In this document: positions 1-64,000 of the stretch, in pieces
How the letters are laid out: every line of letters begins with the position of its first letter
How positions within the stretch are numbered: position 1 is the first letter of the stretch
NCBI GenBank assembly: GCA_030601675.1
Contig: JAUWBN010000005.1
Span: forward strand, 848-64,847
Length of the DNA: 64,000 nucleotides
Origin: Hadesarchaea archaeon
Lineage (GTDB): Archaea; Hadarchaeota; Hadarchaeia; Hadarchaeales; Hadarchaeaceae
Reading direction: 5' to 3'
Made by a program: the position numbers and the translations under genes
Notes under the pieces: generated by a model
Told to the model about the DNA's origin: nothing
Database searches by the model: none
Seen by the model: the letters and a program-made list of their open reading frames with translations, nothing else

Positions 1-954
1 AAATTGATCAGTTATACGGATGTGACCGTCCCAACGCCTCCTTATAAAAAGTCCACGAAATCCGGAATCGTTGAAGACGAGAAAGGAAAACGTCAGTTGG
101 TCAGGATAGAGGATGAGCACTACAACATTTTGAAGGTAGGGATGAAGGGGAGGATCGAGAAGAGGGTAACAGACTTTGGGGAATTCAACTTCTTCGTTCC
201 TGAGATAAAGGATAAAAAAGAGGTCAGCAAAGTCGCGTTAATCACCGGAGCTACCAGAGGCATAGGCAAAGCGATAGCCCTAGAGTTGGCTAGAAAAGGC
301 TTCAACATCGTGATCAATGACCTGGAGCTTCCGGATGAGGGAGCGGAAGCTATAAATGAAATCAAAAAAGGCGGTAGAGAGGCGATTTTCATCAAGGCTG
401 ATATCTCAAAATACGAAGAAGTCGAAAAAATGGTGAAGGATGCCGTGGAAAAGTTGGGCAGGATGGATGTTTTGGTAAATAACGCCGGCATAAATATCGA
501 CAGACTTCTCATCAACATGACCCCCGAACAATGGCAAAAGGTCATCGATGTAGACTTGACCGGGACTTATAACTGTACGAAGGCGGTGCTGCCTCACATG
601 ATGCAACAGGGCGGGGGAAGGATAGTGAATGTAAGCTCGATGAGCGCCCTCGATGGGGCAATGGGACAGGCGAACTATGCGGCGGCGAAGGGAGGTGTGG
701 TCTCATTTACAAAGACCGTGGCGATGGAGTATGCGCAGTACAACATACTCTGCAACGCCATAGCGCCGGGTTGCATCAAGACTAGGATGACCGATGCCAT
801 GCCCCCGGGCATGCTCCGAGAAAGGGTATCGCAAATTCCGCTGGGGAGGAGAGGAGAACCGGAGGAAGTCGCGAAGCTAGTTGCTTTCCTCGTAACCGAA
901 GGGAATTACATAACGGGACAATTGATAAACATAAGTGCTGGGGAATACATTTAG
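1..954 (+). CDS. OB-fold (DUF35-like) N-terminal region fused to a classical short-chain dehydrogenase/reductase (FabG-like 3-oxoacyl reductase); 5' end may lie outside the window
   Basis: ORF open to window edge. SDR motifs 'ITGATRGIGKAIA', 'NNAG', 'YAAAKGG'. The first ~70 aa are non-SDR. Confidence 0.8.
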   Translation, partial: KLISYTDVTVPTPPYKKSTKSGIVEDEKGKRQLVRIEDEHYNILKVGMKGRIEKRVTDFGEFNFFVPEIKDKKEVSKVALITGATRGIGKAIALELARKGFNIVINDLELPDEGAEAINEIKKGGREAIFIKADISKYEEVEKMVKDAVEKLGRMDVLVNNAGINIDRLLINMTPEQWQKVIDVDLTGTYNCTKAVLPHMMQQGGGRIVNVSSMSALDGAMGQANYAAAKGGVVSFTKTVAMEYAQYNILCNAIAPGCIKTRMTDAMPPGMLRERVSQIPLGRRGEPEEVAKLVAFLVTEGNYITGQLINISAGEYI

Positions 955-976
955 AAAAAAAGATTCGGGGTCGTGA

Positions 977-2530
977 ATGAAGGTAGTGACGGCCGAGGAA
1001 GCCGTTGGCCGGATAAAAGATGAGGACACGGTTGCAACCGGTGGTTTTACAACAACCAATCTCCCATTTGGACTCTTTCACGCCTTAAGGGACAGATTTC
1101 TCAAAACGGGCGAACCGAAAGATTTGACAATCGTTCAGCCCGCTGGCCAATCCGGGGGTAAAGAGGTGGGATTCGACCTTCTGGGCATCGAACACCTCAT
1201 TAAGAAATTAATATTCACTCACTCCGGAAAGGCGCCATTGACAAGCGAGCTGATATTGAAGAATAAAGTTATTGCTTATTGCTTTCCACAGGGTGTGATC
1301 TCGCAATTATTCAGGGATATCGCCGCAAAGAAACCGTGTTTGATAACGCATACGGGCTTGTACACGTTCGTGGATCCCCGAGTCGAAGGGGGCAAAGTGA
1401 ACGATATCACCAAGAAAGAAGAAGACATGGTAAAGCTGACCGAGATCGACGGTAAAGAATACTTGCGTTACAAAACTTTCCCGGTAGATTTCGCTTTAAT
1501 CCGTGGAACAACCGCGGACGAAAGGGGTAACATATCGATGGAAAAGGAGGGAGTAACCCTCGAAAACCTATCCATAGCTCAAGCGACGAAAAATAGCGGG
1601 GGGACCGTAGTCGTTCAAGTCGAAAAGGTTATCAAAGAATCATTGCCAAGTAGGAGAGTTGAAATTCCAGGTATCCTCGTCGATTACGTTGTAATAGCTT
1701 CAAAACCCGAGTACAGCTGGCAAACCATTCATGAATCTTATAATCCTGCAATCAGCGGAGAAACAACAATCCCTCCCTCCAAGGTTGAACCTAGGCCGCT
1801 TAACGAAAGAAAAGTCATTGGGCGGAGGGCGGCTATGGAGATAAAAGCGGGAGATATCATAAACCTCGGTATCGGGATGGCCACGGAGGTCGCTAACGTT
1901 GCACTGGAGGAAAATGTCTACGAAAAATTCACGTTAACGGTTGAATCGGGTGTGACGGGGGGTGTCCCCCTTTCAGGTTTGGATTTCGGGGTTGGGCTAA
2001 ACTACGAATCTCTCATCGATCAACCATATCAATTCGATTTCTATCAAGGAGGAGGGCTGGACTTGGGCTTTTTGGGTATGGCTCAAGTTGACGAAAAGGG
2101 AAATGTCAACGTGAGCAAATTTGGTGGGAGGTTCGCGGGTTGTGGTGGTTTTATCGATATCGCTCAGAACGCCAAAAAAGTCGTCTTTTGCGGGACCTTA
2201 ACCACGAAGGGCCTTCAGGTAAAAGTCGGAGGTGGGAAATTGAAAATTTTGCAAGAGGGATTGATCAAGAAATTTGTGAAAAACGTGGAGCATATCACGT
2301 TCAGCGGCGAGTACGCGAGGAAGCTCGGAAAGGAAGTTTTATATATCACCGAGAGGGCCGTCTTCAGGCTCGGCGAAAACGGCCTCGTGCTGGAGGAAAT
2401 CGCGCCTGGAGTCGATTTGGAAAGGGATGTCCTCAGTAAAATGGATTTTTCTCCAACCGTCTCGAGCGAGCTCAAAACCATGGCTGAAAAAATTTTCAAG
2501 AAACCAAAGATAGGGATTCAACCGAGGTAG
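977..2530 (+). CDS. Family I acyl-CoA:acetate/propionate CoA-transferase (YdiF/Pct-like)
   Basis: 517-aa ORF. N-terminus 'MKVVTAEEAVGRIKDEDTVATGGF' and overall size are typical of this family. Starts 22 nt after the SDR gene. Confidence 0.8.
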   Translation: MKVVTAEEAVGRIKDEDTVATGGFTTTNLPFGLFHALRDRFLKTGEPKDLTIVQPAGQSGGKEVGFDLLGIEHLIKKLIFTHSGKAPLTSELILKNKVIAYCFPQGVISQLFRDIAAKKPCLITHTGLYTFVDPRVEGGKVNDITKKEEDMVKLTEIDGKEYLRYKTFPVDFALIRGTTADERGNISMEKEGVTLENLSIAQATKNSGGTVVVQVEKVIKESLPSRRVEIPGILVDYVVIASKPEYSWQTIHESYNPAISGETTIPPSKVEPRPLNERKVIGRRAAMEIKAGDIINLGIGMATEVANVALEENVYEKFTLTVESGVTGGVPLSGLDFGVGLNYESLIDQPYQFDFYQGGGLDLGFLGMAQVDEKGNVNVSKFGGRFAGCGGFIDIAQNAKKVVFCGTLTTKGLQVKVGGGKLKILQEGLIKKFVKNVEHITFSGEYARKLGKEVLYITERAVFRLGENGLVLEEIAPGVDLERDVLSKMDFSPTVSSELKTMAEKIFKKPKIGIQPR

Positions 2531-2618
2531 TAAGAAAATCTGTTCGTTTGAGGAGTTTCTCACTTCATCAGCACCTCATTTCTATTTAACTTGGCTCAAA
2601 TATTGCAAGTGTGAGCAG

Positions 2619-3998
2619 ATGTCTGTTAAAAACGAGAGGCAATTGCTTGACAACACCAAAACCCCTGAACTTAGGCGAGCGAGGCAAATCCTCATCGAAC
2701 TTGTGAACACGGCGATCGAATCCGCCGATCCCTCTTCCAAAATGCGGAGTCAAGTGAAAATCGATGGGGAACGCCTGAAAATTGGAACTCACGAGTTCGA
2801 CCTTTCAGAGGTTCGAAGGATCATCGTGGTGGGGGGCGGGAAGGCGAGCGGGAACATGGCTGAGGTGCTCGAGGAGATATTTGGAGATAGGGTCACGGGC
2901 GGTGTGGTCAACGTCCCAGAAGGCACGGCATCGGGATATCGAACGCGAAAGATCAAGCTCGTCGAAGCCGGCCACCCCCTCCCGACCGAAGCGGGGGTAA
3001 AGGGCGCAGAAGAGATGATCGATCTCGCCAGCGGCCTCGAGCCTCGGGACCTCGTCGTATGTCTCTTGAGCGGGGGCGGCTCGGCTCTCATCACTCTGCC
3101 TGCGGGGGGGATTTCCCTCGATGAACTGCGAGAGACGACCCAATTGCTCCTCAAAAGCGGGGCGACGATCCAAGAGGTGAACGCCGTCAGGAAACACCTC
3201 TCCGAGATAAAGGGCGGCCAGCTTACCAAAGCAGCCCATCCCGCGAGGGTCGTCGCCCTGCTCGTCTCGGATGTGGTCGGCGATAGGTTGGACACCATCG
3301 CTAGCGGGCCGACCTATCCCGATCAGACGACCTTTGCGGATGCATTGGCAGTGATCGAAAAATATGAGCTCATGGAGAAGGTGCCGAGAAACGTTTTAGA
3401 ACGCCTGAAGTTGGGGACAGAAGGGGGAATACCCGAAACTCCAAAACCCGGGGAGAAATATTTCCTGAATGCGATCCACCAAATCATAGCGAGCAACGCT
3501 GATGCGGTCGGGGCTGCCGCTGCGGTCGGAAAATCACATGGCCTCAACGTGTCGATACTTACCAAGACCATGCAGGGTGAGGCGCGGGAGGTCGGTGCGC
3601 ATCTCGCCGCTATCGCGAGAGACGTGGTAAAAGCGGGCAAGCCCCTATCAAGACCCGCTCTCCTGATTTCCGGAGGGGAGACGACGGTGACGGTGAAAGG
3701 CGGGGGCATGGGCGGGCGCAATCAGGAGCTCGTGCTCAGTGCCGCAATCGGGATATCGGGCTTGGAAAACGCGACCGTAGCCTCCTTCAGCACGGATGGT
3801 ATAGACGGTCCTACCGACGCTGCCGGAGCTGTCGCGGATAGCTTCACCCTCGAAAGGGCGGGGGCCCTCAAACTCGATCCCGCGCTCCATCTCGAGCGAA
3901 ACGACTCTTACAACTTCTTCAAAGGGCTTGGGAACCTCTTGACAACGGGACCAACTAGGACAAATGTCATGGATATCGCATACTTGATTCTAATCTAA
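2619..3998 (+). CDS. gck: Glycerate 2-kinase (DUF4147/MOFRL family)
   Basis: 459 aa. 'VVGGGKASG', 'LISGGETTV', 'GGRNQE' and the C-terminal 'TGPTRTNVMD' are typical of the MOFRL glycerate kinase family. Confidence 0.85.
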   Translation: MSVKNERQLLDNTKTPELRRARQILIELVNTAIESADPSSKMRSQVKIDGERLKIGTHEFDLSEVRRIIVVGGGKASGNMAEVLEEIFGDRVTGGVVNVPEGTASGYRTRKIKLVEAGHPLPTEAGVKGAEEMIDLASGLEPRDLVVCLLSGGGSALITLPAGGISLDELRETTQLLLKSGATIQEVNAVRKHLSEIKGGQLTKAAHPARVVALLVSDVVGDRLDTIASGPTYPDQTTFADALAVIEKYELMEKVPRNVLERLKLGTEGGIPETPKPGEKYFLNAIHQIIASNADAVGAAAAVGKSHGLNVSILTKTMQGEAREVGAHLAAIARDVVKAGKPLSRPALLISGGETTVTVKGGGMGGRNQELVLSAAIGISGLENATVASFSTDGIDGPTDAAGAVADSFTLERAGALKLDPALHLERNDSYNFFKGLGNLLTTGPTRTNVMDIAYLILI

Positions 3999-4030
3999 CG
4001 GTCTGAGATGAAAAAGTTTCAAATCTGAAT

Positions 4031-4044
4031 CTAAATTTATAATC
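4031..4044 (+). promoter_or_regulatory. Candidate archaeal TATA box for the serpin gene
   Basis: 'CTAAATTTATAATC' lies about 30 nt upstream of the ATG at 4070, implying a short or absent leader. Confidence 0.3.
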
Positions 4045-4069
4045 AATGATAAGCCGAGTTTAGTATGGG

Positions 4070-5428
4070 ATGATGAGGAAAAGCCGGCCACAGTTAGAAA
4101 AAGGAATTAGCCCAGCGGTTGCGGTAGTGATTGTTATTTCTATTGTTGCAGCTGGCTTAGGAAGCTACTCTATACTCTCTGGTGGAAAAGAACCGGAACC
4201 TATAGCGGACTTGGGTCCAAAAACTAGCGATGTATTTGTGGAACCCTCCGTTTCCACTCTGGACACAAGTGGTGCTACCCCTAGCTCGGTTTCTGAGCTA
4301 GTGCAGGGAGCTAATGAATTTGCTTTTGATATATACTCGAAGCTAGCCGAAGAGGACAAGAACGTGTTTCTTTCCCCATACAGTATTCACACTTGTCTCT
4401 CCATGGTCTATGAGGGTGCCAGAGGAAACACGGCACAAGAAATGAGAAGAGTTCTAAACCTTACTGAAGAAAGCAGCATAAGAAGACCCGCCTTTGCGGA
4501 ATTCCAAAAACAGCTAAACACGAACAGAACAGTAGAACTAAAAACCGCAAATGCACTATGGCCTCAAGAAAATTACCCCTTCTACGAAGAATATCTTGAG
4601 ACCGTCAGAAAGTATTACCTTGCTAGGATAGAAGCGCTGGATTACGTGCATAATGCGAGCGGTGCTGTTGAGAGGATTAACGCATGGGCTGCAGAGCACA
4701 CGGAAAATAAGATAAAAAAGGTGTTAGATTACCTTAGTCCTCTAACGAGACTGGTTCTCACGAATGCGATATACTTCAAGGGAAATTGGTTAATACCCTT
4801 CGACGAGTCCAAGACAGAAAATGAGACATTCTACCTGCCCGATAGTTCTTCGATAGAAACACCAATGATGCAGTTCCACGAAAATAGACTGATAGAAAAT
4901 GGGTTCTACTACGCCGAAACCAGCAATATCAAAGCTCTGAAACTTCTTTATTCTGGAGAAAACGTGTCCATGATATTCTTACTTCCAAAGGATGAGTCAG
5001 GGAGTATCAGCTGGCTCCAAAACAACATCACTAACAGCAAATTTGAAGATATACAGGAAAAATTCGAAAAGAGAAAAATGAGCGAGATCAAAATCCCCAA
5101 GTTTGAATTCAAGACGGAGTATGAAAGTGAATTCAAGAGAGCATTACAAGACCTAGGCATGAACGCTGCTTTTGTTCCTGGAGAGGCTAACTTCTCAGGA
5201 ATGGATGGAACGAAAAATCTTTTCATATCAAAAACAGTGCACAAGGCTTATGTCAAGGTAGACGAGGAAGGGACTGAAGCGGCCGCTGTGACGGCAGTAG
5301 CCATGAAATTAACTGGGTTGCCTGGGCCAAAGCCGACCTTTGTTGCTGACCATCCATTTATGTTCATTATAAAAGATGAAAAAACGGGTGCCATTCTCTT
5401 TATAGGAAGCGTAAGCAATCCCAGTTAA
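4070..5428 (+). CDS. Serpin (serine protease inhibitor) with N-terminal membrane anchor
   Basis: TM segment 'AVAVVIVISIVAAGLG'. Serpin hinge 'EEGTEAAAVTAV'. C-terminal signature 'FVADHPFMFIIKD'. Confidence 0.9.
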   Translation: MMRKSRPQLEKGISPAVAVVIVISIVAAGLGSYSILSGGKEPEPIADLGPKTSDVFVEPSVSTLDTSGATPSSVSELVQGANEFAFDIYSKLAEEDKNVFLSPYSIHTCLSMVYEGARGNTAQEMRRVLNLTEESSIRRPAFAEFQKQLNTNRTVELKTANALWPQENYPFYEEYLETVRKYYLARIEALDYVHNASGAVERINAWAAEHTENKIKKVLDYLSPLTRLVLTNAIYFKGNWLIPFDESKTENETFYLPDSSSIETPMMQFHENRLIENGFYYAETSNIKALKLLYSGENVSMIFLLPKDESGSISWLQNNITNSKFEDIQEKFEKRKMSEIKIPKFEFKTEYESEFKRALQDLGMNAAFVPGEANFSGMDGTKNLFISKTVHKAYVKVDEEGTEAAAVTAVAMKLTGLPGPKPTFVADHPFMFIIKDEKTGAILFIGSVSNPS

Positions 5429-5471
5429 GTTAGTTGAGTAGTGAAAAAATCAAAGTATTATTGGAAACTAG

Positions 5472-5555
5472 CTTCTTCAAGGAGCTGGGGACCTCTTGGT
5501 AACCGGACCCACCGGGACGAATGTCATGGATGTAACATGCTTGATCCTGATTTAA
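5472..5555 (+). pseudogene. Displaced, frameshifted remnant of a glycerate kinase 3' end
   Basis: Reads FFKELG(-1 nt)LLVTGPTGTNVMDVTCLILI*, against the gck end FFKGLGNLLTTGPTRTNVMDIAYLILI* at 3914-3998. Confidence 0.75.
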
Positions 5556-5695
5556 CGCTCCAAGGCTGAAGTTGTTTAAAGCGGTGACGTGATGTCACAG
5601 CTGTGACAGTTAAACCATGTTTCTCCGTAAAGGGAAGCCCGCGGGCACATCAAAATAACTTTCAGCCTTCTTCCAGCTAAACACGTACCGAAAAC

Positions 5696-5865
5696 TTATT
5701 TCTTTAACTTCTCGGCGACCCACCCGACATCGAGTTCTTCTAACTTTGCCTTGGTGGGCACGCCGGTTTCGTCCCAGCCCATCATCTGATAGTACGTGGC
5801 GATCGCCTGCTTGAACTCGTCCTTCGAGAGCTTCGTGCCTTTTAACCCCGCCCCGCCTTCAAAGG
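5696..5865 (-). pseudogene. C-terminal remnant of an aldehyde:ferredoxin oxidoreductase (AOR family) gene
   Basis: '...YYQMMGWDETGVPTKAKLEELDVGW' matches the conserved extreme C-terminus of tungsten AORs. The upstream ~550 codons are absent. Confidence 0.6.
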
Positions 5866-6001
5866 GTTGAAAAAACAAGAGGTAATGTCTTTGACAGTTA
5901 TTAAGTTCGCACTTCTTCAAGAACCTCGTTCATCCTGCAGAACCGTTCGAAATCCTTGATTAAAATATCAGTGCATCCCAATAGGGGATAGGTAGGATAA
6001 C

Positions 6002-6049
6002 TTGAGCAAGAACAAATCGTTCGTCGGCGTGCGGGAGCTGGGGGCTTAG
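6002..6049 (+). pseudogene. Possible 3'-terminal remnant of ribosomal protein S17 (uS17)
   Basis: In-frame '[15 protein letters not shown]' ends 1 nt before rpl14 and resembles the universal S17 motif RPLSKTKSF/W. Stops at 5993 and 5957 truncate it. Confidence 0.4.
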
Positions 6050-6050
6050 T

Positions 6051-6476
6051 ATGGGGAAGAAAGGTATTGGTATTTCGATAGGTGTGGCCGCGGTGGCGCC
6101 GATACGGGCACTGCCGATCGGGGCGCGCCTCATCTGCGCCGACAACACCGGGGCCAAGGAGCTGCAGATCGTGAACGTCGCCGGTTACCATGGCAGGCGC
6201 AGGCGCATGGCCAAGGCCGGTGTGGGTGATCATATCATCGCATCGGTGAAGAGGGGCACGCCCGAGCTTCGAAAACAGATCGTCCGCGCGATCGTCATCC
6301 GGCAGCGCAAGGAGTACCGCCGCACCGACGGCATGCGCATAAAATTTGATGACAACGCGGCCGCCCTGATAACCCCCGAGGGGGCCCCCCGCGGCTCGGA
6401 GATAAAGGGTCCCATGGCCCGCGAGGCTGCCGAGCGGTGGCCGCGAGTCGCTGGGATAGCTTCCACCGTGGTGTGA
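6051..6476 (+). CDS. rpl14: 50S ribosomal protein L14 (uL14)
   Basis: '[14 protein letters not shown]', '[12 protein letters not shown]', 'FDDNAAALI', plus operon position. Confidence 0.95.
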
Positions 6477-6479
6477 AAA

Positions 6480-6857
6480 ATGGTCAGCAAACTACCCAGA
6501 AAACAACACTTGGCACTCTATACCGCGCCCTTGCACCGGAGGCACCGATTCCTCTCCGCACCCCTCAGCCGCGAGCTTCGGGGAAAGTACAAAACGCGTT
6601 CCCTGCCGGTGCGGAAGGGGGACAGGGTGCGGATCATGCGCGGAGACTTCAAGAAGCTCGAGGGCGACGTGCTTGAGGTTGAGACCAAGCTCCGCCGCAT
6701 CCAAATTCAGGGGGCTACGACGACAAAGGCCGATGGAACTCAGGTCCCCATGCCGGTCGTGCCCTCGAACGTCGTGCTGATAAAGCTCGCCTCGGACAAG
6801 GAGCGCGACAAGGTGCTCGAGAGGAGGTCGAAGGGTGGCGAAAAAAGGGCAAAGTAG
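6480..6857 (+). CDS. rpl24: 50S ribosomal protein L24 (uL24)
   Basis: KOW motif 'VRKGDRVRIMRGDFKKLEG' and operon order. Confidence 0.92.
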   Translation: MVSKLPRKQHLALYTAPLHRRHRFLSAPLSRELRGKYKTRSLPVRKGDRVRIMRGDFKKLEGDVLEVETKLRRIQIQGATTTKADGTQVPMPVVPSNVVLIKLASDKERDKVLERRSKGGEKRAK

Positions 6858-7566
6858 GCACCTGAAACGCTACGCGGCGCCGCGGGCACTGAAGCTTCCG
6901 CGCAAGTCCTTCCCTTGGATGGTGAAGCCCTCACCCGGTCCCCATCCTCGCGAGGGCTCCCTACCGCTCCGGCTGCTCCTGAGGGATTACCTCTCGCTCG
7001 CCCGAAGTGCTCGGGAAGCAGATAGAATTCTCGCTGGAGGGCAAGTGCTTGTGGACGGCAGGGTGAGACGAAACCCAAAGTTCCCAGCTGGCCTGATGGA
7101 CGTGGTGCAGCTCCCGGCCTTGAACCGAAACTATCGCGTGCTTTTGGACCACCGGGGCCGCTTGACCCTTCGCGAGATAGACCAAGCCGAGACATCATCG
7201 AAGCTTTGCAAAATCCTGCGTAAGGACATCGTGCGGGGCAAGCGGGTTCAGCTCTCCTTTCATGACGGCAAGACGCTCGTCGGCGATTTCAATGAATTCA
7301 GGCTGGGTGATGGGGTAAAGCTTGGCCTGCCCGAGCTCAAGGTGCTCGAGCGATTTCCGTTCGAGAAGGGTGCCACGGCATTAATCACCGGTGGGAAAAA
7401 CGTGAGCAAGGTCGGCACCATAACCGATGTCAAGCTGGTCGAGGGCGCACAGCCAAACATCGTGACCCTCGAAGCCGGTGGCGAGACTTTCCAAGCTCCC
7501 GAACATTACGTATTCGTCGTCGGAAAAGAAAAGCCAGCCCTCTCGCTACAGAAGGCAACAGCATGA
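6835..7566 (+). CDS. rps4e: 30S ribosomal protein S4e (eS4)
   Basis: 'GQSRHLKRYAAP', 243 aa, operon order. Confidence 0.92.
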   Translation: MAKKGQSRHLKRYAAPRALKLPRKSFPWMVKPSPGPHPREGSLPLRLLLRDYLSLARSAREADRILAGGQVLVDGRVRRNPKFPAGLMDVVQLPALNRNYRVLLDHRGRLTLREIDQAETSSKLCKILRKDIVRGKRVQLSFHDGKTLVGDFNEFRLGDGVKLGLPELKVLERFPFEKGATALITGGKNVSKVGTITDVKLVEGAQPNIVTLEAGGETFQAPEHYVFVVGKEKPALSLQKATA

Positions 7567-8069
7567 ACCCGATGCGCGAGATCATGATTGAAAAAGTTAC
7601 CCTCAATATAGGAATCGGTGGGGGTGGCGACAAGCTCGCGAATGCCGAGCGGGTGCTGGGGAGCATCACGGGGCGAAAACCAACACGAACTCAGGCGAAA
7701 CAGACGATAAGGGAGTGGGGGATAAAGGGGGGCGAGCCCGTGGGCTGTAAGGTCACGCTGCGCGGCGAGGAGGCGGTAAAAACATTGAAGCGATTATTCG
7801 ACGCAGTCGAGCGCCGCCTCAACAAAGGTTGTTTCGACGACGGGGGCAACTTCGCTTTCGGCATCAAGGAACACATCGATATCCCTGGGCTCTCCTATGA
7901 TCCCGAAGTGGGCCTCTTCGGGTTGGACGTATGCACGACGCTCTGCCGGCCTGGGTATAGAATCAGGCGCAGGCGACGCCAACCCAAGGCGATACCGAAA
8001 AGCCACAGGGTTACCAAAGATGAAGCGATAAATTTCATCACCGAGAAATTTGGAGTTCAGGTGGTTTGA
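7563..8069 (+). CDS. rpl5: 50S ribosomal protein L5 (uL5)
   Basis: '[11 protein letters not shown]', '[13 protein letters not shown]', operon order. Confidence 0.93.
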
Positions 8070-8215
8070 TGCCGAGGCGGAAGTTCGGAAAGGGAGCCCA
8101 CAAGTGCATCCGATGTGGCAGGTACGGTTACGTCTACCAGCGTTACGGGCTCCACCTGTGCCGGTGCTGCTTCCGCGAACTAGCGCCAAAAATGGGGTTC
8201 AAAAAATACGGGTGA
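8069..8215 (+). CDS. rps14: 30S ribosomal protein S14 (uS14), zinc-binding short type
   Basis: 48-aa ORF, not in the ORF track. Reads [48 protein letters not shown], with CxxC...CxxC. Its start overlaps the L5 stop (TGATG). Confidence 0.9.
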
Positions 8216-8219
8216 GCAG

Positions 8220-8609
8220 ATGCTGTTAGACCCCCTAGCCAACGCGCTATCAAAAATTGAAAACTACGAGCGCGCTCGAAAGCGTGAAACGGTGGTTGCC
8301 CCGACATCGAAGTTGATCGGCGAGGTATTGCGCATTATGCAGCAGGAAGGTTTCATAGGCGAGTACGAATTCATCGATGATGGCCGAGGGGGGAAGTTCA
8401 GGGTCGTGCTACAGGGTAAGATTAACGGGTGTGGGGTGATAAAGCCTCGATACGCCGTGAAGCGCGGCGGGTACGAGCCCTGGGAGAAGCGCTACCTACC
8501 CGCAGCCGGGTTCGGCTTGCTCGTGGTCTCCACCCAACGAGGGGTAATACCCCACCGACAGGCCGATGAGCAAGGTTTGGGCGGGCGGCTCATCGCTTAC
8601 ATTTACTAG
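8220..8609 (+). CDS. rps8: 30S ribosomal protein S8 (uS8)
   Basis: '[18 protein letters not shown]' and operon order. Confidence 0.93.
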
Positions 8610-8700
8610 CAAATGCGGTTGAAATGTTGTAACACTTTCGCCAAACTTTTAATGAAGAAAAGCTGAGGATAGAAGGAGTTCAACTCAAGGGGTACAAAGG

Positions 8701-9231
8701 ATGCCACCTGCAATAAGGGAAGAAGTAGAGGTGCCTGAAGGTGTAGAGCTCAAGCTCTCAGGCAAGACGATCGAGGTTAGTGGACCGAAGGGTAAGCTCG
8801 CACACAAATTCGATGTTCCCGGGGTCGAGCTGAAAATGGAGGGGCAAAAGATTTTGATTGAAATCCCATCCCCGCGTCGAAAGCGTCGAGCTGCGGTTGG
8901 CATGATTCGGGCCCGTCTGGCTAATATGTCCAAGGGCGTCACCAAGGGTTTTACCTACAAGCTTCGCGTGGTCTACTCGCATTTCCCGATCACGGTAAAA
9001 ATCGACGGCAAGCGCGTCCTGATCCAAAACTTTCTCGGTGAGCGGGCGCCTCGCGTGGCCAAAATTGTCGGTGACGTGGGCGTGGAAGTAAAGGAGGATG
9101 AAATAATCGTCCAAGGCATCAACAGGGACGAAGTCGGGCAAACTGCATTTAACATCGAGCAGGCGACCTTCATTAGGCATCGCGACCCACGCGTCTTCCA
9201 AGATGGTTGTTACATTGTGGAGAAGGCATGA
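8701..9231 (+). CDS. rpl6: 50S ribosomal protein L6 (uL6)
   Basis: 176 aa, 'YKLRVVYSHFPI', operon order. Confidence 0.92.
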   Translation: MPPAIREEVEVPEGVELKLSGKTIEVSGPKGKLAHKFDVPGVELKMEGQKILIEIPSPRRKRRAAVGMIRARLANMSKGVTKGFTYKLRVVYSHFPITVKIDGKRVLIQNFLGERAPRVAKIVGDVGVEVKEDEIIVQGINRDEVGQTAFNIEQATFIRHRDPRVFQDGCYIVEKA

Positions 9232-9620
9232 GAATGGCGAGGAAAAAACGCGCGCCAAAATTCAGACGTCAGGAATGGTTTAGGTTCGCAAAGCTCGGCG
9301 AGAAATGGCGCAGGCCCAGGGGGAGCGATAGCAAGATGCGCCTCGGTATAAGGGGCAAACCTGCGACAGTATCGGTCGGCTATCGATCACCGAGGAGCGT
9401 GCGGGGGGTACACCCTTCTGGACTCATTGAGGTTTTGGTACACGGCCCCCGCGACCTCGAAGGACTCGACGCGAAGAAGCAAGCAGTTCGGATAGCCTCG
9501 AGCGTCGGGGGACGGAAGCGAGAACAAATCTTGGCTAAAGCCAAGGAGCTCGGCATCAGGGTGCTAAATCCTGGAGGCGAAAAACGTGAAGTTGAGCACG
9601 CAACGCAGGCTGGCGGCTGA
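9228..9620 (+). CDS. rpl32e: 50S ribosomal protein L32e (eL32)
   Basis: 'FRRQEWFRFAKLGEKWRRPRG'. The ATG at 9228 overlaps the L6 stop (ATGA). The ORF-track start at 9207 would overlap L6. Confidence 0.9.
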   Translation: MRMARKKRAPKFRRQEWFRFAKLGEKWRRPRGSDSKMRLGIRGKPATVSVGYRSPRSVRGVHPSGLIEVLVHGPRDLEGLDAKKQAVRIASSVGGRKREQILAKAKELGIRVLNPGGEKREVEHATQAGG

Positions 9621-10035
9621 TATCCTCGACGTGGGCATCAACCGGGTTTGGATCGACCCCGCCCGAGGTACCGATGTTTCCGCCGCAATCTCACGTGAGG
9701 ATGTCAAGCGCTTGATCCGACAGGGCGCGATCAAAGCGAAACCAGAGCTAGGGATAAGCCGTGGAAGGTTCAGGCGGCGAATCGCCAAGCGGAGGCGAGG
9801 CAGACGGCGAGGCGTTGGAAGCAGGAAGGGTACGCAAAGAGCTAGGCAACCTAAAAAGGCCAGCTGGATCAGAACCGTGCGGCCGCTGCGCGCGAGGCTG
9901 CGCGAGCTCAAAGAGAAGGGAGTAATCAATCGGCACGAATATCGCAGGCTCTACCGAATGGTGAAGGGTGGGGCTTTCAAAAGCAGGGCCCATCTCGAAA
10001 CCCACCTCAAAGAGCGAGGACTCCTGAAGGGATGA
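9586..10035 (+). CDS. rpl19e: 50S ribosomal protein L19e (eL19)
   Basis: 'LSTQRRLAADILDVGINRVWIDP' and operon order. Confidence 0.92.
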   Translation: MKLSTQRRLAADILDVGINRVWIDPARGTDVSAAISREDVKRLIRQGAIKAKPELGISRGRFRRRIAKRRRGRRRGVGSRKGTQRARQPKKASWIRTVRPLRARLRELKEKGVINRHEYRRLYRMVKGGAFKSRAHLETHLKERGLLKG

Positions 10036-10634
10036 AGATGCCAAAGATCGGACCGCGTTGGAAGGTTCAGTTCAAGCGCAAGCGGGAGGGAAAAACCGAC
10101 TACAGGCGTAGGCTAAGGCTCCTGCGCTCGGGCAGACCACGGCTGGTGACGAGAATCTCGCTGAAGCATGTCATCGCCCAATTCGTGCGTGCGACCCCCA
10201 GCGGGGATCTCACCCTTGCCTCAGCGCACTCGAAGGAACTCGAGAAGCTCGGGTGGAAAGGGTACACCGCAAATACCCCTGCGGCCTACCTCGTGGGGCT
10301 GCTCTGCGGATACCGCGCGCTGAAGACCGGGATGAAGGAGTGTGCTTTGGATCTCGGGAGGTACAACCCAGTCTCCCAAGCTAAAGTTTTCGCCGTGCTC
10401 AAGGGGGCGCTCGACGCCGGCCTACAAATTCCCCATGGTGAAGGGGTCTTACCAAGCGATGAGCGGATACGCGGGGAGCACATCGCCAAGTACGCCACGA
10501 AGCTGAAGGAGGAGAACGAAAAAATGTATCGCGCCAGATTCTCCGCCTACCTCCAACGCGGGCTGACACCGGAGCAGCTACCACAGCACTTTAATGAAAT
10601 CAAGCGGGCAATAGTTACGCAGTTCGGTGGGTAA
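10032..10634 (+). CDS. rpl18: 50S ribosomal protein L18 (uL18)
   Basis: 'FKRKREGKTDYRRRLRLL' and operon order. Confidence 0.92.
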   Translation: MKMPKIGPRWKVQFKRKREGKTDYRRRLRLLRSGRPRLVTRISLKHVIAQFVRATPSGDLTLASAHSKELEKLGWKGYTANTPAAYLVGLLCGYRALKTGMKECALDLGRYNPVSQAKVFAVLKGALDAGLQIPHGEGVLPSDERIRGEHIAKYATKLKEENEKMYRARFSAYLQRGLTPEQLPQHFNEIKRAIVTQFGG

Positions 10635-11355
10635 AATGCGGGGTAAAATGCGGGGTAAAACGCGGAAAAAACCGATGCGAGAGGAATTCGACATCAACCT
10701 ATGGCAGCCTCGGACGAGCATGGGGCGGGCGGTAAAGGAAGGACAGATAACCGAAATATCCCAAATCCTGCGCCAAGGGAGGCCGATCAAGGAGCCTGAG
10801 ATCGTCGATGCCCTCGTGCCAAATCTCGAGGATGATATCCTGGGGGTGAGCTTGGTCCAGCGGATGCACGAGTCGGGACGCCGAGTTAAATATCGCGTGA
10901 TTACCGCGGTCGGAAATCGAGACGGGATCGTCGGAGTTGGGCACGCGAGCACGCGCGAAATCGGTCCCTCCATACGAAAGGCCGTTGTCACGGCGAAGCT
11001 AAACATCGTGGAGGTCGCTCGGGGCTGCGGGAGCTGGGAGTGTGCCTGCGGGCGGCCTCATTCGATCCCGTTCGAGGTCACAGGGAGAAGCGGCAGCGTC
11101 CACATGACGATAAAACCGGCGCCGCGCGGGCTTGGGTTGGCAGCGGCCGAAGTCCCGAAGACAATTCTCCGGATGGCCGGAATCGAGGACGCTTGGATAC
11201 ACTCGCGCGGGCAGACGCGCACGACGCTCAACTTCGCCCTCGCTGCCTTTGACGCACTCAAGCAGACCACGAGGGTAGCCCTGCGGGAGCTCCATAAGGA
11301 GCACGTTCTCATCGGAAAGGTCGGTGAAGTAGGTGGCCAAGTTAGCAGTAGTTAG
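10627..11355 (+). CDS. rps5: 30S ribosomal protein S5 (uS5); true start uncertain (10636, 10648 or 10675)
   Basis: 'WQPRTSMGRAVKEG', 'GVGHASTREIGPSIRKA', operon order. The N-terminal 'MGKMRGKMRGK' is encoded by the tandem repeat. Confidence 0.9.
   Translation: MGKMRGKMRGKTRKKPMREEFDINLWQPRTSMGRAVKEGQITEISQILRQGRPIKEPEIVDALVPNLEDDILGVSLVQRMHESGRRVKYRVITAVGNRDGIVGVGHASTREIGPSIRKAVVTAKLNIVEVARGCGSWECACGRPHSIPFEVTGRSGSVHMTIKPAPRGLGLAAAEVPKTILRMAGIEDAWIHSRGQTRTTLNFALAAFDALKQTTRVALRELHKEHVLIGKVGEVGGQVSSS
10629..10664 (+). repeat. Three tandem copies of a 12-bp unit (GGGTAAAATGCG x2, GGGTAAAACGCG) at the L18 stop / S5 start junction
   Basis: Read directly from the sequence. The first unit contains the L18 TAA. 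Confidence 0.9.
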
Positions 11356-11800
11356 GGTGCGCGGCAGCGTGAACGTGCGGCGCGATGTGATAGAGACGAT
11401 GCGGATGCTGGGCCTGACGCGCGTCAACCATTGTGTCGTGATCGATGATGTCCCCACCTACCGCGGGATGCTGCAGAAGGCGAAGGACATGCTCACGTGG
11501 GGGGAGGTCGAGCAGAAGGTGTTGGAGCAACTCATCCGAAAACGTGGTAGGCTAGCCGGTGACAAGCGCTTGACCGATGAATTCGTCAAATCTCAAACTT
11601 CTTTCCAATCGTTAAGCGAGTTTGCCACCGCGGTACATGCGGGTGAGGCTGAGCTCAAAGCGCTCCCCGGATTGAAGAAAGTTTTCAGGCTTCACCCGCC
11701 GCGAAAGGGGTATAAAGCAACCAAGCGTCCGTTTAAGGATTTTGGCGATCTGGGCTACCGCGGCGAGCGGATCAACGAACTCATCCTCGGAATGATTTAG
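11333..11800 (+). CDS. rpl30: 50S ribosomal protein L30 (uL30)
   Basis: 'LAVVRVRGSVNVRRDVIETMRMLGL' and operon order. Confidence 0.92.
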   Translation: MAKLAVVRVRGSVNVRRDVIETMRMLGLTRVNHCVVIDDVPTYRGMLQKAKDMLTWGEVEQKVLEQLIRKRGRLAGDKRLTDEFVKSQTSFQSLSEFATAVHAGEAELKALPGLKKVFRLHPPRKGYKATKRPFKDFGDLGYRGERINELILGMI

Positions 11801-11809
11801 GTGTTTTGA

Positions 11810-12250
11810 ATGGTGGTACGAAGGCGACGAAAGGTACGGAAACAACGAGGCACGAGAACTTACGGAAGGGGCTGCTCGAAGCGTGGACGAGGGAGCGGGG
11901 AGAAGGGCGGCAAGGGACTCAGCGGAGGACACAAGCATAAGTGGTCCTATGTGCTCAAACACATGCCCGAGCATTTCGGAAAGCATGGATTCACGCGCCC
12001 GCTCGCGGCGAGGAGGGAAATCAGCTCGATCAACGTCGGTGAACTCGATGAGCGCCTCGACGAACTCCTGCAGCAAGGCATCGCCAAACGCGAGGAGGAG
12101 CGGATCGTGGTCGACGTCAAGAAGCTCGGTTTTGAGCGAGTGCTCGGCGGGGGGCGCGTCACCCATTCCATCGAGGTCATCGCGAAGGAATTTGTTGGGT
12201 CGGCGAAGCGGAAACTCGAGGAAGCGGGCGGCAAGGCGATCGCAGGGTGA
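11810..12250 (+). CDS. rpl15: 50S ribosomal protein L15 (uL15)
   Basis: 'RKQRGTRTYGRG...GGHKHKW' and operon order. Confidence 0.92.
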   Translation: MVVRRRRKVRKQRGTRTYGRGCSKRGRGSGEKGGKGLSGGHKHKWSYVLKHMPEHFGKHGFTRPLAARREISSINVGELDERLDELLQQGIAKREEERIVVDVKKLGFERVLGGGRVTHSIEVIAKEFVGSAKRKLEEAGGKAIAG

Positions 12251-13608
12251 AGGCGATGGAACAGCCTGAGAAGCCGCGGTCCAGACTTTACGCGCTCGAG
12301 CCCCTCGTACGGAAACTCCCTGAGGTCGCGATCCCAAAGCGGCACGTTTCCTTCAGGGAAAAGTTCATGTGGACGGGGATAGCCCTCATCGCCTTTTTCG
12401 TGTTGACTCAGGTAACGCTCTACGGGATGGCCCCCGAAGCTGGGCGGACCCCCTTCTTCGGGCAGCTACGATTCATACTTGCCAGCCATGCGGGGAGCCT
12501 GATGGAGCTCGGCATCGGCCCCATCGTCACCGCGGGCATCATCATGCAATTGCTGGTCGGAAGCAAGATAATTGGGCTTGACCTGAGCCAGTCCGAAGAC
12601 CGCGCCCTCTTCACCGGCATCCAAAAATTTGGGGCGATCGTCATGGGCGTCTTCCAAGCATCGATGCTCGTGATCTCGGGATGGTACGGAGTCGGCTTCG
12701 GCTCGAGCGCAGGCATTTTCATCATTGTTCAGCTCGCGATAGGGGTGATCATTGTAGTATATCTCGACGAACTGGTCTCGAAATACGGGTTCGGAAGTGG
12801 AATCAGCCTCTTCATCGTGGCTGGTGTGGCGGGGACGATTTTTTGGCAGGCCCTCAACCCACTGCAGGTCGGTGGTCAATTTTCGGGTGCGATCCCCAAC
12901 CTCATCGGAACCATGATCGGAGGGGGCAACATCTCCGATGCGTTCTTCAGGGGAGGGTTCCCGAACATGATGGGCATCTTCGCCACCATCATCGTCTTCT
13001 TCATCGTCATCTACGCCGAAAGCATGCGGATCGAGATCCCCCTCGCCTACGGACGCTTTGGGGGCATCCGAGGGCGCTACCCGATAAAGTTCCTGTACAC
13101 CTCGGTTATACCTGTGATTCTCGCGATGGTGGTGTTCGCAAACATCAGAATGTTGGGGATGGTCTTTCCCCCTCTAGAAGGGGTTTCCTATTACCTTAGT
13201 GCCCCGAACGGCATCTTTGCCGTGCTGGCCGACCCCATCCGGGCTGGGATCTACATATCGGTTTTAGCCTTGCTATGTATGGGCTTCGCCTGGATGTGGG
13301 CAAACATGACGGGGATGGGACCCCGTGATGTGGCGCAGCAGCTCGATCGATCTGGAATGCTCATCCCCGGCTTCCGTCGCGATATAAGAGTGATGGAGTG
13401 GGTGCTGAGCCGGTACATCATGACGGCCGCACTGCTCGGAGGGGTGTTCGTCGGGGTGATTTCCGCAGTTGCCGATTTTATGGGAGCCTTGGGCAGCGGC
13501 ACCGGGATTTTGCTGACCGTTGGCATTATGTATAGCCTTTACCAAGAGATAGCGAAGGAGCGCGTGGCGGAGATGTTCCCGGCGATGAGGAGGTTATTTG
13601 GTGAATAA
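12247..13608 (+). CDS. secY: Preprotein translocase subunit SecY
   Basis: 453 aa, multi-TM, follows L15 as in all archaea. Confidence 0.93.
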   Translation: MKAMEQPEKPRSRLYALEPLVRKLPEVAIPKRHVSFREKFMWTGIALIAFFVLTQVTLYGMAPEAGRTPFFGQLRFILASHAGSLMELGIGPIVTAGIIMQLLVGSKIIGLDLSQSEDRALFTGIQKFGAIVMGVFQASMLVISGWYGVGFGSSAGIFIIVQLAIGVIIVVYLDELVSKYGFGSGISLFIVAGVAGTIFWQALNPLQVGGQFSGAIPNLIGTMIGGGNISDAFFRGGFPNMMGIFATIIVFFIVIYAESMRIEIPLAYGRFGGIRGRYPIKFLYTSVIPVILAMVVFANIRMLGMVFPPLEGVSYYLSAPNGIFAVLADPIRAGIYISVLALLCMGFAWMWANMTGMGPRDVAQQLDRSGMLIPGFRRDIRVMEWVLSRYIMTAALLGGVFVGVISAVADFMGALGSGTGILLTVGIMYSLYQEIAKERVAEMFPAMRRLFGE

Positions 13609-14176
13609 AGTGGTCGTCGTGACGGGCGTGCCAGGAGTTGGGAAAAGCACGGTCATCGATGGTGCGCTGAAGCAGCTCAAGGCTCAGGGTGTCGAGTACG
13701 GCTTCATGAACTACGGCGACATCATGCTCGACCTTATGCGCGAGCGCGAGGGGGTGACCAATCGCGATGAGATGCGGAAGGTCTCGACGGGCCCCTACCG
13801 CGAGATCCAGCGCGAGGCTGCCAAGCGAATCGCGGGCGCTGCCGGGAAAAACCCAATTCTCGTCGATACCCACTGCTTGGTCAAGAAACCCGAGGGGTAC
13901 TACCCAGGCCTGCCCCGCTGGGTGCTCGAGGAGCTCAAGCCCGAATCGATCGTGATAATCGAGGCGACTCCTGAAGAGGTCGCGGGACGGCGCACCAAGG
14001 ACGCTGCCCGTCGACGGGATAAAGAACTCTTGGATGAAGTCATGGAACATCAACTTTTAAACCGCGCCTCTGCAACGGCATATGCGGTACTCACGGGCGC
14101 GACGGTGAGGATAATTCATAATAGGGATGGAAAACTCAGTAAAGCAGTGAAGGAAATGGTCGAGGCATTGAGGTGA
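13601..14176 (+). CDS. adkA: Adenylate kinase, archaeal type
   Basis: P-loop 'VVTGVPGVGKST' and position after secY. Start is one of 13598, 13601 or 13610. Confidence 0.9.
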   Translation: MNKVVVVTGVPGVGKSTVIDGALKQLKAQGVEYGFMNYGDIMLDLMREREGVTNRDEMRKVSTGPYREIQREAAKRIAGAAGKNPILVDTHCLVKKPEGYYPGLPRWVLEELKPESIVIIEATPEEVAGRRTKDAARRRDKELLDEVMEHQLLNRASATAYAVLTGATVRIIHNRDGKLSKAVKEMVEALR

Positions 14177-14180
14177 ACCC

Positions 14181-15008
14181 GTGCGCCGAATACTCGTCTG
14201 CCCGCTAATCGCCGTCCTCCTGCTCGCGAGCTTTGTGACAATCGTTGGTGCGGAGGGGGCGGAGGATGAGCAGGAAACGTACAAGCAGCTGTTGCAGACC
14301 ATAGACAGCTCCATCGTATCCCTCAGGCAGGGGGGCAGTGCATCGGGAGGTTTGAGCCGAGCCCAAACGCTCTACAACAACCTCGTCGAGAACGAGAATT
14401 TTGACGATCGTCCGGAGCTCATAGAGATAGACAATCGAATAAAAACCCAAGCTCTTGACAATGACGATTGGCGAGAATCGGCCAGAGAGGCGGATATCCG
14501 GAACCTGCGCTCGGACATCTCGCTGATGGCTAACAAGCTCGGGATTGGGCTATCTACAATCTACGGGCACGCGTTATTCGTCATCCTCGGGATCGGGGTA
14601 TTCATTTCCCTTCTCATCACGCTTATAACTCGACGTGTCGTGAACTGGGAGCGGATGAGGCAGATTAAGGCCGAGGTATCTGAATTTCAGAAGGAGCTCC
14701 GCGATGCCCGGAGCAAGCGGGACACGAAGCGCATGTACAAGCTCCAGCAGGATCAAAAACGGATTCTCTCGCTCCAGGGACAGATGATGAAGGAAAATTT
14801 CAAACCCATGATTTTCTACATCGTGCCCTACCTCATCTTCTGGTTCATCCTATCCGGCATATACTCGGGATGGGTCGTGGCATGGCTCCCCTTCCGCCTG
14901 GATCTCTACTTCTTCGGCACATGGGTTTCCTGCGGCTTCCTGAGCTGGTATCTCCTCACCTACTTCGGGTTCTCCCAGATCTGGCGAAAATTGCTCATCC
15001 GTGAGTAG
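14181..15008 (+). CDS. DUF106 / EMC3-YidC-like membrane insertase homologue with extended N-terminal secreted region
   Basis: Signal-like 'MRRILVCPLIAVLLLASFV'. The coiled 'EVSEFQKELRDARSKRD...LQQDQKR' followed by TM helices is typical of DUF106. Conserved position after adk. Confidence 0.75.
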   Translation: MRRILVCPLIAVLLLASFVTIVGAEGAEDEQETYKQLLQTIDSSIVSLRQGGSASGGLSRAQTLYNNLVENENFDDRPELIEIDNRIKTQALDNDDWRESAREADIRNLRSDISLMANKLGIGLSTIYGHALFVILGIGVFISLLITLITRRVVNWERMRQIKAEVSEFQKELRDARSKRDTKRMYKLQQDQKRILSLQGQMMKENFKPMIFYIVPYLIFWFILSGIYSGWVVAWLPFRLDLYFFGTWVSCGFLSWYLLTYFGFSQIWRKLLIRE

Positions 15009-15009
15009 C

Positions 15010-15276
15010 ATGCCGGCGCGAAGGTACCGCTCGGGGAGATATAAACAGCATTTCGTCCGCACGCCCGGAGGGCGAACCATCGCGCACTATAAGGAGGAGC
15101 GGGCGGGGGTGGCGAGATGCGCCTCCTGTGGGCGCTCGCTTGGAGGCGTTCCTCGAGCGAGGCCGAGCGAACTGCGATCCCTGTCCCGCAGCTCCCGTAG
15201 GCCGAATCGCCCCTACGGTGGTTACCTCTGCCCGGCCTGCGCGCGCCAAGCGATCAAAGAAGCTGCCCGAGCGTGA
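15010..15276 (+). CDS. rpl34e: 50S ribosomal protein L34e (eL34)
   Basis: 'RYRSGRYKQHFVRTPGGR...CASCG...YGGYLCPAC'. Confidence 0.9.
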   Translation: MPARRYRSGRYKQHFVRTPGGRTIAHYKEERAGVARCASCGRSLGGVPRARPSELRSLSRSSRRPNRPYGGYLCPACARQAIKEAARA

Positions 15277-15280
15277 ACGA

Positions 15281-15817
15281 ATGGTGATCGTTGCCATAAG
15301 CGGTTTGCACGGGGCGGGCAAGACGACGGCCGCGCGGGCGCTAATGAGAAAATTCAAACTCCGTTATGTCTGTGCTGGGACCGTCTTCAGGCAGCTCGCC
15401 AAAGAGCGAGGGATGACGCTTGATGAGTTCTCGCGCCACGCCGAGCACCACCCCGAAATCGACCGCATGATCGATCGTCGCACCGCCGAGGCCGCAAAGG
15501 AGGATGGGGTGCTCATCGATGCCCGCCTCGCCGGGTGGATGGCCAAACAGGCAAACCTGAAAATCCTGCTCACCGCCCCGCTCAAAGAAAGGGTTCAGCG
15601 AATAGCTCGTCGGGAAGGGCGGAAGTTCAAAGAGGTGCTCCGAGAAACGATGAAGCGGGAGCGGAGCGAGGCCAAACGCTTCAAGCGATTTTATGGGATA
15701 AACGTCAACGATCACTCTCCCTTTGATCTGGTGCTGAACACCGAACGTCTCTCGCCCCGCGAAACGGCGCGGATGCTCGAGCTCGCGGTCGAACTCATCG
15801 CGAAACGGAGGTCGTGA
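15281..15817 (+). CDS. cmk: Cytidylate kinase (archaeal Cmk)
   Basis: 'MVIVAISGLHGAGKTT' P-loop start at the ATG at 15281. The longer ORF-track start (15128) would overlap L34e. Confidence 0.88.
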   Translation: MVIVAISGLHGAGKTTAARALMRKFKLRYVCAGTVFRQLAKERGMTLDEFSRHAEHHPEIDRMIDRRTAEAAKEDGVLIDARLAGWMAKQANLKILLTAPLKERVQRIARREGRKFKEVLRETMKRERSEAKRFKRFYGINVNDHSPFDLVLNTERLSPRETARMLELAVELIAKRRS

Positions 15818-15818
15818 G

Positions 15819-16103
15819 ATGGTCATGGAAGTCGGGCGGGTCTGCGTGAAACTCGTGGGGCACGAGGCTGGCAAGCGGTGCGTCGTCGTGGACGTGCTCG
15901 ACAGCGTCTACGTGGTGGTTAGCGGCCCCGGGGTCAAACGGCGCCGATGCAACATCGCACACCTCGAACCCCTCGAGCAAAAAGTTGAAATCGCGAAGGG
16001 AACCTCAGATGAAGATGTCAGGCGCGCGCTCGAGGCAGCGGGTTTGGTAAAAACAGAAAAGCCACCGGAGAAGCCTCCTGAGTCCAAAGAGGGCGCCGCC
16101 TAG
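15819..16103 (+). CDS. rpl14e: 50S ribosomal protein L14e (eL14)
   Basis: KOW-like 'VGRVCVKLVGHEAGKRCVVVDV' and operon order after cmk. Confidence 0.85.
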   Translation: MVMEVGRVCVKLVGHEAGKRCVVVDVLDSVYVVVSGPGVKRRRCNIAHLEPLEQKVEIAKGTSDEDVRRALEAAGLVKTEKPPEKPPESKEGAA

Positions 16104-16125
16104 CATTTGGTCATAGGTGTTTTAA

Positions 16126-17112
16126 GTGGGCAGGCTACCTTCCGATATTAAGCGTGAGGTTCTAGTTCGGGCTCAAGCTATGACTGACCCCAGCCATGGA
16201 TGTGAACCAAACAAGCGCCCAATTCGTGAACACCTGCGCTTGGGCATTATAAACCTCGACAAACCGACCGGACCCACCTCGCACGAGGTCGTCGCCTGGG
16301 TGAAGCGTGTGCTCGAGGTTCAGCGCGGGGGGCACGGGGGGACGCTCGACCCGAAGGTAAGCGGGGTGCTGCCGACAGCGCTCGAGGATGCGACGAAAAT
16401 TGTTCAGACGTTGCTGCCCGCTGGCAAGGAATACATCTGCGTGATGCACTTGCACGGTGAGGTACCTCAGCACCGCCTCGATCAGGTACTGCGGGAATTT
16501 GAGGGGGAGATTTACCAACGCCCCCCGCTTCGAGCCGCCGTGAAGCGGCAGCTCCGGGCACGGCGGATTTATTACATCGAACCGCTTGAGCGGGAAGGTA
16601 GAGACGTGCTCGTGCGCGTGGGGTGCGCGGCGGGAACCTACATGCGAAAGCTCTGCTTCGACATAGGAGAGGCCCTGGGTTGTGGAGCCCATATGCGTGA
16701 GCTTCGCCGGACGCGGACGGGACCATTTCGCGAGGGCGGGGCTCTGATCAAACTACACGACCTTGCCGATGCCTATGCCTTCTGGCGGGAGGATGGCGAT
16801 GAAGAGCACCTGCGCGAGGTCATTTTGCCCGTCGAAGCTGCAGTTGAACATCTGCCCAAACTTGTCATTAGAGATGGGGCCGTCGATGCGCTCTGCCACG
16901 GCGCCAGCCTCGCGGCTCCAGGGGTACTCACGATTGAGACAGGGGTCTCGCCCGATGATCTCGTGGCGCTGATGACGCTGAAGGGTGAACTCATCTCGCT
17001 GGCCCGTGCGACCATGACCTCAAAACAGATTTACGAGGCCGAGCACGGGATCGTCGCGAAGCCTGAGCGCGTGGTGATGTCGCCCGGCACATACCCGCGG
17101 AAATGGAAATAA
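16126..17112 (+). CDS. cbf5: H/ACA RNP pseudouridine synthase Cbf5 (TruB family with PUA domain)
   Basis: 'GIINLDKPTGPTSHEVVAWVK', 'GHGGTLDPKVSGVL', 328 aa. Confidence 0.92.
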   Translation: MGRLPSDIKREVLVRAQAMTDPSHGCEPNKRPIREHLRLGIINLDKPTGPTSHEVVAWVKRVLEVQRGGHGGTLDPKVSGVLPTALEDATKIVQTLLPAGKEYICVMHLHGEVPQHRLDQVLREFEGEIYQRPPLRAAVKRQLRARRIYYIEPLEREGRDVLVRVGCAAGTYMRKLCFDIGEALGCGAHMRELRRTRTGPFREGGALIKLHDLADAYAFWREDGDEEHLREVILPVEAAVEHLPKLVIRDGAVDALCHGASLAAPGVLTIETGVSPDDLVALMTLKGELISLARATMTSKQIYEAEHGIVAKPERVVMSPGTYPRKWK

Positions 17113-17153
17113 TTGAAACTAATTAACTCAACACTCACGCTGACTTCTCAGTG

Positions 17154-17167
17154 AAAGCGGATATAAC
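17154..17167 (+). promoter_or_regulatory. Candidate BRE/TATA element for tRNA-Ser
   Basis: 'AAAGCGGATATAAC' is centred about 29 nt upstream of the tRNA 5' end. Confidence 0.3.
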
Positions 17168-17191
17168 CCAAAAAGCTAGAGTTAGATTCGG

Positions 17192-17279
17192 GCCGGGGTA
17201 GCCTAGCCAGGTAAGGCGCGAGCTTGGAGAGCTCGTGGTCCTTTGGGCCTCGAGGGTTCGAATCCCTTCCCCGGCGCCA
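17192..17279 (+). tRNA. tRNA-Ser (anticodon GGA), class II with long variable arm, CCA encoded
   Basis: Hand-folded cloverleaf. Acceptor GCCGGGG/CCCCGGC. Anticodon stem CGAGC/GCTCG with loop TTGGAGA. Variable arm GGTCC-TTT-GGGCC. T-loop TTCGAAT. Confidence 0.9.
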
Positions 17280-17341
17280 CCTTTCGAACGACTTAATAGG
17301 TGCCTCAACAAAATTCAAGAAAGACCTAGTTGGCGATTCGA

Positions 17342-17929
17342 ATGCCCGAGGAATTCAAGCACATCGTGCGACTCGCGGGGAAGGACCTGACTGGCGAGAA
17401 GCGAGTCCAGCTGGCGCTAGCCGACCTAAAAGGCGTGAATTTGAACTTCGCCCGGGCCGTGGCCTACGCCGCAGATGTAGACCCGTTTGTAAAAATAGGT
17501 GGCCTGAACAAGGAGCAGGTCGAACGCCTGGGAAAAGTCCTCAAAGACCCGGCCGAACACGGGATCCCTAGCTGGATGCTTAGCCGGCGGAAGGACTACG
17601 AAACCGGGAAGGACCTCCACCTCGTGGGTGGAGATGTGGCGATGGCGACGCGCACCGATATCGGGCGCGAGCGCCGAATTCGAAGCCGCCGAGGCATTAG
17701 ACATGAGCTTGGCCTGACCGTGCGAGGGCAGCGCACCCGTACTACGGGGAGAAAGGGCCTCGTCGTGGGTGTGCAGCGTAAGGAAGTCCGCATACGCGAG
17801 GAAGCCGCGAAGGCTGAGAGGGGCAGGCGAGGACGGAGGGCGGAGAAGGGAGAGGAGAAGGAAGAGAAAAAAGTCGAAGGGGAGAAAAAAGTTGAGGGGA
17901 AGAAAGAAAAAGTTGAGGAGAAGAAATAA
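17342..17929 (+). CDS. rps13: 30S ribosomal protein S13 (uS13) with Lys/Glu-rich C-terminal tail
   Basis: 'FKHIVRLAGKDLTGEKRV' and operon order. Tail 'EKGEEKEEKKVEGEKKVEGKKEKVEEKK'. Confidence 0.92.
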   Translation: MPEEFKHIVRLAGKDLTGEKRVQLALADLKGVNLNFARAVAYAADVDPFVKIGGLNKEQVERLGKVLKDPAEHGIPSWMLSRRKDYETGKDLHLVGGDVAMATRTDIGRERRIRSRRGIRHELGLTVRGQRTRTTGRKGLVVGVQRKEVRIREEAAKAERGRRGRRAEKGEEKEEKKVEGEKKVEGKKEKVEEKK

Positions 17930-18516
17930 TGAAGCGCCAGCGTAAGAAATACCTCAGGCCCTCACATCCTTGGGAGAAGGAGCGGATGGACGCCGAAGAC
18001 AAACTCCTCCGCCAATACGGGCTCCGCCGAAAGGAGGAGATATGGCGGACCCAGACCCTGCTTCGAAACTTCAGGCGGCAGGCCCGACACCTGCTCGCCG
18101 CCTCGGGCCCCCAAGCGGAACTCGAGTCCAAACAGCTCCTAGTGCGCCTCCGCCGCCTCGGGCTCGTGGGCGAGGGCGCGACGCTGGACGACGTGCTCGG
18201 CTTGAACATCGAGAACCTGCTCGAGCGCCGCCTCCAGACGCTCATCCATCGGAAGGGCCTGGCCAAGACGCAGCAGCAGGCCCGACAACTCGTGCTCCAC
18301 GGCCACATAGCCATCGCAGGCAAGCAGGTCAGCGTGCCGAGCTACTTGGTGCCCCTTGAGGAGGAGGGCGCGATCGGGTACGTGGCGGGCTCGACTTTCA
18401 AAGTGCAGCCGCAGCCCGAAGCCCCGGCGGCCGAGCCCGGCACCGAGGAGAAGGCTGAAACCCAACCCGGGGAGACCGAGGAAGCGGCCGAGAAGCCGAA
18501 GGAGGAGGCAACATGA
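17929..18516 (+). CDS. rps4: 30S ribosomal protein S4 (uS4) with acidic C-terminal extension
   Basis: '[30 protein letters not shown]' and the S4 domain '[18 protein letters not shown]'. Confidence 0.92.
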
Positions 18517-18902
18517 CGAACGGGAAGTGGGGAGTCGCTCACATTTACTCATCGTTCAACAACACCATCATCCACATCACCGACCTCACCGGGGCCGAAA
18601 CCGTGGCCCGCTGGTCGGGAGGTATGATCGTGAAGGCCGACCGGGAGGAGTCCTCACCCTACGCTGCGATGCAGGCTGCGATGCGGGCGGCCGAGGAAGC
18701 GATGGAGAAGGGATTCACGGGTATTCACATCAAGGTTCGGGCGCCGGGTGGGGGCGGTTCGAGAAGCCCTGGCCCTGGGGCGCAGGCGGCAATTCGGGCG
18801 CTCGCGCGGGCTGGGATGCGAATCGGGCGAATCGAGGACACCACGCCGACGCCACACGATGGATGTCGAAGACGTGGGGGGAGAAGGGGCCGCCGAGTAT
18901 GA
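18513..18902 (+). CDS. rps11: 30S ribosomal protein S11 (uS11)
   Basis: '[18 protein letters not shown]', '[10 protein letters not shown]'. Confidence 0.93.
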
Positions 18903-18911
18903 GGTGAAAAA

Positions 18912-19700
18912 ATGGAACTCAAAATTCGAAAACTTGAGGGCGACGAGATGGGGTTCACGCTCTCCGACTCCAACCCCGCCTTCGCCAACGCCCTCCGCAG
19001 GGCAGCGATGCGCGAGGTCCCCGTGATGGCGATCGACGAGGTCGAGTTCGAAGTGAACGACTCGGCGATGTACGACGAGATCCTGGCCCACCGGCTCGCG
19101 TTGATCCCCCTCAGCACCCCAGCAAAGGGTTATGTCCTCCCCGGCGAGTGCGGCTGCCGAGAGGGCCGTTGCCCGAAATGCAGCGTGAGCCTCACCCTGA
19201 AGCGCGAGGGGCCCGCGACGGCGCTCAGCGGTGACCTGAAGTCGACCGATGAGGAGGTCGTGCCGGTGAGCGGCTCGATCCCCATCATCAAGCTCGAAAG
19301 GGGGCAACGCCTCGAGCTGACCGCCATCGCGCGCCTGGGATTTGGCAAGGAGCACGCGAAGTGGCAACCCGGGGTGGTCGCGTACAAATACATGCCGGTG
19401 TTCGAGCTCAATGAAAAAGCGTGCGATGGGTGCGGTGCCTGCGTCAAGGCCTGCCCGGTGAATATCATCAAGCTCTCCAAGGGGAAGCCGAAGATCAGTG
19501 ATATAACGCTGTGCACGATGTGCAAGGGCTGCGCCGAGGCCTGCCCGCCCAAGGCGATCCGGATAGGGAGCGACCCCACGAAATTCATCTTCCGCATCGA
19601 TTCGGCGGGCGGCATGCCAGCCGAACAGATCCTCCTCAAGGCGATGGGGGTCCTCAAGGGTAAGCTCGATGAATTCTCGAAGCAAGTGAAGAAACTCTGA
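18912..19700 (+). CDS. rpoD: DNA-directed RNA polymerase subunit D (Rpo3) with ferredoxin-like 4Fe-4S domain
   Basis: 'NALRRAAMREVPVMAIDEV', 'CDGCGACVKACP', 'CTMCKGCAEACP'. Follows S11. Confidence 0.92.
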   Translation: MELKIRKLEGDEMGFTLSDSNPAFANALRRAAMREVPVMAIDEVEFEVNDSAMYDEILAHRLALIPLSTPAKGYVLPGECGCREGRCPKCSVSLTLKREGPATALSGDLKSTDEEVVPVSGSIPIIKLERGQRLELTAIARLGFGKEHAKWQPGVVAYKYMPVFELNEKACDGCGACVKACPVNIIKLSKGKPKISDITLCTMCKGCAEACPPKAIRIGSDPTKFIFRIDSAGGMPAEQILLKAMGVLKGKLDEFSKQVKKL

Positions 19701-19703
19701 GAA

Positions 19704-19711
19704 GTTTAAAA
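19704..19711 (+). promoter_or_regulatory. Candidate TATA box for tRNA-Leu
   Basis: 'GTTTAAAA' lies about 31 nt upstream of the tRNA 5' end. Confidence 0.3.
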
Positions 19712-19738
19712 CCTTCGCGGGCTATAATTTTGCTTGGC

Positions 19739-19826
19739 GCGGGGGTGGCCGAGTCAGGTCAAAGGTGCCAGCTTGAGGGGCTGGTCCCGTAGGGGTTCGC
19801 GGGTTCAAATCCCGTCCCCCGCACCA
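19739..19826 (+). tRNA. tRNA-Leu (anticodon GAG), class II, CCA encoded
   Basis: Acceptor GCGGGGG/CCCCCGC. Anticodon stem CCAGC/GCTGG with loop TTGAGGG. T-loop TTCAAAT. Confidence 0.9.
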
Positions 19827-19831
19827 CAGGA
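19815..19831 (+). repeat. Left copy of 17-bp direct repeat TCCCCCGCACCACAGGA (3' end of tRNA-Leu; att-like)
   Basis: An identical 17-mer recurs at 21044-21060. Confidence 0.9.
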
Positions 19832-21043
19832 GTAGTTCGATGAACAATCGCACCAAAATGAATCCGAACTCGGTAAACTTAAATTCAATATTAAAAAAAC
19901 AATGTTTGATGAAGAAAGTAGGAATAGGTCTTGCAGGTCTAGGCTTCATGGCTAGGGTTCATTCCAGAGCGTTAAATGGGATACCGGAAGCCAAAATAGT
20001 CGCCGCATGGTCGAAATTTCCCGACGAGCACAATAAGTTCAATGAGTTCAGCAAGAAATTAGGATTCGAAATCGAAACCTATTACACGGACATTAAAAAA
20101 ATGCTTGAAAATCCAAGGGTCGATACGGTCATCTGTGCCATCCCGTCGAGATTCGTTGAGCCCATAGCTAAAGAAATCATCCAAGCCGGGAAACCCGCCC
20201 TCATCGAGTGTCCTCCATGTGATACTCCGGAAAAAATAGACCGCATCGATAAGTTGGCAAAAGAGCGAGGTGTCAAATTGATGCCAGGGCACTGTTATCG
20301 ATTCGCTCCCTGCTTTAAAAAATCAAAAGAGCTCGTTGATAAAGGCGAAATCGGTGGGCCCATATTCGTTCACTTTAGAGAGTTCGTGCCCGCAGAGAGT
20401 CTCGCAAGACAATGGGCGCCCGGATCGTGGATCTGGGATAAGGATAGGGGTGGGCCAATACCAACCATGACGGTGTTTTGCATGGATATGGCACGCTGGC
20501 TTTTGAACTCGGAACCTGTGTCGTTGTACGCAACGATTAAATGGCAAGACCTACCACAATTGGGTATCCTAGGTTACACTGTGGTGAACATGATCAAATT
20601 CGAGAACGAGGTTACATGGGTCAATGAATTCAGCGGCAGCGTTGTACCGTCCATGGGTTCTCCCATGACGATGGAAATCGTTGGTGAAAAGGGGAATGCT
20701 GTAGTGGCAGACGGCCCTGAGAAGGTAATCCTTTACACAGAGAAAAAAGAAGAACAGCAGGTGTGGTCTTTTGACATAACTCGACCCGAGAGATGGGGCC
20801 ACAAACCACAGGACGAATATTTCATCAAATCGGTGATACTCGGGCGCGAGGAACCAATCGTGAAATTACAGGATGCAAAAAAAGCGCTAAAAATGTCGTT
20901 AGCTATTTTGGAATCATCGAAAACTGGCAAGGCGGTCTACTTCGATCAGGTCTAAGTGAAACAATTCTTGCTTAACCCCGCCCGATCCTTGCCCGAAAAT
21001 TATATAAAAAGTTGCGGATTTTTTAAACGGTAGCTTAACTCAC
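19832..21043 (+). mobile_element. Putative remnant of a tRNA-Leu-integrated element (no integrase present)
   Basis: Bounded by a perfect 17-bp direct repeat that includes the tRNA 3' end. The interior is AT-rich (19/60 G+C at line 20041) and has a single cargo gene. Confidence 0.5.
19909..20955 (+). CDS. Gfo/Idh/MocA family NAD(P)-dependent oxidoreductase
   Basis: 'MKKVGIGLAGLGFMARVHSRAL' Rossmann start and 'EKPP-like IECPPC' region, ~349 aa. The ORF-track start at 19840 adds a non-conserved leader. Confidence 0.8.
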   Translation: MKKVGIGLAGLGFMARVHSRALNGIPEAKIVAAWSKFPDEHNKFNEFSKKLGFEIETYYTDIKKMLENPRVDTVICAIPSRFVEPIAKEIIQAGKPALIECPPCDTPEKIDRIDKLAKERGVKLMPGHCYRFAPCFKKSKELVDKGEIGGPIFVHFREFVPAESLARQWAPGSWIWDKDRGGPIPTMTVFCMDMARWLLNSEPVSLYATIKWQDLPQLGILGYTVVNMIKFENEVTWVNEFSGSVVPSMGSPMTMEIVGEKGNAVVADGPEKVILYTEKKEEQQVWSFDITRPERWGHKPQDEYFIKSVILGREEPIVKLQDAKKALKMSLAILESSKTGKAVYFDQV

Positions 21044-21060
21044 TCCCCCGCACCACAGGA
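21044..21060 (+). repeat. Right copy of 17-bp direct repeat TCCCCCGCACCACAGGA
   Basis: Identical to 19815-19831. Confidence 0.9.
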
Positions 21061-21068
21061 TTTACATA

Positions 21069-21293
21069 ATGGTTGTCCCCAATTATTGGCGGGGGGATGA
21101 CATGACCGAGATAACCTTTAAGGTGAAGAAACCCCACGGCTGGGACTGGCTCAAGGACGATTATTTCAAGAGCTTCGAGAAGGACGAGGAACTCCGCGAC
21201 CGAATTTCGGAGCTCGTGTTTCAGTTCATACGCGAGCGCATCAAAGCGTCGGGGAAAGGGGAAGGGGAAGAGCCGGGGGAAGAGCCCACTTAG
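21069..21293 (+). CDS. Hypothetical small acidic protein (start possibly 21102)
   Basis: 74-aa ORF with plausible coding composition. No family recognised. Confidence 0.4.
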   Translation: MVVPNYWRGDDMTEITFKVKKPHGWDWLKDDYFKSFEKDEELRDRISELVFQFIRERIKASGKGEGEEPGEEPT

Positions 21294-21319
21294 CCGCTGG
21301 GCCTCGCGATAACGCAAAT

Positions 21320-21327
21320 CTAAATAC
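21320..21327 (+). promoter_or_regulatory. Candidate TATA box for tRNA-His
   Basis: 'CTAAATAC' is centred about 27 nt upstream of G-1. Confidence 0.3.
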
Positions 21328-21350
21328 AAGCCTCACCAATTTTTACACGT

Positions 21351-21446
21351 GGCCAGGGTAGTGTAGTGGTTAGCATTCGGGACTGTGGATCCCGCAGCCC
21401 GGGTTCGAAATTGGGGAAATCCTCAACGAAATTCCCGGCCCTGGCC
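21351..21446 (+). tRNA. tRNA-His (anticodon GTG) with encoded G-1 and a ~23-nt intervening sequence in the T-loop (about 21410-21432)
   Basis: G-1 plus acceptor GCCAGGG pairs with CCCTGGC+C at 21439-21446. Anticodon stem CGGGA/TCCCG with loop CTGTGGA. T-stem CCGGG (21399-21403) pairs with CCCGG (21434-21438) only if the intervening 'ATTGGGGAAATCCTCAACGAAAT' is removed. Confidence 0.7.
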
Positions 21447-21492
21447 CCTTTTGCAAACGACTTAAGAGCTGGGGGACAAGATTTCGTTTGGC

Positions 21493-22170
21493 ATGCCGAT
21501 GACTCGTCCCTACGTGATCCTCAACGCCGCGATGACGCTCGACGGCAAGATCGCGACCGCCGCTGGGGACAGCCGGATCTCGTGCGAGACCGACCTCGAC
21601 CGCGTCCACGGGCTCCGTGCGAGCGTCGATGCTGTGGTGGTGGGAGTTGGTACAGTTCTAGCTGATGACCCATCGCTGACCGTGCGACGGGCGCGGGGCG
21701 AGAGCCCAACAAGGATCGTTATCGACAGCTACGCCAAAACTCCCCCGGACGCCAGAGTTCTCGACAACTCGGCCCCCACGATTATCGCCTCAACTAAAAG
21801 CGCCCCGAAACGAAGGCTGCAGGAGCTGCGCGCGGCAGGTGCAAAAATCGTCATCGCTGGCGAAAAGGAGGTGAACCTGCGCGGGCTGCTCGAAAAACTT
21901 CGCTCGCTGGGGGTGCGCAAGCTCCTCCTCGAGGGAGGCTCGACCCTCAACTGGAGCATGCTCAAGGAAGGTTTGGTCGATGAGGTACGGGTGACAGTAG
22001 CCCCGCGAATAGTGGGCGGGGCCACGGCGAAAACGTTAGTTGGCGGCGCTGGCTTTGGCGAGGTTCGGAAGGGAGTTGGGCTCGAACTCGTGAGGGTCGT
22101 GAAAGTCGGTGGGGACCTCCTCCTCACCTACCGGGTTAAGGGTGGAAAGGGTGCTAAAAAAACTGGGTGA
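21493..22170 (+). CDS. arfC: 2,5-diamino-6-ribosylamino-4(3H)-pyrimidinone 5'-phosphate reductase (RibD C-terminal-type, archaeal riboflavin pathway)
   Basis: 'YVILNAAMTLDGKIAT', 'VDAVVVGVGTVLADDPSLTVR', 'LLLEGGSTLNWSML'. Confidence 0.88.
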   Translation: MPMTRPYVILNAAMTLDGKIATAAGDSRISCETDLDRVHGLRASVDAVVVGVGTVLADDPSLTVRRARGESPTRIVIDSYAKTPPDARVLDNSAPTIIASTKSAPKRRLQELRAAGAKIVIAGEKEVNLRGLLEKLRSLGVRKLLLEGGSTLNWSMLKEGLVDEVRVTVAPRIVGGATAKTLVGGAGFGEVRKGVGLELVRVVKVGGDLLLTYRVKGGKGAKKTG

Positions 22171-22858
22171 CCGCCTCTTTCTCATAGGCGTCGCACATGT
22201 GCTGCCGAGAAGCGCGGCGGAAGTTGGGGAGATAATCACTCAGGAGAGGCCCGAGGTTGTGGCCATCGAACTCTGCCCGACCCGCTACTTGGCGCTGACC
22301 CGGGGTGGCAAGCGACCAGGAGCTCTCGATGCCATGCGTGCCGGGCCAAAGCTATCCCTGCTCAACGCCCTGCTTTATCTGGTACAGAACAAGTTCTCGC
22401 GTCAGACGGGCATGCCAGCGGGGGAGGAGATGCTGGTCGCGATCAGGCACGCTCAAGAGGTCGGAGCGCGGGTGGAACTGATCGACCGAGATATCAGCAT
22501 AACCCTGCAACGGCTCACCGATTGCATGCCCTGGCGGGAGCGGCTCAGGTTGTTCGCGGAGCTCCTGCTGGGCCTCCTACCATTTGGAAAGCGCATAGAA
22601 CTCGAGCGGCTCACCGACGACCAAATCGTCGCTTACTTACTGCACGAGCTGAAGCGGGCCTCACCAACCACCTATCGGGTGTTGATCGGGGAGCGCGATG
22701 CTTACATGGCCTCGAGAGTGGCGATGCTCCTGTCCGCGAGCACCGGCAAGGTAGCGTGCGTGGTGGGCGCTGGGCACGTGCCGGGCATTTACGAAAGACT
22801 AAGCAGAGGGATTTCGGGGAGTTGGAGGATGAGCGTGGAATACGGAATCGGTGGTTAG
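22151..22858 (+). CDS. TraB/GumN family protein
   Basis: 'LFLIGVAHVLPRSAAEV...VVAIELC', 'AGEEMLVAI', 'ERDAYMA', 'VVGAGHVPGI'. GTG at 22151 is preferred over 22109, which overlaps arfC by 62 nt. Confidence 0.8.
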   Translation: MLKKLGDRLFLIGVAHVLPRSAAEVGEIITQERPEVVAIELCPTRYLALTRGGKRPGALDAMRAGPKLSLLNALLYLVQNKFSRQTGMPAGEEMLVAIRHAQEVGARVELIDRDISITLQRLTDCMPWRERLRLFAELLLGLLPFGKRIELERLTDDQIVAYLLHELKRASPTTYRVLIGERDAYMASRVAMLLSASTGKVACVVGAGHVPGIYERLSRGISGSWRMSVEYGIGG

Positions 22859-22904
22859 CAAACTTTTTAAAGAAGTCGTGAAAACTTCACGTGGAGCTGA
22901 GTGA

Positions 22905-23099
22905 GTGGAAGCACAGATGCTCGAAAAGCTGAAGCAAATGCTGAACGTCCCGATAGACAAAGTTGAGGAGCAGGGAGAGGAGCTTGTCGTCTACGTGCCG
23001 AAGGAGCACGTCGCCAGGGCAATAGGCGCCGGCGGTTCTGTCATTCGATCGGCTGAGCTCATCCTCAAGCGAAAACTCACCATTAAGGAATCAACGTGA
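22905..23099 (+). CDS. Small KH-domain RNA-binding protein
   Basis: GxxG-type motif 'IGAGGSVIRSAE' in a 64-aa ORF. Confidence 0.6.
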   Translation: MEAQMLEKLKQMLNVPIDKVEEQGEELVVYVPKEHVARAIGAGGSVIRSAELILKRKLTIKEST

Positions 23100-23155
23100 C
23101 GTTATTTTAGGTAAATTTTTAAACGTTGCCAAAGAAGGGGTGGTGAGGTGAACGA

Positions 23156-23389
23156 TTGGTGCAAGCGTATATTTTAATAACCGCTGCGATAGGCAAAGTC
23201 AGACGGGTCGCGAAAGAACTCGATGGACTTCGAGGGATGAAATCGGTGCACGTGGTCACCGGCCCCTACGATATCGTTGTGTTCGTCGAGGCGAAGGATT
23301 TGGCGACGTTGACTAACACGGTCGTCGAGGGAATCCACAAGATTAAGGGCGTCGTCGATACGAACACGGCAATCGTTGTTGAGATTTAG
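23156..23389 (+). CDS. Stand-alone Lrp/AsnC ligand-binding (RAM) domain protein
   Basis: 77 aa. 'AYILITAAIGKVRRVAKEL...VVTGPYDIVVFVEAKD' is typical of RAM domains. No HTH. Confidence 0.75.
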   Translation: MVQAYILITAAIGKVRRVAKELDGLRGMKSVHVVTGPYDIVVFVEAKDLATLTNTVVEGIHKIKGVVDTNTAIVVEI

Positions 23390-23392
23390 GGA

Positions 23393-23468
23393 TGGTAGCC
23401 CCGGCCGGATTCGAACCGGCGTCAACAGGTCCAGAGCCTGTTATGCTTGGCCTCTACACCACGGGGCT
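23393..23468 (-). tRNA. tRNA-Gln (anticodon CTG), CCA encoded
   Basis: Reverse complement AGCCCCGTGGTGTAGAGGCCAAGCATAACAGGCTCTGGACCTGTTGACGCCGGTTCGAATCCGGCCGGGGCTACCA, with anticodon loop CTCTGGA. Confidence 0.9.
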
Positions 23469-23493
23469 CCAAGCTAACTTTTACCCAAGAAAG

Positions 23494-23898
23494 TTAAAAA
23501 GCTGCCACCCGGCCGACCGTCCGTGTGCGCAAAATGGACTGAACGACGAAGAACGCGAAGAGGAGTAAGACATAAACGAGGATGAGGCCGGAGAGTGCCT
23601 GAACATCTGCAACTCCACCTATCGCGCTCGGCACCCACCTCAGGAAGAGGTTGAAAAGGCTGAAAAGCGGGAACATCAAAATGTGCAGGGAAAGCGCGAG
23701 ATTTGGATTCGCGCTGAAAACCAAGTAAAGAGCAAGGGCACCGAAGCCGAGCAGTGCGTAACTCGCGAGGAATAAAACGTTGACCTCCGACTGAATCTCC
23801 CTTAGGGCCAAGCTGAAGGTGATGTATAGCACGGCCAATGCTATGCCGAACGCCGCGTCGGCCATGAGCTGGAGCTTTGGAAGGGTGCGCTGTGGCAT
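23494..23898 (-). CDS. Hypothetical integral membrane protein (about 4 TM helices)
   Basis: 134-aa strongly hydrophobic ORF. No family recognised. Confidence 0.55.
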   Translation of the reverse strand: MPQRTLPKLQLMADAAFGIALAVLYITFSLALREIQSEVNVLFLASYALLGFGALALYLVFSANPNLALSLHILMFPLFSLFNLFLRWVPSAIGGVADVQALSGLILVYVLLLFAFFVVQSILRTRTVGRVAAF

Positions 23899-23947
23899 TT
23901 GACCATATTTTAAGGTGGGCGGAATCTGTATTAATTAACGTGGTTCC

Positions 23948-24643
23948 ATGGCGCGCCGGAGGGTTAGGAGGGCTAGGAGAAGGGAAAAATCTTACTTAGC
24001 CAGCTTTCTCGCGATCTCGTTCCTCCTGGGATCGGTGCTAGGGGGCGCACTCGTCATCGGTTTAGTCAGGGGACCGGAACCTTTGGAGCTTCCCGAGAAC
24101 GTAATCGTCACGCGTTCAATTAATATCGTTGGAGTTCTTGAGGACACAAATGTTGGCAAGTTGGCCGCATTGACCGTCGAGCTCAGGCAAGGAAAAGGGG
24201 ATGTTTTTATAAACGCCGCATCGCCTTATGAAGGTTACGTTATGCAAGAATGGACCACGAAGGCCAGAGACGCGGTCGAATTTTATATGGGAGGCGCCCC
24301 AGCTCTATCAAGCGTTGATATCGCATTTGCCGTTGAGCCGTTTGAAAAACAAGATGAAAAGGTAGATGGTCCATCGGCCAGCGCCGCCATGGCAGTTGTA
24401 TTGGTCGCTGCAATCGAAAATTGGGAAGTGCGCCAAGACACGGTCGTCAGTGCTAAAATCGATGAGTCTGGAGATCTGGAACCGATTGGCAAAGCTGAGG
24501 AAAAGCTGCTCGCGGTTGGGAGAGATGGTCGCTTCACGCGTTTCATAGTGTCGGACAAGCAGGAGTCCCTTTCCTACCCAAACATCGATGTAATACCAGC
24601 AGGCAATCTCCAGGATTTGTGTGGCCTGATGAAAGAAGTATGA
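23948..24643 (+). CDS. Membrane-anchored Lon-protease-domain (S16 family) peptidase
   Basis: N-terminal TM 'FLAISFLLGSVLGGALVIGLV'. Lon catalytic-type motifs 'DGPSASAAMAV' (Ser) and 'PIGKAEEKLLA' (Lys). Confidence 0.7.
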   Translation: MARRRVRRARRREKSYLASFLAISFLLGSVLGGALVIGLVRGPEPLELPENVIVTRSINIVGVLEDTNVGKLAALTVELRQGKGDVFINAASPYEGYVMQEWTTKARDAVEFYMGGAPALSSVDIAFAVEPFEKQDEKVDGPSASAAMAVVLVAAIENWEVRQDTVVSAKIDESGDLEPIGKAEEKLLAVGRDGRFTRFIVSDKQESLSYPNIDVIPAGNLQDLCGLMKEV

Positions 24644-24701
24644 TAACTTATAGTGAAACCTTAGTAGTTGCTCGACGTTCAAATCCAGCAGGAAATTAAA
24701 A

Positions 24702-24774
24702 TAGCCCCGCCCGGATTCGAACCGGGGTCTCGGGCTCCAAAGGCCCGAAGGATTGACCACTACCCCACGGGGCT
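24702..24774 (-). tRNA. tRNA-Gln (anticodon TTG), CCA not encoded
   Basis: Reverse complement AGCCCCGTGGGGTAGTGGTCAATCCTTCGGGCCTTTGGAGCCCGAGACCCCGGTTCGAATCCGGGCGGGGCTA, with anticodon loop CTTTGGA. Confidence 0.9.
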
Positions 24775-24862
24775 ACCGCTAGATTTTGTTGTTTTACCAA
24801 TTAAATAGCGTGGCATTTCCGGTGGAAGGGTTGCTCGGAAGTATTTATAAAGGTGAAAACAG

Positions 24863-24958
24863 CGGGCCCGGAGGGATTCGAACCCCCGACCGATCGGTTA
24901 AGAGCCGATTGCTTTTGGCTGTCCTTCAGGGACACCTACCAGACTGAGCCACGGGCCC
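24863..24958 (-). tRNA. tRNA-Lys (anticodon CTT) with a ~22-nt intervening sequence in the D-arm (about 24914-24935)
   Basis: Reverse complement GGGCCCGTGGCTCAGTCTGGTAG[GTGTCCCTGAAGGACAGCCAAA]AGCAATCGGCTCTTAACCGATCGGTCGGGGGTTCGAATCCCTCCGGGCCCG. The D-stem GCTC/GAGC forms only after removing the bracketed part. Confidence 0.7.
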
Positions 24959-25000
24959 GAACGAATATATCGCCCACCCAAATTAAGTGTTTACGATACT

Positions 25001-25777
25001 ATGCTCGTATTCATCGGGCTTGGCTTACATGGCGAGGGGATATCGCTCCGAGGGCTGCGCGAAGCTCGAGAAGCCGACGCTATCTATGCCGAGCTCTACA
25101 CAAGCATGCTGCCTAAACTTAGACTCAATGAGCTCGAACAAACGATCGGCAAGCCTATCAAGGTGGTTGACCGCGAGACCGTCGAGCAACGCCCCGATGA
25201 AATCCTACGGGCGGCAAAAGCGAGCAAGGTGGCTTTTTTGGTTCCCGGTGACCCGATGGTTGCGACCACGCACGTCGACCTTAGGCTGCGAGCCACTCGA
25301 GCTGGGATTGAGACGAAAATTGTGCACGCGGCATCAATCGCCTCTGCAGCTGCCGGGCTCACTGGCCTGCAGAGTTACAAGTTCGGGCGCTCGGCGACAG
25401 TACCGTTTCCAGACAACCCCTCACGGGTGCCCTACGAAACGCTGGTAGAAAACCGTGAGCGAGGACTTCACACCCTGCTGCTCCTCGACATCCGAGCCGA
25501 GGAGGGGCGAGCGATGCTAGCGAGCGAGGCAATCGAAATCATGCTTGAGCTTGAGAAAAAGTTGCAAAAAAATGTCTTCACCCCGGATACACTCGCGGTT
25601 GTCGTGGCGCGAGCTGGCTCGGATGATTCTATCGTCAAAGCCGATAAAGTGGGGGAGCTTCAGAAGTTGGATTTTGGGTCGCCGCCGCATGTGCTGATCG
25701 TGCCGGGTAAGCTTCATTTCGTCGAGGCGGAGGCTCTCCGCGCCTTTGCAGGGGCACCTGAGGATGTGATCAAATGA
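25001..25777 (+). CDS. dphB: Diphthine synthase
   Basis: 'MLVFIGLGLHGEGISLRGLREAREADAIYAELYTS', 'FLVPGDPMVATTH', 258 aa. Confidence 0.9.
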   Translation: MLVFIGLGLHGEGISLRGLREAREADAIYAELYTSMLPKLRLNELEQTIGKPIKVVDRETVEQRPDEILRAAKASKVAFLVPGDPMVATTHVDLRLRATRAGIETKIVHAASIASAAAGLTGLQSYKFGRSATVPFPDNPSRVPYETLVENRERGLHTLLLLDIRAEEGRAMLASEAIEIMLELEKKLQKNVFTPDTLAVVVARAGSDDSIVKADKVGELQKLDFGSPPHVLIVPGKLHFVEAEALRAFAGAPEDVIK

Positions 25778-26013
25778 CGCTCGATGCCGAACTGATTGAA
25801 GAGATCAAGAAGTGGTCCGCTAAACTCGATGGGGCTCTATCAATGGCGAGAGCTCAAAGCGAGCAAGGAAAGGGAATGTTTTTTAATATCAAGGCTTATC
25901 GCAGAGATTCTGAACACTTTCTGAAACAAGGATACCTCATAAAGAGTTTCGAGTGCTTGATTTGGGCATGGAGCCTGCTTGACATCGGCAAGGAGTTAAA
26001 ACAGTTAGAGTAG
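25774..26013 (+). CDS. DUF357-like small helical protein
   Basis: 79 aa. The pattern 'NIKAYRRDSEHFLKQGYLIKSFECLIWAWSLLDIG' resembles DUF357. Overlaps the dphB stop. Confidence 0.6.
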   Translation: MTLDAELIEEIKKWSAKLDGALSMARAQSEQGKGMFFNIKAYRRDSEHFLKQGYLIKSFECLIWAWSLLDIGKELKQLE

Positions 26014-26673
26014 TTATTTCTTAAACAGCTCCCGCACATCGTTCACCACGTCAGCGATTGCACACTCGAGGAGCTTCTCACCCAAAAATTTGTCGATGCG
26101 GATGCCCACCCTCCCAACTTCCCGAGCTTGCTGTTCCGCCCAAGCGTAACGTCTCCGCGCCTCCTTAAGGCCGACGAATCCTACCTCGGGGTAACGCTCG
26201 AAATCGGCGTGCTCGGCGATCTTTGAGGCATCGGCTATCCCTATCACGGCACCCATGCTCAGCTCGCCCGTCGCAGCGTGGGGGCCCTCTAGCTCGATGA
26301 GGGTGTTGTTAAAAACGATGCGTATGCCGAGCTCGCTCTCCAACGCGGGCAACCGCTCCCGCAGAGGTTCATTTCCCCCGTGACCATTGACCAACACCGC
26401 CGCACTGATGCCAAGTGCACGCTTCGCGTTGAGTAGAGCCCTCCGAAGCTCCCCCAAAACCTGCTCGATGCTCTGATGACGCCCCGTGTCTATGCCTGGG
26501 AGCTCATAGGAGAAGGTGAGAACCCCTATGAACTTCACCCTCGTGCGCTTCGCCGCCTCCGAAGCGACGTGTGAGGCCAGCCTTGCATCCGTGTCGGGGG
26601 GGAGGGCTGCTCCGTGTCGCTCCTCGTGCGAGCCCAACGCTAGGATGCCGACCTCGCTCAAATTCAAACTCAC
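26014..26673 (-). CDS. arfB: Creatininase-family amidohydrolase, probably 2-amino-5-formylamino-6-ribosylaminopyrimidinone 5'-phosphate deformylase
   Basis: 'LGSHEERHGAALP', 'LVNGHGGN'. Last gene of the rib operon, overlapping the ribH stop. Confidence 0.7.
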   Translation of the reverse strand: MSLNLSEVGILALGSHEERHGAALPPDTDARLASHVASEAAKRTRVKFIGVLTFSYELPGIDTGRHQSIEQVLGELRRALLNAKRALGISAAVLVNGHGGNEPLRERLPALESELGIRIVFNNTLIELEGPHAATGELSMGAVIGIADASKIAEHADFERYPEVGFVGLKEARRRYAWAEQQAREVGRVGIRIDKFLGEKLLECAIADVVNDVRELFKK

Positions 26674-27083
26674 ACCTTTTCCAAGCGCTTGACGGTCTTC
26701 ACTGCGGCCTCCACCGCGCGCCGGGCGTACTCGTTCACCCGATCCAGTGCCTGCACGCGACTCATGCCGGGCCCAGAGATGCCGAGCGCCACCGGTTTGC
26801 CGTGTTGAACTGCGAGGTCTATTAACTTTCGGCCCGCCTGCTGCATCACTAGCTCATCGTGCTCAGTCTCGCCCTCGATCACTGCTCCAAGCGTAACTAC
26901 CGCATCGATGTCACCACGTTCCACGAGCTTTTTCGCAGCTAGTGGCAGCTCATAAACACCGGGCACCAGAACCTCCGCTACTACCTCTGCCTCGAGAAAA
27001 CTCGCGTGTCGCTTTGCGAACTCAAGCATTGGCCCCACGATATCCCAATGCATTTCTGAAGCAGCGATCCCCAATCTAACCAT
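26670..27083 (-). CDS. ribH: 6,7-dimethyl-8-ribityllumazine synthase
   Basis: 'VPGVYELPLAAKKL', 'DAVVTLGAVIEGETEHDE'. The ATG at 27083 is preceded by GGAGGTG. The ORF-track start at 27167 is rejected. Confidence 0.9.
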   Translation of the reverse strand: MVRLGIAASEMHWDIVGPMLEFAKRHASFLEAEVVAEVLVPGVYELPLAAKKLVERGDIDAVVTLGAVIEGETEHDELVMQQAGRKLIDLAVQHGKPVALGISGPGMSRVQALDRVNEYARRAVEAAVKTVKRLEKV

Positions 27084-28368
27084 CCTTTTCACCTCCTTTT
27101 TCGATTTGCCAACGGAATCCATACAATCCATTGGGCAGTGTGTATCGTGAGAAAGAAATGCCCCCACTCGCTTCTAATCTACGTAAATGTTTCAACAAAG
27201 AGCGTGAATCTCTCCTAAGGATTTTGCTTAGTTCGACGGTTTTCTTTGATCCTTCTGCACGCAGAATGCGCATGATTTCATCCTCAACTTCTTCGCCCCA
27301 TATGCGGTTCTTATAGGAATTGATCGCAACTTCAAGTTTCTTTTGTTTTGTTGGACAGAGACCTATTTGATCAGCAAAAGCTCTCAAATTCCGTTTTCCA
27401 GTTATCCAAAATCCAACTATAACTTTTTTCTGGTCTCTCACCTGATATTTGCGAGATATTCGTACCTTTTTCGATTTTATCCCGAAATCCATCAGCATAC
27501 GTTGAACGGATTCGAGAAACTTTACTAGAGAATCTTTTTTGGAAGCTTCCTTACCCATAAAGATTTTTATGTTGCTGCTTTTGCTCCCGATGTACACTGA
27601 CCCTTCATCATTGAATAGAGCCCGTAAAAAGGATTTTTTTATTTCGGGACTGCCGTCTTTAATCCAACCTGGCATATCAAAATCCTTCTCGGTTTTATTA
27701 CCTCGAACAGCCCCAGCTACACATAAAATTTGACCTATTGTGGCTGGCAACGTTGTCAAATAAATGTCTCGTTCATTTTTTGTTACAAAAATTTGGACAG
27801 TAGAAATGACTTTAACCGCCACAAGAACTTCTTGAATGCACTCAACATTTTTATTTTTGTACTCTACTTGGAAGCGCCTTTCACCTATGCTCCCATCACC
27901 TAAAGCATGGGCAACTAGCGCGGCTAATTGTGGAGTCGAACGAATTGGAATTTTCACGGGTGCGCTCTGTGCCTTCAACACGTAGGCACAATTTTTTTCA
28001 GTTTCTTCCAAAGTTGTTCCGGTAATTGATGCGAGTGCTTTAAGAACAGTAACTGAGATAGACTTTATCTCGCCGTTTCTTAAATCCACCAAGTTCCCAT
28101 AACTACGCGTGATTTTTTCAGCTAGTTTTTTCCACGTTCCAATTTTGTATTTCCCACGCCAAAGTAATTTATCGAGGAAAGGTTTGTTTAAAACAACGCG
28201 GAATTCGCCGGGTAATTCCTTTAGACCTACTCTCACCCAATCCACCGATTCGACCTTTCTTCCCCTTTTTAAACCGCTTTGGAGGAGAGAGGTCGCCGAA
28301 AGTAATTTATAAACCTTATAAAGGGAGTCGTTGGTTGTGTCAACAGTGAAAATACGAGAATTTAACAA
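27076..28368 (-). CDS. Free-standing double-motif LAGLIDADG homing-endonuclease-like protein with N-terminal HTH-like and C-terminal winged-helix regions
   Basis: Motif 1 'LAALVAHALGDGSI' (aa 148-161). Motif 2 'FLRALFNDEGSV' (aa 247-258). C-terminal 'SKKTVELSKILRRDSRSLLKHLRRLEASGGIS'. AT-rich (22/60 G+C at line 27301). TTG start. Confidence 0.8.
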   Translation of the reverse strand: MLNSRIFTVDTTNDSLYKVYKLLSATSLLQSGLKRGRKVESVDWVRVGLKELPGEFRVVLNKPFLDKLLWRGKYKIGTWKKLAEKITRSYGNLVDLRNGEIKSISVTVLKALASITGTTLEETEKNCAYVLKAQSAPVKIPIRSTPQLAALVAHALGDGSIGERRFQVEYKNKNVECIQEVLVAVKVISTVQIFVTKNERDIYLTTLPATIGQILCVAGAVRGNKTEKDFDMPGWIKDGSPEIKKSFLRALFNDEGSVYIGSKSSNIKIFMGKEASKKDSLVKFLESVQRMLMDFGIKSKKVRISRKYQVRDQKKVIVGFWITGKRNLRAFADQIGLCPTKQKKLEVAINSYKNRIWGEEVEDEIMRILRAEGSKKTVELSKILRRDSRSLLKHLRRLEASGGISFSRYTLPNGLYGFRWQIEKGGEKDG

Positions 28369-28374
28369 CGCTTT
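27084..28374 (-). mobile_element. Putative selfish-gene insertion (LAGLIDADG ORF) in the ribC-ribH spacer
   Basis: The compositional break coincides with the ORF boundaries. The flanking genes are adjacent members of one pathway. Confidence 0.5.
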
Positions 28375-29517
<1,143 letters not shown>

Positions 29518-29521
<4 letters not shown>

Positions 29522-30180
29522 ACCATCACCTCCACTTGAACGACATCGCCGTCCTTAAGCTTCAAGCTCTCACGCAGCTTCTTCGGCGCTATGAGCTCAA
29601 CGACATCAGCGTAATGGCTCCGAAGTGGCAAAATCAGGGCAGCTTTCTTATCCTTCAACTTAGCTGGGAAGAATTTCACTGGGCCGAATGTTCGCTCACT
29701 CGTTTTAAAGCTCTCAACCTGCTTGCCGGGAAGCTGAATGAGCACCGCCTTGAGCTCGAGCGATGTCTTGTCAAGCTTGATGTCGAGCGTCCCCGGGTAG
29801 GGATCAAAACCGAGCTCGCGTCCGAACTGCTCGCGGTAGCCCTGCTGGCGCATATAATAACTACCCTCACCCACACCTGAGATCACCCGGCCAGCTAACT
29901 TGAACGAACGCGGTTTCAATCCAAAAATCGCCTCGAGCTCCCGATGCATTAGGCGCAAAGACGCCAAGCCCGCGGGCGTTATACGCACGCGCTGACCGCG
30001 GGGCCCCAGCGTTCGTTTGATCATGCCCTGGCCCTCAAGCTCAAGGAGTCGCCGCGCTGCGGTCTGTCGTGAAACATTTAGTCGACTCGCAAGCCAACTC
30101 AACGAAAGTTTTAGGTCATCGAGATGTGCTCCCTCCTTAGCCAGCGAGACCAGGACCTCGATGGTGGTCTTTCTACCCAA
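29518..30180 (-). CDS. ribK: Winged-helix regulator fused to CTP-dependent riboflavin kinase (RbkR type)
   Basis: N-terminal wHTH 'LASRLNVSRQTAARRLLELEGQGMI'. C-terminal 'GRVISGVGEGSYYM...GFDPYPGTLD' is the archaeal RibK fold. Confidence 0.85.
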
Positions 30181-30300
30181 GCTACCCCCAATCAGAACGA
30201 AACGTGCCGGCTTTTAAGCTTTCTCAAAATTGTGAAGTGTCTAAAAAATGAGACAAACCAAAATCCCAAAAGGCCCGAAATCTCATGGCTGCACGCACTA

Positions 30301-30313
30301 AAGTTTTTATACC
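30301..30313 (+). promoter_or_regulatory. Candidate TATA box for the gap-pgk operon
   Basis: 'AAGTTTTTATACC' lies about 40 nt upstream of the ATG at 30350, with GGGGG 8 nt before the ATG. Confidence 0.3.
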
Positions 30314-30349
30314 CTCGGGCTGCCATCATCAAAAGAAAGGGGGTTTGAT

Positions 30350-31372
30350 ATGGCCAAAGTTAAGGTTGGGGTAAATGGATATGGTGTCATTGGAAAGCGA
30401 GTTGCTGACGCGGTTTCGCTCCAGCGCGATATGGAACTCGTTGGAATTTCCGATGTGGCTTCGGACTACCGCGTTCAAGTTGCCGTGAAGAGGGGTTACC
30501 CAATCTACGCCTCAATCGAGCAAGCCGCGCCCGAGATGCGAAAAGCTGGTATCAAAGTTGTCGGGACCCTAGATGATCTGCTGAAGAAGGTTGATGTGAT
30601 TGTTGACGCCACGCCCAAGGGGATTGGCGCGAAGAACAAGGCCCTTTACGAGGGGGCCGGTGTGAAGGCGACCTTTCAGGGGGGTGAAAAGCACGAGCTC
30701 GTCCAAGCCTCGTTTGTTGCGCAGTGCAATTACAAGCGGGCCCTCGGCAAGGACTTCGTTCGAATTGTGTCCTGCAACACCACGGGGCTCTGCCGCGTGC
30801 TCGGGGCGGTCAAGCAAGCGCATGGGATCAAGCGAGCTCGGGCGGTGCTCTTCAGGCGTGCGACCGACCCATGGGAGAGTCACAAGAGCGGCATCATCAA
30901 CACTGCAGTCCCTGAGACCCACGTGCCCAGCCACCAAGGGCCCGACGCACAGACGGTGATACCTGACCTAAACATCGTCACCCTAGCTGCGAAGGGGCCC
31001 TACAACTTGAGCCACCTTCACTTCGCAATGGTGGAACTTCCAAAACGTGTAAAGGCTGAGGCAGTGATTAAAACTTTACGAAGAACGCCGAGGATACTAC
31101 TCATCCGCGCTTCCGATGGTTTACTGGGGCTGAACAGCGTGATCGAGCTGATGCGCGATCTGGGTAGACCACGCGCGGATATGTGGGAGGTCGCCCTCTG
31201 GGAGGACATCACGTCCGTCGAGGGGAACGAGCTCTACCTCGTCTATCAGGTGCACAACGAGGCAATTGTGATACCTGAAAACATCGACGCCATCAGGGCG
31301 ATGACGGAGCTCGAACGCGACCCCATGCGCTCGATCCGCAAGACCAACGAAGCCCTCGGCATAGCCCGATGA
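30350..31372 (+). CDS. gap: Glyceraldehyde-3-phosphate dehydrogenase, archaeal type II
   Basis: '[19 protein letters not shown]', 'IVSCNTTGL', 340 aa. Confidence 0.92.
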
Positions 31373-31373
31373 G

Positions 31374-32618
31374 GTGCGCGAGTTGGAATTTCCGACGCTC
31401 GACGAAGCTAACGTCAAGGGTAAAACGGTGTTGGTCCGAGTTGACATAAACTCACCCATCGACCCAAAGACGGGAGAAATTCTTGACGACACGAGAATCA
31501 AAGAATGCGCACCCACCCTTCGAGAACTCGCACAGAAGGGCGCGAAAGTCGTGGTGTTGGCTCACCAAGGTAGGCCTGGGGAAAAGGACTTCACCACGCT
31601 TGAAAAACATGGCAAGAAGCTGAGCGATGCGGTGGGACTGGAAGTTAAATATCTCGCCGATGTTTTCGGGCCCATGGCGAGGGACACGATCAAGCTCATG
31701 CGCCCGGGCGAAATCCTGCTCCTCGACAATGTCCGTCTGTGCGCCGAGGAAAATCTAAATCGTCCCGCAGAGGAACAGGCGAAGACCCCCTTCGTGCGTG
31801 TGTTAGCCTCCATTGCCCAACTCTACGTGAACGATGCATTCGGGGCCGCTCATCGCTCCCAGCCCTCGCTCGTGGGCTTCAGCGCCCTGCTCCCGACCTA
31901 CGCGGGGCGGCTGATGGAGCGTGAGCTCAAGGCATTAAGCCGCGCGCTTTCCCCCGAACGCCCCTGCATTTACGTGTTGGGGGGTGTGAAGGTTGACGAC
32001 TCCCTCGACATCATCGAAAACGTGCTCGGCAAGGGGATTGCGGACTCCGTGCTGACGGGCGGCTTGGTGGGGCATGCCTTCCTCGCGGCTTCGGGGCGAA
32101 ATCTCGGCGAATCAAATCTCAAGCTGCTCAAAGAAAAGAGCATGGAAAAGGAAATCGAGCGGGCCAAACGCTTGCTCGATGTCCACGGCGACAAAATAAA
32201 GATGCCGCTTGATGTCGTCGTCGATGCCCAGGGGAAACCCAAGGAACTCTCGCTGGAGGAGCTACCGACCGAGCTGACGATCTGCGATATCGGGAGCAGG
32301 ACCGTGGGGGAATATTCAAAGCTCATCGCGGATGCGAAAACCGTCGTCGCGAACGGGCCGCTGGGAGTCTTCGAGCGGGCTGGGTTCGAGCGCGGCACCT
32401 TCGAGGTGCTCAAGGCGATGGTGGGTTCCCAAGCTTTCACAATCCTCGGCGGCGGACACATGGTTGCAGCCGCTCAGGCCGCTGGGGTCGCGGGGCAGAT
32501 AAAGCATGTAAGCACGGGTGGCGGCGCATGCATAGGTTTCCTCTCAGGTAAACCGCTGCCAGTGGTTGAAGTTTTAACCCGTGCAAAACATACTCAACAG
32601 CTGGAGAATCGAGCATGA
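31374..32618 (+). CDS. pgk: Phosphoglycerate kinase
   Basis: 'VLVRVDINSPID', 'LAHQGRPG', 'VNDAFGAAHR', 'STGGGA'. Confidence 0.92.
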   Translation: MRELEFPTLDEANVKGKTVLVRVDINSPIDPKTGEILDDTRIKECAPTLRELAQKGAKVVVLAHQGRPGEKDFTTLEKHGKKLSDAVGLEVKYLADVFGPMARDTIKLMRPGEILLLDNVRLCAEENLNRPAEEQAKTPFVRVLASIAQLYVNDAFGAAHRSQPSLVGFSALLPTYAGRLMERELKALSRALSPERPCIYVLGGVKVDDSLDIIENVLGKGIADSVLTGGLVGHAFLAASGRNLGESNLKLLKEKSMEKEIERAKRLLDVHGDKIKMPLDVVVDAQGKPKELSLEELPTELTICDIGSRTVGEYSKLIADAKTVVANGPLGVFERAGFERGTFEVLKAMVGSQAFTILGGGHMVAAAQAAGVAGQIKHVSTGGGACIGFLSGKPLPVVEVLTRAKHTQQLENRA

Positions 32619-33943
32619 GGCGGATTGTCGTCATAGGATTCCAATCGGCTGGGCTGACGGCAGCGGCGACCGCCCGCATGGTGGATCGGGAAGCGAAGGT
32701 CACGGTCATCGAAAGGCGAATGTACGCCACTTACCACCCCTGTGGCCTCCCCTTCGCGATAGGGGGCGATGTTCCCCACATCCGTCACCTCGTTGAGGCT
32801 GCACCTAAGTTGCCCGGCGTAGATGTTCACATCGGCATCGAGGCAAAAACAATCGACACCGACGCTAAAACCGTCGAAATTCAAGATCGCAAAACCCTTC
32901 GAAAGGGAAAAATACCGTACGACTCACTCGTCCTTGCCACGGGCAGTCTGCCGTTTAGACCCCCTATCCCTGGCTTCAATCTCGGCAACGTGTTTACCCT
33001 CCGAATGATGCGCGACGGGGAGGAAATCCTCGCGGCCCTGCCACGGGTAACTAAAGCCCTCGTCGTGGGGGGTGGTCCAATAGGTCTTGAGGCAGCCGCT
33101 GCGCTCCGGGAGCACGGACTAGAGACCACGCTCGTAGAGATGCAGCCGAACGTGCTCCCTTGGATGCTCGATCCTGATATGTCCGAAGCGGTGCTTGACA
33201 AGCTCAGCCGGGTCGGCGTCTCAACTGTCCTAGGTAAACCTGTCAAAGAGATCCGGGGTGAGGAGAAGGTTAGCTCGGTGGTCGTGGGCGAAGAAGAGAT
33301 CCAAGCCGACATCGTGATTCTCTGCACAGGTGTCAAGCCCGATATTGAGCTAGCGGTGAGTGCTGGGGTCGAGCTAGGCAACCTGGGGGCGATAAAAGTC
33401 GATAATCACCTCCGAACTAATCTCCCGGATGTATATGCGGCGGGTGACTGCGTAGAATCGCATTGCTTACTGACAAAGCGTCCGATCCTGAGCCAGCTTG
33501 CGACGACCGCAATACGGATGGGTAAAATCGCTGGAGCTAACGCTGCTGGTGCCGACGAAGTATTTCCCGGTGTGCTCAACACAATCGTCTCCTCGGCCTA
33601 TGGACTAGAAATCGCGGCGACCGGGTTAACGACGCGTAACGCTTCCGATGCCGGCATAGAAACCGTCGCGGGGCGCGTTCGAACCCTTAACAAACCTTAT
33701 TTTTACCCGGGGGCCGAGCCAATCATCGTGAAGCTTATCGTCAAACCTAAGGAGAGGAGGGTCGTCGGCGGACAGATCATCGGCGATGGCGCGGCCGAAC
33801 GGGTAAACATGCTTGCCTTCGCCATCAAGCACAACGTGACTGTTGACGAGCTGGCACGCATCGAGTACTGCTACGCCCCGCCGATAAGCGATTGCATCGA
33901 ACCCCTCGTGGTTGCTGCTGAGGCCGTGTTGCGCAGGCTTTAA
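32615..33943 (+). CDS. Pyridine nucleotide-disulfide oxidoreductase, NADH oxidase / CoA-disulfide reductase family
   Basis: 'IVVIGFQSAGLTAA', single redox Cys in 'YHPCGLPF', 'VVGGGPIGLE', 'AAGDC'. Confidence 0.85.
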   Translation: MRRIVVIGFQSAGLTAAATARMVDREAKVTVIERRMYATYHPCGLPFAIGGDVPHIRHLVEAAPKLPGVDVHIGIEAKTIDTDAKTVEIQDRKTLRKGKIPYDSLVLATGSLPFRPPIPGFNLGNVFTLRMMRDGEEILAALPRVTKALVVGGGPIGLEAAAALREHGLETTLVEMQPNVLPWMLDPDMSEAVLDKLSRVGVSTVLGKPVKEIRGEEKVSSVVVGEEEIQADIVILCTGVKPDIELAVSAGVELGNLGAIKVDNHLRTNLPDVYAAGDCVESHCLLTKRPILSQLATTAIRMGKIAGANAAGADEVFPGVLNTIVSSAYGLEIAATGLTTRNASDAGIETVAGRVRTLNKPYFYPGAEPIIVKLIVKPKERRVVGGQIIGDGAAERVNMLAFAIKHNVTVDELARIEYCYAPPISDCIEPLVVAAEAVLRRL

Positions 33944-33952
33944 GCTGAGACC

Positions 33953-34516
33953 ATGCTCTTCGTCATCGAGCACCTCGAGCCGAAGATGAGCGAGTGGCTC
34001 CACATCGAGTACTCACACGCAGCGCAAATCGTCGGGCGAAAGAGGTTGCTCATAACCAATGTTAAAAAGAAAGGCGAATTTCGTAAACTTGTCGAGATTG
34101 CGCGGGTCGAACGCAAGCGTGCCCGCGAGCTGTTCAAACAGCGCGAACTCATCGTGCTCGACCCTCGCGCGAGAAAAAAGCTATCGCCGACCGACATGCG
34201 CGGTAGGGGGGTGATCGTCGTGGGGGGCATCCTGGGTGAGGACCCCCCGCTCGGGCGGACGAGGGAGCTGCTTACCCGAACCCTTCCCAGGGCGCCCGCG
34301 AGAAACCTCGGCAAGGAACAATTTGCGATCGACGGTGCAACCTACGTGGCGAAACAAGTGCTGGGGGGCAAGCGGCTGGAGGAAGTACCCGTGCAGCTGG
34401 GGTTAGAAATCAAAATAAGCGAGATTCATTCTACCTTCTTGCCCTACGCCTTTCCGCTCATCAAGGGCAAGCCTCTGATCTCGCGAGAGCTCGTCGCCTA
34501 CCTCAAGCGCCACTGA
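33953..34516 (+). CDS. SPOUT-type methyltransferase, DUF431 / Sfm1-like
   Basis: 'FVIEHLEPKMSEWLHIEY' and 'VVGGILGEDPPLGRTRELL' parallel yeast Sfm1 'IIEHME..SEWV.LEY' and 'GGILGDHPPRDRTKEL' as remembered. Confidence 0.7.
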   Translation: MLFVIEHLEPKMSEWLHIEYSHAAQIVGRKRLLITNVKKKGEFRKLVEIARVERKRARELFKQRELIVLDPRARKKLSPTDMRGRGVIVVGGILGEDPPLGRTRELLTRTLPRAPARNLGKEQFAIDGATYVAKQVLGGKRLEEVPVQLGLEIKISEIHSTFLPYAFPLIKGKPLISRELVAYLKRH

Positions 34517-34574
34517 TTCCAAAAAGACCGATGACGGTAGTTGGGACATTGCCCCGGCCGCGAACACCGACCAA

Positions 34575-35633
34575 CTAGGAGGGGCTTCCCGATCCTTTCA
34601 GGCTCTTCAGGTCCACCCCTAACTCCTTTGCGATTTGTCCAAGCTCGGTCCAAACCTCATCCACAATTGGTATGCCTTCCCGCAGGCGCCGCTCACGCGT
34701 TTTTTGCTCGGGCTCACCTGGGACCATTATTTCCTCGACGCCCGGTGCTCTCCGCGACGACTTGACCTGCTCGATGAACTCCCGCGCCCGAGCCCGAAAT
34801 TCCTCTTGCGCGACGAAAGCTTTCGGGTCGACCGCGATCATGAAATCGCCCTTCGTGCAGAAGTCTTCGACAGGCTCCAGCGTCCCCCTGACTTCTTTAC
34901 CGGCAGCTGCGCGCACGAGGGGGCCAGCGAGCAGCTCGAGCACGAACGCCAAGGCGTAACCCTTTGGGCCGCCGAATGGGCTTAGGGCACCCTTCAACCC
35001 CTTCGCTGGGTCGGTCGTCGGCTTGCCCTCGGAGTCGATCGCCCAACCCTCGGGGGTGGGCTTGCCTTCCTTCATGGCCCTCACGAGCTTTCCCCGAGCC
35101 GCGACGCTCATGGCCATGTCGAGCAGTACGGGGGGCTCGGTTGGCAGACCTATCGCGAGCGCGTTGGTGCCGAGCAGGGGTTCGACTCCGCCCCAAGGAT
35201 GAACCAGCGCATCGGTCGTTGTCGTCACGATGCCTATTAGCCCCTCGCGCATCGCCAGCTCGGCGTAGTAGCCAGCGATTCCGAAGTGGTTCGAGTTAAA
35301 CACACCGACTGCAGCCACGCCCTGCGTTTTCGCTTTTTTGATCGCGAGGCGCATCGCACGAGTCGCAACGTGGTGCCCCAAACCGTGCCCACCGTCGATG
35401 AGCGCGGTCGCTGGGGTTTCCCGAACGGCTTTGACCTCTGCTTTGGCTATGATCGTGCCTCGCTTGAGCGCGCGCAGGATGTACGGGAGGCGGAGCAGAC
35501 CATGTGAGCCGAAGCCGCGCAAGTCGGCCTCAGCCAGAACTTCCGCCGTGGCGTTAGCCCCCTCGCCCGGAACACCGAGTTTCTGCAGCAATGTGCGAAT
35601 GATGGTTTTTTCCTGCTCAAAGGTGAGAATCAT
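34575..35633 (-). CDS. Ldh_2 family malate / (S)-sulfolactate dehydrogenase
   Basis: 'ADLRGFGSHGLLRLPYI', 'NSNHFGIAGYY', 352 aa. Confidence 0.85.
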   Translation of the reverse strand: MILTFEQEKTIIRTLLQKLGVPGEGANATAEVLAEADLRGFGSHGLLRLPYILRALKRGTIIAKAEVKAVRETPATALIDGGHGLGHHVATRAMRLAIKKAKTQGVAAVGVFNSNHFGIAGYYAELAMREGLIGIVTTTTDALVHPWGGVEPLLGTNALAIGLPTEPPVLLDMAMSVAARGKLVRAMKEGKPTPEGWAIDSEGKPTTDPAKGLKGALSPFGGPKGYALAFVLELLAGPLVRAAAGKEVRGTLEPVEDFCTKGDFMIAVDPKAFVAQEEFRARAREFIEQVKSSRRAPGVEEIMVPGEPEQKTRERRLREGIPIVDEVWTELGQIAKELGVDLKSLKGSGSPS

Positions 35634-35702
35634 TCGATCTCCAAGCTCTCTCGAACACGTGCCTTAAAATCCCATCGCTCCTAGAAACGAAATATGATAA
35701 AT

Positions 35703-35729
35703 GTTTGACATCCTCGTCAAACGTTTGAC
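35703..35729. promoter_or_regulatory. Operator-like array of three GTTTGAC half-sites (GTTTGAC-N6-GTCAAAC immediately followed by GTTTGAC)
   Basis: Perfect 7-bp inverted repeat plus an abutting 14-bp palindrome, 70-95 nt upstream of the Ldh_2 start and next to an AT-rich TATA-like stretch. Confidence 0.35.
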
Positions 35730-35796
35730 ATCTGCTTCAGCAAACGCCTGACCTGCGGCAGCCAGAGCAAAATCTCGTCGCGTTTCGAAAAAGTCA

Positions 35797-36024
35797 TCAC
35801 CTTACCTCCGGCCCGTTTCCCGAGCTCCGCCGCCGCCCGAATATCGCCATGGATCCATTTGCTAGATGTCCCCACAGCGTGAATCCTGGAGGAACATGAG
35901 AACCGTAGGGCTGAAAGTTGAAGCCAAAAATCACGGATAGCACGCGGTCCAAAATCATGAAGAAAAAATACATCGCGATTATTGCGTATAAGGCGGTTGT
36001 TACTGTTGACCTATCCAACCTCAT
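35797..36024 (-). CDS. Hypothetical small single-TM protein
   Basis: ORF 35797-36084 trimmed to an internal Met to avoid overlap with the upstream gene. TM 'ALYAIIAMYFFFMIL'. Weak support. Confidence 0.3.
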   Translation of the reverse strand: MRLDRSTVTTALYAIIAMYFFFMILDRVLSVIFGFNFQPYGSHVPPGFTLWGHLANGSMAIFGRRRSSGNGPEVR

Positions 36025-36037
36025 GATCCATCCACCA

Positions 36038-37117
36038 TCAACGTCCGCACCATTCCACGACTTTTTCAAAAAGCTCGCTGCCATTGCAAGGCTCGAGCTT
36101 GAACTCGTTCCCCCGCTTTCCGTAACGCTTCGCCACGAGCTCCGGGTCTGCGTGCTCGGGCTCGAAGCGATTGAGCTCCTTTAATTCCAACGGCATCGAA
36201 ATTAGCCCCGTTTTGTAATGCATGCTGTAGGGTGCCCGTACATCGCCCATGGGCTTGATGATCGACGCGTCAAACAGGACCTTGTCGACGCGCTCCTCCT
36301 TCCTAGCCGTCTCGGCCGTCGTCAGCCCCGCCAAGCGTTCCGCCACGCGCGACTCGACGAAGCGCACGATGTCCGCGTAGAAGCTAAAGAGGTTGCGCTC
36401 CCTCCGTTCAGTCCTGAGTTGCTTCGGCCGATAATCTCGGGGGAGTTCGTGGGACTTGAACTGTGCCCACATCTGAAAGCCCCGTGAACCCGAGAATTTT
36501 ATCGCTGGTTCTATATCATAGCTGGAGAGTACCCCGTGCGCCACCTTAACGACCTGCTTTGTTTTTTCCATAGACACCTTTTTGCCGGCGTCGAAATCTA
36601 TGACGAGCCAGTCGGGGGAATCGCTGTTTGGGTGGTGGATGTAGGGGATGAAATCTATGCCGTGAACATCGAGCCACCGCTGCACATCCTTCGCGCTCTT
36701 GATCGTGATGTACTTGGGGCCGAGCTTGCGCTGCAGCCACGCGCGTGCGGTGAAGAGGCGGAAGACCGAAACCCAGCGGTCGCGGCAAAATTCGAGCAGC
36801 GCATCGACCACGTGGGGGTAGTACTGCTTCGCGCGGTAGACCTTGAGGTAATCTTGGTTCAGCTGCCCCCTGACCTCCCGCCACCGCTTGTCGAAGTGCT
36901 TGCGCCCGGCATCGGTAATCGTGTACTCACCGGCCTTGCTCTCGACCAAATCCTTTTTCTCGAGAGCACCTAGGAGCTCTCGCGTTCCCTCCTCTGAGAA
37001 CTTCTCACCCGCATCGCGGCTCAGCTTCTCCTGGATGTGCGGCACGTCCACGAACTTGCCGCGGCGCTTGATGGCGAGCGTCATGAATACGTGGTCTTGG
37101 GGTGTCGCTTTTGACAA
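36038..37117 (-). CDS. Winged-helix domain fused to an archaeo-eukaryotic primase (AEP) superfamily domain (PriS / LigD-Pol-like)
   Basis: AEP motif I 'WLVIDFDAG'. Motif II 'KFSGSRGFQMW' (Gln where His is usual). Motif III 'LFDASIIKPMGDVRAPYSMHYKTGLISMPL'. N-terminal wHTH 'LLGALEKKDLVESKAGEYTITDAG'. Confidence 0.75.
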   Translation of the reverse strand: MSKATPQDHVFMTLAIKRRGKFVDVPHIQEKLSRDAGEKFSEEGTRELLGALEKKDLVESKAGEYTITDAGRKHFDKRWREVRGQLNQDYLKVYRAKQYYPHVVDALLEFCRDRWVSVFRLFTARAWLQRKLGPKYITIKSAKDVQRWLDVHGIDFIPYIHHPNSDSPDWLVIDFDAGKKVSMEKTKQVVKVAHGVLSSYDIEPAIKFSGSRGFQMWAQFKSHELPRDYRPKQLRTERRERNLFSFYADIVRFVESRVAERLAGLTTAETARKEERVDKVLFDASIIKPMGDVRAPYSMHYKTGLISMPLELKELNRFEPEHADPELVAKRYGKRGNEFKLEPCNGSELFEKVVEWCGR

Positions 37118-37135
37118 CCGCTCACCCAGCTTCCC

Positions 37136-37315
37136 CTATGCTCTTATGATCTCCCCAAGCTTTTCGCCCAGCAGCTTCTCCGCGCAGCCCCAGCAGACGA
37201 AGCTTGCCTTCGCCTCACCGGGCTTCACTATTTTGACATATGCGGCGTCGTAGCTCAGCAGCTGGACGGTCTTGCCACAAAGCTTGCACTTCGGTCCCTT
37301 CGCCCGCATAACCAT
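37136..37315 (-). CDS. Zinc-ribbon mini-protein (59 aa)
   Basis: Not in the ORF track. Reads MVMRAKGPKCKLCGKTVQLLSYDAAYVKIVKPGEAKASFVCWGCAEKLLGEKLGEIIRA, with CxxC...CxxC. Ends 18 nt before the AEP gene. Confidence 0.5.
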   Translation of the reverse strand: MVMRAKGPKCKLCGKTVQLLSYDAAYVKIVKPGEAKASFVCWGCAEKLLGEKLGEIIRA

Positions 37316-37362
37316 CGAATTAACTTGGCGCTCAAAATTAATATCCTCTATGCAGATGCTTT

Positions 37363-38034
37363 ATGGATAAAATGCTCCCGATCCTGCGCCCCCCAAAGTT
37401 TGACCTCGACGAGTTGACTCGGCTTCAAAAGCGAGTGGCCAAGCGGGTGGTGCGCGAGGATCGTTTCAAAAAGCTCGAGCGAATCGCCGGGTGCGACATC
37501 TCATTCGCGCGAGGCGGGCTGGCCTACGCCGCGTGCGCGGTGCTCGATTACAAAAGTCTTGAGGTGCTCGAACGAAAAGCCGTCAGGGTCAGGATGAGGT
37601 TCCCATACATCCCGACCTTTCTGGCCTTTCGAGAGCTCGAGGGGATGCTGAAGGCCGTCAAAGGTATGGATGCGGATGTTTACATGGTGGGCGCCCAAGG
37701 GTTAGCCCACCCCCGCCGAGCCGGTCTGGCATGCCACCTTGGGGTAACGCTGAACAAGCCGACGTTGGGGGTAGCTAAGAACAGATTGTGCGGAAGCGCT
37801 GAAGAGCCGAAGCGGAAACGCGGCGCGTACTCGCTACTTAGAGATAATGGGGAAATCATAGGGGCCGTGCTTCGAACGCAGCCCTCCAGCAGGCCGATAT
37901 ACGTGAGCATCGGCCACAGACTTTCACTTAAAACGGCCGTTCGAATCGCGCTTGAAACGACACGGGGATTTCGTCTGCCGGGGCCTTTGCGCGCCGCCCA
38001 CGAGCTTGCCACGCGGGCGATGAAACCTCACTGA
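37363..38034 (+). CDS. nfi: Endonuclease V
   Basis: 'IAGCDISF', 'FPYIPTFLAFRE', 'GAQGLAHPRRAGLACHLGV', 'IYVSIGHR'. Confidence 0.9.
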   Translation: MDKMLPILRPPKFDLDELTRLQKRVAKRVVREDRFKKLERIAGCDISFARGGLAYAACAVLDYKSLEVLERKAVRVRMRFPYIPTFLAFRELEGMLKAVKGMDADVYMVGAQGLAHPRRAGLACHLGVTLNKPTLGVAKNRLCGSAEEPKRKRGAYSLLRDNGEIIGAVLRTQPSSRPIYVSIGHRLSLKTAVRIALETTRGFRLPGPLRAAHELATRAMKPH

Positions 38035-38085
38035 CGTCGCCCTCCACTAGGCTAATTTTTAAGGTCCAACCCCAAATTTTGAACC

Positions 38086-38931
38086 ATGAAATTTGCAACG
38101 ATGATCTGGTACGGGGATAGGCCCTTGCGATCAACATTTGAAATGGCACACAGGCTGGGATTTGACTACATCGAATTTTCCTTGGACTACCCCTGGCCCG
38201 ACGAGCTAACGAAGGAAGAGGTAGGGCTGTTGGAGAAACTCAAGGAGGAGTACGGGCTGGGGATAGCGTTTCACGGTCCTTGGGCGGGAACGGTCATCTC
38301 ACACCCCCGGGACGAGATTTCCGATGCGTGCCTTGAAATCTACGAGAAATGTCTAAGATTTGCGGGCAAATTTAATCCGCTGTATTTTAACTTTCACCAA
38401 TCTGGGTACGCCGCAACTTCTGGCTTCGAAGAAATCAGAAAAAGAATTTTTGATAAAGCGCTGGAGACGACCCGTGCGATAGTAAATCTTGGAAGGGGCA
38501 TTCCAATCACGATTGAGAACAATCCGGGTCGCATCTTTGGGCGCGCAAAGGATATCAAGTTTCTCTTAGAAGGTATCAAAGACCTGAACTTTTGCCTTGA
38601 TGTTGGCCATGCCGTTGTATCCAAATGGGAAATCCAACACGTTAAAGGTGGGTCGGGCGAAAAACTGGAAATAGAGGATTGGCTCAACCTCTTTAAAGAT
38701 CGAATTCTGACCGTTCATCTTCACGATTGTTTATTTGAAGGCGACTCGAAACCGAGGGATCACTTTGTCATCGGGAAGGGAAACTTGGATTTTGAAAATA
38801 TTACCAAGGCAATCAAAAAAACAAGTTGCAGGCATGTCCTCTTGGAAACTTACTACACGAAAAAGGGAATCTACCCATCTGAAGAGGATCTCAAAAATAA
38901 CTTAGAATTTTGCAGAGGTTTGATAAAATGA
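38086..38931 (+). CDS. Xylose-isomerase-like TIM-barrel protein (sugar phosphate isomerase/epimerase family)
   Basis: 'GFDYIEFSLDYP', 'ITIENNPG', 'CLDVGHA', 'VHLHD'. AT-rich. Confidence 0.75.
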   Translation: MKFATMIWYGDRPLRSTFEMAHRLGFDYIEFSLDYPWPDELTKEEVGLLEKLKEEYGLGIAFHGPWAGTVISHPRDEISDACLEIYEKCLRFAGKFNPLYFNFHQSGYAATSGFEEIRKRIFDKALETTRAIVNLGRGIPITIENNPGRIFGRAKDIKFLLEGIKDLNFCLDVGHAVVSKWEIQHVKGGSGEKLEIEDWLNLFKDRILTVHLHDCLFEGDSKPRDHFVIGKGNLDFENITKAIKKTSCRHVLLETYYTKKGIYPSEEDLKNNLEFCRGLIK

Positions 38932-39722
38932 AAAGTATACACCATCATTTTTCGAGAATTGCGCGTAAGTATAGAATTTTAAGAACAACTGATTTAGAAC
39001 CGATTCTGTGTATCAAAAAGGAATTACAAAAATTGCCAAAGATTAAAGCAGCAGATGTTGGTTGCGGTGGCGGAAGATATGCTGTAAAATTGTTTCAATG
39101 TCTAGGTGACAGACTTTATCTCCATTGCATCGATGATAATTCCAAAATGTTAAAGCAATTGGACGGGTATTTGGCTCAACATGAAATCAAGAATTTTCAG
39201 ATAAGAGAAGCCTCTGCAGAAGATCTGCCCATAGAAGATGATTCCCTTGATTGTATATTCACTTTTAATGCCGTCCATCATTTCAAACTTTTGGGATTTT
39301 TAGAAGAAGCATCCCGAGTTCTTAAAAATAATGGTTACTTGTTTGTTTACACTCGGTCAAGAAGTCAGAACAGCGAAAATATTTGGGGAAAATATTTTCC
39401 TTTGTTTAACCAAAAAGAGACACGACTTTATGAATTGAATGAATTAAAAGAGATATTGAGAAAAATTTCAAAATTAAAAATACAATCCGTAGAATATTTT
39501 AAATACAAAAGAGTCTCGAGTCTGGACTGGCTTGTCGAGCAGGCACAGAATCATCACTATTCTACATTCAACTTATATACTGAGGAAGAATTTGCGCGAT
39601 CGCTTGATAAATTTAAACAAAATCTTCAGCTACATTTCAAAGATTTAAAAAATATAAAGTGGTTTGATGAAAATATTTTACTAGTTGTAAGAAAACAGAA
39701 GAGAGGGAAAAGAAGAATGTGA
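38928..39722 (+). CDS. Class I SAM-dependent methyltransferase
   Basis: Motif I 'AADVGCGGGRYAV', post-I 'HCIDDN', 'LDCIFTFNAVHHF'. The ATG at 38928 overlaps the upstream stop (ATGA). Very AT-rich (12/60 G+C at line 39421). Confidence 0.8.
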   Translation: MKSIHHHFSRIARKYRILRTTDLEPILCIKKELQKLPKIKAADVGCGGGRYAVKLFQCLGDRLYLHCIDDNSKMLKQLDGYLAQHEIKNFQIREASAEDLPIEDDSLDCIFTFNAVHHFKLLGFLEEASRVLKNNGYLFVYTRSRSQNSENIWGKYFPLFNQKETRLYELNELKEILRKISKLKIQSVEYFKYKRVSSLDWLVEQAQNHHYSTFNLYTEEEFARSLDKFKQNLQLHFKDLKNIKWFDENILLVVRKQKRGKRRM

Positions 39723-39845
39723 GGATTAAACTCGATGTCTTGAAGTCAATGAAACACGGTGGGTGGATGATTGCAGAGCGCTGGGGGCCCAAGAACTCCC
39801 TCGAACTGGGAGGAGGGCCCGGAAAACACCAGGAAGCTTGGGGGG

Positions 39846-41429
39846 CTATCTGATTTCCGCGATGACTGTGGTGAAAACCGGTCCCCGGACGTCGATGCGT
39901 TTCTTGTTGTCCGTGATGTAGCGCTGTGCGGCCTTATCGAGGACGAGGTTGATATCGCTCAGTAACTTCACCGCCCGCACGCGGACTTTCACCTTTCGTC
40001 CGCTCCTTCGTGCCGCTCGCTCGATTTCGTGCGCCGCCAGGGCCGCGAACGCATCCATGTATCGGATGCCCGTCGAGATCCCCCACTCACGGACGGTGTT
40101 CAGGAACCTGTCCATCTCCCAGCCCTTGGGCGGCACGCCGATGAAGTTGCCATCGTATACGAAGATCGTGTTGAATCCAGCTGGCCCGATGAGTTTGGTG
40201 CCGCGCTCGGGCTCCACCACGCTGACGCTCACGCGCCTGCCCGACAGCCTGCCTTCGAATGCCTTGAACTCGCATGGGCTCGGCTCCTCCGCGTGCTGCT
40301 CGGCCACGCGCGCGATTGCAGCAGCGATCTCTCGCCCCGCCCCGCCCTCGGGCGTGCGCTTGAGCTTGATCATTTTAGCCAGTTGCGCGTCCGAGAACTC
40401 GGCTGGTTTATAGAGGTAAGGGTAGACGAGCGCGCGTATGTCCGCCTCACCCGTCTCAATCATCAGCACGCGCTCGAGCCCTATGCCGAGGTTGAAGACG
40501 GGGTAAGCGATATTGTAGTTGCTCAGCGCCACCGGGCTGTAGAAGCCTGCATCGCCCACCTCAAGGTACTCACCCGTGCGTGGATGCTTGACGAAAACCT
40601 CGAACTCGGTCTGAGGCGCGTAATATTTCGAGGTCGCCTTTTTGCGGGTAAGCTTCACATCCTCGAACCCTAGCTTGGCGAGCACCTCCCGCGTCAATCG
40701 CTCTCCATCCTCCACGCTTATCCGCTCCGCCATCACCACAATCGAGGCCGTCCAAGACTCGTAGAGGTGGCTCTCGTCCAAACGCTGTTCGCGCCTGAAC
40801 TTTGGGCCAATCGAGAAGAGCTGGAGGGGCAGGGGCTCGCGGCGTTGGAGCTCGCGGAGCACCCCAAACCAGCCCGCGGTCGTGTGTGACCGAAGCGTGA
40901 GGTCCATGGGCACTGGCTTCAGCTCCTTGAACTCGGAGAAGAGCGAGAGAATCCCCGTTGCCTGTTCTTCCTTCAGGCCAAGCTCGCGCATCATGACTTC
41001 TACCAAATCGTCTGCCACTATCTTGCCCTGCTTGTACCGCCTGAAAATCGCCTGGAGTTTCTTGATATTTTTGAACTTGGGCGCCAATTTTTTGATTTGC
41101 TGGATTTTTTTGTGGCTGATGCCTATGTCAGGGCGCTCCAACCCCGCTAGGAAAAAGATCCTATCCAAGATTACGGGCGCTTCCACCCCGTATTGGGAAT
41201 ATACCTCCTTCTTGTCCACGAGCATCGGTACAACGACCTCGGTGAACCCCAGCCTCAGCAGAACATGCCTCACCCTCTCGAACAGGTCAAAAAGTGGGTG
41301 GGGTTTGCTCTTGGGCCTGAGCGAGAAGAGTTCCCCTTTTTTCTCGATGAGTTTTGCGCCCTCCAGCCAGGCCCGCTCGTAATCCTTCTTCGCGCTCGCC
41401 CTCAGCTTCCGGATGTCGAGCTTCGTCAT
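39846..41429 (-). CDS. sepS: O-phosphoseryl-tRNA(Cys) synthetase (SepRS)
   Basis: 527 aa. 'LRSHTTAGWF', 'LPLQLFSIGPKFRREQ', 'KYYAPQTEFEVF', 'FYSPVALSNYNI..PVFNLGIGLERV', 'GIRYMD', 'IDVRGPVF' parallel Methanocaldococcus SepRS as remembered. Confidence 0.88.
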   Translation of the reverse strand: MTKLDIRKLRASAKKDYERAWLEGAKLIEKKGELFSLRPKSKPHPLFDLFERVRHVLLRLGFTEVVVPMLVDKKEVYSQYGVEAPVILDRIFFLAGLERPDIGISHKKIQQIKKLAPKFKNIKKLQAIFRRYKQGKIVADDLVEVMMRELGLKEEQATGILSLFSEFKELKPVPMDLTLRSHTTAGWFGVLRELQRREPLPLQLFSIGPKFRREQRLDESHLYESWTASIVVMAERISVEDGERLTREVLAKLGFEDVKLTRKKATSKYYAPQTEFEVFVKHPRTGEYLEVGDAGFYSPVALSNYNIAYPVFNLGIGLERVLMIETGEADIRALVYPYLYKPAEFSDAQLAKMIKLKRTPEGGAGREIAAAIARVAEQHAEEPSPCEFKAFEGRLSGRRVSVSVVEPERGTKLIGPAGFNTIFVYDGNFIGVPPKGWEMDRFLNTVREWGISTGIRYMDAFAALAAHEIERAARRSGRKVKVRVRAVKLLSDINLVLDKAAQRYITDNKKRIDVRGPVFTTVIAEIR

Positions 41430-42061
41430 TTGCCGCTCCCCCGCTCGGCCCGCTCAAGGGCACGCTCAAGCTTTCGCTGCCTGATGGCAATCGTGAGGTC
41501 ATCCCGCGTGCGCTCGAGCACTCGCCGGACCATATCCTGCCTCCGCTTCATCCCGGGCAAAATAGCATCCGGGTAGTCGAACTCCATAAGCAGCTCAAAG
41601 ATTTCCTCCATGAGCTTGAGCACCTGCTCCGCCCGCTCTACATCGTCTGCCCTTATCGAGTCAAGCGTGTGCCGTCGGAGCTCGCCCGCGGCATCGGCGA
41701 GGGCAGCGAGGTAGGGTTTGTAGGGGACGCTAAGCTCTTCAGGGGTCAAAAGTTTTCCATCCCGGATCAGCGCCTGAACTAGCTTGGCCTCACCGTATTC
41801 CTGGTAAGCCGCAAGGATAATGCCGGAATCCGCTAGGTGAGGCTCGGCCTTCACAGCCTCCGTGAGGGTTGCAAGTGCGTCGCGAGCCTTCGTTAAGAGC
41901 TCGTCGGCACTCGATCGGTCACCCCGATGAGTCGCGGCTATGGCCCGGGCTGAGGCCCTGATGACCTCTCGCGAGGCGTCGAGCACCCGCTCCCGGAGCT
42001 CCGCTTGGGCGTCGAAATGCTTGCGCATTTGTTCGAGCATTTCCTTCAAATTTATCCCCAT
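41426..42061 (-). CDS. Translin-family protein
   Basis: 211 aa, all-helical. 'YKPYLAALADAAGELRRHTLDSIRADD' matches the translin 'YL.GL.DL.GEL.R' core. Its stop overlaps the sepS start (ATGA). Confidence 0.7.
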   Translation of the reverse strand: MGINLKEMLEQMRKHFDAQAELRERVLDASREVIRASARAIAATHRGDRSSADELLTKARDALATLTEAVKAEPHLADSGIILAAYQEYGEAKLVQALIRDGKLLTPEELSVPYKPYLAALADAAGELRRHTLDSIRADDVERAEQVLKLMEEIFELLMEFDYPDAILPGMKRRQDMVRRVLERTRDDLTIAIRQRKLERALERAERGSGK

Positions 42062-42218
42062 CTATCTAAGGTAACCAACCTATTCAAGGCTTTGCAAAAC
42101 TGAAACGATTAACCCTCCAAATTGAACCTCTAATATCCCTTAGAGACGGCAAATTGCAACAAATTAAACGCCAAATGCAGAAAGCTAAGCGCCCGGGGTG
42201 AAGGGGTCGGACGCCACT

Positions 42219-43160
42219 CTATTTTTTCTTCTTTAACAAGACCACGCGGCTCGGCTCGGACTCGTCGACCAGCTCGTAGCCCGTCTCCCGCGCCAGCTCC
42301 CCGGCGAACTCCCTGATCTCGCCGTGCAGGGGCATGTTCTCCATAGCTAGCCTTTTGCGCGAGTACCCCACCCACATGTAACTTTTCACCTCTACAAAGT
42401 CTGGCGCGGCCTTCTCGATGAGCTCCGCGTATCCGGGTGCATCCTTGAGGTTGAGCCCTTTGACCAGCGTCAGACGGATCACCTTACGGCATGTGAACGA
42501 GGGCATAAGCTCGAGGCTCCGGTTCAACTGCCCCCAGCCGTCGGGGGCCGTTGGTTGGCAGACCGCCTCGTAGGTTTTAGAATCGGGGGCGACGACCGAG
42601 ATGTAGAGCTGTGTGGGCTCAGCGATGTGCTCCAAGACTTCTGGGTGCATACCATTTGTAACCAAAAAACTCGTCATCCCTCGCTTACCGCACTCCTCAA
42701 TTAATTCATTTATTTTGGGGTAGAGGGTCGGTTCGCCCGCGAGCGAGATCGCGCAGTGCTTCGGCTCCTGAGCCTCCTTGAACTTCTTTCCGTCGACCTC
42801 GGGGTTGCCGCCGAACCCGCTGAGCAGCTTTCTCTGCGCTGAAATTGCTCCGTCCAAAATATCTGCCGGCTCATCAACCTCGCCAGCCCAGCTCGCACTA
42901 GTCACGTCGATGTTCCGCCAGCAGTAAACGCAACGGTTGTCGCAGAAAGGCAAACTGGGTGTGAGCTGGAGGCAGCGATGACTTCGCATGCTTAGCTCCC
43001 GTCCATAGAACTGCTCTTTGTAGCAAACCCCACGGTTGAGGAGGCTCTTTCGCGTCCAGTGGCAGACCTTGACCGCGCTGTGTCTGCGTTCGCCGACGAA
43101 TCGGTAGCCCGCACGCTCTAGCTCCGATAGCTCGCGAGCAGAAATCGCCACCCTGATCAT
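42219..43160 (-). CDS. taw1: tRNA 4-demethylwyosine synthase Taw1 (radical SAM, TYW1 homologue)
   Basis: 'HSAVKVCHWTRKSL', 'CYKEQFYG', 'CDNRCVYCWR', 313 aa. Confidence 0.88.
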   Translation of the reverse strand: MIRVAISARELSELERAGYRFVGERRHSAVKVCHWTRKSLLNRGVCYKEQFYGRELSMRSHRCLQLTPSLPFCDNRCVYCWRNIDVTSASWAGEVDEPADILDGAISAQRKLLSGFGGNPEVDGKKFKEAQEPKHCAISLAGEPTLYPKINELIEECGKRGMTSFLVTNGMHPEVLEHIAEPTQLYISVVAPDSKTYEAVCQPTAPDGWGQLNRSLELMPSFTCRKVIRLTLVKGLNLKDAPGYAELIEKAAPDFVEVKSYMWVGYSRKRLAMENMPLHGEIREFAGELARETGYELVDESEPSRVVLLKKKK

Positions 43161-44140
43161 TCCTTCGGTTTCAACTTCAGCTGAAGGGCCTTGAACAGAT
43201 ATTTTTTGGCTTCCTCTAGCTTCCCCTTGCCGTTCATGCTCGCAGCACCCGCGTGTCCCCCTCCGTTACCCCCGAATTGTTTCCCGAGCTCCTCCATGAG
43301 CTCACCCAAATGAAGCCCCGTCATCTTCAAAATCTCTTGACGTGCACGCCCGGAAAGCCTTATCCTGCCCTTCTCCTCCGAACCAACGACCGCCACGTCT
43401 GCCCCGATTCGCACCAACATCGACGCCGCGTCGCCCTCGAAGGACCCCAGCTCGGAGAGGACGACCAATCGCCCGTGAACCCGACGCAGCTCCACCCGCT
43501 GCGCGGCCTTCAGCATGGCGACCCGCTTCGGGAGATCCACGGGCAGCCTCAGCGCCTCCAGTACGCGCCCGTAGTCGACACCCACCTTTATGAGGAAATT
43601 GACCGCCTCGAAGGTTTGATCCTTCGCGAACCTGAAGTGAGCGGTGTCGCTTATGATGCCGGCAAGCAACAGGGATGCTCCCTCGGGGGTCAGCTCTGCG
43701 CCCAGCTCCCGAACGAGCTGCAGGATGAGTTCTGACTCGGATGCAAACTCCTCTCGGACGAAATAAAAGCTCGCCAGTTGTTTCATCGCCTCGACCGGAC
43801 GGTGGTGGTCTATCACTACAAATTTCGGCGCCTTTTGCTTGAGTTGCTCCCCAAGCTTGCCGAGGTGCTCCAAACTTGAGGTGTCGACCAGCACAACGAG
43901 GTCTGCGTCCAGCGGGGGGTTTATCACGATCTCTCGTCCGAACGCCCTCAGAACGTTTTGGGAGATGAGGCTAATGTCCTCAGAAACCCCAGCTTGGGCC
44001 CGCGCGCCCGAGCGATTGAGGACCTCGACGAGCACGATCGCGCTGGCGACGGCATCGGGGTCGGCATTATGGTGACATAGCACTAGGATTTGCTGCCCGC
44101 GCTTGGCAGCCTCCGCCAAAAAATTAGCCAGCTCCTTCAT
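43157..44140 (-). CDS. DHH/DHHA1 family phosphoesterase (NrnA-like)
   Basis: 'LCHHNADPDAVAS', 'VVIDHHRP', 'GGGHAGAAS'. Confidence 0.8.
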   Translation of the reverse strand: MKELANFLAEAAKRGQQILVLCHHNADPDAVASAIVLVEVLNRSGARAQAGVSEDISLISQNVLRAFGREIVINPPLDADLVVLVDTSSLEHLGKLGEQLKQKAPKFVVIDHHRPVEAMKQLASFYFVREEFASESELILQLVRELGAELTPEGASLLLAGIISDTAHFRFAKDQTFEAVNFLIKVGVDYGRVLEALRLPVDLPKRVAMLKAAQRVELRRVHGRLVVLSELGSFEGDAASMLVRIGADVAVVGSEEKGRIRLSGRARQEILKMTGLHLGELMEELGKQFGGNGGGHAGAASMNGKGKLEEAKKYLFKALQLKLKPKE

Positions 44141-44154
44141 GATTTCAGCTCGAG

Positions 44155-44520
44155 CTAAGCCGCCTCTTCGCCAAGCTGCTTGCCCTTGAGGGCCCCCTCT
44201 AGCTTCTCGCGCATCTCACTGAGGCGCTGGACGACGCGTTCCTCCTGCCGCTCGAGCGTTTTAATCCGAATGTCGAGGGTCTCCTTCTGCTCACCCAGGC
44301 TCTTTTTAAGCTCCTCCCGCTCCGACTTGACCAAGATGGTCCCCACGCTCTTGTAAACCGTGGCGCCCTCCTTGAGTTTCCCGAGCTCCTCGAGAGCCCG
44401 CTCGGTCTCCCGCATAAGCAGCTCGAGCTGCTGTCGCTGCGTCATCAACACCTGGGCCTGCTGCTGGGCCTGCTGGAACTGCGCGAGCTGATGGCGCAGC
44501 TGAGGCGATGGCTTCTCCAT
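44155..44520 (-). CDS. pfdB: Prefoldin beta subunit
   Basis: 121-aa coiled-coil with 'VYKSVGTILVKSE' beta-hairpin. Conserved neighbourhood. Confidence 0.85.
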   Translation of the reverse strand: MEKPSPQLRHQLAQFQQAQQQAQVLMTQRQQLELLMRETERALEELGKLKEGATVYKSVGTILVKSEREELKKSLGEQKETLDIRIKTLERQEERVVQRLSEMREKLEGALKGKQLGEEAA

Positions 44521-44754
44521 TTATTTTCCCCTCGATTCGATCATATCGCGCGCGACGATCGCCCATCGGAGGAACGAATTCAGCGCCGCGCGCAAAGCTG
44601 CTGTATCTTCTGCATCTATCCGCAGGCATAAAACGTTTTTCTTTCGCGTGACGTTCGTCCTACACCGCGTCGAGGCCGGCAACGCTTCCTCGGGCTTGAG
44701 CGCCCGCTGTACTGCTTCCGCCTCGCGCGCGCTTCGAAAGGTGAACTCGACCAT
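44521..44754 (-). CDS. pcc1: KEOPS complex subunit Pcc1
   Basis: 'VEFTFRSAREAEAVQRALKPE...LRIDAEDTAALRAALNSFLRW'. The ATG at 44754 lies 4 nt after the Brix stop (alternative start 44781). Confidence 0.8.
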   Translation of the reverse strand: MVEFTFRSAREAEAVQRALKPEEALPASTRCRTNVTRKKNVLCLRIDAEDTAALRAALNSFLRWAIVARDMIESRGK

Positions 44755-44758
44755 TGCG

Positions 44759-45289
44759 CTAGCCCGCTCCGCCTTCACCATGTAACCGCCCGAAACTCGC
44801 TATTCGAAGCACCGGCCCGATCGCCTCGGAGCTCGGCTGGAGTTGGAACTGGAGTTGAAGCTCGTCGTCGGAGGTTATCAGGGCAACCGCTCCGGTATTT
44901 GGAAGCTCATCCAAGATGGGTAGGCCCAATAACTCACCGAGAAAATTTACAAAATCCCGCGCCCGCTCGCCCTCGGCGTAAAACCTCGTCCCTTCAAGCT
45001 TGGCCTTCCGCCCGAGCTCTCGCTGGAGCTTGACCTCGCCCAGCTCGACCCACGCGTCGAGCCATCGCCAGCCCTCGGTAGCGGCCAGAAACCGTAGCTC
45101 CCCAGGTCGCCCTGCGAGGCTGTTCACGATCATCACACGATCGTGGCCGAGCGAGCTGGCGAGGGAGGCTAATTTATTTATCATTTTCACCCCCCGCGGA
45201 ACGTAGGTCACATTCGGAAGGACCCGTGCGAGTTCCCTGCATAAAATTCTCGTGCGGTGTCCCGGGCGCCTCGAAGTTGAGATAAGCAT
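44759..45289 (-). CDS. Brix-domain ribosome biogenesis protein (Imp4-like)
   Basis: 'MLISTSRRPGHRTRILCRELARVLPN' and conserved neighbourhood. Confidence 0.85.
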   Translation of the reverse strand: MLISTSRRPGHRTRILCRELARVLPNVTYVPRGVKMINKLASLASSLGHDRVMIVNSLAGRPGELRFLAATEGWRWLDAWVELGEVKLQRELGRKAKLEGTRFYAEGERARDFVNFLGELLGLPILDELPNTGAVALITSDDELQLQFQLQPSSEAIGPVLRIASFGRLHGEGGAG

Positions 45290-45421
45290 TTACCTCGCCC
45301 TGACTTTACGGACGATCTCTTGACGAGGTTTGTATAGTATGCGGGACCCACAGTGAGGACATCGCACGCGCCCCTCGGGGAGCTTTTCAATTGTCCTTCC
45401 ACAGTGGCTGCACCTCAACAC
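45290..45421 (-). CDS. rpoP: DNA-directed RNA polymerase subunit P (Rpo12)
   Basis: 43-aa ORF, not in the track. Reads VLRCSHCGRTIEKLPEGRVRCPHCGSRILYKPRQEIVRKVRAR, with CxxC...CxxC. Lies between L37Ae and Brix as in other archaea. Confidence 0.8.
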   Translation of the reverse strand: MLRCSHCGRTIEKLPEGRVRCPHCGSRILYKPRQEIVRKVRAR

Positions 45422-45688
45422 CTAACCCTCCTCCGCCCCACCAAGAGCTTTCGACTCGGCAGAAGGCGCCAGAGCTGAGGGTGAGTATGCCGCGCCCGCA
45501 AATTTCGCTCCACAACGCCTACATTGCCAGATTGAAGTACTCACGCGCTTGACCTTTACCGCCCCGCAGCTCGGGCACCTGTAGCGCTGTCTGAGCTTGC
45601 GCTCCACCTCGAGCACGAGCTTTCGCACCTTCGTCCCATAGCGTGGACCAAACCTACCCGTGAGGCCTACCTTCTTCGTCCGAGGCAC
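45422..45688 (-). CDS. rpl37ae: 50S ribosomal protein L37Ae (eL43)
   Basis: 'TKKVGLTGRFGPRYG', 'YRCPSCG...WQCRRCGAKFAGAAY'. Confidence 0.92.
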   Translation of the reverse strand: MPRTKKVGLTGRFGPRYGTKVRKLVLEVERKLRQRYRCPSCGAVKVKRVSTSIWQCRRCGAKFAGAAYSPSALAPSAESKALGGAEEG

Positions 45689-45692
45689 ACCT

Positions 45693-46457
45693 TCACCCCA
45701 ATTTTGCTCGAAGCTCTGCTCCCTTCACCCGGGCCAGCTCGTGCGCTTGCTCCAGCTCCTCCCGCGAGAAGCACCCGATGCCGCCCTTTTGCATCGCACA
45801 TATACTGCCATCCTCAATCGTCGCTATGGTTATTCGCGCGTCCATCACACCTTCCTCATCCACACAGGGGTCGACCACAAGCCTGTCGTTGATTTTCACC
45901 ACGGTTACCGCCACGGGCTTTTTCTGGATCGGAAACTCAGGCAACGTCCACGCCTCGTCCTCAAGAGGCTTCGCGTTCAGGAGCGCTGCCATCGCCGCGA
46001 GCGCCGAGGCGTCGATCAAGTTTCCATCGTGGTCGAGCACATAGATGTCGATGAAAACCGCCCAGACGTCCTCGCCGGATTTTATCACCAGCTTTTCCAA
46101 GTCGATCGCGTCCGACTCGCGTATGCCTCGGTCGACCACGCGAGCCAGCTCGATTGCATTTTCACCGGGTCGCCCTGGCTCGAAAGTGGGCGATGCCAAT
46201 GGTAGGAGCTCGGCGTTGACGATCAGCATCCCGCTATCTGGCTTGTCGGCGAACGGCTCAGCACGCTCCACCTTAACGCCGGCCATTACCTGCGTCTTCC
46301 CAATCTTTACGAGAGCTGAGCCCTGGGCGCTCTTAACCGGACCGACCTCGATCGATATCTCCCGGAACTGGTCCAGCGTCCGGGTGTCGATTCGCTTGCC
46401 TTGGCGCGCGAGGTCGGCGATGTAATCGCGCTTGACGCTTGAAACTATCTCGTGCAC
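45693..46457 (-). CDS. rrp42: Exosome complex component Rrp42
   Basis: RNase PH-like, 254 aa. 'GKRIDTRTLDQFREISIE', 'AQGSALVKIGKTQV'. Operon order. Confidence 0.9.
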   Translation of the reverse strand: MHEIVSSVKRDYIADLARQGKRIDTRTLDQFREISIEVGPVKSAQGSALVKIGKTQVMAGVKVERAEPFADKPDSGMLIVNAELLPLASPTFEPGRPGENAIELARVVDRGIRESDAIDLEKLVIKSGEDVWAVFIDIYVLDHDGNLIDASALAAMAALLNAKPLEDEAWTLPEFPIQKKPVAVTVVKINDRLVVDPCVDEEGVMDARITIATIEDGSICAMQKGGIGCFSREELEQAHELARVKGAELRAKLG

Positions 46458-46460
46458 TTC

Positions 46461-47183
46461 TCACTCCCCCTTTTTAATCGCGTACTTCTCTCTTAGGGCT
46501 TGCCGCTGCGCCCCGTATATCTGCTCACACCCCTTAAATGCGAGGTCCAAGGCCTGCTCGAACTCCTCCTTGGTAAAGTGGCCATCCATCTGCAGCAGTG
46601 TAATCAGCTTCTTCCTTGGCATCATGGCTATCGGCATGTCGGTCGTTCCCCAGTTGTCCTCAGCCTTGGTTAGGTCGAGCACTATTGTATCGTCTATCTT
46701 CCCAACCGCGACCGATGAAATCATATCGCGCATCGGGACGCCCGCATCTGCTAGTGCCACGGTCGCAGCGGTTATGCCTGCGGTGCGTGTCCCCGCGTCC
46801 GCCTGAAGGACCTCGATGAAGACATCTATTGCCGAGCGGGGGTAGAGCTCAAGAAACAGCACGGGCTCGAGCGCCTCCCGCGTCACCTTCGATATCTCCA
46901 CCGAGCGCCTATCGGGCCCGGGGCGCTTCCGCTCATCCACCGAGAACGGAGCCATGTTGTAGCGGCATCGCAGCACCGCCGTATCGGGCTGTTGAAGGTG
47001 GCGTGGATGCATCTCCCGCGGCCCGTAGACAGCCGCGAGCACCTTGTTAGCCCCAAGCTCGACGGATGCCGACCCATCGGCCCGCTTCAAAATTCCCGCC
47101 TCTATTTTCAACGGCCTTAACTCATCCGGTGCGCGACCATCGAGCCGCTTGCCGTCCACGATGAGTTTTTCAGGTTTTTCCAT
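46461..47183 (-). CDS. rrp41: Exosome complex exonuclease Rrp41
   Basis: '[18 protein letters not shown]', '[14 protein letters not shown]', '[12 protein letters not shown]'. Confidence 0.92.
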
Positions 47184-47879
47184 TCATTCCCCTCCTTCTG
47201 ATTTCATCTTTTCAAGCATAAGGTGCACCCTATCGGTCAAACCGGAGGTATGCGCCTCGCGCTCGATCATGAGCAGGGCCTCGACGACGGCGTTGATCAT
47301 GCGGGGGTTCCTTCCCCAAATCATTATCTGCCCGTTCTGCCCGACCCTCAGCCTGCACTCGCCGACATCCTGAAGGGTGTTGAGCATCGAGCCCTTTCGT
47401 CCGATCACGCGGGGAACCTTTGTAGGTGAAATCTTGACTAGCTTGCCCCCCTCGACTCGGCCCATCCCTGGCTCGCCCGCCTCGAGCAGGACGCGCATCC
47501 GCTCATCGACATCTTTGACCTTTGCAACCACTACGTCCCCCATGCTGAGATATTGGTTGATGTCCTCGCGGACGAGGTCGACCTTTCGTTGCAGCAAATC
47601 CGAGACGAAGAGGTTACCCGTGTAGGGTGAGTTCATGTCGAGGATCCAGCCCGAGTAGTGGGAATCCACGACCACTCCTATTACAACATCACCCCGCTTC
47701 GGGATGTAGCGCCCCTGCAGGGGGATGATCCGGATATCTTGCCCGTGCAGGTCCGCAAGCCCCACGACCGATGCGTAGACTTGCTTGCCTTCCCGAAATG
47801 CTCCCTCGTACACCCGGTAGCCTCCCTCGGCGATTAGCTGCCCAGGTACGACCAGCTCGCGATTTTGGACGTGAAGCAC
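47184..47879 (-). CDS. rrp4: Exosome complex RNA-binding protein Rrp4 (S1 plus KH)
   Basis: 'YIPKRGDVVIGVV', 'VPRVIGRKGSML'. Operon order. Confidence 0.9.
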   Translation of the reverse strand: MLHVQNRELVVPGQLIAEGGYRVYEGAFREGKQVYASVVGLADLHGQDIRIIPLQGRYIPKRGDVVIGVVVDSHYSGWILDMNSPYTGNLFVSDLLQRKVDLVREDINQYLSMGDVVVAKVKDVDERMRVLLEAGEPGMGRVEGGKLVKISPTKVPRVIGRKGSMLNTLQDVGECRLRVGQNGQIMIWGRNPRMINAVVEALLMIEREAHTSGLTDRVHLMLEKMKSEGGE

Positions 47880-48572
47880 TCACAACACCTTTGTCTCTAC
47901 CTCTCCTCGAGTCAAGTTGTTAAGCCTGTCGAAGAACTCCCCTTGGATGCCAGCGGGGATTTCCACGACCGCCGCCCAAGAGCCATCGTTGAGCCACTGC
48001 TCCTGCTTGACGGTGGCGAAGTCCCTTATCACTTGGCGAGCCTTACCCGTGTAGCTCGCGGGAATCTTGATCGCGATTCTTCGCATCTCGAACTTTAGGG
48101 GGATGATCGGTAGCAGTACCTTCACGATGCCGGGGAGTTGCTCCTCGGCGCTCTTGAACTCGTTGACATGCACCTTGGCTTTTTCCAGCGCACCCTCGAT
48201 CCGCGCGGGTGGATGGGGCAGGCCCGTCTGAGGGTTTATCGCCCGCCTCGAGATGAGCGCCACCACCTGCCTCCAGCGCTGCTCACGCATCTTGCGGCGC
48301 TGCTCGGTGGTCACTTGGACCTCGCCCTTTCGGATCACCTGTTCGGCGATTTTGAACACGTCGAGCGTGCCGAAGACCTTCTGCATCATTTCCTCCGAGG
48401 CCGCCTCGCCCTTCTTGGAGTCCTTGAAAATTTTATCGATGGCGAGCACACTGCGCACGTCTATCTCTTCCCCCTTTCTTATGGCAAGGGCTAACTCAGG
48501 ATCAACGAGCACCTCAAAAACCGTGTCGCGACTAGACAGCCTTGCGATAACCGCGTCCTCAAGCCTTACCAT
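47880..48572 (-). CDS. SBDS-family ribosome maturation protein (Sdo1)
   Basis: 'DTVFEVLVDPELALAIRKGEEIDVRSVLAIDKIFKDSKKGE'. Confidence 0.9.
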   Translation of the reverse strand: MVRLEDAVIARLSSRDTVFEVLVDPELALAIRKGEEIDVRSVLAIDKIFKDSKKGEAASEEMMQKVFGTLDVFKIAEQVIRKGEVQVTTEQRRKMREQRWRQVVALISRRAINPQTGLPHPPARIEGALEKAKVHVNEFKSAEEQLPGIVKVLLPIIPLKFEMRRIAIKIPASYTGKARQVIRDFATVKQEQWLNDGSWAAVVEIPAGIQGEFFDRLNNLTRGEVETKVL

Positions 48573-48578
48573 AACCCG

Positions 48579-49331
48579 CTACTCCTTGGCGGGCTTGGCT
48601 GGCGGCTTGGGACCTATTCGCTTTAAGTATTTGGCCAAATCCTCGGAACCCAGCTTCTCAAAACGCTTAGTCTTGCTCGGGATGACTGCCATCTCCACCT
48701 TATCGGGGTCGAGCTCCCCCTCGATCACAGCGCTCAGGGCCTCTAGGGCGAGAACAATCACATCGTCGAGCGACATCTTCTCGTCGTAGCGACGCTCGAG
48801 GAACTCGGTGACTGTCGGGGCCCCACCCCCTATCGCTTGGGACTTGTACGCTGCAACAACACCGCTGGGGTCGGTTTCGAAGAGGTGAGCGCTCTCCGCG
48901 TCGACGCCGGCAATCAACAGCCTGGCCCCGAAGGGTCTGACACCCCCATGTTGGGTGTAGAGCTGCTTGATATCGCCGATGCGCTTTGCCAGCGTCTGCA
49001 CGCTGATCGGCTCATCGTAGCGCAAGCGGTTGATCTGCGCCTCCACGCGCGCGTGATCAATCAGCACTCGAGCGTCAGCAATCAGCCCAGAAGCTGCAGC
49101 TCCGATATGCTCGTCCACCTGAAATATCTTCTCGATCGACACTTCCTCCACTAGTTTGTTCCGAACTCTCTTTTCCGCAGCCAAAACCACGCCTTCGTTT
49201 ACCTTGATGCCCAGGGCTGTTAGACCCCGCTTCACAGCCTCCTGGGCGTACTGAACCTGGAAGAGCTTACCGTCAGGGCTGAAGACCGTGATTGCCCTAT
49301 CGTAGCCCGCTCCAGGCGGCATAAAAGCCAT
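48579..49331 (-). CDS. psmA: Proteasome alpha subunit
   Basis: 'YDRAITVFSPDGKLFQVQYAQEAVKRG'. Confidence 0.93.
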   Translation of the reverse strand: MAFMPPGAGYDRAITVFSPDGKLFQVQYAQEAVKRGLTALGIKVNEGVVLAAEKRVRNKLVEEVSIEKIFQVDEHIGAAASGLIADARVLIDHARVEAQINRLRYDEPISVQTLAKRIGDIKQLYTQHGGVRPFGARLLIAGVDAESAHLFETDPSGVVAAYKSQAIGGGAPTVTEFLERRYDEKMSLDDVIVLALEALSAVIEGELDPDKVEMAVIPSKTKRFEKLGSEDLAKYLKRIGPKPPAKPAKE

Positions 49332-49400
49332 GCATTTCCACCTTGTTAAATGATGATTGTGACTATTGCTTCTAAAGCGTGAACATTTATAATACTTTGG

Positions 49401-49712
49401 TTAAGCGGGCACCAAGAACTTCCTCTTCGCCGCCCTGATTGTGCCTGAAACCCCTAAAACCACGAACGACGCTTCTCCCCCACCAATTTTTGTGATGCTC
49501 GCCATCGCCGCTTTGAGCTCGTCAACCTGTCTATGCCCACACCGCAGCAAACCCCGTCGCGAACTGACATCGTGAAAAACCAGCTTGAGCATCCTCCGGT
49601 CGAATGCTGGGTTATGGGTGTGAAGGGAGAGACTAATCGCCCGCATGATATCACCTTCACTAGCTCCCTTGCCCACGAGCTCAAACGCGATGTACCTGCG
49701 CCTCTGCCTCAT
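49401..49712 (-). CDS. rnp2: RNase P protein component 2 (Pop5 homologue)
   Basis: 'RRRYIAFEL...GLLRCGHRQVDELKAAM...VLGVSGTIRAAKRKF'. Conserved position. Confidence 0.85.
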   Translation of the reverse strand: MRQRRRYIAFELVGKGASEGDIMRAISLSLHTHNPAFDRRMLKLVFHDVSSRRGLLRCGHRQVDELKAAMASITKIGGGEASFVVLGVSGTIRAAKRKFLVPA

Positions 49713-50155
49713 CCGGATTCGACCCCTATGAACTTCTCAAGCAGTTTGACCGCAACCTCACGCTTGGCCGGGTAGGCCGTGACTTTCAACCTGAGGTGAA
49801 TGGCATCGCCGCTGTCCGTGAGCGCCAGTTCACCGGCATGCGCTAGCTGTTTGTTGAACCTTAGATAAAAAAAGCAATTCTCATCGACCCTCTCGGGTAT
49901 AATTTTGCCGAGCTTTTCCAGCTCGCCCGCATGCAGCTCCGTCGAGACGTGCTGCCAGAGCTCGCGCAAAAGCTTCCTCTGCCCGACCTTTGCCTCCAAG
50001 TTTAGAATCGGGTTACCGTGGTGGCCCTTGAGCTTCGATTGATGGACTTCGACCTCTTCAGGTAGTAGAGTTCTCAAAGCGCTGAGCACGCGCTGCTCGT
50101 CCTCGGTCGCATGCACAAACGCGTTCACGACTGCATTCCTGAAGGGGAATTCCAT
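49709..50155 (-). CDS. DUF54 / COG1325-type predicted RNA-binding (exosome-superoperon) protein
   Basis: 'VVNAFVHATEDEQRVLSALRTLLPEE' and conserved position between L15e and Pop5. Confidence 0.7.
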   Translation of the reverse strand: MEFPFRNAVVNAFVHATEDEQRVLSALRTLLPEEVEVHQSKLKGHHGNPILNLEAKVGQRKLLRELWQHVSTELHAGELEKLGKIIPERVDENCFFYLRFNKQLAHAGELALTDSGDAIHLRLKVTAYPAKREVAVKLLEKFIGVESG

Positions 50156-50166
50156 CGACTATCACT

Positions 50167-50730
50167 TCAGTCGCGTCGGTGAGATCTAATGCTTGGCTTG
50201 GTCTTCTTGGCGCCCTTGCCCCTGTGGAGTAGCCCCCGCGCCTTCCTCCCGGCCCGCGTTAACCCGCGATGAACCCGCCCACGGTGCGCTTCACCGGCCA
50301 CCCACCCGAGCTGCGGGTCGCTCAGGATCGCAGGGTGGTTCGGGTCAAGCATGATCACCTCGAAATACTCGTGGGTGCCGTCGGAACCGAGCGGATAGGA
50401 GTTCAACACCTCCAAGTTCGGGTATTTTCGGGCTGCCCGCTCCTCCGCAATCAGCTGGATGCTCTTCTTGGGCACGAACTTGCGAACTCCCATGCGCTTC
50501 GGCCTTCGCCCCCGTCGAGGACGCACCTTCCGCCGCCCGCCCTTCCGCACCCGCGCTCGAACGACGACCACACCCTGCTTCGCCTTGTAGCCAAGTGCCC
50601 GAGCGCGGTCCAGCCTAGTTGGGCTCTCAACCCGCACTATTGCTGGAGCCCGCCGCCAACCCCTCATTCGCCTTCGCATGAGCTCGCGCAACTCGGCTGA
50701 TCCTTGCCCTTCTCTCAAGTACTTGTACAT
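50167..50730 (-). CDS. rpl15e: 50S ribosomal protein L15e (eL15)
   Basis: 'MYKYLRE', '[30 protein letters not shown]'. Confidence 0.93.
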
Positions 50731-50739
50731 CCGAACACC

Positions 50740-51651
50740 TCACGTGACGAGTGCCTCTTTTATTTTCTGGGCTATGATTATCGCCGCGTCTCGCTGCGCC
50801 TCGCGCGTCGAAGCCCCGAGGTGCGGCGTGAGCACGACGTTCGGAAGCTTGAGCAGCGGGCTGTCGCGGGGCGGCTCCCGCTCGTAAACGTCCAAGCAGG
50901 CCCCAGCGATTTTTCTAGCCCGCAGTGCTTCGACGAGCGCCTCTTCGTCGACGACCCCGCCACGCGAAGTGTTGATCAACACCGCCGTCGGTTTCATCAG
51001 CTCAAGCTCTCGCTTACCTATCATGTGTTTGGTCCCGGGCACAAGGGGTACGTGCAGCGTCACGAAATCGGACTCTCGAAGCAGCGTGTCTAGCTCGACG
51101 TACTTTGCGCCGGTTTGCTCGGCAAATTCAGGGCTCTGCCCGGTGTCATAAGCAAGCAAGTTCATCGAGAATGCCTTCGCCCTATAACCGATCGCTCGGC
51201 CTATACGCCCGGTGCCAACGATGCCGAGGGTCTTTCCCCGGAGCTCGCTGCCCATGAGCTGCGACTTCTCCCACCTCCCCGCCTTCATGCCCGAATCCGC
51301 GGGGGGTAAATGCCTAGCCCAAGCGAGCATGTGCGCTAGCACGAGTTCCGCCACCGCGACGGTCGGTGCCCCGGGGGTGTTGAGCACTTTGATCCCCCGC
51401 GCTTCGGCTGCTTTGACATCTATGTTGTCAAGCCCGGCCCCCGCTCGAGCGATTACCTTGAGTTGCTTGCCAGCGTCGATTACCTCATTTGTAACTCTCG
51501 TCGCGCTCCGCACCGCCAATATCTCGCACCCGCTGAGCCTCTCGAGCAGCTCAGCTGGCGTTAGGCCCGTGGCCACCTCGACCTCCGCGAACTCTCGCAA
51601 CGCCTTGACGCCGTCCTCGTGGATGGGGTCCGCGACCAAAATTTTTACCAA
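50740..51651 (-). CDS. D-isomer-specific 2-hydroxyacid dehydrogenase (short SerA / glyoxylate reductase-like, no ACT domain)
   Basis: 'GKTLGIVGTGRIGRAIG', 'NTSRGGVVDE', 'DVYEREP', 'TPHLGAST'. Confidence 0.85.
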   Translation of the reverse strand: MVKILVADPIHEDGVKALREFAEVEVATGLTPAELLERLSGCEILAVRSATRVTNEVIDAGKQLKVIARAGAGLDNIDVKAAEARGIKVLNTPGAPTVAVAELVLAHMLAWARHLPPADSGMKAGRWEKSQLMGSELRGKTLGIVGTGRIGRAIGYRAKAFSMNLLAYDTGQSPEFAEQTGAKYVELDTLLRESDFVTLHVPLVPGTKHMIGKRELELMKPTAVLINTSRGGVVDEEALVEALRARKIAGACLDVYEREPPRDSPLLKLPNVVLTPHLGASTREAQRDAAIIIAQKIKEALVT

Positions 51652-51713
51652 ATTAATTCCTCCACACGTTTGAAGAAACTAGGCGAAACTATCTTATATC
51701 TGCACGGGTTGCT

Positions 51714-53141
51714 TCATCCACCCGTGAGTTGTCGAAAGGTCGCCCTAAAGCTCGTCCTAGCCCTGAGGTTCGCCATGATAATCTTCAATCGGTACTTGCT
51801 GCGCATCGTCTTTAGCAGCTGCAGGGTCAAGAACGTCGGGCGCTTGATGAACTCCGCGTAAAAGCTGTCGATCATCCTGCAGAGCTCTTCCTCATTTAGA
51901 TGGGATGGATAAACGCTGACTGCCGCGAACGCCTCCTCCCAACATTTTTCTTCGTCGAGATGGCCCTCGCGCACCGCCGTGTCCCATAGGTCCATTCCAG
52001 GCGAGAGCATGAGGACGTTCATCTGTGGGAAGTCCATACCCTTCAGGTTTAGGGCGAAATCGAAGGTCCGCCTGATGTCCTCCCTGATTTCGATGGGCGC
52101 GCCAACGATGAAGGAGCCTATGACGTTCTCGATGCCCGCCTCCTTGGAGTTGAGCATGGCCTTTCGGCTGAGTTCGGGTGAAATATTTTTTCCGTAGTAA
52201 TCTAGGACCTTCTGGCTGCTGCTCTCCACCCCGAAATAAATCGTCTTGCAACCAACGCGTGCGAACTTGCGCAATACCTCGCGCGATGCCTGATCGACCC
52301 GCCCCTCCGCCCAGAGATTGAGTTTAATTCCCTTCTCCCTCAGCAGGTCACAAATTTTTTCCATCCTATGCCTGTCCAAGAGCAGATTATCGTCGACGAA
52401 TCCAACTTCCTCGTAGCCCTCCCCCTGCAGCTGTTTCATCTCAGCGACAACAGCCTCCGGGGACCTGAACCTGACCTTTCGCTGCGAGAAGGCCGAGCAA
52501 GCGCAGTACTTGCAGTTGTAGGGGCAGCCCCGTGAGGTCAGCACGGTGGTGAACTTCCCGCTGCTCCCGAGCATCCCCACCAGCTCGGAATGATACTCCT
52601 GCTCCAACAGCTTTCGATTGGGAATGGGGAGCTCGTCGAGGTTTTGAATGAACGGCCTCGGCGGCGTTTTGACGACCCTACCATCGTGCCTGAAAGCTAT
52701 CCCCTTCACCCTTTTTGCCTCCCCGTTCTTTCCCAGCACGTCGACGAGTTCTAGGAAGGCGTGCTCACCCTCACCCAGCACGACGTAATCGACGACGGGG
52801 TACTCCGCCAGCAGCCTTTCGTAGGTGAACGTGGCGTGATAATTTCCGAAAATAATTTTCATATCGGGAATCTCTGTCTTGATGGCGCTCGCGATTTTTG
52901 CACCCTGCTTGAAAGTTGGAGTGAGAGCGCTCACCCCCACCACCCCAGGGTCCTCTCGCTTCACCCGCTCGACGACTTTCTCGACCGGTAGCTGAACCCT
53001 CGCGTTATCGATAACTTTGACCTCGTGCCCCGCATTTTGCAACACGGTCCCAATGTACAGCAAGCCAAGAGGGGGCCACGCCGCCTCGTTCTCTATCCGC
53101 TCCGCCCGCCCGGTGTTCGAATTTATGAGGACAATTTTCAA
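51714..53141 (-). CDS. B12-binding-domain radical SAM protein (class B), substrate unknown
   Basis: N-terminal 'PPLGLLYIGTVLQNAGHEVKVID' and 'SRGCPYNCKYCA' CxxxCxxC cluster, 475 aa. Confidence 0.8.
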   Translation of the reverse strand: MKIVLINSNTGRAERIENEAAWPPLGLLYIGTVLQNAGHEVKVIDNARVQLPVEKVVERVKREDPGVVGVSALTPTFKQGAKIASAIKTEIPDMKIIFGNYHATFTYERLLAEYPVVDYVVLGEGEHAFLELVDVLGKNGEAKRVKGIAFRHDGRVVKTPPRPFIQNLDELPIPNRKLLEQEYHSELVGMLGSSGKFTTVLTSRGCPYNCKYCACSAFSQRKVRFRSPEAVVAEMKQLQGEGYEEVGFVDDNLLLDRHRMEKICDLLREKGIKLNLWAEGRVDQASREVLRKFARVGCKTIYFGVESSSQKVLDYYGKNISPELSRKAMLNSKEAGIENVIGSFIVGAPIEIREDIRRTFDFALNLKGMDFPQMNVLMLSPGMDLWDTAVREGHLDEEKCWEEAFAAVSVYPSHLNEEELCRMIDSFYAEFIKRPTFLTLQLLKTMRSKYRLKIIMANLRARTSFRATFRQLTGG

Positions 53142-53145
53142 CCGT

Positions 53146-54348
53146 TCACCTGCCTTTCGCCGCGACTATCCGGATCACATCTCCTCCCTTGAGCGCGTAA
53201 TCCTCCCCAAGCCTTCGCTTCGTCCGCGCATCGATGGCGTGGATGAAGGTTTCCCCTAGATCTGTATGGATGATGTACGCGAACTCGCGGGCGGTCGTGC
53301 CTTTAGGGACGAGGTAGGCGTCGGGAAGCACGTTGCCCTTCTTGTCCGTAAGTTTGTGTTCATCATCGACGGGGTAAACCACAATCAAATTCAGCAGCTC
53401 ATAAATCACCTTATCCACCACCTGTTGGACGCCCGTCGAGCCCCACTTCTTCAACAATGTTTGGATCATCCCGAGCGCCTTGCGCTGTTGCTCGTTTAGC
53501 GGTTCCGGCTTGAGGATCTCAAAAGTACCACTGCCCAGCTCGTAACGCACGAGTCCCTTTTCGCCCGCGCGCCTCAGGATGAGCTCGGCCTCGGAACAGG
53601 TCGGGATCACCAGGTACCCCCGCTGGCGCAAACGCTCGAGGTTCGGCTCGGCCGCCGGCACGTCGGCTTTGTTCGCGGCGATCATGATGGGCTTGCTCGC
53701 CTTTCGAAGCTCCGCCACGAAGCGAAGCAAATCGTCATCGGACCATTTTTCTGGGTTGGACCAATCGACCTCAGCCTCCCGAAATGCCTGGACAACGTGG
53801 CTCTCCTTTATGCCCAGCCCGCTCAAGCGCCCGGCTATCTCCTTGACCAAGTCGAGCTCCTCGTACTTCGCCCTGCGCGCGAACTTCGGCCAGTCCTTCA
53901 CGAGCAGGCCCCGCAACCACGCCGCGATCTCGACCTCGAGAAAATCTATGTCCTGAACTGGGTCATGGGTGCCGGGCGGACAGGGCTTGCCCTCCGCATC
54001 GGTTGACCCAGCTGCGTCGATGATGTGGACGAGCGCGGCCGCCATCCGGAGGTTGTCTAGGAAGCGATTGCCCAGGCCCCGCCCCATGTGGGCTCCCTCG
54101 ACCAAACCCGCGACATCTATCATACGGACGGGTACATATCGGACCCCATCGACGCACTTCGAATTCTGGGGGTTGCAGGTCACCTTGAGCTCGCGACAGG
54201 GGCACGGGCTGCGCACGTAGGTGACGCCGACATTAGCATCGATTGTCGTGAATGGATAACCTGCCACCGGGGCATTCGCGAGCGTAGCCGCGTTGAAAAA
54301 GGTGGTCTTGCCGGTATTTGGTTTGCCTACGAGCCCCAACTCGAGCAT
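53146..54348 (-). CDS. Obg-like GTPase/ATPase of the YchF/Ygr210 group with C-terminal TGS-like domain
   Basis: G1 'GKPNTGKTT', G2 'YPFTT', G3 'DVAGLVEGA', 'ANKAD'. C-terminal 'GDVIRIV'. Confidence 0.8.
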
Positions 54349-54356
54349 GTTTAACC

Positions 54357-54692
54357 CTACTCGCCACGCTCGTAGTAGCCGGACTTCCTTCGCTTGCCGA
54401 AGCTCCTGAGCCCCCGCTCAACCAGCTGGACGCGCAACCGCTGGGCATAGCTCGACCCAATCTCGCTCCGCTCCTCTAGAAAGTTGATTATTTCGAGCGC
54501 TTGATCGCCGTTCTCACAGCGTCGAATGAAGTCGATAGTGGTGGGCCCGTAATCCTGCACGCTGTGCGCTACCTTCTCCGCTTCCCTGGGGCTCGTCCGC
54601 ACGGCATCTACCCTGACGGTTCCTATCCCGCCCAACCCTTCAGCTAGGTTCGGGTAATTCCTCCGAAGTTCTTTGCGGGCGCGTTCGCTCAT
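54357..54692 (-). CDS. Conserved-looking hypothetical protein (possibly DUF2095-like)
   Basis: 111-aa ORF, tightly packed between neighbouring genes. Family call from memory only. Confidence 0.5.
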   Translation of the reverse strand: MSERARKELRRNYPNLAEGLGGIGTVRVDAVRTSPREAEKVAHSVQDYGPTTIDFIRRCENGDQALEIINFLEERSEIGSSYAQRLRVQLVERGLRSFGKRRKSGYYERGE

Positions 54693-54693
54693 G

Positions 54694-55983
54694 TCAGGAC
54701 CTACTCGGTTTCCACTTTCTTTCCGTCATGGTGGTCTTCGTAATTACCATCGTGTTGGGTGAAACGTCCTTGTAAACGACCGCCCCAGGTCCAACCGCTG
54801 AATCCGGACCGATCTTCACGCCGACGTTTATCGTGCAGTTGATGCCGGTCTTGACGTTGTCGGCGATTATCGTGCCCAACTTTCGCCTGCCGCTGCTAAC
54901 CGCCTTGCCCCCGACCTCCATCTTGATGAGCTTCTCGTCTAGGCGCAGGTTCGCGATAGTCGTCCCCGCCCCGAGGTTGCAGTTGCTCCCGATGACGCTA
55001 TCACCCACGTACGAGAGGTGCCCGATGTTCGTGTGATCCATTACGATGCTGTTCTTTACCTCAACCGCGTTGCCTATCCTGACCTCGTCGCCTATGCTCG
55101 TGCACGGCCTTATGAAACAATTTGGCCCGATGTCGCAACCCCTGCCGATGTAGGTTGGCCCTAAAATATAAGAGCCCGAGCGGATGCGCGAGTCCTCACC
55201 AACGTAAACATTATCCTCGATATAGGCGCCCACCTCGACCTTTCCACGAATCTCGCCGCGCTGCCCCCGTGAGAAGTACTCGTTAGCCACCAACAGGTCC
55301 CAGGGCCTGCCAATATCAGCCCATAAATTGAGCGGAGAGGTATAGATCCCCTTTCCGCTGTTGATCAAAATTTGTATCGATGCCGTCAGCTCGTACTCCC
55401 CGCGCTTGGACCGCTTCGTTCGCTTGATCGCCCCGAAAATTGTGGGGTCGAAGATGTATATGCCCGCGTTCGCCAGCCTGCTCTTGATCCGCTTCGGCTT
55501 CTCAACTATCTCGCTGGCCTTTCCTCCCCTCAGAAAAACTATCCCGAACTGCTCCGGCTCCTCGACCTCGATCGTGGCCATGACGCCGCCGAAATTCTTG
55601 CCCGAGCCGACCACCTCGTAGCGCTTCAGGAGCGCGTTCAAGGACTCCTGATCGACGAGGGTGTCGCCGTTCATAACAAGAAATCGATCCTCACCGACGA
55701 AGTCCTCGGCGAGCGAGACGGCGTTCGCGGTGCCCAGCAACTTCTTTTGATGGAGATATCGCAGCTTTACGCCGAGCCCAGAACCGTCGCCGTAGCGCTC
55801 GACGATCTGCTCCCTCCCGTACCCCACGACCATCGCAATTTCGTCGATGCCCACATTCCGCAGGAGCAGGAGCACGTGGTCGAGGGCGGGCTTTCCAGCT
55901 ACCGGGAGCAGGAATTTCGGCTTCGTGAAAGTGAGCGGGCGCATTCGAGTCCCTAAACCCGCTGCTAGGACGACTGCCTTCAC
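54694..55983 (-). CDS. Bifunctional sugar-1-phosphate nucleotidylyltransferase / left-handed beta-helix acetyltransferase (archaeal GlmU-like)
   Basis: 'AVVLAAGLGTRMRPLTFTKPKFLLPV' plus C-terminal hexapeptide repeats, 429 aa. Confidence 0.85.
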   Translation of the reverse strand: MKAVVLAAGLGTRMRPLTFTKPKFLLPVAGKPALDHVLLLLRNVGIDEIAMVVGYGREQIVERYGDGSGLGVKLRYLHQKKLLGTANAVSLAEDFVGEDRFLVMNGDTLVDQESLNALLKRYEVVGSGKNFGGVMATIEVEEPEQFGIVFLRGGKASEIVEKPKRIKSRLANAGIYIFDPTIFGAIKRTKRSKRGEYELTASIQILINSGKGIYTSPLNLWADIGRPWDLLVANEYFSRGQRGEIRGKVEVGAYIEDNVYVGEDSRIRSGSYILGPTYIGRGCDIGPNCFIRPCTSIGDEVRIGNAVEVKNSIVMDHTNIGHLSYVGDSVIGSNCNLGAGTTIANLRLDEKLIKMEVGGKAVSSGRRKLGTIIADNVKTGINCTINVGVKIGPDSAVGPGAVVYKDVSPNTMVITKTTMTERKWKPSRS

Positions 55984-56100
55984 CTCTATCCCAAATTTAG
56001 TTGGGCGCTAGGTTAATAAAAAACATTCACACAGGTCCAGAGAGTTCCTGAAGCGCTTCGATGGGCCCGGGCTCGAATGGTATGAGTTCAAAATCAGGGA

Positions 56101-57471
56101 CTAACCGCGCATAGCCTTCTTCAGGATCCTTACCGTTTCACCTGTGATCTCCTTCGCCCGCGCCGGGGTCCTGCCCTCCGCAGTCACCCGGATGCAAGGC
56201 TCGGTCCCGGATGGTCTAACAAGGGCCCAGCTCCCATCCTTGAAAGAAAATCTGATGCCATCGATGGTCAGCACATCGCTAATTCCTCTGAACTCCCTCC
56301 TTAACCTCGCCTTGAATTTTTTCATCGTTGTCGCCTTTTTCTCATTTTGACATGCTACTTTCTTCCTCACAGTTGGGTGCGCCGGTAGTTCATCGAGTAA
56401 CTCGGAGAGCCACTTTCCAGTAGAGCTGAGTAATTCCAGGACCTTGGCTGCGGCAAGCGGTCCATCCGGCACAAGATGGACTTTCGGAAATATCCACGCA
56501 CCACACGGCTCCCCACCGAAAATCGCGCGCCGCTTTTTGATCTCCGCCGCTACGCTGACATCACCAACCTTCGTTCGCACCACCTTGCCTTTTTTTGCAC
56601 CAACGCACTCGTCGACAGTACCTGAGGCATCGACAGTAGTCACCACGATGTCGCCCTTTTCCCCCACTTGGTGCGCCGAGATCAACGCCAGCAGCTTGTC
56701 GGGCTGCGCAACCCTGCCCAGCTCGTCGACAGCGGCGGCCCGATCCGCATCGCCATCGTGCGCGATACCCAAATCGGCGCCGATCGACTTCACCACGCTG
56801 CAGAGCTCCCTTAAGTTCTCGGGTGAGGGCTCGAGCGGGCGGCCGGGGAAGAATCCGTCGAGCTGCGAGTTCAGGGTCACCACCTCGCAACCAAGCCTTC
56901 GGAGCAAGTAGGGTGTCACCACAGAACCAGCTCCATTGCCGCAGTCGACCACGACCTTGTAGCCCCGCTTCAGCTCGACCGCGCCCACCAGCTCGTCGAT
57001 GTAGCTCGGCAGGACATCAACCGTCCCGACCTTGCCTATTCGATCCCAGGCGGCGGGCTTCATCCGCTTGCCGAAGTAAATTCGCTCGATCTCAGCCTCC
57101 TGCTCGGGCATGTACGCCATCCCATCGGGGCCCCAGAACTTGATCCCGTTGTACTCGGGAGGGTTATGCGATGCCGTAATCATAACCCCAGCTTTTGCGT
57201 TGAGGCGGCGAACTGCAAAACTCACGACCGGCGTGGGGACGATGCCGAGGCGCTTGATGTCGCAGCCCCCTGAGAGCAGGCCCGAGGTTAGGCAGCTCTC
57301 GAGCATGTCACTTGAGGTTCGAGGGTCCTTGCCGAGGACGACGCTGCCCTCGCCGCCCAGATGGGTCGCAAGGGCCAAGCCGAGGTCAAGCGCGAGCTCC
57401 GGGGTTAGCTGCTCCCCCACCACGCCTCGAACGCCCGAGGTACCGAAGAGCTTGCCCATTAAAATCGCCAA
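56101..57471 (-). CDS. glmM: Phosphoglucosamine mutase / phosphohexomutase
   Basis: 'FGTSGVRG', active site 'TASHNPPEYNGIKF', 'DGDADR'. Confidence 0.88.
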   Translation of the reverse strand: MAILMGKLFGTSGVRGVVGEQLTPELALDLGLALATHLGGEGSVVLGKDPRTSSDMLESCLTSGLLSGGCDIKRLGIVPTPVVSFAVRRLNAKAGVMITASHNPPEYNGIKFWGPDGMAYMPEQEAEIERIYFGKRMKPAAWDRIGKVGTVDVLPSYIDELVGAVELKRGYKVVVDCGNGAGSVVTPYLLRRLGCEVVTLNSQLDGFFPGRPLEPSPENLRELCSVVKSIGADLGIAHDGDADRAAAVDELGRVAQPDKLLALISAHQVGEKGDIVVTTVDASGTVDECVGAKKGKVVRTKVGDVSVAAEIKKRRAIFGGEPCGAWIFPKVHLVPDGPLAAAKVLELLSSTGKWLSELLDELPAHPTVRKKVACQNEKKATTMKKFKARLRREFRGISDVLTIDGIRFSFKDGSWALVRPSGTEPCIRVTAEGRTPARAKEITGETVRILKKAMRG

Positions 57472-58059
57472 CTACGCGGGCCCGGCCAGCACCTTAGTCT
57501 TCCAGACCTCGACCCGCTTCACCGGGCAGTAGCGCTTGGCAGCCTTGTAGATGTCCGCCGCGAGCTTCCCAAGCACGACCTCCTGCACGAACTGGTCGAA
57601 CGTTCGCTCCCGGGCGCGGGCCTCGATGACCTCCCGCATGTCCCTGCGGATCGCCTCGAGCTGCGAGCTCTGGACGCGGCGGAGCGTTGTAACGATCGAA
57701 CTAACCCTAAGCTTGTGGCCGTCCTGAGTCACCACGGTCGAGATGCCGCCGATGCGCGTCGCCCGCCGTCGGATCTGGCTCCGGATGTAATCGCGAGCCA
57801 TGTCGTGACCTATGAAGCTGGTGAGAGCGCGACCCTCCTCGACGCCCTTCACCTGGAAGTATAGCTTGATGTGAGACTTCGAGAAGTCCTCGATCAGGTC
57901 GCCCAGCGTGGTCTCGAACACCCGTCCGGGGAGCTGGCTCGGGTCGGAGGCGAGGGTCTCACCTATCTTGGCACTCCCGAACATGGGCGGGGCGATGATG
58001 TCGTGCCACCCCTTCTCCCGCCAGGACTTCTTCACGGCCCGCTTCTTCTCCTCGGCCAT
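57472..58059 (-). CDS. rps3ae: 30S ribosomal protein S3Ae (eS1)
   Basis: 'KKSWREKGWHDIIAPPMFG'. The ATG at 58059 lies 1 nt after the serS stop. The ORF-track start at 58143 is rejected. Confidence 0.9.
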   Translation of the reverse strand: MAEEKKRAVKKSWREKGWHDIIAPPMFGSAKIGETLASDPSQLPGRVFETTLGDLIEDFSKSHIKLYFQVKGVEEGRALTSFIGHDMARDYIRSQIRRRATRIGGISTVVTQDGHKLRVSSIVTTLRRVQSSQLEAIRRDMREVIEARARERTFDQFVQEVVLGKLAADIYKAAKRYCPVKRVEVWKTKVLAGPA

Positions 58060-58060
58060 C

Positions 58061-59581
58061 TTACTCGACCACCCTTGGGACCTGCGGCAGAGGCTCGACC
58101 CGCTCTCGCACGAGCTCCGGCCACCGCGAGGGCTCGAACCCATGCTGCGCGAGGAAGCCCGCCACCCATCGCGTGGTCCCGAAGCCGCAGCAACCCGTCC
58201 AGAGCTCTCGCCCCCTAGCCTCCTTTATCTTAAAAGTTTCAACGAACTTCGCGCGGTGCACGTTGTAGGACCCGAGCTCAAGCCATTCCCGCTTGTAGGG
58301 CAACGCCACCTCGAGGTCGTAAGTCGCCACCTTGCTCGAGTCGCTCACCTCGGCCTCGATGCCGCCCTCCCGCATGTAGAAGGGTGTCGCCACCAAGAGC
58401 TGCCACTCGAAACCCAGCTCCTCCAAGAGCTCCACGCTTTTGTCAAGGACTTCATCTCGGATCTTGACGGCCTCGCCCGGCCCGCCGAGGAAGACGAACT
58501 CGATCCGCCTGAACTCCTGGGTGCGCACGAAGCCCTCGACACCCCCACCCTCCCATCGGTAGGTCCAGCCGCTGCGGTCGAAGAGCTTGGCCGGCAGGTC
58601 CTCGAGTCGGACGCGGCGTCGACTGAAAATCTCGTAGAAGGGCTCGCACTGCGCGGGGGCGAGCACGTAGGCGGGCGCTTTCAGGGCTTTATCGAGTTCC
58701 CCCACGGCCACCCGCTTCGTCAGCTTCAGCTTTTGCTTGAAACCCGTGAATTCCTCGGGCTCCCGTGGCGGGGGGCAGACGTAGTACATTCCCTCGGGCA
58801 CCCCATCGAGGTAACCAGGCATCCGTTGCATGACCTCCAGCGGGATGAGCTTCGGAAACATCGCCTCCTCGAAACCCAGGGGCACGGCGACCCGCTCGAT
58901 GATGAGGTCCTCGAGGGCCCGGAGCAGCTTGGCGTAAGGGGCACCGTAGATCCACTGTCCGCGCGCCGGGAACTCGTTTATCCAGCCCAGCCGCTTCGAC
59001 ACCTCGAAGGGATCCTCCCTGAAGGGGTGCTCGACGGGCTTTCCCTTTTTGACCACTTTGGGTGCAACTGCCCGGGCTGGTGCGCGAGCGAGGATGTCTT
59101 CCGCCATCGAGACCAGCCTGTCCACGACGCGCCCACGGAGGTCCGCCTCGCTCAAATCATGCAAAATTAGACTCACGGCTTGCCTCTCGGCCTTGATCTT
59201 ACACGGCAATTTCTTCAGCTCCCGCATCGCTTCCTCGGGGATCTCCTCCGTTGGTAAGGTGATACGGTACTCCATCACTTCAATCTTCCGAATGCCCAGC
59301 TTGTGCTTTTTCCCTAGCTCGGTGCCCAAGAGCTTAGCGAGTCTGAGTAAAGCATCATGAGCACGAACATAACGCCCCGACTCGATCTCGACCCTCAGTT
59401 CCCTGCCAACGATGCTCCACTTCGTGACCCTAGCTACCTCGGCCTCCTTACCCCGAGGAGCGCCCTTTGACAGGAGCGGGGCTGCCTTTGCCATCGTCGC
59501 TTCCACGGTGGCCTCCGCTGGCTTGAGTTTACGGCTGAACGTGCATTTCGCCTTGAGTTCAAATCGCAACCTATCGCCCAT
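58061..59581 (-). CDS. serS: Seryl-tRNA synthetase, atypical methanogen type
   Basis: 'GWINEFPARGQWIY', 'FPKLIPLEVMQRM', 'GMYYVCPPPREPEEF', 'YVLAPAQCEPFYE', 'SGWTYRWEGGG', 'TGCCGFGTTRWVAGFLAQHGFEP' parallel Methanosarcina barkeri type-2 SerRS as remembered. Confidence 0.85.
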   Translation of the reverse strand: MGDRLRFELKAKCTFSRKLKPAEATVEATMAKAAPLLSKGAPRGKEAEVARVTKWSIVGRELRVEIESGRYVRAHDALLRLAKLLGTELGKKHKLGIRKIEVMEYRITLPTEEIPEEAMRELKKLPCKIKAERQAVSLILHDLSEADLRGRVVDRLVSMAEDILARAPARAVAPKVVKKGKPVEHPFREDPFEVSKRLGWINEFPARGQWIYGAPYAKLLRALEDLIIERVAVPLGFEEAMFPKLIPLEVMQRMPGYLDGVPEGMYYVCPPPREPEEFTGFKQKLKLTKRVAVGELDKALKAPAYVLAPAQCEPFYEIFSRRRVRLEDLPAKLFDRSGWTYRWEGGGVEGFVRTQEFRRIEFVFLGGPGEAVKIRDEVLDKSVELLEELGFEWQLLVATPFYMREGGIEAEVSDSSKVATYDLEVALPYKREWLELGSYNVHRAKFVETFKIKEARGRELWTGCCGFGTTRWVAGFLAQHGFEPSRWPELVRERVEPLPQVPRVVE

Positions 59582-59618
59582 TCCTCATAAATCTCCGGGC
59601 CTATGAAAAGCTTCCGTC

Positions 59619-59852
59619 CTAAAGCATGTCCTCGGCAGTCGAGGTGCACGCCAGCAAGTCATCAAGCGTCGCCAAAAGCGTTTCAATTCTACCATCCAAC
59701 TCCACTGAGGTAACGGTGCACCTGTTACCCACCCTCGTCCTCACCCGAACCCCTTTTGGGGCCTGAAGGTTGTCCGGTTGGAGCGCTGCGGCAATCGCTT
59801 CGGCAGCTTCTCGCTTTTTGTAACCACACACAACCTTTGCCCGCATCTTCAC
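59619..59852 (-). CDS. Pcc1-family paralogue (Pcc2-like KEOPS-related small protein)
   Basis: 'REAAEAIAAALQPDN...IETLLATLDDLLACTSTAEDM' aligns by eye with the Pcc1 at 44521-44754 ('REAEAVQRALKPEE...TAALRAALNSFLRWAIVARDM'). Confidence 0.55.
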   Translation of the reverse strand: MKMRAKVVCGYKKREAAEAIAAALQPDNLQAPKGVRVRTRVGNRCTVTSVELDGRIETLLATLDDLLACTSTAEDML

Positions 59853-59861
59853 GGTGGACCC

Positions 59862-61118
59862 TCAAAATGTGCCTTGCTTTACGGTGCCGATTTCCTCGCC
59901 GTCCGGCTTTATCCGCATCGAGCCGAACTGCACGGCAGCGACCTCGCCCGCATTTTTGACGGGCGTGAGCACCGCCATCTGACCCCGCTCGTAGTCTATT
60001 CGCTCGATTATCCCTATACCCAGTAGCTCATTTGCATCGTTCGTCAATCCCACGATCACGTTTCGCTCGCTGCCCTGGGTTATAGTCCTCACGTGCCCGA
60101 ACCTCGCCTCGAGCTCCCGAATCGCATTCTCATCCATCTTCCTTTTCGTGACGACCAAGACCCCCTCGGGCATCTGCTCCGCGTGGAGGACCTGCGCCTG
60201 CGCCCCGAGCGTCCCAACATCGACGGGCCTGCCGGTGTGGAGGTAGCAGCGTTTGAGTCTTGCCTTCTGCAAGTCTAGGAGAAGCTTGCCAGCATCCTCA
60301 AAGTACTTCCCGAGGAACATCGCCCGCAGCGACGCGCGTTCTGCGGAGGAGCGGGATCTGACCTTTGCCGAAACCGGTAGCCGCCTTACCCTCGCCGGAG
60401 GAACGCTCGACAGCAAATGCTCGAGCTCCTCCTCGCGCTGGAGGGCAACCACGATATCTGGATCAACCGTCTCCAAGGTGTAAAGCTGAAGGGACCGCCC
60501 GGGGCCGCCGAAAATCCAGCCGGGGGTGTTCACGATCGCCATGTCCGCCTTCTTCAACCCGTGCTCGACCAACCACTTCACCCCCACGACGAACTCGAGC
60601 ATGTGCTCTGAGGGAGACATCGAGCCCACAAAGTAAGCGCTCGAGAGCGGGACCTCGTAAAGCAAGGCGACAGGTCGCTCGAAAATCCCCAACCCCATCG
60701 TCGTCGGGGGGCCGATATCAGATTGCCCCACGTCGCTGTCGATCGCCCCCGCCCGGAGCCCGTGCCTAAGCATGGTGTTTGCCAGGTAGGTTGTGAAGAA
60801 GCTCTTGCCGACATCGACGTTTCCCATCACCAGTATCACCTTGGGCCTTCGCTGGATGATCTCTGAAATGAGCGCGTCCCATTCGCGGGGGATAGTCCGC
60901 TCCGATAGCTGCTCGACCTTCCCGTCCTGCCCAAGCGTGTACGTGACGAGCGCGTCCTCCTCGACCTCAAGGGGCACCGACTTCGCGCGAGGGATGACGA
61001 CCTTGCTCCCCTTCCCATGCAGGCCACCGCTTATCAGCACCTCACCCCCTTTCACTTCGAGGCTGAGCTGCCCCTCGAGCATCGCCACATCGCCGTGTTT
61101 GAGTTTGAGCTCGGGCAA
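59862..61118 (-). CDS. Clp1/Grc3-type polynucleotide 5'-hydroxyl kinase
   Basis: P-loop 'VMGNVDVGKSFFTTYLAN', 'IDSDVGQSDIGPP', 'VNTPGW', 418 aa. Confidence 0.8.
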   Translation of the reverse strand: MPELKLKHGDVAMLEGQLSLEVKGGEVLISGGLHGKGSKVVIPRAKSVPLEVEEDALVTYTLGQDGKVEQLSERTIPREWDALISEIIQRRPKVILVMGNVDVGKSFFTTYLANTMLRHGLRAGAIDSDVGQSDIGPPTTMGLGIFERPVALLYEVPLSSAYFVGSMSPSEHMLEFVVGVKWLVEHGLKKADMAIVNTPGWIFGGPGRSLQLYTLETVDPDIVVALQREEELEHLLSSVPPARVRRLPVSAKVRSRSSAERASLRAMFLGKYFEDAGKLLLDLQKARLKRCYLHTGRPVDVGTLGAQAQVLHAEQMPEGVLVVTKRKMDENAIRELEARFGHVRTITQGSERNVIVGLTNDANELLGIGIIERIDYERGQMAVLTPVKNAGEVAAVQFGSMRIKPDGEEIGTVKQGTF

Positions 61119-61127
61119 GCGGACACC

Positions 61128-61565
61128 TCACTCTTCTTCGAAATTCAAGGTCGGCCATTCCTTCTCGAGCACGACGCGCGTGACGAGCTTTGCCTCCTGC
61201 ACGTCTCCTCTTCGCACCGAAACCTTCTCGGCCGGGCGACTGATATCCAATTGCTTGCACTCGGCGAGCTTTATCTCGGTCGGACTTATCTCCGCTACCT
61301 TGCCCGACACCATGCGCCCATCCTTCAAGACGAGCACCGTTTCCTCACCCTCCTTCAGCTTATCCATCTCGATCGGTTGGACGACTTTCGGCAACAGCAT
61401 GGTGATGATTCCGGGATAAATCGGGATTTTTTTGTAGAGGGTCCTCAGCTCCGAGAGAATGGCCTCACGCGCGTTCGGGTCGCCGCGGTAACGCTCGGAG
61501 AGCTCGATTATTATCTCCACCAGCCTCTGATATTCGCTCTGCTCCAGTGTCATTTTGTCCCTCAA
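61128..61565 (-). CDS. Hypothetical protein, C-terminal half possibly Sm/OB-like
   Basis: 145-aa ORF, 9 nt upstream of the Clp1-like gene. 'VLVLKDGRMVSGKVAEISPTEIKL' is weakly Sm-like. Confidence 0.5.
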   Translation of the reverse strand: MRDKMTLEQSEYQRLVEIIIELSERYRGDPNAREAILSELRTLYKKIPIYPGIITMLLPKVVQPIEMDKLKEGEETVLVLKDGRMVSGKVAEISPTEIKLAECKQLDISRPAEKVSVRRGDVQEAKLVTRVVLEKEWPTLNFEEE

Positions 61566-61643
61566 ATCATCTTTTACCCGGGCTCTTAAAACTTGGTCGA
61601 TTGGTGAAGAAATTAAGTTTAGTTACAATACTGATGCCAACGT

Positions 61644-63044
61644 TCAAAAATTGCGGCCCAGCCCAAGGGATTTCGCCCTTTCGGCATCCTCTTGCGTCAC
61701 CTCGCCGCTTTCGAGCGCCTTCGCCAGCCTGCCCATCTCTTGCACGAGCGCCAACAGCTCATGCATCACCGCGTACATCGGCACGGGCTTGTCGACAATG
61801 CACTCGGCAGCGCGGTCGTGCCCCCCGCCCCCGATGCCCTCCCGCTCGGGGTAGAGCTCCTGCAGATGACCCGCCAGTTGGGAGCACATCGCACCACAGT
61901 CGAGCGCCCCGCCGCCCCCGCGCATCGAAATGTGGACCCCTCGTTCCTTTGGACAGAAGATGATCATTATCACGTGGGAGTGGTCACCCGCCAGCTTCAG
62001 CCCGTCCAAGCGCGTTGAGGCGACAAAGGGGAGAATGGCCGGGAACTGCGCTACCCGCATCGCCGGCGCCTCCTCGGCGAACAGCATATAGATTCCCACG
62101 CCACGAACCTCATCCAAAAACACCGTATTTTCAGCTCTCTTGCTGAGCAGCTTCCAATCCGACTTGTATTGTTCGAACACGCGGGATAACATTTGGCCCT
62201 TCTGCATGCGCCCCAGCACATCCGCGATCGTGCGAAATTCGGCCGGCCGATCCCCCCGCTTCGCGACCTCGAGCAGAAAATCGAAGACGAGTTCTGGACC
62301 GTACGATATATCGATGCCCAAGGTTTGGTTGTAGAGGTGCGCCAAACAGCCCGCGTGCAACACTTCCCCGATTTGGTTTATGAGCACGGTGCGATCACTC
62401 CCGACCAGATCGAACATCGTCGGGTGCTCCAGCCTAATCTCGAACGCGCGCGCGAACTTCTCCCTCGCTCGTTCGATGAACGGCCTAACGAATTCCACGG
62501 AGGTCTTTTGCACGGGGTCAAACGTGAAATCTCCCCGACAGCCGATGAGCGCGGCGAAGTCATCGTAATCGTCAGTCGGGCCAAGCTTGGTGGCGAGCAT
62601 ATGACAGACCAAGGACGCGGCGGCGGGCACCGAACGATCGGCCGATGGATTGACCACGGTGCATCGCTTGGGCCTGCCATCGGGTGGGTGATGGTCGATG
62701 ATCAAAACTCGCTCGATGTACTTCAGAAAATCATCGTAGTATCCAAACATCCCCTTGTCCGTGAGCAAAAGTAAATCGAAGCTGCCCTCGCCCTCCAAAG
62801 TTTCCCCGAGTGCCTCCTCCCACAACTTGAAGTACGGGGGGAGTTTTGTCACGACTTCCGCGTCCAGATAACGCTCGAGCAGCCGTCGGACGATGAAGGC
62901 GCTTGTGATGCCATCGAGGTCGTGATGCGAGAAATTGAGCACGCGGGGGCGCTTGAGCTCGTTCAGCTTCTCGAGCAGCCCCACGGCACTCGCGAAGCCA
63001 GGATCCGTCTCGAAGAGCCGCTGGACCTGCTCCTCGTAGCTCAT
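61644..63044 (-). CDS. DHH/DHHA1 family phosphoesterase (archaeal RecJ/Cdc45-like)
   Basis: 'FSHHDLDGITSAF', 'LIIDHHPP', 'GGGGHDRAAEC', 466 aa. Confidence 0.8.
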   Translation of the reverse strand: MSYEEQVQRLFETDPGFASAVGLLEKLNELKRPRVLNFSHHDLDGITSAFIVRRLLERYLDAEVVTKLPPYFKLWEEALGETLEGEGSFDLLLLTDKGMFGYYDDFLKYIERVLIIDHHPPDGRPKRCTVVNPSADRSVPAAASLVCHMLATKLGPTDDYDDFAALIGCRGDFTFDPVQKTSVEFVRPFIERAREKFARAFEIRLEHPTMFDLVGSDRTVLINQIGEVLHAGCLAHLYNQTLGIDISYGPELVFDFLLEVAKRGDRPAEFRTIADVLGRMQKGQMLSRVFEQYKSDWKLLSKRAENTVFLDEVRGVGIYMLFAEEAPAMRVAQFPAILPFVASTRLDGLKLAGDHSHVIMIIFCPKERGVHISMRGGGGALDCGAMCSQLAGHLQELYPEREGIGGGGHDRAAECIVDKPVPMYAVMHELLALVQEMGRLAKALESGEVTQEDAERAKSLGLGRNF

Positions 63045-64000
63045 CTGCCATCTCCTGACAGCACTTGGTCTAGCTTGGCTAAAAATTCGTTCATCCGTTC
63101 CCGCGGTATTCGGGCCGCAGCCGCCACATCGTGGCCCCCTCCTTCGCCCCCAACTGCCCTCGCAGCACTCGCCAAAGCCCGCCCGACATTTATCCCCTGC
63201 ATCGCCAGGCCGGGTGTGCTTCGGGCCGAGACCTTGAGCTCCTCCGTGCCAGTGTCGGCGAGCCCGACGATCGGACGCTCCGTGGTGATGAGCCCGGACT
63301 CGATCGCGAGCGAGAGCGCCTCACCCACCATGGTCGAATCCACCGCATCGCCGAAGTAGATGTGCCTCAACCTCGGCGTGAGCTTGAAGGTATCGAGGTG
63401 GGAGACGAGCCATCCCAGCGCCTCCAGCATCCGTTCCTGACTGCTGTTCAGAAGGGCCAGCGCCTCGGCCTGCGCCGCCCGGTCGCCCACCGCCAAGGCG
63501 AAGCCGAACTCCGACTTTTGGAGGTCACTGCACGCGTCGAGCACCGCCACGTACTCCCCGAGGTCGCGGGGGCCGACAAGGTCTTCCGTGGCCAAGGTAT
63601 AGGTTGTCCCCCAGAGCGTGTGACAGAACTCCTCGCTGGTCGCCAGGGGGCCAACTCGGGCGAAGATCGCGTCCCGCAGTCTCCGCTCCGCCTCCGAGCC
63701 GAGCTCTACCAAGGTGCTGGAGGGTGAGATGCCGAGGGTGTCGACGAGGGAGCGACAGGCCGATGGGTTTCCTGAAAGGCCGGAGATGTAGGGCCTCGTC
63801 GTCGACCTGAGACATTCCACAACCGGGCTCAAGGTGCGCCCAATGAGCCTCAGCCCCTCGCCAACGTGGAGAAAACCCAAATCGATCGCCCGCTTCACCA
63901 GGGTGTCGTTGACCCCCGTGAACCCCGAGAAGAACTCCTGTCTATCCCCGATCGCGCCAGCCACCGCGAGCCCGACGAGAGGCCTGAAGCTACGATCGAT
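63041..64000 (-). CDS. DHH/DHHA1 family protein (RecJ-like), N-terminus beyond the window end
   Basis: DHHA1 motif 'GGEGGGHDVAAAARI'. The reading frame stays open from 63964 to 64000. Overlaps the downstream DHH gene by 4 nt. Confidence 0.75.
   Translation of the reverse strand: MDRSFRPLVGLAVAGAIGDRQEFFSGFTGVNDTLVKRAIDLGFLHVGEGLRLIGRTLSPVVECLRSTTRPYISGLSGNPSACRSLVDTLGISPSSTLVELGSEAERRLRDAIFARVGPLATSEEFCHTLWGTTYTLATEDLVGPRDLGEYVAVLDACSDLQKSEFGFALAVGDRAAQAEALALLNSSQERMLEALGWLVSHLDTFKLTPRLRHIYFGDAVDSTMVGEALSLAIESGLITTERPIVGLADTGTEELKVSARSTPGLAMQGINVGRALASAARAVGGEGGGHDVAAAARIPRERMNEFLAKLDQVLSGDGR

Follow-up and report, generated by a model that had tools for sequence, protein, structure and literature searches.

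The DNA analysed here, called the window throughout, is a 64,000-nucleotide stretch of a contig from an uncultured sediment archaeon (Hadesarchaea). On the minus strand, next to the diphthine synthase gene, lies a complete tRNA-Lys(CUU) gene that is interrupted in the D-arm by a single short intron. The gene call is based on ARAGORN, run on the sequence spliced in silico, and on syntenic orthologues that adjoin dph5. The features of the locus are as follows:

24863-24958, minus strand: tRNA-Lys(CUU) gene, complete, 96 nt long with its single intron; the mature tRNA has 74 nt, and CCA is not encoded
24936-24958, minus strand: 5' exon, tRNA positions 1-22, comprising the 5' strand of the acceptor stem, the 5' strand of the D-stem, the D-loop and G22
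24914-24935, minus strand: intron of 22 nt, GUGUCCCUGAAGGACAGCCAAA, which separates position 22 from position 23 (G22/A23)
24863-24913, minus strand: 3' exon, tRNA positions 23-73, with the anticodon CUU at 24900-24902
24980-24987, minus strand: conserved A/T-rich element CTTAATTT, ~25 nt upstream of the mature 5' end
24856-24859, minus strand: oligo-T run (TTTT), 4 nt past the discriminator base
25001-25777, plus strand: diphthine synthase gene (dph5), adjoining tRNA-Lys

Read along the minus strand, 24863-24958 consists of GGGCCCGTGGCTCAGTCTGGTAG, then GTGTCCCTGAAGGACAGCCAAA, then AGCAATCGGCTCTTAACCGATCGGTCGGGGGTTCGAATCCCTCCGGGCCCG. Divided further into its structural segments, the gene is GGGCCCG TG GCTC AGTCTGGTA G up to the 5' splice site, GTGTCCCTGAAGGACAGCCAAA as the intron, and AGC A ATCGG CTCTTAA CCGAT CGGTC GGGGG TTCGAAT CCCTC CGGGCCC G as the 3' exon. 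The upstream element CTTAATTT, whose counterpart in the orthologues L042-L046 is conserved as cttaatttgg, is a putative archaeal TATA box. Since archaeal transcription terminates at T-runs, the TTTT run is a putative transcription terminator of tRNA-Lys.

Standard searches pass over this gene. ARAGORN called no tRNA on the unspliced 96-nt gene, and its scan across the window returned four tRNAs, the tRNA-Lys locus not being among them. Nor was the locus called by Rfam at the gathering threshold: at a relaxed threshold the tRNA model scored the unspliced locus (24863-24933) at 28.3 bits, against a gathering score of 29, while the four intact tRNAs of the window reached 52-62 bits. Once 24914-24935 had been removed, ARAGORN called a 74-nt tRNA-Lys(ctt) with every stem paired, and it is only after this excision that all four stems form together with a 7-nt anticodon loop. 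The ARAGORN call after splicing thus bears out the original prediction of a minus-strand tRNA-Lys(CTT) broken around positions 22/23 by a 22-nt insert, with exact coordinates and with the D-stem restored in the resulting 74-nt cloverleaf. The 5-bp hairpin that had been described within the insert, TGTCC-CTGAA-GGACA, is present as well.

Arbitrary removal of one or two segments yielded hundreds of formally valid cloverleaves and was uninformative; a scan constrained to BHB motifs was used instead. Across the window, 22,780 BHB-shaped candidates were spliced in silico and rescanned with ARAGORN, and exactly two extra genes were recovered, tRNA-Lys and tRNA-His(GTG), a count that leaves out spurious alternative calls on both interrupted loci and on the four intact tRNAs. 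This window-wide procedure confirms the claim that two of the six tRNA genes are interrupted. For tRNA-Lys, it singled out the intron at 24914-24935, with an inner helix of 5 bp.

In the geometry that was searched for, the strand running 5' to 3' passes through an outer helix h, a 4-bp central helix H, a 3-nt bulge cut after its second base and an inner helix h'; the return strand passes through h', H, a second 3-nt bulge cut after its second base, and h. The BHB scan found this motif in exact register around the 22/23 intron, with 3-4-3 spacing. Its parts are listed in the order of the transcript, with an arrow at each predicted cut:

24938-24941, minus strand: 5' strand of the central helix H, formed by D-loop U17a-G18-G19-U20 (UGGU), which pairs with GCCA
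24935-24937, minus strand: 5' bulge A21-G22↓G between H and h', with the 5' splice site after the second nucleotide
24920-24934, minus strand: inner helix h' and its loop, UGUCC-CUGAA-GGACA; 5 bp, loop CUGAA
24916-24919, minus strand: 3' strand of H, intron GCCA, found by the BHB scan, the alignment and RNAalifold
24913-24915, minus strand: three unpaired nucleotides on the 3' side, A-A↓A23; the 3' splice site follows the second of them

The central helix UGGU/GCCA therefore stands between AG↓G and AA↓A, which lie on opposite strands. In the strict hBHBh' form, h and h' are contiguous and have at least 2 bp each; here h' has 5 bp, and the contiguous outer helix at the 3' splice site amounts to 1 bp in the BHB scan (C17:G24). 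In the RNAalifold structure the outer helix is made of the D-stem pairs 10-12:23-25, reached across a 5-nt loop on the 5' strand. Because the outer helix is not contiguous, the motif is classed as the relaxed HBh' form, as defined in PMC5829648, and not as strict hBHBh'.

The presence of this motif in the insert is more than a matter of chance. Among 200,000 shuffles of the 22 nt, 27 gave an exact-register 4-bp H with an inner helix of at least 5 bp, and the motif recurs in 13 other genomes or metagenome contigs. The MFE fold of the single sequence differs from the BHB structure (−43.1 kcal/mol, versus −38.2 with the BHB enforced), which counts against the BHB reading; the MFE fold was rejected as a guide, however, because it is not conserved, being 86% paired, showing no compensatory change and breaking in the A10 variants. 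A self-splicing group I or group II intron was likewise ruled out, as the insert is only 22 nt long and the catalytic core of such introns takes up hundreds of nucleotides; Rfam gave no match to either type in the window even at E ≤ 5.

Comparative data were drawn from 18 further complete genes, which amount to 16 distinct sequences (L005 equals L006 in the D-arm region, and L045 equals L046 throughout). Eleven of the distinct copies adjoin dph5 in Hadarchaeota genomes. The other five are metagenomic; they came from metagenome contigs scanned with a pattern in which 0-30 nt could separate the two sides of the site. Of the 15 Hadarchaeota genome loci fetched, 14 have tRNA-Lys upstream of dph5 in divergent orientation; the exception, L004, has no tRNA-Lys beside dph5 (a synteny break), and the L001 contig stops 26 nt into the gene. 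An insert at exactly 22/23 is carried by 13 of the 16 other complete copies; the loci that have it are L002, L003, L005-L010, L013 and L042-L046, and the partial L001 also starts one, with GGTAG followed by GTG. The orthologous inserts range from 17 to 25 nt and all have the GCCAAA end.

In an alignment of nine distinct D-arm sequences, the BHB structure was 100% paired over 72 cells, the four H pairs being invariant, and each slid control was paired to 57% or less. H and h' were recovered independently by RNAalifold. Compensatory changes were found among the orthologues at three of the five h' pairs (UA/CG, CG/UA and CG/AU); the motif is thus conserved with compensatory changes. The exons vary in the same manner: pair 10:25 switches from G:C to A:U, and the anticodon stem occurs as ATCGG/CCGAT, CCCGG/CCGGG and CTCGG/CCGAG. 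Inserts were removed in silico from 16 copies, those of the window and of 15 relatives, and for 15 of them ARAGORN called a full-length tRNA-Lys(ctt) of 74-75 nt; L002, with a 25-nt D-arm insert outside the pattern used, came out incomplete. Judged by their conservation, with compensatory changes, in 16 other complete copies, the tRNA-Lys exons are under selection.

A more direct view of the junction comes from L015, whose Dph5 is 91% identical to that of the window and whose upstream sequence is the same. Its DNA holds the predicted spliced junction GGTAGAGCA (GGTAGAGCAATCGG) as a contiguous sequence. The uninterrupted 5' part of its gene is identical to the 5' exon of the window, and its mature tRNA, with its own anticodon-loop insert removed, is identical to the tRNA predicted here. 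At the level of DNA sequence, this relative is the closest approach to a direct check of the junction.

On the sequence evidence, we consider it highly probable (about 90%) that the locus is a functional Hadarchaeota (Hadesarchaea) tRNA-Lys(CUU) gene with a 22-nt archaeal BHB-type intron at position 22/23. What carries this reading is the gene itself, the exact-register motif, its conservation and covariation, and the occurrence of the predicted junction in the DNA of a relative.

It is very unlikely that the insert is instead retained in the mature tRNA, whose enlarged D-arm would then have a stem of 3 bp (10-12:23-25) and a 31-nt loop with a hairpin inside. The RNAalifold consensus does have pairs 10-12:23-25 around the insert, and such a tRNA is compatible with the RNA data: no contig of the three small metatranscriptomes made from the same samples falls on the tRNA-Lys locus, and these data are uninformative on expression. 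However, retention would leave the universally conserved G18-G19 locked in UGGU/GCCA and C13 unpaired. Moreover, the 3-4-3 BHB spacing and the invariant GCCAAA end are requirements of an EndA substrate, not needed for a structural expansion, and L015, L011, L012 and L014 all manage without the insert.

We find it hardly credible that the gene is a pseudogene, inactivated by the 22-nt insertion and replaced by a working copy elsewhere in the genome. Such a history would agree with the failure of standard tools to call the gene, and the search for a second tRNA-Lys(CUU) covered the 64-kb window. Yet relatives down to ~77% Dph5 identity keep the interrupted gene beside dph5, with intact exons, covarying stems and a conserved splice motif, a combination that does not fit the definition of a pseudogene. 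The metagenome scan, with a gap of 0 permitted, found no intronless allele with the exons of the window, and neither ARAGORN nor the splice-and-rescan procedure found a second tRNA-Lys in the 64-kb window. A chimeric join inside the tRNA gene, arising from assembly or binning of the metagenome-assembled genome from which the window derives, has a negligible probability, since 14 other contigs, from different studies and samples, show the same structure in independent assemblies and a Logan contig of run X1 covers 24745-25281 without a gap. The compensatory changes in the exons, together with the tRNA-Lys calls obtained across gene copies once the inserts had been removed, rule out, in our view, both the pseudogene and the artefact.

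For a functional, spliced tRNA-Lys(CUU), we infer the promoter, the terminator, cleavage, ligation and the enzymes involved along the following lines. Transcription would start from the CTTAATTT element and end at the TTTT run. The precursor would fold into the HBh' structure, in which intron GCCA pairs with U17a-G18-G19-U20 to give the 4-bp central helix and the intron's own 5-bp hairpin provides the inner helix, so that each splice site would be exposed within three unpaired nucleotides, AG↓G on one strand and AA↓A on the other. EndA would cut both sites, and an RtcB-type ligase would join G22 to A23. Ligation would create the fourth D-stem pair, C13:G22, and free G18-G19 for the tertiary contact between D-loop and T-loop; CCA would be added last.

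For a long time the alpha4 type of EndA was believed to cleave strict BHB motifs and no others. For Hadesarchaea, Kaneta et al. (2018, PMC5829648) report raised tRNA disruption and an alpha4 EndA with an L3 loop. The proposal that these introns mark a lineage with a splicing endonuclease of relaxed specificity is plausible on our analysis, favoured by the relaxed HBh' 3' site of tRNA-Lys and by what that paper reports. The enzyme described there is neither of the forms that the original prediction had offered as examples, a heterotetramer or an epsilon2 enzyme. In the 64-kb window, no EndA was found by tblastn with a M. jannaschii EndA probe, validated against PDB 1A79; Pfam scans, which covered 67 of the 71 ORFs of the window, found neither EndA nor RtcB, and neither was found in the fetched loci.

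Positions 22/23, 30/31, 59/60 and 20/21 are all published non-canonical positions of archaeal tRNA introns, as are 25/26, 29/30, 45/46, 53/54 and 56/57 (Yoshihisa 2014, PMC4090602). Non-canonical BHB introns are known from the tRNA genes of Crenarchaeota/Thermoproteales and Nanoarchaeota (PMC4090602). Because position 22/23 is published and raised tRNA disruption is reported for Hadesarchaea, the intron is to be expected in this lineage; its type is already known, and the tRNA-Lys case is well supported. The window intron shares with those of Crenarchaeota/Thermoproteales and Nanoarchaeota the 22/23 position, the short length and a 4-bp helix between 3-nt unpaired stretches in a relaxed HBh' motif, and the extra sites that we found in Hadarchaeota (30/31, 59/60 and ~20/21) are among the listed positions. 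It differs in its host, Hadarchaeota of the kingdom Methanobacteriati and not TACK or DPANN, and in an endonuclease that is alpha4 with L3 according to the literature, not (alpha-beta)2 or epsilon2. A further comparison is with the disrupted tRNA genes of Hadesarchaea archaeon YNP_N21 (PMC5829648), which belongs to the same class of organisms. The available text of that paper gives proportions per genome and not the tRNA-Lys gene or its position; the genome of the window, by contrast, is of a different, marine-sediment lineage.

The tRNA-Lys orthologues also differ from one another in their introns. At 30/31, where the gene of the window is uninterrupted, a BHB intron of 18 nt interrupts L002 and L014, with an outer helix h of 2 and 4 bp, respectively. 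An anticodon-loop insert of 14-22 nt lies at or next to 37/38 in eight copies (L003, L005, L006, L008, L011, L012, L013 and L015), as delimited by the expected mature loop; the 3' bulge of L008 appears to be 4 nt. There are five configurations of this one gene: 22/23; 22/23 with 37/38; 22/23 with 30/31; 37/38; and 30/31. On an NJ tree of Dph5, the copies with the 22/23 intron fall into one clade, inside which L015 lacks it; the three deepest branches (L011, L012 and L014) lack it too. Such a distribution would fit a single gain and one precise loss or more, the NJ tree of a single protein being weak evidence.

The other interrupted gene of the window and the tRNA-Gln gene extend the comparison:

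21351-21446, plus strand: tRNA-His(GTG) with encoded G-1 and a 23-nt T-loop intron (21410-21432) at position 59/60
24701-24775: tRNA-Gln(UUG), uninterrupted

Like tRNA-Lys, tRNA-His was missed by ARAGORN and, at 26.9 bits, by Rfam at the gathering threshold. Its intron has a strict hBHBh' motif (H = UUCG/CGAA; h' = UUGGGG/CCUCAA, 6 bp; h = T-stem) and for that reason needs no relaxed enzyme. Two relatives of the window have an intron of 29-30 nt in the D-loop of tRNA-Gln(UUG), at ~20/21 (L009, 3695-3800, minus strand; L014, 58-162, minus strand), with H = GUGG/CCAC, again built on G18-G19. Two different D-arm introns, that of tRNA-Lys at 22/23 and that of tRNA-Gln at ~20/21, thus build the central helix on the conserved G18-G19. 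If this holds true, splicing may be an obligatory checkpoint before the tRNA elbow folds, or G18-G19 may be a preferred target of insertion.

Two known systems bear on this turnover. A split tRNA-Lys(CUU) with its break at 30/31 occurs in Nanoarchaeum equitans and Staphylothermus (as cited in PMC4090602); it is the same isoacceptor, and L002 and L014 are interrupted exactly there. In Hadarchaeota, however, the halves are contiguous around a cis intron, and the gene of the window is without the 30/31 break. In Thermoproteales, tRNA introns are described as being gained, lost and transposed (Fujishima et al. 2010, as cited in PMC4090602). The Hadarchaeota case is similar in that one orthologous gene has differing intron combinations among close relatives. 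It is different in that the tRNA-Lys and tRNA-His introns of the window showed no sequence similarity, so that there is no sign of one transposing family. A wider idea, which we put forward tentatively and regard as rather doubtful, is that tRNA introns come and go rapidly in Hadarchaeota as well: the lineage would be a second hot spot, beyond Thermoproteales and DPANN, and its alpha4-type endonuclease would tolerate relaxed motifs.

The main value of the analysis is a corrected annotation of a gene that ARAGORN and Rfam both miss, as they miss tRNA-His. On the unspliced tRNA-Lys orthologues ARAGORN gave wrong or undetermined calls of 91-99 nt each, namely tRNA-Ala(ggc), Val(gac), Cys(gca) and tRNA-??? 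(L007, 3751-3849; L043, 1241-1339; L042, 29-127; L014, 3861-3956; and L009, L011 and L012). These miscalls are a likely source of misannotation in Hadarchaeota MAGs. Annotations of such MAGs may lack or mislabel Lys(CUU) and His, which would affect inferences of completeness and codon usage. The biological value lies in a well-resolved comparison that shows where introns are present or absent at three sites of a single gene, in an archaeal group reported to have the alpha4-type enzyme; the relaxed 22/23 substrate would lend itself to tests of an endonuclease of this type.

The window is ordinary core chromosome. The best relatives of its Dph5 are 72-99% identical and come from Hadesarchaea/Hadarchaeota MAGs, and DNA near-identical to the window was found in marine-sediment and subsurface metagenomes. 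A look-up of the exact Dph5 protein returned no record. Its larger gene groups are:

6-18.5 kb: ribosomal-protein/SecY/Cbf5 cluster
26-30 kb: riboflavin genes
Beyond the riboflavin genes: exosome, proteasome and aminoacyl-tRNA synthetase genes

One metagenomic contig, contig 2 of run X1 (550 nt; 24745-25281), is identical to the window from the spacer between tRNA-Gln and tRNA-Lys through the whole interrupted tRNA-Lys gene, and then differs from it at 39 positions in the first 280 nt of dph5. This mosaic reflects either strain recombination or a chimeric contig.

Inside the riboflavin gene cluster, a 430-aa ORF with LAGLIDADG_3 and Cro/C1 HTH domains (27076-28368, minus strand) looks like a free-standing homing-endonuclease-like gene. 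It is flanked by the lumazine synthase gene (26670-27167), whose start it overlaps by 92 nt, and by an archaeal riboflavin synthase-like gene (28375-28851). Several tRNA-related genes cluster around 39846-43160, including an O-phosphoseryl-tRNA synthetase-like gene with a class II core and SepRS_C (39846-41429, minus strand) and a Taw1/TYW1-type wyosine radical-SAM gene (42219-43160, minus strand). A Clp1-type P-loop protein is encoded at 59862-61118 on the minus strand (PF16575, E = 7e-39). In archaea, homologues of Clp1 act as RNA 5'-OH kinases, and in eukaryotes Clp1 is a partner of the tRNA splicing endonuclease; a link between this protein and the tRNA introns of the window would be speculative. 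The archaeal genome also encodes a full-length serpin (4070-5428, plus strand; PF00079, E = 2e-113). Finally, an ORF with a LigD primase-polymerase domain (36038-37117, minus strand) lies beside endonuclease V (37363-38034), and G+C falls to its minimum for the window, 0.50, at 36-40 kb.

What the first reader, a model, noticed from the sequence alone, without database searches (positions are those of the whole stretch)
27076..28368. Free-standing LAGLIDADG endonuclease-like gene inserted precisely between ribC and ribH
A 430-aa ORF with two LAGLIDADG blocks ('LAALVAHALGDGSI', 'FLRALFNDEGSV', acidic residues retained) sits inside the riboflavin operon. It also has an N-terminal HTH-like region and a C-terminal winged helix.

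Placement: it starts (TTG) 6 nt after the ribC stop and overlaps the ribH start by 8 nt.

Composition: 22/60 G+C at line 27301, against 36/60 at line 26401 in the adjacent arfB gene.

In archaea, LAGLIDADG enzymes are normally intron- or intein-encoded. An intergenic, operon-embedded, HTH-decorated copy suggests one of two things. It may be a phage-style free-standing homing endonuclease that has invaded an operon spacer. Or it may be a domesticated DNA-binding protein co-expressed with the rib genes. No intron or intein context is visible.
Basis: partly seen in the sequence, partly recalled or inferred. Interest (0 to 1): 0.7.

Follow-up and report, generated by a model that had tools for sequence, protein, structure and literature searches.

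The report
Free-standing archaeal LAGLIDADG homing endonuclease gene
A selfish DNA-cutting-enzyme gene has copied itself into the tiny gap between two vitamin-B2 genes of some Hadarchaeota archaea, bringing neighbouring DNA with it; this is a clean natural example, in a cellular archaeal chromosome, of a spreading mechanism known mainly from phages and organelles.

Summary
A 430-aa ORF lies on the minus strand at 27076-28368, between archaeal ribC and ribH, with a 6-nt spacer and an 8-nt overlap. It has about 40% GC against about 60% in the flanks.

The protein has a double LAGLIDADG core with both catalytic acids invariant, an N-terminal HTH and a C-terminal winged helix.

The gene is not vertically conserved:
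- All 38 scorable Hadarchaeota species-representative genomes have an empty junction, including a sister genome whose rib proteins are 91-96% identical.
- Ten metagenomic lineages carry X at exactly this site, and they are scattered across the host tree.
- X and host divergences are incongruent.
- X is always AT-rich and intact, with dN/dS of 0.13-0.25.
- Near-isogenic occupied/empty pairs show a clean 1.28-kb insertion with a divergence peak centred on it. Synonymous divergence is 0.45 in ribC and 0.29 in ribH, against 0.10-0.14 in ribK, ribB and arfB.
- Eight of ten occupied alleles share a flank marker, ribH codon 11 Phe to Met. This residue is the Phe22 equivalent of lumazine synthase.

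The best reading is a free-standing homing endonuclease gene spreading by intronless homing. It has duplicated ribH's translation-initiation region so that both genes are expressed. Cleavage itself is inferred, not shown.

I rate it a new variant of a known kind, of moderate interest.

The parts
27076..28368 (-). X, long ORF (430 aa, TTG start). It encodes the free-standing LAGLIDADG endonuclease-like protein.
   Evidence: The frame is kept open from here in 9/10 lineages.
27076..28236 (-). X conserved core (386 aa), from the alternative GTG start at residue 45. This is the part shared with the wider stand-alone family.
   Evidence: A start codon (GTG, ATG or TTG) is aligned here in 10/10 lineages, preceded by a GGTGG-like SD. 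The model is confident from residue 45 onward. Distant relatives begin at profile position about 44. dN/dS is 0.13-0.25.
27964..28200 (-). N-terminal helical HTH-like module (about residues 57-135).
   Evidence: Pfam HTH_26 E=3.8e-4 for residues 73-122. Helices 62-125 are modelled at pLDDT 85-93.
27319..27951 (-). Double LAGLIDADG nuclease core (about residues 140-350). Motif 1 is LAALVAHALGDGSI, with D158 at 27895-27897. Motif 2 is FLRALFNDEGSV, with E255 at 27604-27606.
   Evidence: Pfam LAGLIDADG_3 4.4e-9. NCBIfam matches to intein endonuclease modules over residues 121-387. D158 and E255 are invariant. Foldseek matches intein endonuclease domains, I-DmoI, I-Tsp061I and WhiA.
27103..27303 (-). 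C-terminal winged helix-turn-helix (about residues 356-422).
   Evidence: Pfam MarR 0.017. PDB profile hits to Z-alpha and Lrp/AsnC-type wHTH at E of 0.02-0.04. Foldseek hits to TFE-alpha, MarR and PadR-type wHTH.
28237..28374 (-). Leader, or N-terminal extension: fast-evolving, variable in length between lineages, but kept open in X's frame.
28296..28312 (-). Conserved DNA motif TTATAAATTACTTTCGG, TATA-box-like. It is specific to X elements, is read in different frames in different lineages, and is duplicated in four lineages. It is a candidate internal promoter or operator.
   Evidence: There is no conserved RNA structure.
28359..28383 (-). Left copy of the 25-nt direct repeat, AGGAGGTaAAAAGcgTTGTTAaATT. 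It comprises the end of ribC, the stop codon, and the relic of ribH's SD and TTG start, now used as X's start.
   Evidence: D3. Comparison with the empty-site consensus AGGAGGTGAGAAATTGGTGAAGTT.
27073..27097 (-). Right copy of the repeat, AGGAGGTGAAAAGGATGGTTAGATT. It comprises the replacement SD and ATG start of ribH, encoded within X's last codons.
27098..28376 (-). The insertion as defined against the empty sister allele L014 (1279 nt).
27051..27053 (-). ribH codon 11, ATG (Met). It is a marker linked to X and is the equivalent of catalytic Phe22 of B. subtilis lumazine synthase.
   Evidence: 8/8 clade-A occupied alleles have ATG, against 0/38 empty alleles, which have TTC/TTT or TGG. The reported Fisher p of 1e-7 was computed as 8/10 occupied against 0/38 empty. 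Alignment to B. subtilis RibH. Role of Phe22.
26800..28875 (-). Approximate extent of the imported, co-converted tract around X: all of ribC, X, and most of ribH.
   Evidence: Divergence from L014 is 8-27% here, against a 2-5% background. pS is 0.45 in ribC and 0.29 in ribH, against 0.10-0.14 in ribK, ribB and arfB.
28375..28851 (-). ribC (archaeal riboflavin synthase), the upstream host gene.
   Evidence: TIGR01506 1.3e-63.
26670..27083 (-). ribH (lumazine synthase), the downstream host gene.
   Evidence: TIGR00114 1.5e-37.

Best explanation
X is a free-standing LAGLIDADG homing endonuclease gene. It spreads among Hadarchaeota chromosomes by intronless homing into the ribC/ribH junction.

Shown:
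- It is a 1.28-kb AT-rich insertion, present in some lineages and absent from their closest relatives.
- It is always at the same site, and it was imported by homologous recombination together with flanking DNA.
- It encodes an intact protein under selection, with a catalytically complete double LAGLIDADG core plus two HTH-type modules.

Inferred mechanism:
1. X is transcribed with the rib operon, and possibly also from an internal TATA-like promoter.
2. It is translated from the captured ribH initiation region (SD in ribC's last codons plus TTG), and/or from an internal GTG.
3. The protein recognises the X-less junction. The most conserved 22-mer there is AGGAGGTGAGAAATTGGTGAAG. The HTH modules may extend recognition towards ribH codons 9-13.
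4. It makes a double-strand break.
5. Repair from an X-bearing allele copies X and a gradient of flanking sequence into the broken chromosome.

Occupied alleles would be immune because both copies of the duplicated site are altered. On the left, the stop and spacer differ. On the right, there is one extra spacer nucleotide, TTG has become ATG and GTG has become GTT. In clade A there is also Phe11 to Met.

The host tolerates the element because the element carries a replacement SD and start for ribH, and X's stop overlaps that start.
For: - **Domain and fold.** Pfam LAGLIDADG_3 is above its cut-off. NCBIfam matches the endonuclease modules of inteins. The AF2 model has pTM 0.71. It matches TliVMA, PI-PfuI, PI-TkoII and PI-SceI endonuclease domains, I-DmoI and I-Tsp061I.
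- **Catalytic residues.** D158 and E255 are invariant in 11 homologues at 47-88% identity.
- **Patchy distribution at one site.** There are 10 occupied lineages. All 38 scorable Hadarchaeota species representatives are empty.
- **Host tree.** Occupied loci are scattered on the arfB tree, each with an empty nearest neighbour.
- **Incongruence.** For WIN-L001, X is 76% identical but arfB 64%, ribK 68% and ribB 70%. For WIN-L004, X is 61% but arfB 82%. For WIN-L149, X is 88% but ribB 64%.
- **Near-isogenic pairs.** WIN/L014 and L007/L027 are 92-97% identical in DNA around clean 1279- and 1280-nt insertions.
- **Co-conversion gradient.**
- **Shared ribH 5' tract and marker.** The first 45 nt of ribH and the Phe11Met marker are shared across host backgrounds.
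- **Composition.** X is AT-rich in all lineages.
- **Integrity.** dN/dS is 0.13-0.25, and all 10 copies are intact.
- **No intron or intein context.**
- **Precedent.** Free-standing HEGs are known to sit between conserved genes and to show flank co-conversion (PMC2988022; PMC13619312).
Against: - No cleavage has been demonstrated. The target site and the immunity changes are inferred.
- All ten copies found are intact. The classical homing cycle also predicts decaying copies, and none was seen.
- Clade B (L005, L006) lacks the Phe11Met marker. That marker is therefore not required for coexistence with X.
- A route by which X-plus and X-minus DNA would meet in one Hadarchaeota cell is unknown. 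No viral or plasmid copy was found.
- Sequence-only comparison with solved LAGLIDADG enzymes is not significant. The family link rests on Pfam, NCBIfam and fold similarity.
Confidence: 0.75

Rival explanations
1. X is a domesticated, WhiA-like DNA-binding protein. It would be a regulator of the rib operon, or of its own leader, in which the LAGLIDADG core serves only as a scaffold. It would be retained because it benefits the host.
For: - LAGLIDADG plus a C-terminal HTH is the WhiA architecture, and full-length WhiA (3hyi) is the fourth-best fold match (PMC3384342).
- X is under purifying selection and intact in all copies.
- A conserved DNA motif in its own leader could be an operator.
- X is co-oriented and translationally linked with the rib genes.
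Against: - WhiA lacks the catalytic acids. X keeps both, invariantly.
- X is absent from all 38 scorable species representatives, including the sister genome.
- X has foreign composition, an incongruent phylogeny and an imported flank tract.
- The operon already encodes an RbkR-type wHTH-riboflavin kinase.
Confidence: 0.1
2. X is a once-active endonuclease gene that is now catalytically dead or silent. It would move only passively, as cargo of ordinary homologous recombination between related Hadarchaeota.
For: - The recombination signatures show import by homologous recombination, but they do not show what initiated it.
- No cleavage data exist.
- No mobile vector was found.
Against: - Strong purifying selection and invariant catalytic residues across 10 lineages at 50-88% identity are hard to explain for a dead gene.
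- Repeated arrival at the same site in unrelated host backgrounds, always with a short obligatory ribH tract, suggests a site-specific drive.
Confidence: 0.1
3. X is an ancestral gene of the Hadarchaeota rib operon, inherited vertically and lost many times by precise deletion.
For: X occupies the same position in every lineage that has it.
Against: - It would require dozens of precise losses, each restoring the identical SD-stop-start junction.
- X and host divergences are incongruent in both directions.
- Flank divergence peaks sharply at X in near-isogenic pairs.
- X keeps a non-host composition.
Confidence: 0.03

Closest known systems
Free-standing homing endonucleases of T4-like phages (Seg and Mob; 'intronless homing')
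   Same: A stand-alone endonuclease gene sits in the intergenic gap between conserved genes. It shows presence/absence polymorphism between relatives. It is inherited together with co-converted flanking markers, and it is integrated into host expression signals (PMC2988022).
   Different: Those enzymes are GIY-YIG or HNH and live in phage genomes. They usually cleave hundreds of bp away from their gene. X is a LAGLIDADG enzyme in a cellular archaeal chromosome, and its obligatory flank tract is only about 45-90 nt.
Archaeal intein- and intron-encoded LAGLIDADG endonucleases (PI-PfuI, PI-TkoII, TliVMA endonuclease domain, I-DmoI, I-Tsp061I)
   Same: [quoted passage not shown] These are the best sequence and fold matches.
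   Different: X has no Hint splicing blocks and no intron. It has its own initiation signals, plus an N-terminal HTH and a C-terminal wHTH in place of intein DNA-recognition regions.
WhiA/DUF199 (domesticated LAGLIDADG plus C-terminal HTH regulator of Gram-positive bacteria)
   Same: [quoted passage not shown] It is a high-ranking fold match over 305 columns.
   Different: WhiA has lost the catalytic acids and lysines and is universally, vertically conserved. X keeps the acids and is sporadic and mobile.
Mitochondrial free-standing or gene-fused homing endonuclease ORFs that bring a replacement gene end (for example the Allomyces atp6 element; recalled from memory, not checked here)
   Same: The mobile unit carries a duplicate of the host gene's terminus. 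The host gene therefore stays functional, and the displaced original end is left as a relic next to the endonuclease ORF.
   Different: In X the duplicated piece is only the 25-nt translation-initiation region at the 5' end of ribH. The relic has been recruited as X's own start. The host is an archaeal chromosome.
The wider stand-alone 'LAGLIDADG family homing endonuclease' proteins of archaeal metagenomes (for example Aenigmarchaeota MDI6825753.1)
   Same: The same HTH, double LAGLIDADG and wHTH layout. There are 95 clusters at E<1e-30 and 657 at E<1e-10. Sampled members are lower in GC than their flanks and sit next to housekeeping genes.
   Different: They are only 24-34% identical to X and sit at other loci. 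None has been characterised, and they carry generic names only. The X subfamily is a separate branch found only at ribC/ribH: 734 bits, then a gap to 250 bits.

Membership tests
LAGLIDADG homing endonuclease (structural family) | Two LAGLIDADG helices, each ending in a conserved acidic residue that binds catalytic metal | tested here: met
   LGD158GS and FND-E255-GS are invariant in 11 homologues. Helices 146-156 and 241-252 end just before these residues in the model.
LAGLIDADG homing endonuclease (structural family) | Curated profile match | tested here: met
   PF14528 LAGLIDADG_3 scores 36.9 bits against a cut-off of 22.5. The match covers only the second half-domain. NCBIfam matches intein endonuclease modules over residues 121-387.
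LAGLIDADG homing endonuclease (structural family) | [quoted passage not shown] | tested here: met
   Foldseek probability is 1.0 to 7qsu, 2cw7, 1dq3, 2dch and I-DmoI (target TM-score 0.6-0.69). Sequence-only PDB searches and hhalign against I-DmoI were not significant.
LAGLIDADG homing endonuclease (structural family) | Site-specific double-strand cleavage of a 14-40 bp target | not testable with these tools
   Needs biochemistry. The predicted substrate is the empty junction AGGAGGTGAGAAATTGGTGAAG plus flanks.
Free-standing homing endonuclease gene (intronless homing) | Not embedded in an intron or intein; sits between intact host genes | tested here: met
   No Hint or intein domains. No Rfam family, including group I introns, at E<=1. 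ribC and ribH are complete on either side.
Free-standing homing endonuclease gene (intronless homing) | Presence/absence polymorphism at one homologous site among close relatives | tested here: met
   10 occupied lineages against 38 empty species representatives. The occupied/empty pairs WIN/L014 and L007/L027 are 92-97% identical in DNA.
Free-standing homing endonuclease gene (intronless homing) | Horizontal spread: element phylogeny incongruent with the host | tested here: met
   Pairwise identities and pS values are incongruent in both directions. Occupied loci are scattered in the arfB tree. These are NJ and pairwise analyses only, with no bootstrap.
Free-standing homing endonuclease gene (intronless homing) | Co-conversion of flanking host markers | tested here: met
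   A divergence peak is centred on X. pS is 0.45 in ribC and 0.29 in ribH, against 0.10-0.14 in distal genes. The first 45 nt of ribH and the Phe11Met marker are shared across host backgrounds.
Free-standing homing endonuclease gene (intronless homing) | The endonuclease cleaves the element-less allele, and the element-bearing allele is resistant | not testable with these tools
   Inferred only, from sequence differences between the duplicated site copies and the empty consensus.
WhiA/DUF199-type domesticated LAGLIDADG regulator | [quoted passage not shown] | tested here: not met
   D158 and E255 are invariant. The WhiA criterion is taken from PMC3384342.
WhiA/DUF199-type domesticated LAGLIDADG regulator | Universal vertical conservation in the host lineage | tested here: not met
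   X is absent from all 38 scorable Hadarchaeota species representatives.
Intein | In-frame insertion in a host protein, with N- and C-terminal Hint splicing blocks | tested here: not met
   ribC ends with a stop codon before X. There is no Hint or Intein_splicing hit. Matches to intein-containing proteins cover only their endonuclease modules.
Transposon / insertion sequence | Transposase or integrase, and terminal inverted repeats | tested here: not met
   The insert holds only X. There are no terminal inverted repeats. The only bracketing repeat is the 25-nt direct duplicate of the host initiation region.

The most novel reading that the evidence does not exclude
X may be a bifunctional element that is more integrated with its host than a simple parasite.
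- It has captured ribH's translation-initiation region for itself and supplies a replacement copy for ribH.
- It carries a conserved, sometimes duplicated DNA motif in its own leader. One of its HTH modules may bind that motif, which would give autoregulation or control of downstream ribH-arfB expression.
- It drags a substitution at a catalytic-site residue of lumazine synthase (the Phe22 equivalent, changed to Met) through Hadarchaeota populations, as its immunity mark.

On this reading it would be a living intermediate between an invasive LAGLIDADG nuclease and a WhiA-type regulator. It would also be a case of a selfish gene reshaping the active site of a core metabolic enzyme.
Probability: 0.2. 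Interest if true: 0.75.

Novelty: new variant of a known kind. Interest (0 to 1): 0.55.

Why it matters
Homing endonucleases in archaea are known almost entirely from inteins and rRNA or tRNA introns. Intronless homing of free-standing genes has been worked out in T-even phages, with GIY-YIG and HNH enzymes. This locus offers a natural, sequence-resolved case of the same process for a LAGLIDADG enzyme in a cellular archaeal chromosome. It shows occupied and empty alleles, a co-conversion gradient, a candidate 22-46 bp target, and candidate immunity changes.

Three consequences follow:
- It gives a directly testable substrate-enzyme pair from an uncultured phylum.
- It suggests that the large, uncharacterised family of HTH-LAGLIDADG-wHTH proteins in archaeal metagenomes are free-standing homing genes, each tied to a housekeeping locus.
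- It is indirect evidence for ongoing DNA exchange and homologous recombination between divergent Hadarchaeota lineages.

The three-module architecture may also interest meganuclease engineers.

Tried and rejected
- **Short gene model.** I first concluded that the real gene starts at residue 45 and that the leader is non-coding. I revised this after finding that the long frame is open in 9/10 lineages, far more than chance allows. Both starts remain possible.
- **Leader as a long decayed duplicate of the ribH 5' end, which would place the true insertion point inside ribH near codon 14.** An nhmmer profile of empty sites found nothing beyond the SD region. Only the 25-nt duplicate is supported.
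- **Structured RNA, riboswitch or group I intron in or around X.** There were no Rfam hits even at E<=1. The leader has no consensus structure.
- **Viral or plasmid vector.** No relatives were found in IMG/VR contigs, GenBank phages or PLSDB plasmids.
- **Sequence-level link to solved LAGLIDADG structures.** phmmer, hmmsearch and hhalign were not significant, apart from weak wHTH hits. Only the fold search links them.
- **Defence-system role.** PADLOC returned only a sub-threshold Csa3-like wHTH hit. PHROGs returned one family of unknown function.
- **Transposon.** There are no terminal inverted repeats and no transposase.
- **Other X copies in the window.** None was found.
Full report
**1. 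The observation**

The window holds a minus-strand operon: ribK (an RbkR-type wHTH-riboflavin kinase), ribB, ribC, X, ribH and arfB.

X is the 430-aa ORF at 27076..28368. Its TTG start lies 6 nt after the ribC stop. Its stop overlaps the ribH ATG by 8 nt. The two quoted motifs are present, and Pfam LAGLIDADG_3 is above its gathering score.

X has 40.4% GC, against 58-62% in the adjacent genes. Only about 1% of equal-sized windows in the region are as AT-rich.

**2. What the protein is**

- NCBIfam aligns residues 121-387 to the endonuclease modules of intein-containing RtcB, GyrA, RFC and DnaB. It finds no splicing domains.
- An AlphaFold model built on 11 homologues has pLDDT 78.8 and pTM 0.71. 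It is confident from residue 45 to 425 and disordered for residues 1-44.
- Foldseek against the PDB returns TliVMA, PI-TkoII, PI-PfuI and PI-SceI endonuclease domains, I-Tsp061I and I-DmoI. It also returns full-length WhiA. The C-terminal 65-80 residues separately match winged-helix proteins (TFE-alpha, MarR and PadR types).
- The N-terminal module gives a weak Cro/C1-type HTH hit.
- In the family alignment both metal-binding acids (D158 and E255) are invariant, together with many lysines.
- Sequence-only searches against solved structures do not reach LAGLIDADG enzymes. Assignment to the family therefore rests on Pfam, NCBIfam and fold similarity.

**3. Distribution**

Only 11 close homologues exist among 5.8 billion proteins. 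Every one whose flanks are visible lies between ribC and ribH. Additional occupied loci came from a metagenome scan. Together they form ten distinct lineages.

A scan of one genome per GTDB species with ribC identified the host as Hadarchaeota. It returned 39 Hadarchaeota rib loci. One contig ends within ribC. All 38 scorable loci have ribC followed directly by ribH, and none has an X-like sequence within 4 kb.

The empty junction is almost invariant...AGG AGG TGA GAAA TTG GTG AAG TT... Here ribC's last codons plus its stop form ribH's Shine-Dalgarno.

X is therefore sporadic, not vertically conserved. It keeps 39-42% GC in every lineage, while the flanks are 48-63%.

**4. Evidence for horizontal spread by homologous recombination**

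(a) Incongruent identities.

| Pair | X identity | Host-gene identity |
|---|---|---|
| WIN-L001 | 76% | arfB 64%, ribK 68%, ribB 70% |
| WIN-L004 | 61% | arfB 82% |
| WIN-L149 | 88% | ribB 64% (83 aa aligned) |

(b) Host tree. In an arfB neighbour-joining tree the occupied loci are scattered. Each has an empty nearest neighbour: WIN with L014, L007 with L027, and L004 with L008 and L018.

(c) Near-isogenic pairs. WIN/L014 and L007/L027 are 92-97% identical in DNA on both sides of clean 1279- and 1280-nt insertions.

(d) Divergence gradient. Synonymous divergence between WIN and L014 is 0.10-0.14 in ribK, ribB and arfB. It is 0.45 in ribC and 0.29 in ribH. Between WIN and L149 it rises with distance from X: X 0.19, ribH 5' 0.24, ribC 0.44, ribB 0.56. 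Sliding windows show a divergence peak centred on X. Divergence is 8-27% across ribC and 27-35% in the first 60 nt of ribH, against a 2-5% background.

(e) Shared flank tract. In the first 45 nt of ribH, all eight clade-A occupied alleles are closest to another occupied allele. Beyond about 45-90 nt the nearest neighbour is again the host's empty-site relatives.

(f) Fixed marker. The only fixed differences there change codon 11 from TTC/TTT (Phe, or TGG Trp) to ATG (Met). The count is 8/8 clade-A occupied against 0/38 empty alleles. The Fisher p of 1e-7 was computed as 8/10 occupied against 0/38 empty. This residue aligns with Phe22 of B. subtilis lumazine synthase (using a B. subtilis sequence recalled from memory). 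Phe22 is listed among the conserved catalytic residues (PMC12871164).

These are the signatures described for homing with flank co-conversion (PMC2988022).

**5. Is the gene functional?**

All ten copies are intact, at 384-388 aa from the conserved start. dN/dS is 0.13-0.25. No decayed copy was seen.

**6. Anatomy of the insertion**

A 25-nt imperfect direct repeat brackets the insert (D3). The left copy is AGGAGGTaAAAAGcgTTGTTAaATT. The right copy is AGGAGGTGAAAAGGATGGTTAGATT. Both resemble the empty consensus AGGAGGTGAGAAATTGGTGAAGTT, which is also the most conserved 22-mer of the empty locus.

So the element duplicates ribH's translation-initiation region. The left copy now begins X's long ORF. 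The right copy, encoded in X's last codons, serves ribH. In most lineages X's stop codon is formed from ribH codons 2-3 (GTT AAR or AGA), which explains the GTG to GTT difference.

The left copy decays in other lineages, with ribC's C-terminus changing from RR* to RG*, RE* or RGA*. This fits loss of its former SD role.

**7. Start codon and leader**

The first 44 codons evolve almost neutrally (omega 0.6-0.9) and are predicted disordered. A start codon with a GGTGG-like SD is conserved at residue 45 in 10/10 lineages. Distant relatives begin at that point.

However, X's frame is open all the way back to the ribC stop in 9/10 lineages, including leaders that are about 100 nt longer. The other two frames carry stops. 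Shuffle probabilities are 0.006-0.12 per lineage. L006 is the exception and must use the internal start.

I therefore keep both starts. The long form uses the captured ribH initiation region, and the core can be made on its own.

The leader also holds a conserved DNA motif, (T)TTATA(A/T)ATTACTTTCGGYGMCC (28296-28312). It is read in different frames in different lineages and is present twice in four lineages. It is absent elsewhere in the window. It shows no conserved RNA structure. It looks like an archaeal TATA box followed by a conserved segment, so it may be an internal promoter or an operator. This remains unexplained.

**8. Wider family**

An exhaustive profile search shows the X subfamily as an isolated branch: 734 bits, then a drop to 250 bits. 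Behind it lie 95 clusters at E<1e-30 and 657 at E<1e-10. These are mostly 300-450-aa stand-alone proteins covering the same three modules.

Sampled relatives (24-34% identity) are stand-alone ORFs, often lower in GC than their flanks. They sit next to RNase P p30, Hjc, tRNA-splicing endonuclease or AlaRS genes. Databases call them only 'LAGLIDADG family homing endonuclease' or 'intein/homing endonuclease'.

It does not hold for what metagenomes contain.

**9. Mechanism**

The best-supported reading is a free-standing homing endonuclease gene practising intronless homing.

Shown:
- a foreign insertion at one site;
- import by recombination with a flank gradient;
- an intact and catalytically complete protein;
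- preserved expression signals for both X and ribH.

Inferred:
- X cleaves the empty junction. The junction 22-mer is the prime candidate target. With two extra DNA-binding modules, the footprint could reach ribH codons 9-13.
- The altered site copies make occupied alleles immune.
- Repair copies X into the cut chromosome.

The consistent retention of ribH nt 1-33 from the donor, with reversion to host sequence after about 45-90 nt in four independent backgrounds, would fit a break close to, or just inside, the start of ribH. I cannot separate the two target models. How donor and recipient DNA meet in these uncultured archaea is unknown. No viral or plasmid copy was found.

**10. Comparison and novelty**

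In mechanism, X works like the Seg and Mob genes of T-even phages. In fold, it is a LAGLIDADG enzyme closest to archaeal intein modules. In architecture, it resembles WhiA but keeps the catalytic residues that WhiA has lost.

Full-text searches of the held library returned no paper describing a free-standing LAGLIDADG homing gene in an archaeal chromosomal operon, and none for Hadarchaeota. I did not read all the returned papers.

I rate it a new variant of a known kind. It is a solid, well-resolved case rather than a new principle. Interest is 0.55.

Noticed in passing
window 28296-28312 (-); second copies in L004, L150 and L006 leaders: A conserved DNA motif, TTATA(A/T)ATTACTTTCGGYG, sits inside X's leader. 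It is read in different frames in different lineages, and it is duplicated about 100-110 nt apart in the long leaders. It has no RNA structure and is not found elsewhere in the window. It may be an internal archaeal promoter or an operator.
   Followed up: partly
window 27051-27053 (-), ribH codon 11: The X-linked ribH alleles carry Met where all 38 empty alleles have Phe or Trp. The position is equivalent to catalytic Phe22 of B. subtilis lumazine synthase. The selfish element may therefore be spreading a changed active-site residue.
   Followed up: partly
L047:4475-5230 (Methanophagales, same ribC-ribH junction): A different insertion of about 0.8 kb sits between ribC and ribH. It holds two small ORFs, one DUF2283 (9.7e-12) and one weakly PBECR2/RelE-like (5e-4), so it resembles a toxin-antitoxin pair. 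This operon junction seems permissive for small mobile modules.
   Followed up: partly
window 4070-5428 (+): A low-GC island (about 42-43% GC) encodes a 452-aa serpin (PF00079, 2e-113) with an N-terminal hydrophobic segment. It is probably horizontally acquired.
   Followed up: partly
window 38086-39722 (+): This is the most AT-rich island of the window, with a minimum of about 37% GC. It encodes a xylose-isomerase-like TIM-barrel protein and a class I SAM methyltransferase. It looks like another foreign insertion.
   Followed up: partly
window 19840-20955 (+): A Gfo/Idh/MocA-family oxidoreductase gene with lowered GC (about 47%) lies directly after a tRNA gene at 19739-19823. This may be a tRNA-adjacent acquisition.
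   Followed up: no
L014 about 1468-2593 and 5537-6393, compared with window about 30255-30271 and 25997-26026: The otherwise 92-97% identical sister genome L014 has about 1.1 kb of extra DNA upstream of ribK and about 0.86 kb extra after arfB. These are further indels between close relatives around this operon.
   Followed up: no
L096, L104, L111, L112, L114 and L120 (X-like ORFs): Distant stand-alone relatives of X are AT-rich relative to their flanks. They abut housekeeping genes: RNase P p30, Hjc, tRNA-splicing endonuclease and AlaRS, the last overlapping by 14 nt in L120. This suggests a whole family of locus-specific free-standing homing genes in archaea.
   Followed up: partly
contigs L005, L088, L090, L149 and L150 (1.6-2.2 kb): Apart from the window's own 65.7-kb contig, the X-bearing contigs are short (1.6-6.6 kb). 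These five end inside ribB/ribC and ribH. That is what assembly-graph branching at a presence/absence polymorphism within a population would produce. It could also explain why no species-representative MAG carries X.
   Followed up: no
window 29518-30180 (-): The operon's first gene is a fusion of a winged-helix domain and a CTP-dependent riboflavin kinase (PRK14165, 8e-64). The operon therefore already has its own RbkR-type DNA-binding regulator.
   Followed up: no
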